From the IMG/VR virus record IMGVR_UViG_2734482594_000006: a stretch of DNA of 7,884 nt, one strand, 5' to 3'. Of the stretch, positions 1-7,884 are shown in pieces. Within the stretch, counting starts at the first letter, position 1; every line of letters starts with the position of its first letter. The translations under genes were made by a program, and so were the position numbers. The DNA comes from a virus. Lineage: Duplodnaviria > Heunggongvirae > Uroviricota > Caudoviricetes. The notes below the pieces were generated by a model. The model searched no databases and was not told the origin of the DNA. It worked only from the letters and a program-made list of their open reading frames with translations.

Positions 1-856
1 TTACTCGGATAATGGCTCCGGGGAAACCGCCGACGTCCTGGATAAGGAGATTGTGGGGATACTGCCACGACTGGGGATTAATCACCCGACAGGGATTGCC
101 GGTAATCCGCAGGGACGGGGCATTATCGAACGGCTTAACCGCACATTACCGATGCGCATAGCCCGTAAATACCGCACCTATTTCGGGAAAGGAGCAGATC
201 GCGAGACGTTACGTAAAACCAACCGCGATTTACGCTCGGCATTCAGTGCCCTGCAACAGGGCAAACGGCTGAACGCCCGGCAGCAGTCAGCGATGCGTGA
301 TTTACCGTCCTGGTCTGAACTGATTGATGCCATTCGTGACGGTGTTGAGTGGTACAACAACCGGCCGCACGATGAATTACCCATGAAGCCGAACGGTAAA
401 CATTACAGCCCGGCGGAGTTCAGAAAAAAACGCCTGGCGGAAGAGGACACGGAAATTGAATGGCTGTCCGATGTTGAACTGCGGGATATGTTCCGGCCGA
501 TGGTGGAGCGCCCTGTAAGACGCTGTGAAATACGCTGGCTGAATAATATTTACTACGCGCCCGAGCTGCGTGACGAGCATGGCCGTAAGGTACTTATCAG
601 CTATGACATTCATGATGCCGAACGAATTACCGTGCGCCGCCCGGATGGCAGCGTGATTTGCGAGGCGGTATGGGACGGCAATAAACGCGAAGCCTTCCCT
701 GTCAGCGCGGAATACTACAAACAGCAGCAGCGCCTTAAAGGCATGCGTAAACGCGCAGAGGAAAAAATCCGTGATGCCGAGGATGAGGTTGTCAACGTGC
801 TGGAGCACAAGCCGCAGGAGCCCTGGCTGGAAAACATATACCGCCCTGTGGGTAAT
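1..856 (+). CDS. A: Mu-type DDE transposase (MuA-like), C-terminal part; 5' end lies upstream of the window, 3' end inside the mask at 857-1120
   Basis: Frame 2 is open from position 2 (YSDNGSGETADVLDKEIVGILPRLG...) to the mask, about 285 codons. It sits directly upstream of the MuB-like gene. Identity is assigned mainly by synteny and length; the GTG at 53 in the ORF track is not the true start. Confidence 0.65.
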
Positions 857-1120
857 NNNNNNNNNNNNNNNNNNNNNNNNNNNNNNNNNNNNNNNNNNNN
901 NNNNNNNNNNNNNNNNNNNNNNNNNNNNNNNNNNNNNNNNNNNNNNNNNNNNNNNNNNNNNNNNNNNNNNNNNNNNNNNNNNNNNNNNNNNNNNNNNNNN
1001 NNNNNNNNNNNNNNNNNNNNNNNNNNNNNNNNNNNNNNNNNNNNNNNNNNNNNNNNNNNNNNNNNNNNNNNNNNNNNNNNNNNNNNNNNNNNNNNNNNNN
1101 NNNNNNNNNNNNNNNNNNNN

Positions 1121-1987
1121 TATGCCATCGCCAGAGAGGCGGGAATTTCCGACGGCACATTATCGGCTTTCCGTAAGGGAAAATATAAAGGCGATAACGC
1201 TGCTGTGGCTGCTTCCCTGCGCTCCTGGTATGAGAACTGGAATAAACAAAGCGCACTGCCGGAACCGCCGCAGTTTGTGGAAACTCAGACAGTCCAGGAG
1301 CTGCGCGCACTGTTTCAGGCGGTTCGCCTGATGGGCTGTATTAACGTTATTGTGGGCGTACCGGGTGTGGGTAAAACGGCCACTGCCCGTAATTACTGCC
1401 AGGAGCAACCAAACACCTGGATGATCACCCTGTCACCCGCGCACTCCAGCGTCACGGAGTGTCTGCTGGAGCTGGCCGATGCGCTGGGGATTGATTACAC
1501 CCGCGCGAACAAAGGGGCATTATCCCGCGCCATCCGCCGTCGCCTGATGGGAACGCGTGGACTGGTGATTGTGGATGAGGCGGATCATCTTGGTATTGAC
1601 GGTCTGGAGCAACTCCGGGCAATTCAGGACGCCACGGGGATCGGGATGGTGCTTATTGGTAACCCGCGCGGATTGTTTAAAGGTGGACGCCGCGCCTTTG
1701 ATGATTTATCGCGCCTGTTCAGCCGTCTTGCCCGTACAAAACAACTTCGCAAGGCCAAAAAGGCGGATGTGCTGGCCATTGCCATGGCGTGGGGGATCAG
1801 TGGTGAGGCCGAGCTGGCCGTCATGCAGGCTATCGCTGAAAAGCCGGGAGCGTTACGCGTTCTGACACATACGCTTAACCAGGCGTGGCTCACCGCCAGC
1901 GGTGAAGGCGCGGCGCTGACAGAAAAACATATTAATGCGGCCTTTAAAGAGGTTTATACCAACCCTGAATTACTCTCACAGGTGTGA
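1121..1987 (+). CDS. B: MuB-like AAA+ transposition/target-DNA ATPase; 5' end masked (about 20-25 N-terminal codons expected inside 857-1120)
   Basis: Walker A GVPGVGKT at 1355-1378 and Walker B LVIVDEADH at 1562-1588. Strings such as PEPPQFVETQTV, KKADV and EKPGALRVL match my recollection of phage Mu B. Stop TGA at 1985-1987. Confidence 0.85.
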   Translation, partial: YAIAREAGISDGTLSAFRKGKYKGDNAAVAASLRSWYENWNKQSALPEPPQFVETQTVQELRALFQAVRLMGCINVIVGVPGVGKTATARNYCQEQPNTWMITLSPAHSSVTECLLELADALGIDYTRANKGALSRAIRRRLMGTRGLVIVDEADHLGIDGLEQLRAIQDATGIGMVLIGNPRGLFKGGRRAFDDLSRLFSRLARTKQLRKAKKADVLAIAMAWGISGEAELAVMQAIAEKPGALRVLTHTLNQAWLTASGEGAALTEKHINAAFKEVYTNPELLSQV

Positions 1988-1989
1988 TT

Positions 1990-2514
1990 ATGGCGGTATT
2001 TAATATTCCTGATATTTACGGACGCTTTTACCTGGTTAATTTCGATAACGTGAAGGTGATTTCACTGGCCGAAAATAAAGAATGTGGCGATTTACTTTNN
2101 NNNNNNNNNNNNNNNNNNNNNNNNNNNNNNNNNNNNNNNNNNNNNNNNNNNNNNNNNNNNNNNNNNNNNNNNNNNNNNNNNNNNNNNNNNNNNNNNNNNN
2201 NNNNNNNNNNNNNNNNNNNNNNNNNNNNNNNNNNNNNNNNNNNNNNNNNNNNNNNNNNNNNNNNNNNNNNNNNNNNNNNNNNNNNNNNNNNNNNNNNNNN
2301 NNNNNNNNNNNNNNNNNNNNNNNNNNNNNNNNNNNNNNNNNNNNNNNNNNNNNNNNNNNNNNNNNNNNNNNNNNNNNNNNNNNTGAAAACCACGCCGCCG
2401 GTAGGCAACGTGCAGGGAACCGGTGAAATTGAAATCACCATACAGACCAACGGCCTGCGCCGCCGTGTGAAGGCCACCCGCATCAGCGGCTGCACGGTTT
2501 ACTGGGAGGTGTGA
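1990..2514 (+). CDS. Hypothetical early protein; ATG at 1990 and stop at 2512-2514 are in the same frame, but mask 2099-2383 lies between them, so one gene or two cannot be decided
   Basis: ATG 1990 has AGGTG 6 nt upstream and lies 2 nt after the B stop. Visible N-terminus MAVFNIPDIYGRFYLVNFDNVKVISLAENKECGDLL, visible C-terminus ...KTTPPVGNVQGTGEIEITIQTNGLRRRVKATRISGCTVYWEV. Confidence 0.5.
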   Translation: MAVFNIPDIYGRFYLVNFDNVKVISLAENKECGDLLXXXXXXXXXXXXXXXXXXXXXXXXXXXXXXXXXXXXXXXXXXXXXXXXXXXXXXXXXXXXXXXXXXXXXXXXXXXXXXXXXXXXXXXXXXXXXXXXKTTPPVGNVQGTGEIEITIQTNGLRRRVKATRISGCTVYWEV

Positions 2515-2515
2515 G

Positions 2516-2797
2516 GTGAAAAAAAATCTCATTGCATGGGCGTGGTCGAGTGGTCTTATTGAGTTTGGTTACGTCCTGCCGGAAGGTGCATTGCCGATAG
2601 TTGCCGGAAAGCCTGCCACGGTACGGCATGTGATTGAGGTTATGGCGCGTCATGGACGTGATGAACAGGAGCAGTTACTGGTTCCGGGGATACCGGAAGC
2701 GGTGACGGAGGAAGAAGCCTTTAATGCCATGATTCGGTTCTGCCGTGAGGTTAGACGCCGGGTCAGTTATCCAAACAGAACGAGGACCAGAGGATGA
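2516..2797 (+). CDS. Hypothetical small early protein (93 aa), GTG start
   Basis: GTG at 2516 is the first start codon after the in-frame stop at 2468-2470, with GGGAGGTG immediately upstream. It starts 1 nt after the previous stop, and its TGA (2795-2797) overlaps the next ATG (2794-2796). Confidence 0.55.
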   Translation: MKKNLIAWAWSSGLIEFGYVLPEGALPIVAGKPATVRHVIEVMARHGRDEQEQLLVPGIPEAVTEEEAFNAMIRFCREVRRRVSYPNRTRTRG

Positions 2798-3066
2798 GTA
2801 AAGTCGTACGCATTATTTTCGAATACAAGGAAGATGTTATCTGCAAAAACTCTGATGGCAGCACGCACAGAGGGGTAAGTCTGGATATACGTTCAACCGG
2901 AATAAAGAAGAAAGATAATGGACCCGCCATGATTTTTGGGGTGGTTATGCTGGCAGAAAGCAGAAACTTCGCAGAGTTTGTGGCAATGAAAGCCAGTGCA
3001 TTCATGAAAGACAGAGGCATGGCTTCCGGGGTTATTAACGGTAATGAATTTAATCAACAGGGGTAA
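2794..3066 (+). CDS. Hypothetical small protein (90 aa), first of a tandem divergent paralog pair
   Basis: ATG 2794 in an ATGA stop/start overlap, GAGGA 7 nt upstream. N-terminus MSKVVRIIFEYKED resembles that of the next ORF. A sampled 60-nt stretch is about 33% G+C. Confidence 0.6.
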   Translation: MSKVVRIIFEYKEDVICKNSDGSTHRGVSLDIRSTGIKKKDNGPAMIFGVVMLAESRNFAEFVAMKASAFMKDRGMASGVINGNEFNQQG

Positions 3067-3070
3067 TTCC

Positions 3071-3364
3071 ATGAGCAAAGTACGCGTTATTTTTGAATTT
3101 AATCATGTTTCGCATGACGAAAAGTTGGCAGGCAATGACTGTGTTGAAGTGCATGAAAAGATTGGAGTGGATGTGAAAACAGAACGTGATACGGATAACA
3201 GGCCGACGTCACTCTGTGACGTTTATGCAAGTATTCTCCAGTATCACAGTCCTGCAATTATTCAGTTTCTCTCAGCGGAATTTCAGGCATCTGCACAGTC
3301 TTTTGGAGCGGATGCCATCATTAAACGCCACCGCGTGCATAAAGCATCAGGCACACTGCAATAA
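3071..3364 (+). CDS. Hypothetical small protein (97 aa), second of the tandem paralog pair
   Basis: ATG at 3071 with AGGGG 8 nt upstream; the ORF-track start at 3044 is probably too early. N-terminus MSKVRVIFEFNHV. Stop TAA at 3362-3364. Confidence 0.6.
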   Translation: MSKVRVIFEFNHVSHDEKLAGNDCVEVHEKIGVDVKTERDTDNRPTSLCDVYASILQYHSPAIIQFLSAEFQASAQSFGADAIIKRHRVHKASGTLQ

Positions 3365-3375
3365 GGAAAAACAAA

Positions 3376-3980
3376 ATGGCTAAACGCGTTACAAAATTAA
3401 AGGCCGCAGCCGAGGCGGCACCGCAGACCCGGGAAGAAGTCAGCCGTGATATCCGCACCCTGGGAGATATTCAGCGAGAGGCGCTGCGCCTGGAAACGGC
3501 GATGAATGACGAAGTGGCAGAAATCACCGCCCGTTATACGCCGCAGATTGAAAATCTTAAAAAGCAAATCAAAGTGCTTTTTAAAGGGATTCAGGNNNNN
3601 NNNNNNNNNNNNNNNNNNNNNNNNNNNNNNNNNNNNNNNNNNNNNNNNNNNNNNNNNNNNNNNNNNNNNNNNNNNNNNNNNNNNNNNNNNNNNNNNNNNN
3701 NNNNNNNNNNNNNNNNNNNNNNNNNNNNNNNNNNNNNNNNNNNNNNNNNNNNNNNNNNNNNNNNNNNNNNNNNNNNNNNNNNNNNNNNNNNNNNNNNNNN
3801 NNNNNNNNNNNNNNNNNNNNNNNNNNNNNNNNNNNNNNNNNNNNNNNNNNNNNNNNNNNNNNNNNNNNNNNNNNNNNNNNNNNNNNNNNNNNNNNNNNNN
3901 NNNNNNNNNNNAAGGTGAATAAAGGCGCTGAAAGTTTTTATGTCGAGCCTTTTGAACAGGACGCCGGACTGAATAAATAA
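3376..3980 (+). CDS. gam: Gam-like host-nuclease inhibitor (Ku-like DNA-end-binding protein); 5' part is secure, 3' boundary uncertain because of mask 3596-3911 and a frame change across it
   Basis: N-terminus MAKRVTKLKAAAEAAPQTREEVSRDIRTLGDIQREALRLETAMNDEVAEITARY matches my recollection of Mu Gam; AAGGA 8 nt upstream of ATG 3376. After the mask, a different frame reads KVNKGAESFYVEPFEQDAGLNK then TAA at 3978-3980, which resembles a Gam C-terminus as I remember it. Confidence 0.7.
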
Positions 3981-4125
3981 CACCGCATTAATCAATTAAA
4001 TATCACTTCATTTTAATTATGGCGCTCGCGTCAGGGGACTGCTTGCGCCTGAAAACAGAAAATAAGGGTTAAGAAATATGAAATACGTTTATATCGTCAT
4101 TAATAATGTGGTGGGGAAATAAATC

Positions 4126-4464
4126 ATGATTGATGCAAAAGTGCTTGAAGGGGTTAAAAACTGGCTGTGTATTTATGGCCGCCTGACCTGCGGTGTACTG
4201 GCTGAAAAAATGAATATGCCGCCATCCTCCATGGTTTATTTTCTGCGTGATGCGGTTGATGCAGGCGTGCTGACGGAATGTAACGGTTTTTATGATATTC
4301 CGCGTCCCCGCCCGGTGCAGCCGGTTCGTCGCAAATGCAGCCAGGAATCTGCGGCTGATGATGTTCAGTGGTGCGGCTTCAGAAAATCCCTGCCATGGAT
4401 TGAGGGGCATGATATTCCGTCGATGGCGTGGGAATTTGCTCAGGGCGTTCTGACCTGTGAAACC
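4126..4464 (+). CDS. Hypothetical protein, N-terminal 113 aa visible, with a winged-helix-like DNA-binding N-terminus; 3' end masked (4465-4760)
   Basis: ATG 4126 with GGTGGGG upstream. Residues VKNWLCIYGRLTCGVLAEKMNMPPSSMVYFLRDAVDAGVLTE have the helix-turn-helix-wing pattern of MarR/IclR-type regulators; this is judged by eye, not by a profile search. Confidence 0.5.
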
Positions 4465-4760
4465 NNNNNNNNNNNNNNNNNNNNNNNNNNNNNNNNNNNN
4501 NNNNNNNNNNNNNNNNNNNNNNNNNNNNNNNNNNNNNNNNNNNNNNNNNNNNNNNNNNNNNNNNNNNNNNNNNNNNNNNNNNNNNNNNNNNNNNNNNNNN
4601 NNNNNNNNNNNNNNNNNNNNNNNNNNNNNNNNNNNNNNNNNNNNNNNNNNNNNNNNNNNNNNNNNNNNNNNNNNNNNNNNNNNNNNNNNNNNNNNNNNNN
4701 NNNNNNNNNNNNNNNNNNNNNNNNNNNNNNNNNNNNNNNNNNNNNNNNNNNNNNNNNNNN

Positions 4761-5225
4761 CAGCAGGACTGCCAGAAAGTTAAGGATGAGGCAAAACGCC
4801 TTGAGGCCGTGCTGAATGTTGCGTGCCGGTCGGTATTTGTATCCGGTATCAGTGGATTTTACTTTAAGGGACTGCGTTTTACGGAGGACAAATATCCTTT
4901 TCATCGCGACTTATGGCGAAAACCGACTGCGTCGAATGGCTGGAGCTGCACACCGCGCACATCACGTATCCCTAAAACCCTGCGTGTTGCCTCTGATGAA
5001 CTGAACAGTCTGTGGCGTGAATATTCGCCCGTCACGTATGCCAGAACCGATGCGCTGTTGTTCTGGTTGGGTATTGATTTCTCGGCAATCCTGTTTGGCC
5101 CTGTGAAGTGGTTCTGCGTTGACGATGTGATTTACCTTCAGTGCGGCGTAAAACCCGCAAAACAGAAAATGACCGAAATACTGTCTGATGAGTTTTATGC
5201 TGCTGAAAAGCGAGTCAGGGGGTGA
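4761..5225 (+). CDS. Hypothetical protein, C-terminal 154 aa visible; 5' end masked; may or may not be the same gene as 4126-4464
   Basis: Frame 0 is open from the mask edge to TGA 5223-5225 (QQDCQKVKDEAKRLEAVLNV...AAEKRVRG). The GTG at 4809 in the ORF track is internal. The frame differs from that of 4126-4464. Confidence 0.5.
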   Translation, partial: QQDCQKVKDEAKRLEAVLNVACRSVFVSGISGFYFKGLRFTEDKYPFHRDLWRKPTASNGWSCTPRTSRIPKTLRVASDELNSLWREYSPVTYARTDALLFWLGIDFSAILFGPVKWFCVDDVIYLQCGVKPAKQKMTEILSDEFYAAEKRVRG

Positions 5226-5228
5226 TGC

Positions 5229-6146
5229 ATGATGAAATTACAACCCATGGGACTAAAAGGTCGCGCCCCCGCTCATGTCCGTCCGTGGACACCTGAAGAA
5301 GATGCGCTGCTGATTGCGCTTTATTCATCCACCCCGGTTAAGGATATTGCTGCCAGAATAAAAAGAACTGTCTGGGCTGTATATAACCGGACTGGTGTAT
5401 TGCGCAGTTCATACCCGGAGTTACTGAAATATAAACACCCAAGATTTACACCTGATGAAGATAAGTTTATTCGAAAAAATGCCAGAACAATGACCTGCCA
5501 GCAAATGGGAGAATATCTCGGACGTAATAAAGATTCTGTCAGATGTCGGGCAGGAATGATTGGTGCTGGATTAACAAAGTGCGGAGAGTTACGCCCCGGC
5601 ACGCGCATATCTGATGATGATGTACGTCTTATACGTGAGCTGCGTGATTCCGATTACCCACGCCGTCTGTCATTCCGGGAAATTGGCGAAAAGTTTGGAA
5701 TATCTGAACATTCTGCTCACGCAGTTTATTACCGTCGCCGGACTGCCGAGGACGCTGTATTACGGGAGTTAACGNNNNNNNNNNNNNNNNNNNNNNNNNN
5801 NNNNNNNNNNNNNNNNNNNNNNNNNNNNNNNNNNNNNNNNNNNNNNNNNNNNNNNNNNNNNNNNNNNNNNNNNNNNNNNNNNNNNNNNNNNNNNNNNNNN
5901 NNNNNNNNNNNNNNNNNNNNNNNNNNNNNNNNNNNNNNNNNNNNNNNNNNNNNNNNNNNNNNNNNNNNNNNNNNNNNNNNNNNNNNNNNNNNNNNNNNNN
6001 NNNNNNNNNNNNNNNNNNNNNNNNNNNNNNNNNNNNNNNNNNNNNNNNNNNNNNNNNNNNNNNNNNNNGAAGATGAGGACGGACAGGTGACGCACTGGTG
6101 CCATCTTTCGGCCTTGCCGGAATTACAGGGGATACATAATGGATGA
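5229..6146 (+). CDS. Putative DNA-binding protein with three tandem SANT/Myb-like helix-turn-helix repeats; the visible 182 aa plus the 25-aa C-terminal piece are in the same frame across mask 5775-6068
   Basis: ATG 5229 with AGGGGGTGA upstream. Repeats: about 5286-5402 (WTPEEDALLIALY...IAARIKRTVWAVYNR), 5445-5564 (FTPDEDKFI...MGEYLGRNKDSVRCR) and 5604-5741 (DDDVRLIREL...SFREIGEKFGISEHSAHAVYYRR), spaced about 53 aa apart. Stop TGA at 6144-6146. Confidence 0.55.
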   Translation: MMKLQPMGLKGRAPAHVRPWTPEEDALLIALYSSTPVKDIAARIKRTVWAVYNRTGVLRSSYPELLKYKHPRFTPDEDKFIRKNARTMTCQQMGEYLGRNKDSVRCRAGMIGAGLTKCGELRPGTRISDDDVRLIRELRDSDYPRRLSFREIGEKFGISEHSAHAVYYRRRTAEDAVLRELTXXXXXXXXXXXXXXXXXXXXXXXXXXXXXXXXXXXXXXXXXXXXXXXXXXXXXXXXXXXXXXXXXXXXXXXXXXXXXXXXXXXXXXXXXXXXXXXXXXEDEDGQVTHWCHLSALPELQGIHNG

Positions 6147-6282
6147 GCAAATTGTTGAATGTCCCACCTGTGGAAATGAGGACCCGGAGTATCTGAAAGA
6201 GTGCCCACATTGTGGTGAGATAAAATGTAACCACTGCGATATGGGCGACGACACTGCATGTATAAATTGTGAGGATGAATAA
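6139..6282 (+). CDS. 47-aa acidic zinc-ribbon protein with four CxxC motifs; absent from the supplied ORF track
   Basis: ATG 6139 is the first start codon after the in-frame stop at 6088-6090, with GGGG 8 nt upstream. Product MDEQIVECPTCGNEDPEYLKECPHCGEIKCNHCDMGDDTACINCEDE. It overlaps the end of the upstream gene by 8 nt (ATGGATGA). Stop TAA at 6280-6282. Confidence 0.5.
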   Translation: MDEQIVECPTCGNEDPEYLKECPHCGEIKCNHCDMGDDTACINCEDE

Positions 6283-6283
6283 T

Positions 6284-6571
6284 ATGGAAAAAGAAATCAA
6301 ATTTGCGCCTAAATCTATCGACGAAGAACTGGCTAAAATCGGCATGCTTGAACGTATGCGGGACATTATCGAATATGCGATAAAAGAAAATCTTGCAGCC
6401 AGAGAAGCCCTTTTGATAATGGAGCGGGAGATTAACCTGATTAAGGATGCTGTATCTCTGGATAATAAAATAGCCCGCGAGGAATACGTTCGCCGTAGGC
6501 TCGGTGTTGATGGTTCAGCAATTCTTACATCTGAACATTATGCAAAAATTTTTAATCTTTTTCAGCGGTAA
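6284..6571 (+). CDS. Hypothetical 95-aa protein in AT-rich DNA
   Basis: ATG 6284 lies 1 nt after the zinc-ribbon stop, with GAGG(A) about 9 nt upstream. Product MEKEIKFAPKSIDEELAKIGMLERMRDIIEYAIKENLAAREALL... has no domain I recognise. A sampled 60-nt stretch is about 38% G+C, against about 63% in a 60-nt sample from B. Confidence 0.5.
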   Translation: MEKEIKFAPKSIDEELAKIGMLERMRDIIEYAIKENLAAREALLIMEREINLIKDAVSLDNKIAREEYVRRRLGVDGSAILTSEHYAKIFNLFQR

Positions 6572-6791
6572 TCCCCATACAGGCCCGGAGATTGTCGAAA
6601 TGCCAGTCGGTATTAATATATGAGCCATCCTGGATATCTTCTGCATTTTCCGGGGTAGAGTTTTTTTGAGCGAGATTGATAATATGTATTGCCTCCTCAC
6701 GGGAAATCAGCCCCTTATCGAACAGGGTTACCATAAGATTTCCAGCCATTGTGAATGCGGCAACATCAAGTGCATTTTTTATATCTGACAT
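6552..6791 (-). CDS. Hypothetical 79-aa protein, the only minus-strand ORF I consider plausible
   Basis: ATG is the complement of 6789-6791, with AAGGA about 8-10 nt upstream on the minus strand. It is the only ORF of 60 aa or more on either strand across 6572-6861 and overlaps the 3' end of 6284-6571 by 20 nt. No recognisable domain. Confidence 0.4.
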   Translation of the reverse strand: MSDIKNALDVAAFTMAGNLMVTLFDKGLISREEAIHIINLAQKNSTPENAEDIQDGSYINTDWHFDNLRACMGITAEKD

Positions 6792-6820
6792 AGATTTTTC
6801 CTTTTATGTTAATTGACATG

Positions 6821-6847
6821 GCGGTGCGGTAACACCGCCCATTTTTT
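6821..6847 (+). terminator. Candidate rho-independent terminator for + strand transcription
   Basis: 7-bp G+C-rich stem GGCGGTG (6821-6827) pairing with CACCGCC (6834-6840), loop CGGTAA, followed by C then TTTTTT (6842-6847). On the minus strand the run would be A's ahead of the stem, so it is directional. It ends 14 nt before the gemA-like ATG. Confidence 0.45.
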
Positions 6848-6861
6848 ATGGAGCCACGATA

Positions 6862-7256
6862 ATGAATCGCGCTTCCCTGATTACCTTAATACATGTCGCA
6901 AAACGCGATCTACAGCTTGACCATGATACCTATACATCCGCGCTGCTGNNNNNNNNNNNNNNNNNNNNNNNNNNNNNNNNNNNNNNNNNNNNNNNNNNNN
7001 NNNNNNNNNNNNNNNNNNNNNNNNNNNNNNNNNNNNNNNNNNNNNNNNNNNNNNNNNNNNNNNNNNNNNNNNNNNNNNNNNNNNNNNNNNNNNNNNNNNN
7101 NNNNNNNNNNNNNNNNNNNNNNNNNNNNNNNNNNNNNNNNNNNNNNNNNNNNNNNNNNNNNNNNNNNNNNNNNNNNNNNNNNNNNNNNNNNNNNNNNNCT
7201 AACTGGCAGTGGCTGGAGCAACAACCCGCGCTGGCCTCTGATGTGCTGGAGCGTCT
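6862..7256 (+). CDS. gemA: GemA-like (Mu gp16 family) early regulatory protein; internal mask 6949-7198, 3' end inside the mask that begins at 7257
   Basis: ATG 6862 with GGAG 8 nt upstream. N-terminus MNRASLITLIHVAKRDLQLDHDTYTSALL resembles the conserved N-terminus of GemA/DUF1018 proteins as I remember them. The same frame is open in the visible island 7199-7256 (NWQWLEQQPALASDVLERL). Confidence 0.55.
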
Positions 7257-7884
7257 NNNNNNNNNNNNNNNNNNNNNNNNNNNNNNNNNNNNNNNNNNNN
7301 NNNNNNNNNNNNNNNNNNNNNNNNNNNNNNNNNNNNNNNNNNNNNNNNNNNNNNNNNNNNNNNNNNNNNNNNNNNNNNNNNNNNNNNNNNNNNNNNNNNN
7401 NNNNNNNNNNNNNNNNNNNNNNNNNNNNNNNNNNNNNNNNNNNNNNNNNNNNNNNNNNNNNNNNNNNNNNNNNNNNNNNNNNNNNNNNNNNNNNNNNNNN
7501 NNNNNNNNNNNNNNNNNNNNNNNNNNNNNNNNNNNNNNNNNNNNNNNNNNNNNNNNNNNNNNNNNNNNNNNNNNNNNGNNNNNNNNNNNNNNNNNNNNNN
7601 NNNNNNNNNNNNNNNNNNNNNNNNNNNNNNNNNNNNNNNNNNNNNNNNNNNNNNNNNNNNNNNNNNNNNNNNNNNNNNNNNNNNNNNNNNNNNNNNNNNN
7701 NNNNNNNNNNNNNNNNNNNNNNNNNNNNNNNNNNNNNNNNNNNNNNNNNNNNNNNNNNNNNNNNNNNNNNNNNNNNNNNNNNNNNNNNNNNNNNNNNNNN
7801 NNNNNNNNNNNNNNNNNNNNNNNNNNNNNNNNNNNNNNNNNNNNNNNNNNNNNNNNNNNNNNNNNCGCCACTACCAGATGTCAG

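Follow-up and report, generated by a model that had tools for sequence, protein, structure and literature searches.

Two diverged small genes upstream of gam in an Escherichia coli Mu-like prophage as probable relatives of the phage Mu protein Gnarl2

Introduction

What are the two small genes that precede gam in a Mu-like prophage, do they descend from one ancestor, and what might they do to the host? We addressed these questions in a 7,884-nt stretch of viral DNA (IMG/VR record IMGVR_UViG_2734482594_000006; the window), whose host element is an E. coli Mu-like prophage, the locus matching one from E. coli at 100% identity. The literature on the semi-essential region of Mu describes its genes only as "largely uncharacterized". 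Phage Mu E6 (Mup07, NP_050611.1; NC_000929 4784..5047) was recently described as gnarl2, whose expression shortens the O-antigen, as seen from downshifted bands in ECOR1 and ECOR22, and increases T5 infection 1e5-1e6-fold in wild E. coli (Silas et al., Nat Commun 2025, PMC12373910). This phenotype appears only in some hosts and under induced expression, and affinity purification-mass spectrometry (AP-MS) of Gnarl2 yielded no clear target (PMC12373910). Gnarl2, a small O-antigen-remodelling phage protein, has no family model in public resources. The original prediction, made from the window alone, described the two genes as an old tandem duplication under diversification and suggested, as speculation, that they were host-interaction or anti-defence factors.

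Organization of the locus

ORF1 and ORF2 were intact, closely spaced and oriented as A, B, kil and gam (Table 1), and the predicted adjacent ORFs of 90 and 97 aa between B and gam agreed in coordinates with RefSeq, where they are listed as WP_000049428.1 (ORF1) and WP_000049310.1 (ORF2), both labelled "hypothetical protein". ORF1 matched phrog_4107 (E = 1.7e-54) and ORF2 matched phrog_2230 (E = 1.8e-38). An alternative, longer reading of ORF2 gives 106 aa from position 3044; the ATG at 3071 was taken as the start because RefSeq and the family alignment both favor it. The product of the prophage gam gene shared 57% identity with its Mu counterpart (E = 1e-63).

Table 1 Features at the ORF1-ORF2 locus (window coordinates).
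Feature	Coordinates	Strand	Description
Upstream 93-aa gene	2516..2797	+	phrog_1518; part of the conserved neighbourhood, outside the pair
ATGA start/stop overlap	2794..2797	+	TGA of the 93-aa gene overlaps the ORF1 ATG; read from sequence
ORF1	2794..3066	+	90 aa, MSKVVRIIFEYKED...; probable Gnarl2 superfamily, ORF1 subfamily; upstream copy
ORF1-ORF2 junction	3059..3070	+	AGGGG 3059-3063 within the end of ORF1, TAA 3064-3066, 4-nt spacer, then the ORF2 ATG
ORF2	3071..3364	+	97 aa, MSKVRVIFEFNHV...; probable Gnarl2 superfamily, ORF2 subfamily; downstream copy, directly before gam
gam	3376..3918	+	RefSeq: host-nuclease inhibitor Gam; downstream boundary of the pair; partly N-masked in the window

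The ATGA overlap anticipated between ORF1 and the upstream gene was present, which suggests that translation of the 93-aa gene and ORF1 may be coupled. Shine-Dalgarno-like motifs were located 7 nt upstream of both starts (GAGGA, 2782-2786, for ORF1 and the junction AGGGG for ORF2), and of the 60 IMG/VR locus records carrying both genes, 57 kept the 4-nt spacer between them, many contigs being counted as two locus records. A search of positions 2400 to 3600 gave neither a promoter nor a terminator on the + strand, and an internal promoter or terminator was rejected on this ground. Being co-oriented and closely spaced with A, B, kil and gam, the two genes are presumably made early and from the same transcript, that of the early (Pe) operon, early expression being read here from operon position.

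Similarity between ORF1 and ORF2

As predicted, the two proteins start almost identically (9 of the first 11 residues) and then diverge, with an overall amino-acid identity of ~20%. Their whole-length alignment exceeded chance (z = 6; none of 2000 shuffles reached the score), as did BLASTP (E = 6e-4) and hhalign comparison of the two family profiles (P = 4.8e-6 to 8e-6), but the direct signal from the protein bodies was weak. Removal of the first 11-12 residues reduced the local z to 2.2 and the global z to 3.4 (5 of 2000 shuffles), the direct hhalign comparison of the trimmed bodies was not significant (P = 0.26-0.28), and neither family HMM picked up the other family at E <= 10.

The local z and the hhalign value would be expected if the ORFs were unrelated and their N-terminal likeness reflected a shared translation-initiation or regulatory constraint without common ancestry. 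The trimmed families nevertheless retained their matches to the rest of the family described below, collinearly for both ORF1 (87.5% probability, P = 3.6e-6, 59 columns) and ORF2 (98.7%, P = 2e-16), with P of at least 0.11 in all reversed-profile controls, and the trimmed global alignment still stood above nearly all shuffles. The unrelated-ORFs reading is therefore largely refuted, and we regard it as highly improbable.

Links to the phage Mu E6 (Gnarl2) family

A homology network built with hhalign connected both proteins to Mu E6 in steps. The ORF2 family matched a Kluyvera/Salmonella subfamily (P = 1.6e-6), which in turn matched the Mu E6 family (P = 7.5e-5), and the ORF1 family matched a combined Mu E6 and Kluyvera-type set that had been gathered independently of ORF1 (P = 8.6e-5, 71 columns). 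Mu E6 also matched phrog_2230, the family of ORF2, over its full length (E = 0.009). Direct hhalign comparisons with the Mu E6 family were weak for the ORF1 family (P = 0.011) and the ORF2 family (P = 0.14), so the link to Gnarl2 is transitive. Against 16 further members, the ORF1, ORF2 and Mu E6 families scored 92%, 99.3% (P = 1e-20) and 97%, respectively, although 12 "core" members had come from a library search whose query profile contained both proteins, which could slightly inflate their similarity, and the other four from separate searches. With profiles lacking both ORF1 and ORF2, the ORF1 family still aligned collinearly over 71-72 columns at 92-95% probability (P = 5.7e-7 to 2.8e-8), and the family links remained after removal of the N-terminal strand. 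By these profile comparisons, ORF1 and ORF2 belong over their whole length to one small family, and both are very probably homologues within the Gnarl2 superfamily, the homology to Mup07 covering most of their length by the transitive route.

The most conserved feature of the family is the N-terminal motif M-[AS]-K-V-x-[IV]-[IF]-x-[FIY], common to all subfamilies; because the motif is family-wide, the near-identical start of ORF1 and ORF2 is not a private relic of duplication. In the shared layout, an N-terminal beta-strand begins at Met1 and is followed by a hairpin that varies between members and by a G-P-x-D-like turn, and the C-terminal half is helical. Mu E6 (phrog_10252), placed in the same superfamily by profile-profile comparison, resembles ORF1 and ORF2 in this strand and layout, in size (87 aa versus 90 and 97 aa), in its position between kil and gam of the same operon and in having no Pfam domain, and both proteins fit the description of small soluble early-operon proteins of Mu-like phages encoded between B/kil and gam. 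In contrast, Mu carries a single copy of E6, with two further genes between E6 and gam; ORF1 and ORF2 are only ~15-25% identical to Gnarl2; and both lack, in alignment A6, the C-terminal His found in 17 of the 19 other members shown, Mu E6 included (ORF1 ends in ...NQQG and ORF2 in ...GTLQ).

Matches in Pfam, NCBIfam and PDB stayed at chance level, whether searched with the single proteins (Pfam), with alignment A6 member by member (Pfam and NCBIfam) or with the A6 profile (PDB). A tblastn search of ORF1 and ORF2 against 50,697 phage records returned only two records of Stx phages with an inserted Mu-like element, and Mu was not matched. AlphaFold2 models from shallow family alignments (pLDDT 51 and 57) were too poor for fold comparison, and a Foldseek search of these models against BFVD gave nothing at E <= 0.001.

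Distribution and origin of the pair

A copy-number survey of related Mu-like prophages showed one family gene in 13 of 13 other lineages and two only in the present prophage lineage. In Mu, in Kluyvera, Salmonella, Serratia, Edwardsiella and Citrobacter-type elements and in other E. coli prophages, the single copy is flanked by kil on one side and gam (or DUF3164) on the other; it was directly upstream of gam or DUF3164 in 10 of the 13 lineages, and the operon position was the same in the other lineages with enough sequenced context. The pair was present in essentially all of the ~40 IMG/VR contigs of the present type and in L109, and the prophage lineage carrying it occurred in 232 of 5426 complete genomes, including O157:H7 strains. 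At 20 of 23 gam loci of other taxa the family gene was absent, and by this survey the family is restricted to Enterobacterales. Homologues of the 93-aa gene flanked the single-copy gene on either side in L074, L099, L104 and L106-L108, with the same junction as here in the Salmonella locus L099 (93-aa-gene homologue, ATGA, single family gene), while L070 carried a single gene with an ORF1-type upstream sequence and an ORF2-type body.

The pair could have arisen by tandem duplication followed by rapid divergence, or by recombination that set two subfamily genes side by side. Several observations are those expected of tandem duplicates: the genes are adjacent, on the same strand and homologous over their full length, the homology being established through the family profiles; outgroups have a single copy; and each gene keeps one ancestral junction, ORF1 the upstream and ORF2 the downstream one of the single-copy arrangement. 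The copies were, however, not each other's closest relatives in a neighbor-joining (NJ) tree, in which ORF1 and ORF2 were sisters in 0-2% of bootstraps, a distance-method result from short, saturated sequences and ~90 poorly conserved columns. In this tree, ORF2 grouped with 97-aa genes that occur as single copies in Salmonella and related Mu-like prophages (P0104, P0101, P0110), and the ORF1 body grouped weakly (62%) with Mu E6, P0100 and P0107, the two bodies being no nearer to each other than to other subfamilies.

Such a topology is consistent with recombination between two Mu-like phages that each brought in their own subfamily version of the gene, the shared N-terminus then being simply the motif conserved across all subfamilies. 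The frequent allele exchange described below points in the same direction, as does the difference at 3 of 7 synonymous positions in the shared codons, which also led us to reject recent gene conversion of the 5' ends. On the other hand, no lone ORF1-type gene was found: every one, including the 56% allele, adjoins an ORF2-type gene. Together with the junctions, which are as tandem duplication predicts, and the poorly conserved columns behind the tree, this speaks against juxtaposition by recombination, which we consider possible but somewhat doubtful. In-situ tandem duplication has, in our estimate, an even chance of being the origin. Of the "old tandem duplication" in the original prediction, the homology of the genes and the single copy elsewhere stood, while the N-terminal argument gave way to a family-wide motif and duplication became one of two possible origins.

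Selection and allelic variation

The dN/dS ratio was 0.33 for ORF1 (18 alleles) and 0.42 for ORF2 (23 alleles), 3-4-fold that of gam (0.10), indicating that purifying selection acts on both copies but is relaxed. The ratios were computed within each family rather than between the copies because synonymous sites are saturated at ~20% amino-acid identity. ORF1 alleles fell at 100, 90, 80 and 56% identity and ORF2 alleles at 100, 93 and 57-60%, in backgrounds otherwise 93-97% identical, and alleles of the two genes assorted freely, recombining independently. An obligate co-evolving heterodimer was rejected on this basis. The predicted diversification thus took the form of relaxed purifying selection and allele exchange, but dN/dS never exceeded 1.

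Occasional frameshifted or fused variants (P0039, P0052, P0061 and P0063, the fusion P0030, and L041/L042) raise the question of whether one copy is a decaying, non-functional duplicate. Some of these came from low-quality assemblies with multiple frameshifts, notably L042, and both copies were full length at nearly all loci rather than one being frameshifted in most relatives. Since dN/dS was also well under 1 in both genes, and the Shine-Dalgarno motifs and their spacing were conserved, we consider decay of either copy very improbable.

Candidate functions

ORF1 and ORF2 might each bind a host factor that takes part in LPS/O-antigen synthesis or assembly, like Gnarl2, without enzymatic activity. 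Such binding would shorten or alter O-antigen on infected or lysogenic cells and, for an LPS-adsorbing phage, could provide superinfection exclusion or block re-adsorption of progeny to debris. Given that E. coli strains are hypervariable in their O-antigen machinery, the two copies would most likely be directed at distinct host targets or at variants of one target. The original suggestion of host interaction or anti-defence fits a family that includes the O-antigen-altering Mu E6/gnarl2, but the role of ORF1 and ORF2 themselves is drawn from remote homology, the O-antigen downshift and T5 sensitisation having been reported for Mup07 only. Function often changes at ~15-25% identity. We therefore put forward an effect of ORF1 and ORF2 on O-antigen or LPS tentatively, as somewhat less than an even prospect, and the whole reading, a diverged Gnarl2-family tandem pair in the early operon that alters O-antigen, as one that may equally prove right or wrong.

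Other known proteins resemble the pair in part. Outside E. coli, ORF2 is most closely related to the Salmonella and related 97-aa genes (P0104, P0101, P0110), which equal it in length; the ORF2-family HMM scored 42-46 bits against P0101 and P0104, both located directly upstream of gam or DUF3164, and the L099 gene follows its 93-aa-gene homologue with an ATGA overlap. Unlike the pair, these genes are single copy, end in His and are uncharacterised. Gnarl1 and Gnarl3 are alike in the proposed mode, that of a small non-enzymatic phage protein that binds a host protein and perturbs LPS/O-antigen synthesis, Gnarl3 binding GalU, but they come from lytic phages rather than transposable prophages; gnarl1, gnarl2 and gnarl3 are treated as separate genes, and the family labels listed for gnarl1 and gnarl3 differ (PMC12373910). 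Iap of Pseudomonas phage D3, a small phage product cited in PMC12373910 as inhibiting the O-antigen alpha-polymerase, likewise interferes with O-antigen assembly; ORF1 and ORF2 differ from it in lacking a transmembrane segment (maximum Kyte-Doolittle 19-residue score <= 1.17).

The O-antigen effect could also be specific to the Mu E6 subfamily, with ORF1 and ORF2 acting on a defence system, on a replication or division factor, or in Mu transposition or replication. The very deep divergence, the loss of the conserved terminal His, the unrelated host-directed roles of the neighbours kil and gam and the AP-MS outcome for Gnarl2 are all consistent with such a different role, which is quite possible and falls just short of an even chance. 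Against it, family members agree in position, size and layout, the family is limited to O-antigen-bearing Enterobacterales and missing from Mu-like prophages with Gam in other taxa, and no DNA-binding or enzymatic domain was detected in the sequence searches of Pfam, NCBIfam and PDB. It appears rather unlikely that the two copies divide the function of a Gnarl2-type effector between them, each with a different host envelope-biosynthesis target or ORF1 with a newly acquired one, e.g., a defence system; in that case, the independently exchanged allele panels would follow the diversity of O-antigen or target among E. coli hosts, and the locus would offer a natural specificity series for finding the Gnarl2 target.

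Among other candidates, a membrane peptide was rejected because neither protein has a transmembrane segment, and an acidic DNA mimic was rejected because the pI values are 9.25 (ORF1) and 6.27 (ORF2). The N-terminal strand led us to consider a ribbon-helix-helix (RHH)/antitoxin fold, recognized by a match to an RHH/antitoxin model and a beta-alpha-alpha arrangement of ~45 aa. This candidate was rejected, as a single member of 25 gave a sub-threshold VapB_antitoxin match (E = 0.13); the low-confidence models place a long beta-hairpin ahead of the helices.

Significance and base composition

The comparisons bring PHROG families 10252, 2230 and 4107, together with unannotated proteins, into one family that is restricted to Enterobacterales and always occupies the same place in the early operons of Mu-like elements, and reveal a widespread E. 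coli prophage lineage with two diverged copies, each with several highly divergent alleles. If the Gnarl2 function is conserved, seroconversion-like remodelling of the cell surface by Mu-like prophages would be common in pathogenic E. coli, and target specificity could be mapped directly with the natural allele series. If it is not, the pair would be an ordinary example of mosaic accessory genes.

In an operational sense, the locus has the signature of phage accessory or counter-defence genes: variable presence, fast evolution, an early operon position and atypical G+C content. The original prediction was right that G+C is lower here than in A and B, but its figure of ~33% was wrong: G+C of 2794-3364 was 43.3%, ~12 points under A (55%) and B (57%), and it fell as low as 30% only in the 60-nt stretch 3042-3101.

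Gene arrangement around ORF1 and ORF2

The 7.9-kb window, the early region of an E. coli Mu-like prophage, contains several N-masked stretches that fuse adjacent genes into artificial long ORFs, among them the C-terminus of A with B and a 73-aa gene with the Kil homologue; the true gene set was read from an unmasked copy, L001. There the repressor side, a ner-like gene, A, B, the 73-aa gene, the Kil homologue (84 aa), the 93-aa gene, ORF1, ORF2, gam and homologues of Mu gp11, gp12, gemA, mor and the lysis genes lie on a single strand. Window segment 2516-3600 shows 100% identity to E. coli chromosomes such as NZ_CM128582.1 and turned up in 232 of the 5426 complete genomes of this species, O157:H7 strains among them. 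The ATGA overlap proposed between the upstream 93-aa ORF and ORF1 was confirmed at 2794-2797, and a 4-nt gap separates the ORF1 stop from the ORF2 start. Each ORF has a Shine-Dalgarno-like motif 7 nt 5′ of its start, and no promoter- or terminator-like site was found on the + strand between 2400 and 3600, which fits co-transcription of the two ORFs. The G+C content of about 33% that the original prediction gave for a sampled stretch was too low for the interval: 2794-3364 measured 43.3%, clearly under A (55%) and B (57%), and 30% was reached only over 60 nt close to the ORF1/ORF2 junction. The Kil homologue ends in ...RISGCTVYWEV, resembling ...RLNGCQIIWR of Mu Kil.

Coordinates of features in the window and in related loci (L) and proteins (P)
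Feature	Window	Strand	Related records	Remarks
ORF1, 90 aa	2794-3066	+		RefSeq WP_000049428.1, hypothetical protein
ORF2, 97 aa	3071-3364	+		RefSeq WP_000049310.1, hypothetical protein
Kil homologue, 84 aa	~2230-2514 (partly masked)	+	L001 5745-5999	phrog_2679, E = 6.6e-46; two genes upstream of ORF1
93-aa gene and homologues	2516-2797	+	L074 3741-3980; L099 3732-4004; L104 2119-2373; L106 4268-4522; L108 452-706	
93-aa-gene deletion	2516-2797		P0004, P0023; L070 3796-3894; L109 3920-4000	
ORF2 or ORF1 variants changing frame partway			P0052, P0061, P0063 (103 aa); L028, L041, L042	
DUF3164 protein, 205-212 aa			L099 4303-4941; L102 4289-4927; L108 719-1336	at gam position
Cys-rich ORF, 47 aa	6139-6282	+		CPTCG...CPHCG...CNHC...CINC; Mu gp13 (E14) homologue
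Lone reverse-strand gene, 79 aa	6552-6791	-	L001 9875-10114	RefSeq WP_001280088.1, hypothetical
Reverse-strand gene at equivalent place		-	L097 6801-7211; L102 7317-7559; L105 7173-7439	
N runs	53-1987, 1984-2514, 3376-3918, 4126-4815, 5229-6146, 6930-7871			

ORF1 and ORF2 as probable members of the Gnarl2 superfamily

The near-identity of the two N-termini was borne out, with 9 of 11 positions matching. Alignment of the full proteins gave z = 6 (2000 shuffles), BLASTP E = 6e-4, and comparison of the two family profiles with hhalign P = 5e-6 to 8e-6. After removal of the N-terminal strand, z was 2.2 for the local and 3.4 for the global alignment (5/2000 shuffles), and the trimmed family profiles matched at P = 0.26-0.28. 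Direct comparison thus revealed hardly any similarity beyond the first dozen residues, close to the result that the original prediction had named as evidence against paralogy, but the similarity became full-length once relatives were added. The N-terminal resemblance is the most conserved motif of the whole family in alignment A6 of superfamily members and is not private to the pair. Recent gene conversion of the 5′ ends was rejected because 3 of 7 synonymous positions differ in the shared N-terminal codons.

Word-based searches with ORF1 or ORF2 returned only E. coli proteins, searches of Pfam, NCBIfam and PDB sequences yielded no match to the ORF1/ORF2 family, and PHROGs splits the pair between families 4107 (ORF1) and 2230 (ORF2). 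Among the early genes of phage Mu, Mu_7 (the old E6, 87 aa) shares the N-terminus (MAKVIIEI...) as well as the layout, and it matches phrog_2230 along the full length (E = 0.009). The gam loci of other species contributed a fourth subfamily, in Kluyvera and one unclassified Enterobacteriaceae genome, and a mixed-alignment search gained Salmonella and further Mu-type members. An exhaustive HMMER search of 1.84 billion representatives returned only 24 proteins at E <= 1e-3, 12 of which were new full-length members (84-100 aa) and one a spurious repeat protein. Named members come from Escherichia, Salmonella, Citrobacter, Enterobacter, Kluyvera, Serratia and Edwardsiella and are always annotated as hypothetical. 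A conserved C-terminal His, often K-H, occurs in most subfamilies of A6 including Mu E6/Gnarl2 and is absent from ORF1 (...NQQG) and ORF2 (...GTLQ).

In local hhalign comparisons, where all reversed-profile controls gave P >= 0.11, the ORF1 and ORF2 families matched at P = 4.8e-6, confined to N-terminal columns. The ORF2 family matched the Kluyvera-type subfamily over columns 28-82 (P = 1.6e-6), the Mu E6 family matched it over the full length (P = 7.5e-5), and the combined Kluyvera-type and Mu E6 set, collected independently of ORF1, matched the ORF1 family over 71 collinear columns (P = 8.6e-5). Against a 16-member core excluding the ORF1, ORF2 and Mu E6 families, 12 of whose members had been retrieved by a search profile that contained ORF1 and ORF2, the probabilities were 92% for ORF1 (P = 5.7e-7), 99.3% for ORF2 (P = 1e-20) and 97% for Mu E6 (P = 7e-11). 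With the N-terminal strand removed everywhere, they were 87.5% (P = 3.6e-6, 59 columns), 98.7% (P = 2e-16) and 93.7% (P = 1.9e-7), respectively. These matches with and without the N-terminal strand indicate that both ORFs are very probably full-length members of one superfamily, named after Gnarl2.

Copy number and origin of the pair

Six-frame scanning with the family HMM gave exactly one copy each for Mu, the two genome-collection lineages and the loci retrieved for eight distant members, besides P0072; among the lineages examined, two copies occurred only in the prophage lineage of the window. Essentially all of the ~40 IMG/VR contigs of this type carry the pair, with the 4-nt spacer conserved. 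The family gene lies between kil and gam/DUF3164 in the 12 lineages whose context is long enough to show it. In 10 of 13 it is directly 5′ of gam/DUF3164, leaving aside a homologue of the 93-aa gene interposed in four lineages; in Mu and L105, homologues of Mu gp8 and gp9 come between. DUF3164 takes the place of gam in some phages; a Gnarl2-like gene is still directly upstream, in L108 together with a 93-aa-gene homologue. The family was absent from 20 of 23 gam-bearing Mu-like loci of other taxa (Gilliamella, Rodentibacter, Pseudomonas and others).

In the Salmonella locus L099, an ATGA overlap links the 93-aa-gene homologue to the single family gene, as at ORF1. One contig, L070, carries a single gene with the upstream sequence of the ORF1 junction and an ORF2-type body, the switch falling within the shared first 28 nt; it represents the ancestral state before division or else a pair collapsed via recombination between the two 5′ ends. 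Given these matches, the ancestral junctions are divided between the copies, the upstream one staying with ORF1 and the downstream one with ORF2, as expected after tandem duplication.

The old tandem duplication originally proposed is consistent with this junction pattern and with the finding of no lone ORF1-type gene among the lineages examined, but the phylogeny does not confirm it in this lineage. In neighbour-joining trees (200 bootstraps), ORF1 and ORF2 were sisters in 0-2% of replicates and ORF2 clustered with 97-aa Salmonella-type genes; without the N-terminal strand, the ORF1 body grouped weakly (62%) with Mu E6 and two other members. The lack of a sister relationship and the family-wide N-terminal motif would suit recombination that set two subfamily genes side by side, a reading opposed by the lone-gene result and the duplication-like junctions, because of which duplication is slightly favoured over juxtaposition. 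Overall, we consider the chances that the pair arose by duplication in situ to be about even.

Selection and allelic exchange

The dN/dS comparison, run within families across unique alleles, gave 0.33 for ORF1 and 0.42 for ORF2, whereas gam stood at 0.10 and the 93-aa gene at 0.12. The suggested diversification therefore appeared as relaxed constraint, weakest in the ORF1 hairpin region (0.56) and, in ORF2, the C-terminal quarter (0.72), and nothing with meaningful counts exceeded 1. Both copies are functional genes under relaxed constraint; pseudogene status of either was rejected at these values, and frameshifted or fused variants were rare. In L109, which also carries the pair, ORF1 is just 56% identical, versus 93% for ORF2 and 97% for gam. 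ORF1 and ORF2 allele classes were found in all combinations, which argues for independent exchange of both genes with a wider gene pool and against an obligately co-evolving heterodimer.

Relation to the published function of Gnarl2

Silas et al. (bioRxiv 2023; Nat Commun 2025, PMC12373910) gave the name gnarl2 to orf63 (UDP0063), which is NP_050611.1 (NC_000929 4784..5047), exactly Mu E6/Mup07. When expressed in wild E. coli, it visibly shifted the O-antigen bands of ECOR1 and ECOR22 downwards and raised T5 infection of these strains 1e5-1e6-fold; AP-MS gave no clear target, and gnarl3, a different gene, binds GalU (PMC12373910). The authors proposed non-enzymatic interference with O-antigen biosynthesis and considered superinfection exclusion or keeping progeny off debris as possible benefits (PMC12373910). 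The later literature searched for Gnarl2 added no mechanism.

ORF1 and ORF2 share the superfamily with Gnarl2 and differ from the Mu arrangement in having two copies instead of one; they are best classed as a two-copy variant of this recently described family, not as new in kind. The original observation is real, and its central idea of diverged paralogues with a putative part in host interaction was largely right, the function here being inferred from Gnarl2 membership. Both proteins are soluble, with no transmembrane segment (pI 9.25 and 6.27), and would be made early, from Pe, for which low-level transcription has been reported in Mu lysogens (PMC3820752). Each may bind a host LPS/O-antigen factor and thereby alter the cell surface, and two copies could widen or divide the target range. 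The LPS core is the adsorption site of Mu, so a product made early or during lysogeny that remodels the surface would make sense for exclusion or debris avoidance. Judged from homology, an O-antigen function of ORF1 and ORF2 is a tentative assignment, somewhat short of an even bet. Three PHROG families are now tied, together with many “hypothetical proteins”, to an experimentally characterised counter-defence/seroconversion gene, and a natural allele series is available for target mapping.

The 93-aa gene, rearranged variants and other genes

The 93-aa gene belongs to phrog_1518, labelled “host nuclease inhibitor”, yet is unrelated to Gam. In many lineages its homologues adjoin the single Gnarl2-like gene, either upstream or downstream of it, which suggests a two-gene module. 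In part of the population it has been lost by internal deletion between short repeats (...CGGGTC...), and the remnant is called as a 116-aa N-terminally extended ORF1 (MKLLHGSALSSGQTP...). P0030, an E. coli protein of 67 aa, fuses ORF1 residues 1-49 to ORF2 residues 80-97, joining window ~2938 to ~3307 at sites that do not correspond between the two proteins, and looks like the product of a deletion across a shared TTTTGG. The several frameshifts per gene in L042 look more like poor sequencing quality than like decay. Further downstream, the Mu gp13 (E14) homologue is a probable zinc-ribbon protein, and the lone reverse-strand gene lies just upstream of gemA within the otherwise one-directional early region, with a reverse-strand gene at the equivalent place in several related prophages.

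Follow-up and report, generated by a model that had tools for sequence, protein, structure and literature searches.

A basic protein of three helix-turn-helix units in the early operon of a Mu-like Escherichia coli prophage, remotely related to phage T5 D5

Several described systems resemble, each in part, the phage protein discussed here. Cbp1 of Sulfolobus, a CRISPR-repeat binder, is a small protein composed entirely of three imperfect helix-turn-helix (HTH) repeats with linkers, and its monomer occupies an extended DNA site. The R2R3 Myb domains of c-Myb (1h88, 1mse), B-Myb (1a5j) and WER (6kks) are eukaryotic, and SANT domains in some cases have proteins (histone tails), not DNA, as their partners; thus the fold by itself is no proof of DNA binding. 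GcrA of Caulobacter, a reader of methylated GANTC, combines one DNA-binding domain with a C-terminal domain that binds sigma-70. Members of the AsnC/Lrp family have an N-terminal winged HTH and a C-terminal alpha/beta ligand-binding (RAM) domain, which defines the family. In Mu-like phages themselves, Mor and C are small HTH proteins that govern the temporal programme. Finally, the only characterised relative is D5 of the virulent phage T5 (T5.118, YP_006946.1, 255 aa), an early-expressed protein that binds double-stranded DNA. According to the T5 record, this DNA-binding protein is needed for the replication of DNA and for late transcription, and has a part in the shutoff of earlier expression; its primary reference, as cited in PMC12630848, is McCorquodale et al. 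(J Virol 1979).

The gene considered here lies in a stretch of viral DNA of 7,884 nt (the window) that contains eight N-masks, and wherever its letters are visible they agree, at 100% identity, with those of E. coli strain 600029 (NZ_CM128582.1; its prophage is called L002 below). Read from the sequence, an ATG at 5229 on the plus strand opens a reading frame whose visible part encodes 182 aa. In L002 (7430-7981) the frame ends with ...AVLRELTP and a TGA, giving a protein of 183 aa whose stop lies one codon into the mask. It is followed, in a different frame, by an ORF of 110 aa (L002 7978-8310, real length 333 nt), whose ATG and the stop of the Myb-like gene share the tetranucleotide ATGA. 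The visible positions 6069-6146 are the last 25 codons and the stop of this second ORF, whose length in window coordinates is distorted because of the mask. The features of the locus are:

5217..5222, plus strand: Shine-Dalgarno-like AGGGGG, 6 nt 5' of the start codon, by direct reading of the sequence
5223-5225: TGA stop of the upstream 171-aa ORF, between AGGGGG and the start codon
5229..5780, plus strand: coding sequence of the triple-HTH protein, 183 aa (WP_000977059.1), from L002 identity, PHROG 323 and the lengths of homologues
5229..5276, plus strand: N-terminal residues 1-16, with the family-conserved motif L-x-P-M-G-x-P-G-x-C-P-A-H (alignments A1 and A3)
5277..5435, plus strand: unit 1, residues 17-69, a Myb/SANT-like three-helix bundle
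5436..5594, plus strand: unit 2, residues 70-122, a Myb-like three-helix bundle homologous to unit 1
5595..5777, plus strand: unit 3, residues 123-183, a divergent HTH of sigma-70 region 4, AsnC-HTH or HTH_10 type
5775-5777 and 5778-5780: codon of Pro183 and TGA stop, under the mask, as deduced from the 100%-identical L002 7430-7981
5777..6146, plus strand: downstream 110-aa ORF (PHROG 6925, function unknown), separate from the Myb-like protein

The exact protein is already catalogued: it stands in RefSeq as 'SANT/Myb-like DNA-binding domain-containing protein', the label at which an earlier note on this DNA had arrived, and is grouped with T5 D5 in PHROGs. Literature searches found no paper on the protein or its accession.

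The gene belongs to the accessory region of the early operon of a Mu-like E. coli prophage, between gam and gemA/mor. In L002 the order runs from the repressor through a Ner-like HTH protein, the Mu transposase, the AAA ATPase (MuB) and several small ORFs to Gam, and then through two hypothetical proteins of 177 and 171 aa to the SANT/Myb-like protein of 183 aa. On its 3' side follow the 110-aa ORF, an unannotated 47-aa zinc-ribbon ORF, a 95-aa ORF and a reverse-strand 79-aa ORF, and at the distal end gp16/GemA, Mor (9609-10031) and lysozyme. This order (MuA, MuB, Gam, the gene, gp16/GemA, Mor) bears out the earlier note in calling the product a phage early-region protein, and also in keeping it apart from Mor, which is encoded by a separate gene downstream of gp16/GemA. 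Moreover, Mor forms a dimer and has just one HTH, at its C-terminus, in contrast to the tandem array found here, and neither Pfam nor NCBIfam gives a Mor match for the protein; the NCBIfam search of the protein and its neighbours returned nothing meaningful at all. The genes are tightly packed on the plus strand, with the Shine-Dalgarno-like motif in front and ATGA coupling downstream. No sigma-70-like promoter was found upstream of the gene, which is thus apparently read as part of the early operon, and the only terminator-like hairpin lies farther along, ahead of gemA. PADLOC gave no match for the protein or its six neighbours.

Across related loci, the two sides of the gene behave differently. 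The 171-aa ORF (PHROG 2314, function unknown) precedes the gene by 7 nt in 45/45 Mu-like loci, an adjacency kept even where both proteins are only 50-60% identical, whereas the downstream neighbours vary among these loci. Orthologues with 38-47% identity occur in P2-like phages, where the integrase/C/Cox end lies to one side of them and the gpA nickase to the other; no homologue of the 171-aa ORF was present in the P2-like loci examined. Instead, 6/7 P2-like loci have immediately upstream a methyltransferase of the Dam-like D12 class, which the Mu-like loci examined and Citrobacter phage Shae_phiSM lack. A CcrM-like identity for this methyltransferase, which would have made an analogy with GcrA stronger, was considered and rejected; it is an ordinary enzyme of the Dam-like D12 class, typical of P2-like early operons. 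Its adjacency to the gene is weak evidence, because these phages are syntenic relatives. The presence of the gene in two unrelated temperate phage types is one loose end of the analysis.

The protein is small and basic (183 aa, 21 kDa, pI 9.88), and its layout comprises two homologous repeats and a third, different HTH. The recurring motif stands at residues 20 (WTPEED), 73 (FTPDED) and 127 (ISDDDV), with spacings of 53 and 54 aa. From the single sequence alone the repeat signal is weak: in Smith-Waterman comparisons against 2000 shuffles, units 1 and 2 gave a z of 3.2 (23/2000 shuffles) and units 2 and 3 a z of 2.7 (48/2000), and the similarity of units 1 and 3 was not significant. With family profiles built from 22 homologues, hhalign aligned unit 1 to unit 2 over 43 columns with a probability of 98% (E 2e-13), whereas unit 3 matched units 1 and 2 only weakly (E 4e-3 and 1e-3, probability 9-22%). 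An AlphaFold2 model built on the family alignment (mean pLDDT 84.6) is all-helical, with three three-helix bundles at residues 22-59, 75-110 and 129-169 and no beta strands. The helices are predicted at residues 22-32, 37-43 and 48-59 in unit 1, at 75-84, 90-97 and 101-110 in unit 2, and at 129-140, 149-156 and 160-169 in unit 3, to which a C-terminal helix (173-181) is added. The relative arrangement of the domains is undefined in this model, given a pTM of 0.57. Hence the three repeats proposed in the earlier note are found as three motifs and, in the structure prediction that it had suggested as a check, as three bundles, but the repeat relationship itself is firm only between units 1 and 2.

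Conservation follows this layout and extends beyond it. W20, R46, R54 and L58 of unit 1 are invariant in the close family, and in the linker after unit 2 K117, G119 and D129 are invariant across 25 diverse members. Residues 1-12 are predicted to be disordered (pLDDT < 50). A second loose end is this conserved, disordered N-terminal peptide together with the invariant K117, G119 and D129.

By profile, the first two units are Myb/SANT-like. The family profile finds c-Myb R1R2R3 (1h88_C) as its first PDB match (E 1.2e-6), with residues 18-106 aligned to 60-150 and units 1-2 in register with R2-R3, and then B-Myb (E 1e-4) and the triple-HTH protein Cbp1 (2lvs, E 5e-4). A phmmer search of the PDB with the single sequence gave only marginal matches, so that the family profile is required. 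Likewise, Pfam Myb_DNA-binding (PF00249/PF13921) scores 19.7-20.7 bits on the 183-aa protein, below the gathering threshold of 24.4, but is found in 17/22 family members at E <= 0.01 (best E 6e-9); thus the family as a whole is, at the level of profiles, recognisable as Myb despite the sub-threshold score of this member. What is expected of a Myb/SANT repeat is also seen here, namely three-helix bundles of ~50 aa, with an HTH formed by helices 2 and 3, and a tandem period of ~52 aa between the motifs at residues 20 and 73. Of the Myb tryptophan triad, regularly spaced at 18-19 residues and forming the core of a repeat, the first aromatic alone is kept (W20, invariant, and F/W at 73), and other residues occupy the second and third positions. 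Further differences from R2R3 Myb proteins are the third domain, which is non-Myb, and the lack of a transactivation domain, besides the fact that those domains are eukaryotic and this is the product of a bacterial virus.

Unit 3 fails as a Myb repeat. Instead, it matches, below threshold in the 183-aa protein itself, the profiles HTH_AsnC-type (E 1.2e-3), HTH_10 and Sigma70_r4. Among the 22 family members, HTH_AsnC-type is found in unit 3 of 16 (best E 8e-8) and Sigma70_r4 or Sigma70_r4_2 also in 16 (best E 9.5e-8). 'Myb/SANT-like' fairly describes units 1-2, and unit 3 is an HTH of the sigma-70 region 4 or AsnC type, which leaves the label 'SANT/Myb-like' only two-thirds right. The Pfam search proposed in the earlier note thus recovers Myb in most of the family, but not at threshold in the protein itself, and in unit 3 it recovers the sigma region 4 profile.

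Structure comparison adds little to this at the level of the whole chain. The top Foldseek match in the PDB is Cbp1 (E 0.04), and whole-chain matches are weak because the domains are loosely arranged. Cbp1 is archaeal and has another biological role, and its similarity may reflect only the shared tandem-HTH plan.

The link to T5 D5 is more informative. The protein belongs to PHROG 323, 'transcriptional regulator, D5-like' (E 5.3e-53, profile positions 80-256 of 319), as does D5 itself (E 1.2e-71). In a comparison of the family with D5, hhalign gives a probability of 96.4% (E 1.1e-9) over 147 columns that take in all three units and cover residues 71-232 of the 255 of D5. The units follow in the same order in both proteins, WTPE..., FTPDE... 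and then a third HTH with ...EIAEK.G.S..., and both are early-expressed phage proteins; D5 matches Sigma70_r4_2 above threshold. Nevertheless, sequence identity is low and the homology remote. D5 has 70-80 extra N-terminal residues and a longer tail without counterpart in the Mu-like protein, and its phage is virulent and has an early-to-late switch of its own; the Mu-like protein, by contrast, occurs in temperate Mu-like and P2-like phages that already have Mor/C or Ogr-type activators. Given the remote homology and the missing N-terminal part, the function may differ from that of D5. For an accessory early gene as yet uncharacterised, the link offers a concrete hypothesis that can be tested.

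The family and its tandem module are widespread. Among complete E. coli genomes, about 4% carry the gene. A word-indexed search found 27 clusters, those bearing names being from Escherichia and Salmonella, while an exhaustive profile search returned 12,865 representative clusters at E <= 1e-3, of which 161 at E <= 1e-30. The full three-unit plan, in 170-216 aa, is seen in about twenty of the top 150 clusters, with names from Klebsiella/Raoultella, Hafniaceae and Salmonella; Citrobacter members came from other searches. Most of the other top-150 clusters are proteins of 300-1500 aa in which the unit 1-2 pair is repeated up to nine times, for example one from Propionibacteriaceae that is named SANT/Myb-like. 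In BFVD, 30 viral structures match at E <= 1e-3. Jumbo phage Goslar contributes several paralogues and Klebsiella phage LASTA a protein of 107 aa with two units; endonucleases of phages and one entry annotated as Mor (E 1.2e-4) are also among the matches. The earlier note had held tandem arrays of this kind to be uncommon in phage proteins. PHROG 323, the BFVD matches and the many clusters with 5-9 tandem copies speak against this: such arrays are common in both phages and bacteria, and the module behaves as a portable unit for DNA binding. A profile search of genome contigs with the close family found nothing, and the same search with a more diverse alignment found one locus, in Citrobacter murliniae.

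Taken together with the early-operon position, these analogies suggest that the most likely function is that of an accessory early DNA-binding regulator. We give a probability of roughly 0.7 to the reading that this is a small, basic triple-HTH DNA binder which modulates transcription and/or replication in lytic development. Its parts differ in strength: it is highly probable that the protein is a tandem-HTH DNA-binding protein, and there is about an even chance that its role is transcriptional regulation. By analogy with c-Myb R2R3, Cbp1 and the bipartite Tc3/Pax domains, the bundles would place their third helices in successive major grooves, and a single monomer could then recognise a site in double-stranded DNA that is extended and asymmetric. 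If T5 D5 is a guide, such binding would tune transcription and/or replication of the phage (or host) in lytic growth.

It is possible, though unlikely, that the protein is no transcription regulator but the DNA-targeting partner of a neighbouring nuclease, modification enzyme, or the 171-aa or 110-aa protein; homing endonucleases and methyltransferases that contain this module would be the parallel. The unit 1-2 pair is embedded in gp109 of mycobacteriophage Bombitas, a C5 DNA methylase gene whose locus in sister phages is annotated as HNH endonuclease, and the protein has weak PHROG matches to HNH and other endonuclease families, besides the phage endonucleases found in BFVD. Such occurrences also fit a generic DNA-binding module. 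The constant 7-nt spacing to the 171-aa ORF in all Mu-like loci, even at 50% identity, and the methyltransferase of most P2-like loci would suit a partnership as well, but synteny among close phage relatives is not independent evidence, and the neighbours differ between the Mu-like and P2-like contexts. In addition, the protein is without a catalytic domain, and D5, the one relative with a described function, acts alone as a DNA-binding protein.

Slightly less probable again is an action on RNA polymerase or a host protein, either as a mimic or appropriator of sigma-70 region 4 or as a SANT-type protein binder serving host takeover or counter-defence. Protein binding is frequent among eukaryotic SANT domains, the disordered PMGxPGxCPAH peptide and the linker residues K117, G119 and D129 resemble interaction motifs, and the gene's place is in the accessory early region, which in Mu houses functions directed at the host. 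The Sigma70_r4 and Sigma70_r4_2 matches of unit 3 (16/22) and of D5 could be read in the same way; sigma region 4, however, is itself a DNA-binding HTH, and such matches are therefore expected for any HTH of that class. Furthermore, the protein is strongly basic (pI 9.9), its best matches in sequence and structure are DNA-bound Myb, GcrA and Tc3 domains, and the PADLOC search gave no match, all of which speaks against this reading.

A more speculative proposal, and an improbable one, makes the protein a timing or host-directed regulator common to Mu-like and P2-like phages of Enterobacterales, for example a GcrA-like reader of DNA methylation or replication state whose PMGxPGxCPAH peptide would contact a host protein. 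The idea comes from GcrA being the closest structural match and from the Dam-type methyltransferase that adjoins the gene in P2-like phages. If true, it could help in the switch of the phage programme or in the silencing of host genes. In comparison with the N-terminal domain of GcrA (5yiu), however, the phage protein has three HTH units and is without the GcrA C-terminal domain, and neither it nor its family members have a Pfam GcrA match (PF07750). As it stands, this is an ordinary phage protein of the DNA-binding kind.

Far less probable is an AsnC/Lrp-family regulator, the name under which RefSeq holds relatives with 57-74% identity. Apart from these source records, named 'AsnC family protein', it is the HTH_AsnC-type match of unit 3 that would speak for this assignment, but that match is limited to a 42-residue HTH profile, AsnC_trans_reg is matched in 0/22 members, and the RAM domain is absent from a chain whose 183 aa are filled by three helical bundles without beta strands. 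The name is thus misleading for these relatives, because the ligand-binding domain is missing.

The masks, finally, bear on the extent of the gene. The mask at 5775-6068 is 294 nt long and the stretch that it hides in L002 is 257 nt; throughout the window, mask lengths are off from the real ones by -9 to +100 nt. Mask lengths are thus arbitrary, and reading frames are not transferable across them. An ORF finder gives 5229-6146 as 305 aa because the Ns translate to X, and these were the coordinates adopted in the earlier note, with the suggestion that an effector domain fused to the Myb-like repeats could be hidden under the mask. There is next to no chance that such a 305-aa early protein exists, for its sole support is the apparent open frame across the Ns, against which stand the TGA after residue 183 in L002 with the frame-shifted 110-aa ORF beyond it, the membership of that ORF in a PHROG of its own (6925, E 2e-51), the disagreement of this mask, as of every other, with the real length, the span of 1764 nt, not the 1801 nt of the query, in 14/14 near-full-length E. 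coli matches, and the lengths of the full-length homologues, all of 178-187 aa. Both the 305-aa ORF and the hidden domain are, on this comparison of sequences, evidently masking artefacts, unless the source genome of the window departs from every relative precisely beneath the mask: L002 has a stop that splits the ORF, an outcome which the earlier note had itself named as a refutation and which applies to this part of its claim, and ORFs that cross N-masks in this window are untrustworthy. The earlier note had rightly recognised a known kind of protein, on a wrong gene model. Also rejected, as non-coding, was an ORF of 95 aa that runs beneath the gene on the reverse strand (5321-5608), the plus-strand product being conserved at 36%-100% identity across phage types.

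The Myb-like gene of this Mu-like prophage (WP_000977059.1) has one fixed neighbour, and its product has a conserved N-terminal peptide and invariant linker residues. The features concerned, on window coordinates, are:

4710-5225, + strand: 171-aa ORF of PHROG 2314, its start under a mask (6911-7426 in L002, the identical E. coli prophage locus)
5229-5276, + strand: N-terminal peptide, residues 1-16 of the Myb-like protein
5577-5615, + strand: linker before unit 3, the divergent C-terminal helix-turn-helix (HTH), residues 117-129

In all Mu-like loci, without exception, the 171-aa ORF is the upstream neighbour of the Myb-like gene, and the distance from its end to that gene is 7 nt even in loci with just 50-60% identity. 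The ORF has no match in Pfam or NCBIfam, and it is not present in P2-like loci. It may form a functional pair with the Myb-like gene. Within the Myb-like protein, the N-terminal peptide, L-x-P-M-G-x-P-G-x-C-P-A-H, is kept throughout the family despite the predicted disorder of residues 1-12. K117, G119 and D129 of the linker are invariant among 25 diverse members, a conservation exceeding that of most HTH residues. These elements, the peptide and the three linker residues, may serve in interaction or in contacting the DNA minor groove.

Orthologues in P2-like phages (viral contigs L046-L051) show 38-47% identity. Some 0-600 nt upstream of the match they have a Dam-like N6-adenine methyltransferase of the D12 class as neighbour, with the gpA nickase downstream and, in L050, a PAPS-reductase-like gene likewise downstream. 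In Citrobacter phage Shae_phiSM, the Myb-like gene is present but the methyltransferase is absent.

Downstream of the Myb-like gene in the window lie three further features:

6139-6282, + strand: 47-aa ORF matching PHROG 5584 (E 3e-26)
6552-6791, - strand: 79-aa ORF
6820-6839, + strand (8984-9003 in L002): strong terminator-like hairpin with a 7-bp stem, 6 G-C pairs and a T-run

The 47-aa ORF, which has an 8-nt overlap with the stop of the 110-aa ORF and is without annotation in the RefSeq record, carries four CxxC pairs (C8/C11, C22/C25, C30/C33 and C41/C44) and is probably a double zinc ribbon. The 79-aa ORF breaks an early operon otherwise entirely on the + strand. Just past it, directly before gp16/gemA, stands the hairpin, where the early transcript may end, and gemA and mor may be transcribed from a different promoter.

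The N-masks of the window, each with its difference (mask versus true hidden length, by comparison with the 100%-identical genome), are:

857-1120: -4 nt
2099-2383: +36 nt
3596-3911: +74 nt
4465-4760: +51 nt
5775-6068: +37 nt
6949-7198: -9 nt
7257-7865: +100 nt

Because each mask differs in length from the real hidden stretch, ORFs spanning any mask are unreliable. One example is the apparent 644-aa ORF at 53-1987, which joins the C terminus of the Mu transposase to the separate MuB-like AAA ATPase.

The pair of units 1 and 2 is also found (35% identity over about 100 aa) within a protein of Mycobacterium phage Bombitas:

L056 2004-3431: gp109, 475 aa, annotated as a DNA methyltransferase

The C5 methylase profile match in gp109 is limited to residues 1-180. 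The next gene, gp110, is a second methyltransferase fragment, and in sister phages the gp109 locus is annotated as an HNH endonuclease. The gp109 gene appears to be a methylase gene that has either been interrupted by a mobile DNA-binding or endonuclease module or become fused with one.

In phage T5, the 'replication origin binding' protein T5.108 (L058 4546-7332) is annotated with InterPro IPR001005; if that is the SANT/Myb domain entry, T5 has a second Myb-like protein besides D5. Bacterial proteins of 300-800 aa in the representative library (P0029, P0031, P0039 and P0080) consist almost wholly of 5-15 tandem copies of the WTxEED...LGRT...R...LG unit that the Myb-like protein also has, and one such repeat protein comes from a Propionibacteriaceae MAG. 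They represent a very large class of poly-Myb/GcrA-like repeat proteins.

Follow-up and report, generated by a model that had tools for sequence, protein, structure and literature searches.

The window analyzed here is a stretch of 7,884 nucleotides from a Caudoviricetes virus (IMG/VR record IMGVR_UViG_2734482594_000006), and it raises a question about gene orientation. Immediately before gemA lies an AT-rich block (positions 6284 to 6861) in which one small gene faces against its neighbors. A sequence-only reading of the window had taken the composition and the reversed ORF to suggest separate acquisition, with the two ORFs of the block as morons that might serve exclusion, defense or a toxin/antitoxin-like pair. 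Is the block a foreign insert or a standing part of the phage family, and what would a gene that points into the early operon be doing there?

The gp14/gp15 slot of Mu-family phages

The ORF coordinates confirmed that a 95-aa plus-strand ORF and a 79-aa minus-strand ORF converge in the block and overlap by 20 nt (6552-6571) at their 3' ends (Table 1). The plus-strand ORF ends at 6571 and can be read from a GTG at 6269 (100 aa) or from the ATG at 6284 (95 aa), while the small gene and gemA are divergent and separated by a 70-nt spacer. In this region the window is 100% identical to prophages of six complete E. coli genomes. In an unmasked identical twin of the locus (L006), PGAP names both ORFs hypothetical proteins (WP_001280088.1 for the minus-strand ORF), and the minus-strand ORF is the sole opposite-strand CDS within the surrounding 14.8 kb, which bears out the earlier remark that no other ORF is reversed. 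The start of gemA was identified by tblastn, with 100% identity to the L006 protein that PGAP calls “gp16 family protein”.

Table 1. Features of the block and its immediate surroundings (positions in the window)
Feature	Position	Strand	Remarks
gp13-like zinc-ribbon ORF, 47 aa	6139..6282	+	immediately upstream of the gp14-family gene, in the same AT-rich stretch
gp14-family gene, 95 aa	6284..6571	+	last small early-operon gene before gemA
gp15-family small gene, 79 aa, acidic, three predicted helices	6552..6791	-	ATG start
Putative intrinsic terminator of the small gene	6462..6500	-	hairpin 6471-6500 plus T-rich tail, inside gp14 codons ~63-73
Hypervariable linker patch, small-gene aa 44-54	6630..6662	-	window-type alleles
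Shine-Dalgarno (SD) of the small gene, AAGGA	6799..6803	-	7 nt ahead of its ATG
GC-rich dyad GGCGGTG-N6-CACCGCC (6820-6839), then T-run	6820..6849	+	directly 5' of the gemA SD
gemA SD, GGAG	6850-6853	+	
gemA start	6862..6948	+	remainder of gemA masked in the window

DNA searches matched Mu, D108, SfMu and Yersinia Mu-like phages. In the RefSeq Mu genome gp14 (plus strand, 7655-7957) and gp15 (minus strand, 7896-8162) converge just 5' of gemA (8233). SfMu carries the same convergent pair, its small gene being SfMu gp16, and D108 has a 119-aa minus-strand ORF, without annotation, at the equivalent place. The plus-strand ORF of the window is 49% identical to Mu gp14 and 56% identical to D108 gp14 over its full length and matches phrog_6075 (E=5.4e-44), and the gp13-like ORF is 88% identical to the C-terminal 41 aa of Mu gp13 (phrog_5584, E=3e-26). 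The minus-strand ORF gave no BLASTP match to Mu gp15 (<30% identity), and the two are tied by profiles only: the window ORF matches phrog_32893 over its full length (E=1.3e-45), and so do Mu gp15 (6e-4) and the D108 ORF (5e-7). A joint profile of the gp15 family, whose PHROG profiles are phrog_32893, 8747 and 38610, recovered all small-gene types at E<=1e-20, and a fourth allele type was found in viral contigs (L018). All share an N-terminal module, [DG][VI][AT][AG][FY]..[AV][GS].L...L...[GA].I[ST]..[ED][AG]..I[IF], that is followed by a variable linker and a second short helix. What lies in the block is the gp14/gp15 module that transposable phages of the Mu family carry, and its plus-strand ORF is gp14, which closes the series of small genes of the Pe early operon before gemA.

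The window's small gene is like Mu gp15 (Mup15, NP_050619) in slot, orientation, convergent overlap with gp14 and a spacer of ~70 nt to gemA, and the two proteins have the N-terminal helix-Gly-helix module and the second helix in common. They differ in the overlap (62 nt in Mu, 20 nt in the window), in the linker and at the C-terminus, where the window protein lacks the acidic tail of Mu gp15 and ends in DWHFDNLRA, an ending common to other lineages. Likewise, gp14 of the window resembles Mu gp14 (E15) and D108 gp14, both of phrog_6075, in its position and in the codons that bear the hairpin described below, but its last ~15 residues differ and co-vary with the small-gene allele.

An exhaustive profile search for the small protein gave 29 matches, mostly proteins of 60-119 aa, and we inspected the genomic context of nine. 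Seven (P0028, P0036, P0033, P0032, P0040, P0024, and P0022) had the same layout, in which the small gene opposes the early operon and has a convergent 3' overlap with a gene of 91-121 aa; the other two, P0038 and P0041, were the weakest of the nine, and on their short contigs the layout is not seen. This count leaves out P0042, the weakest match, whose context is unclear. The convergent partners tested, those in L030 and L035, were gp14 homologues. In the shared layout gemA diverges from the small gene at a distance of ~70 nt, except in L035, where a DUF2786 gene takes the place of gemA upstream and the convergent partner is still present. The small gene was the sole opposed gene in five of the seven, and L039 and L040 have one more between gemA and mor. 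A scan of genome contigs with the gp14 profile yielded no confirmed loci. Two further matches were set aside: P0020, with 24 matches to the N-terminal module, is a giant repeat protein, a spider spidroin, so that its similarity is a compositional artefact, and P0039 is a DUF2680-type repeat of no known function. Both ORFs have been kept as reading frames in many lineages, which places them far beyond chance ORFs.

The G+C content of the block was 41.3%, as compared to 54.7% for A and 56.5% for B (window figures were computed without its eight masked N runs). The deviant composition noted earlier is therefore real, but it is not unique to the block: other early-region ORFs of the same prophage have 40-44% G+C and the gp13-like ORF 43.8%. 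In L006 the gp14-like gene has 39.9%, the small gene 42.1% and gemA 56.3%. Across ten lineages the small gene ranged from 36 to 46% and gp14 from 40 to 46%, while gemA was at 50-56% in nine of the ten; the tenth, L035 (41%), is AT-rich throughout. Moreover, Mu, SfMu, D108, and no fewer than eight other Mu-like lineages have both ORFs at exactly this position. Conservation at this position with normal composition would have spoken against the moron interpretation; the conserved position was found, but together with low G+C across the family. Because the low G+C is family-wide, it is an old, maintained property of the slot and not a sign of recent import. Judged from these comparisons, the arrangement, low G+C included, goes back to the ancestor of the Mu family.

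It is accordingly very improbable that the block is a foreign moron which this prophage alone acquired in recent times. Such an origin would fit the contrast between 41% G+C in the block and 55-56% in A, B, and gemA, and also a gene on the opposite strand with its own terminator, but it does not fit the recurrence of slot, orientation, and low G+C across the phages and lineages just named, nor the homology of the alleles across lineages. Separate acquisition found no support, since these same features are common to the Mu family; recent acquisition is refuted, although the slot may have been acquired long ago, at the root of the family. Of the moron-like organisation proposed earlier, the SD/ATG and terminator of the gene's own were found, while insertion polymorphism and foreign composition were not: the gene is conserved in all lineages except L026.

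In L026 the small gene is cleanly deleted and gp14, the dyad, and gemA are kept, and so, to judge from this contig, the small gene is dispensable in at least one prophage. Several other natural copies are frameshifted or disrupted; decayed copies are many, and gp14 was not lost with them. These disrupted copies fit weak selection in resident prophages. Divergence between intact alleles is also high, with small proteins <30% identical among Mu, D108, and L018, where gemA is 94-97% identical. Within window-type alleles, a 33-nt linker patch differs at 15 sites (45%) between haplotype groups without any indel or stop, as compared to 2-7% in its flanks. The patch coincides with the linker of low pLDDT, and it looks like a recombination import or a diversifying change in a disordered linker.

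The A7 run (6661-6667) was also considered as a site of programmed -1 frameshifting or of phase variation; the window has A_AAA_AAC there in the correct frame, and natural variants shift frame. This idea was rejected because the heptamer is out of frame in sister alleles, because the region is a variable linker elsewhere, and because distant relatives keep the zero-frame C-terminal motif. The frame variants at the A7 run are decay or assembly errors.

Coding strand and product of the small gene

The two reference annotations of Mu, the reference transposable phage, disagree on the coding strand of gp15. In the updated record, AF083977, the minus-strand gp15 of RefSeq is replaced by a plus-strand CDS of 55 aa, “Mu_54”, and the coding strand is therefore in dispute. 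We compared both strands across 12 lineages. On the strand of the small gene an ATG ORF of 77-119 aa was present in all 12, and the encoded proteins were significantly similar in 43 of the 66 lineage pairs. On the early-operon strand the longest ATG ORF was anywhere between 2 and 80 aa long, and similarity was limited to 2 of the 66 pairs.

Other features of the sequence pointed the same way. P0026, P0028, P0029, P0032, and P0033 combine the N-terminal module with a C-terminal (D/N)WH(L/F)DNL.A (DWHFDNLRA in the window), and this motif, kept in distant relatives, establishes the reading frame as far as the 3' end of the 79-aa ORF. An SD lies 5-8 nt before the ATG in the four allele types first compared, whose DNA is unrelated, and likewise in further lineages. 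Among window-type alleles, outside the linker patch, variable sites fell 6/1/10 on codon positions 1/2/3, and those of gp14 fell 1/6/18 (both counts leave out L008-L010, which have deletions or contig ends).

On this evidence it is extremely unlikely that the minus-strand ORF is a non-coding shadow and that the true gene, if any, lies on the plus strand as “Mu_54”. That view has the AF083977 annotation on its side, together with a plus-strand frame with coincident third positions that the window keeps open in part (46 aa from a TTG); the third positions of the “Mu_54” frame coincide with those of gp15. It is contradicted by the strand comparison above and by PGAP and independent gene callers, which pick the minus frame. 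“Mu_54”, the same DNA as Mu gp15 read on the opposite strand, is conserved in no other lineage, and the frame conservation on the minus strand therefore marks it as a shadow ORF. The strand question is settled for the minus strand, as in RefSeq gp15, and the comparison exposes an annotation gap in D108. By these measures the minus-strand ORF is a genuine protein gene that belongs to the Mu gp15 family as a strongly diverged allele. Frame conservation, the SD/ATG, and the terminator described below all support the earlier view of it as a real, separately organised gene.

In an AF2 model the small protein has helices at residues 2-25, 31-44, and 62-71 with a pLDDT of 75.5; confidence is highest at residues 11-40 (pLDDT 86-94) and low in the linker. 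The family is acidic, with net charges from -1 to -15. The longest hydrophobic run of the small protein, ~15 residues, is too short for a membrane helix (maximum KD19 of 1.27 in the window). In a few members the hydrophobicity of helix 1 is borderline (maximum KD19 1.6-1.8), and for these membrane association is less firmly ruled out. The gp14 model is all-helical with a pLDDT of 87.5 and a long helix at 39-73. In agreement with the earlier remark that neither product has a recognisable domain, searches of Pfam, NCBIfam, PADLOC, and PDB sequences returned no relatives of either protein. PADLOC-DB v2 gave 0 families at E<=1 for eight members of the small-protein family, and fold searches with both proteins returned generic helical matches only. 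These data define the gp15 family as fast-evolving small acidic proteins confined to Mu-like phages.

A hairpin within gp14 and a dyad before gemA

Downstream of the small gene, 17-56 nt past its stop codon, a minus-strand hairpin with a T-rich tail was present in 12 of 12 lineages. It lies within the coding sequence of gp14, where the codons that bear it encode (K)AR(E/D)..(I/V)RR(R/E)LG. In the 12-lineage alignment 95.5% of the stem cells were standard pairs, as compared to 33-50% in slid registers. Three stem pairs have changed on both sides, for example from C-G to U-A in four lineages, and four further pairs vary on one side with pairing kept; the covariation score was attained by 1 of 500 shuffles. 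The stem also favors one strand. The minus-strand RNA has many G.U pairs, which are A.C at the same positions of the plus-strand RNA, and the hairpin was more stable on the small-gene strand by a mean of 5.8 kcal/mol, with 11 of the 12 lineages showing this bias. The plus strand has no T-tail, and early transcripts should therefore pass the hairpin. A TransTermHP mark at 7839-7873 in AF083977 is the same element.

Taken as a predicted structure, this element gives the small gene an intrinsic terminator that would act on one strand only and is spelled out in the codons of gp14. A terminator that sits inside an opposite-strand coding sequence would thus have been kept there by compensatory changes. 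The window's own copy of the hairpin is weaker, with one A.C mismatch and a stability of -9.7 kcal/mol, and we count this against the explanation that we favor below.

At the other end of the small gene, in the spacer before gemA, the GC-rich dyad and its T-run are terminator-like on the early strand and present in all allele types. The dyad occurred once per locus in 35 of 42 loci; L037 has another hairpin instead and L035 a variant. Its stem is nearly invariant and consequently offers little covariation signal. In Mu the T-tract that follows the dyad is poor (CCCCCTTTCC). The dyad may attenuate early transcripts before gemA, or it may be the 5' leader of the small-gene mRNA. A Mor-type site was also considered and rejected, as the Mor-dependent Pm/t9.2 dyad of Mu is unrelated.

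A minus-strand match to the sigma-70 consensus was not found in the window, in its unmasked twin or in Mu. Synonymous-site conservation was 0.63 in gemA codons 1-20 and 0.58 in the remaining codons; the start of the gene thus does not stand out, and a promoter there is not supported. AF083977 annotates a “semi-early promoter” upstream of gemA. A literature search on gp15 found nothing.

Possible roles of the reversed gene

Since the small gene faces the early operon head-on, it is most likely transcribed independently of Pe. The features described above suggest that it is most likely an insulated single-gene unit, independent of the early operon, that would encode a small acidic three-helix binding protein. 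The unit would comprise the gene's own SD and ATG, a start divergent from gemA, and the terminator embedded in gp14; minus-strand transcripts would end at the hairpin and early transcripts would read through it. Expression would occur while Pe is quiet, that is, in the prophage state, as in the neighboring gem operon, and convergent early transcription after induction would damp it. In the work of Paolozzi & Ghelardini (1992), as cited in PMC3820752, the gem operon is reported to be constitutive in lysogens. The product would be a soluble acidic protein with a conserved helix-Gly-helix module at the N-terminus, a conserved C-terminal helix, and a freely evolving linker or tail. Most likely it would bind another protein, one from the host or from a phage that is either resident or competing, and serve as an accessory that the phage can do without, with exclusion, anti-defense, and host modulation as candidate roles. 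For the reading as a whole, a gp14/gp15 module in which the minus-strand gene is its own unit, transcribed independently of Pe and making a small binding protein, we would put the chances slightly above even. The negative scans for a minus-strand promoter, the lack of any functional homologue by sequence or fold, the borderline helix 1 of some members, and the disrupted natural copies speak against it.

Several other explanations deserve consideration. The unit could be mainly regulatory, with antisense transcription or transcriptional interference setting the read-through from Pe into gemA-mor and the protein a secondary or added function; it would then time the passage from early to middle genes or prevent Mor from leaking in lysogens. 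That every lineage retains the convergent 3' overlap, L035 without a gemA neighbor included, would be expected of such a unit. So would the placement of the terminator, which leaves the transcript antisense to the last ~25-35 gp14 codons, and the conserved dyad and T-tract on the early strand immediately 5' of the gemA SD. However, the protein itself is under selection, its N- and C-terminal motifs being kept where the DNA is unalignable; moreover, the dyad and gemA are present in L026 without the small gene, and the T-tract after the Mu dyad is poor. We regard a mainly regulatory unit as rather unlikely. A more far-reaching version, in which transposable phages have conserved the gp15 unit as a safety catch that works by convergent transcription, is speculative and in our judgment improbable. 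According to this idea, transcription of the gp15 unit in the lysogen would meet the end of the early operon head-on and stop at the gp14 hairpin and, together with the dyad and T-run before gemA, would keep basal read-through from Pe out of mor. Full firing of Pe would overrun and silence the unit and so set the early-to-middle switch, and the role of the small protein would be to strengthen one or the other of these states.

Another possibility is that the small gene belongs to the lytic cycle, that its promoter turns on after induction, and that its product joins gp14 and/or GemA in taking over the host or in DNA transactions, its orientation being incidental. Strict co-occurrence and overlap with gp14 in all lineages, a place among semi-essential early genes, and the failure to find a constitutive-type promoter are all consistent with this. 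It is nonetheless a fairly unlikely account, because genes meant to be expressed together would be poorly served by a head-on position to a strong early operon, the dyad is unlike the Mor-dependent Pm/t9.2 dyad, and gp14 persists in L026 without the small gene. As for the toxin/antitoxin-like pair suggested earlier, which we extend here to abortive infection, gp14 and the small protein are indeed conserved, adjacent, and small, with overlapping 3' ends. However, the genes are convergent and not co-transcribed, and PADLOC, Pfam, and NCBIfam gave no toxin, antitoxin or defense matches; these findings and the clean deletion of the small gene with retention of gp14 in L026 weigh against a pair of this kind, as do the many decayed small-gene copies, which have not led to the loss of gp14. 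The bicistronic operon with toxin and antitoxin domains of a type II system was not found, nor was the small hydrophobic membrane toxin of a type I system: both products are acidic or neutral helical proteins, and the small protein is without membrane-toxin character. A toxin/antitoxin or abortive-infection pair is therefore very unlikely.

Known systems offer partial parallels to the independent unit that we favor. The classical morons (lambda rexAB, lom, and bor, and those of HK97 type) are also autonomous, with their own terminator and deviant composition, and set inside an operon of different polarity or regulation. Unlike them, the small gene is no insertion polymorphism but conserved in its family, with only one clean deletion seen (L026), and has neighbors, gp13 and gp14, that are likewise low in G+C. 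Closer in setting is the olg1/gene 10 pair of the Pseudomonas Mu-like phage Fc02, where opposite-strand overlapping genes also occur in the early region of a transposable phage. One set is expressed in the lysogen, and both gave superinfection exclusion when expressed (PMC9936078). That pair differs in its location in the immunity region next to ner, its full overlap, and the lack of any sequence relationship, and we would treat it as a functional analogy only.

For this window, the outcome is that the block belongs to the ordinary, conserved equipment of the phage family and is no novel insert; what was met is an annotated though uncharacterized Mu gene pair in divergent allelic form. The present analysis adds the resolution of its strand, the definition of its family, and the putative terminator embedded in gp14. 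A unit of ~0.3 kb with defined ends offers a handle on a conserved gene that runs backwards where the Mu early operon ends, and the candidate roles that such a handle may open to study include exclusion, host modulation, and control of gemA-mor read-through.

Coding strand and natural variation of the small gene

Reference annotations of Mu disagree on the strand of the small gene. RefSeq places gp15 on the minus strand (Mu 7896-8162), whereas GenBank AF083977 has a plus-strand gene, Mu_54, in its place, and the D108 record carries a 119-aa minus-strand ORF (L002, the D108 locus, 1866-2225) that is left without any annotation. Sequence comparison favours the minus-strand gene as the better-supported call in all three records.

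The linker of the small gene contains a hypervariable patch (Table) in which 15 sites, with no indel, distinguish two haplotype groups; identity in the flanks is 93-98%. Such a pattern is suggestive of either a patch brought in by recombination or diversifying change.

Frame changes within the linker region were found in five natural variants of the protein (P0005 and P0007 to P0010), and in P0007 and P0008 the change falls exactly at the A7 homopolymer. After the change, four of these variants share one alternative frame, and that frame has no stop over 61 codons (6515-6700). The products are 59 to 92 aa long and their tails are unrelated. We considered programmed frameshifting as an explanation and rejected it; the five variants were judged to be products of decay or assembly errors.

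Three kinds of disruption of the small gene occur in nature. It is cleanly deleted in L026, one of the compared loci (2303-2355), while in L009 and L010 a large deletion starting at the equivalent of window position 6731 has fused it to distant late-gene-like sequence. The third kind, in L042 (H23; 1006-1703), is an IS1 inserted between the dyad and the small-gene start.

The profile of the small-gene family also scored 24 repeats of a 4,745-aa protein, P0020, with E=4e-17. This protein is a spider-silk spidroin and was rejected as a relative of the family; amphipathic helix-Gly-helix profiles can yield summed false positives in repeat proteins, and such scores call for caution.

Features of the window discussed in this section
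Feature	Position	Strand	Remark
gp13-like double CxxC zinc-ribbon ORF	6139-6282	+	47 aa
gp14 codons ~61-74	6462-6505		coincide with opposite-strand terminator
Hypervariable patch, small-gene linker	6630-6662	-	33 nt
A7 homopolymer	6661-6667	-
Dyad GGCGGTG-N6-CACCGCC and T-run	6820-6849	+	conserved; directly before gemA ribosome-binding site
Masked N runs (eight)	857-1120, 2099-2383, 3596-3911, 4465-4760, 5775-6068, 6949-7198, 7257-7577, 7579-7865		250-321 nt each

gp14 codons, the gp13-like ORF and masked sequence

Five nearly invariant residues of gp14 (N61, A64, R71, L73, and G74) lie where the opposite strand carries its terminator, in the part that forms stem and T-tail. One change in the terminator stem combines a synonymous substitution in an Ala codon with replacement of R by E in gp14. 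The gp14 protein and the RNA structure of the terminator therefore appear to constrain each other.

The first 13 residues of Mu gp13 are missing from the gp13-like ORF, which has no PGAP annotation in L006, the unmasked locus of identical sequence. Its resemblance to Lar-type restriction-alleviation zinc ribbons is weak and sub-threshold. ORF calls in the window are fused or shortened by the eight N runs; for example, the ORF at 5229-6146 crosses a masked run, and L006 has two separate genes there, one for a SANT/Myb-like protein, the other for a hypothetical protein of 110 aa.

The gemA region

In two related Mu-like prophages, extra opposite-strand genes lie between gemA and mor (L039 1450-1878, 142 aa; L040 1552-1887, 111 aa), and a Pfam search with their products gave no match. 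In these prophages the gemA-mor interval appears to be another slot for accessory genes that face backwards.

The dyad with its T-run resembles an early-strand intrinsic terminator, with a T-run that is good in the window (T6) but poor in Mu. If this element is functional, transcripts from the early-operon promoter Pe would be attenuated ahead of gemA-mor.
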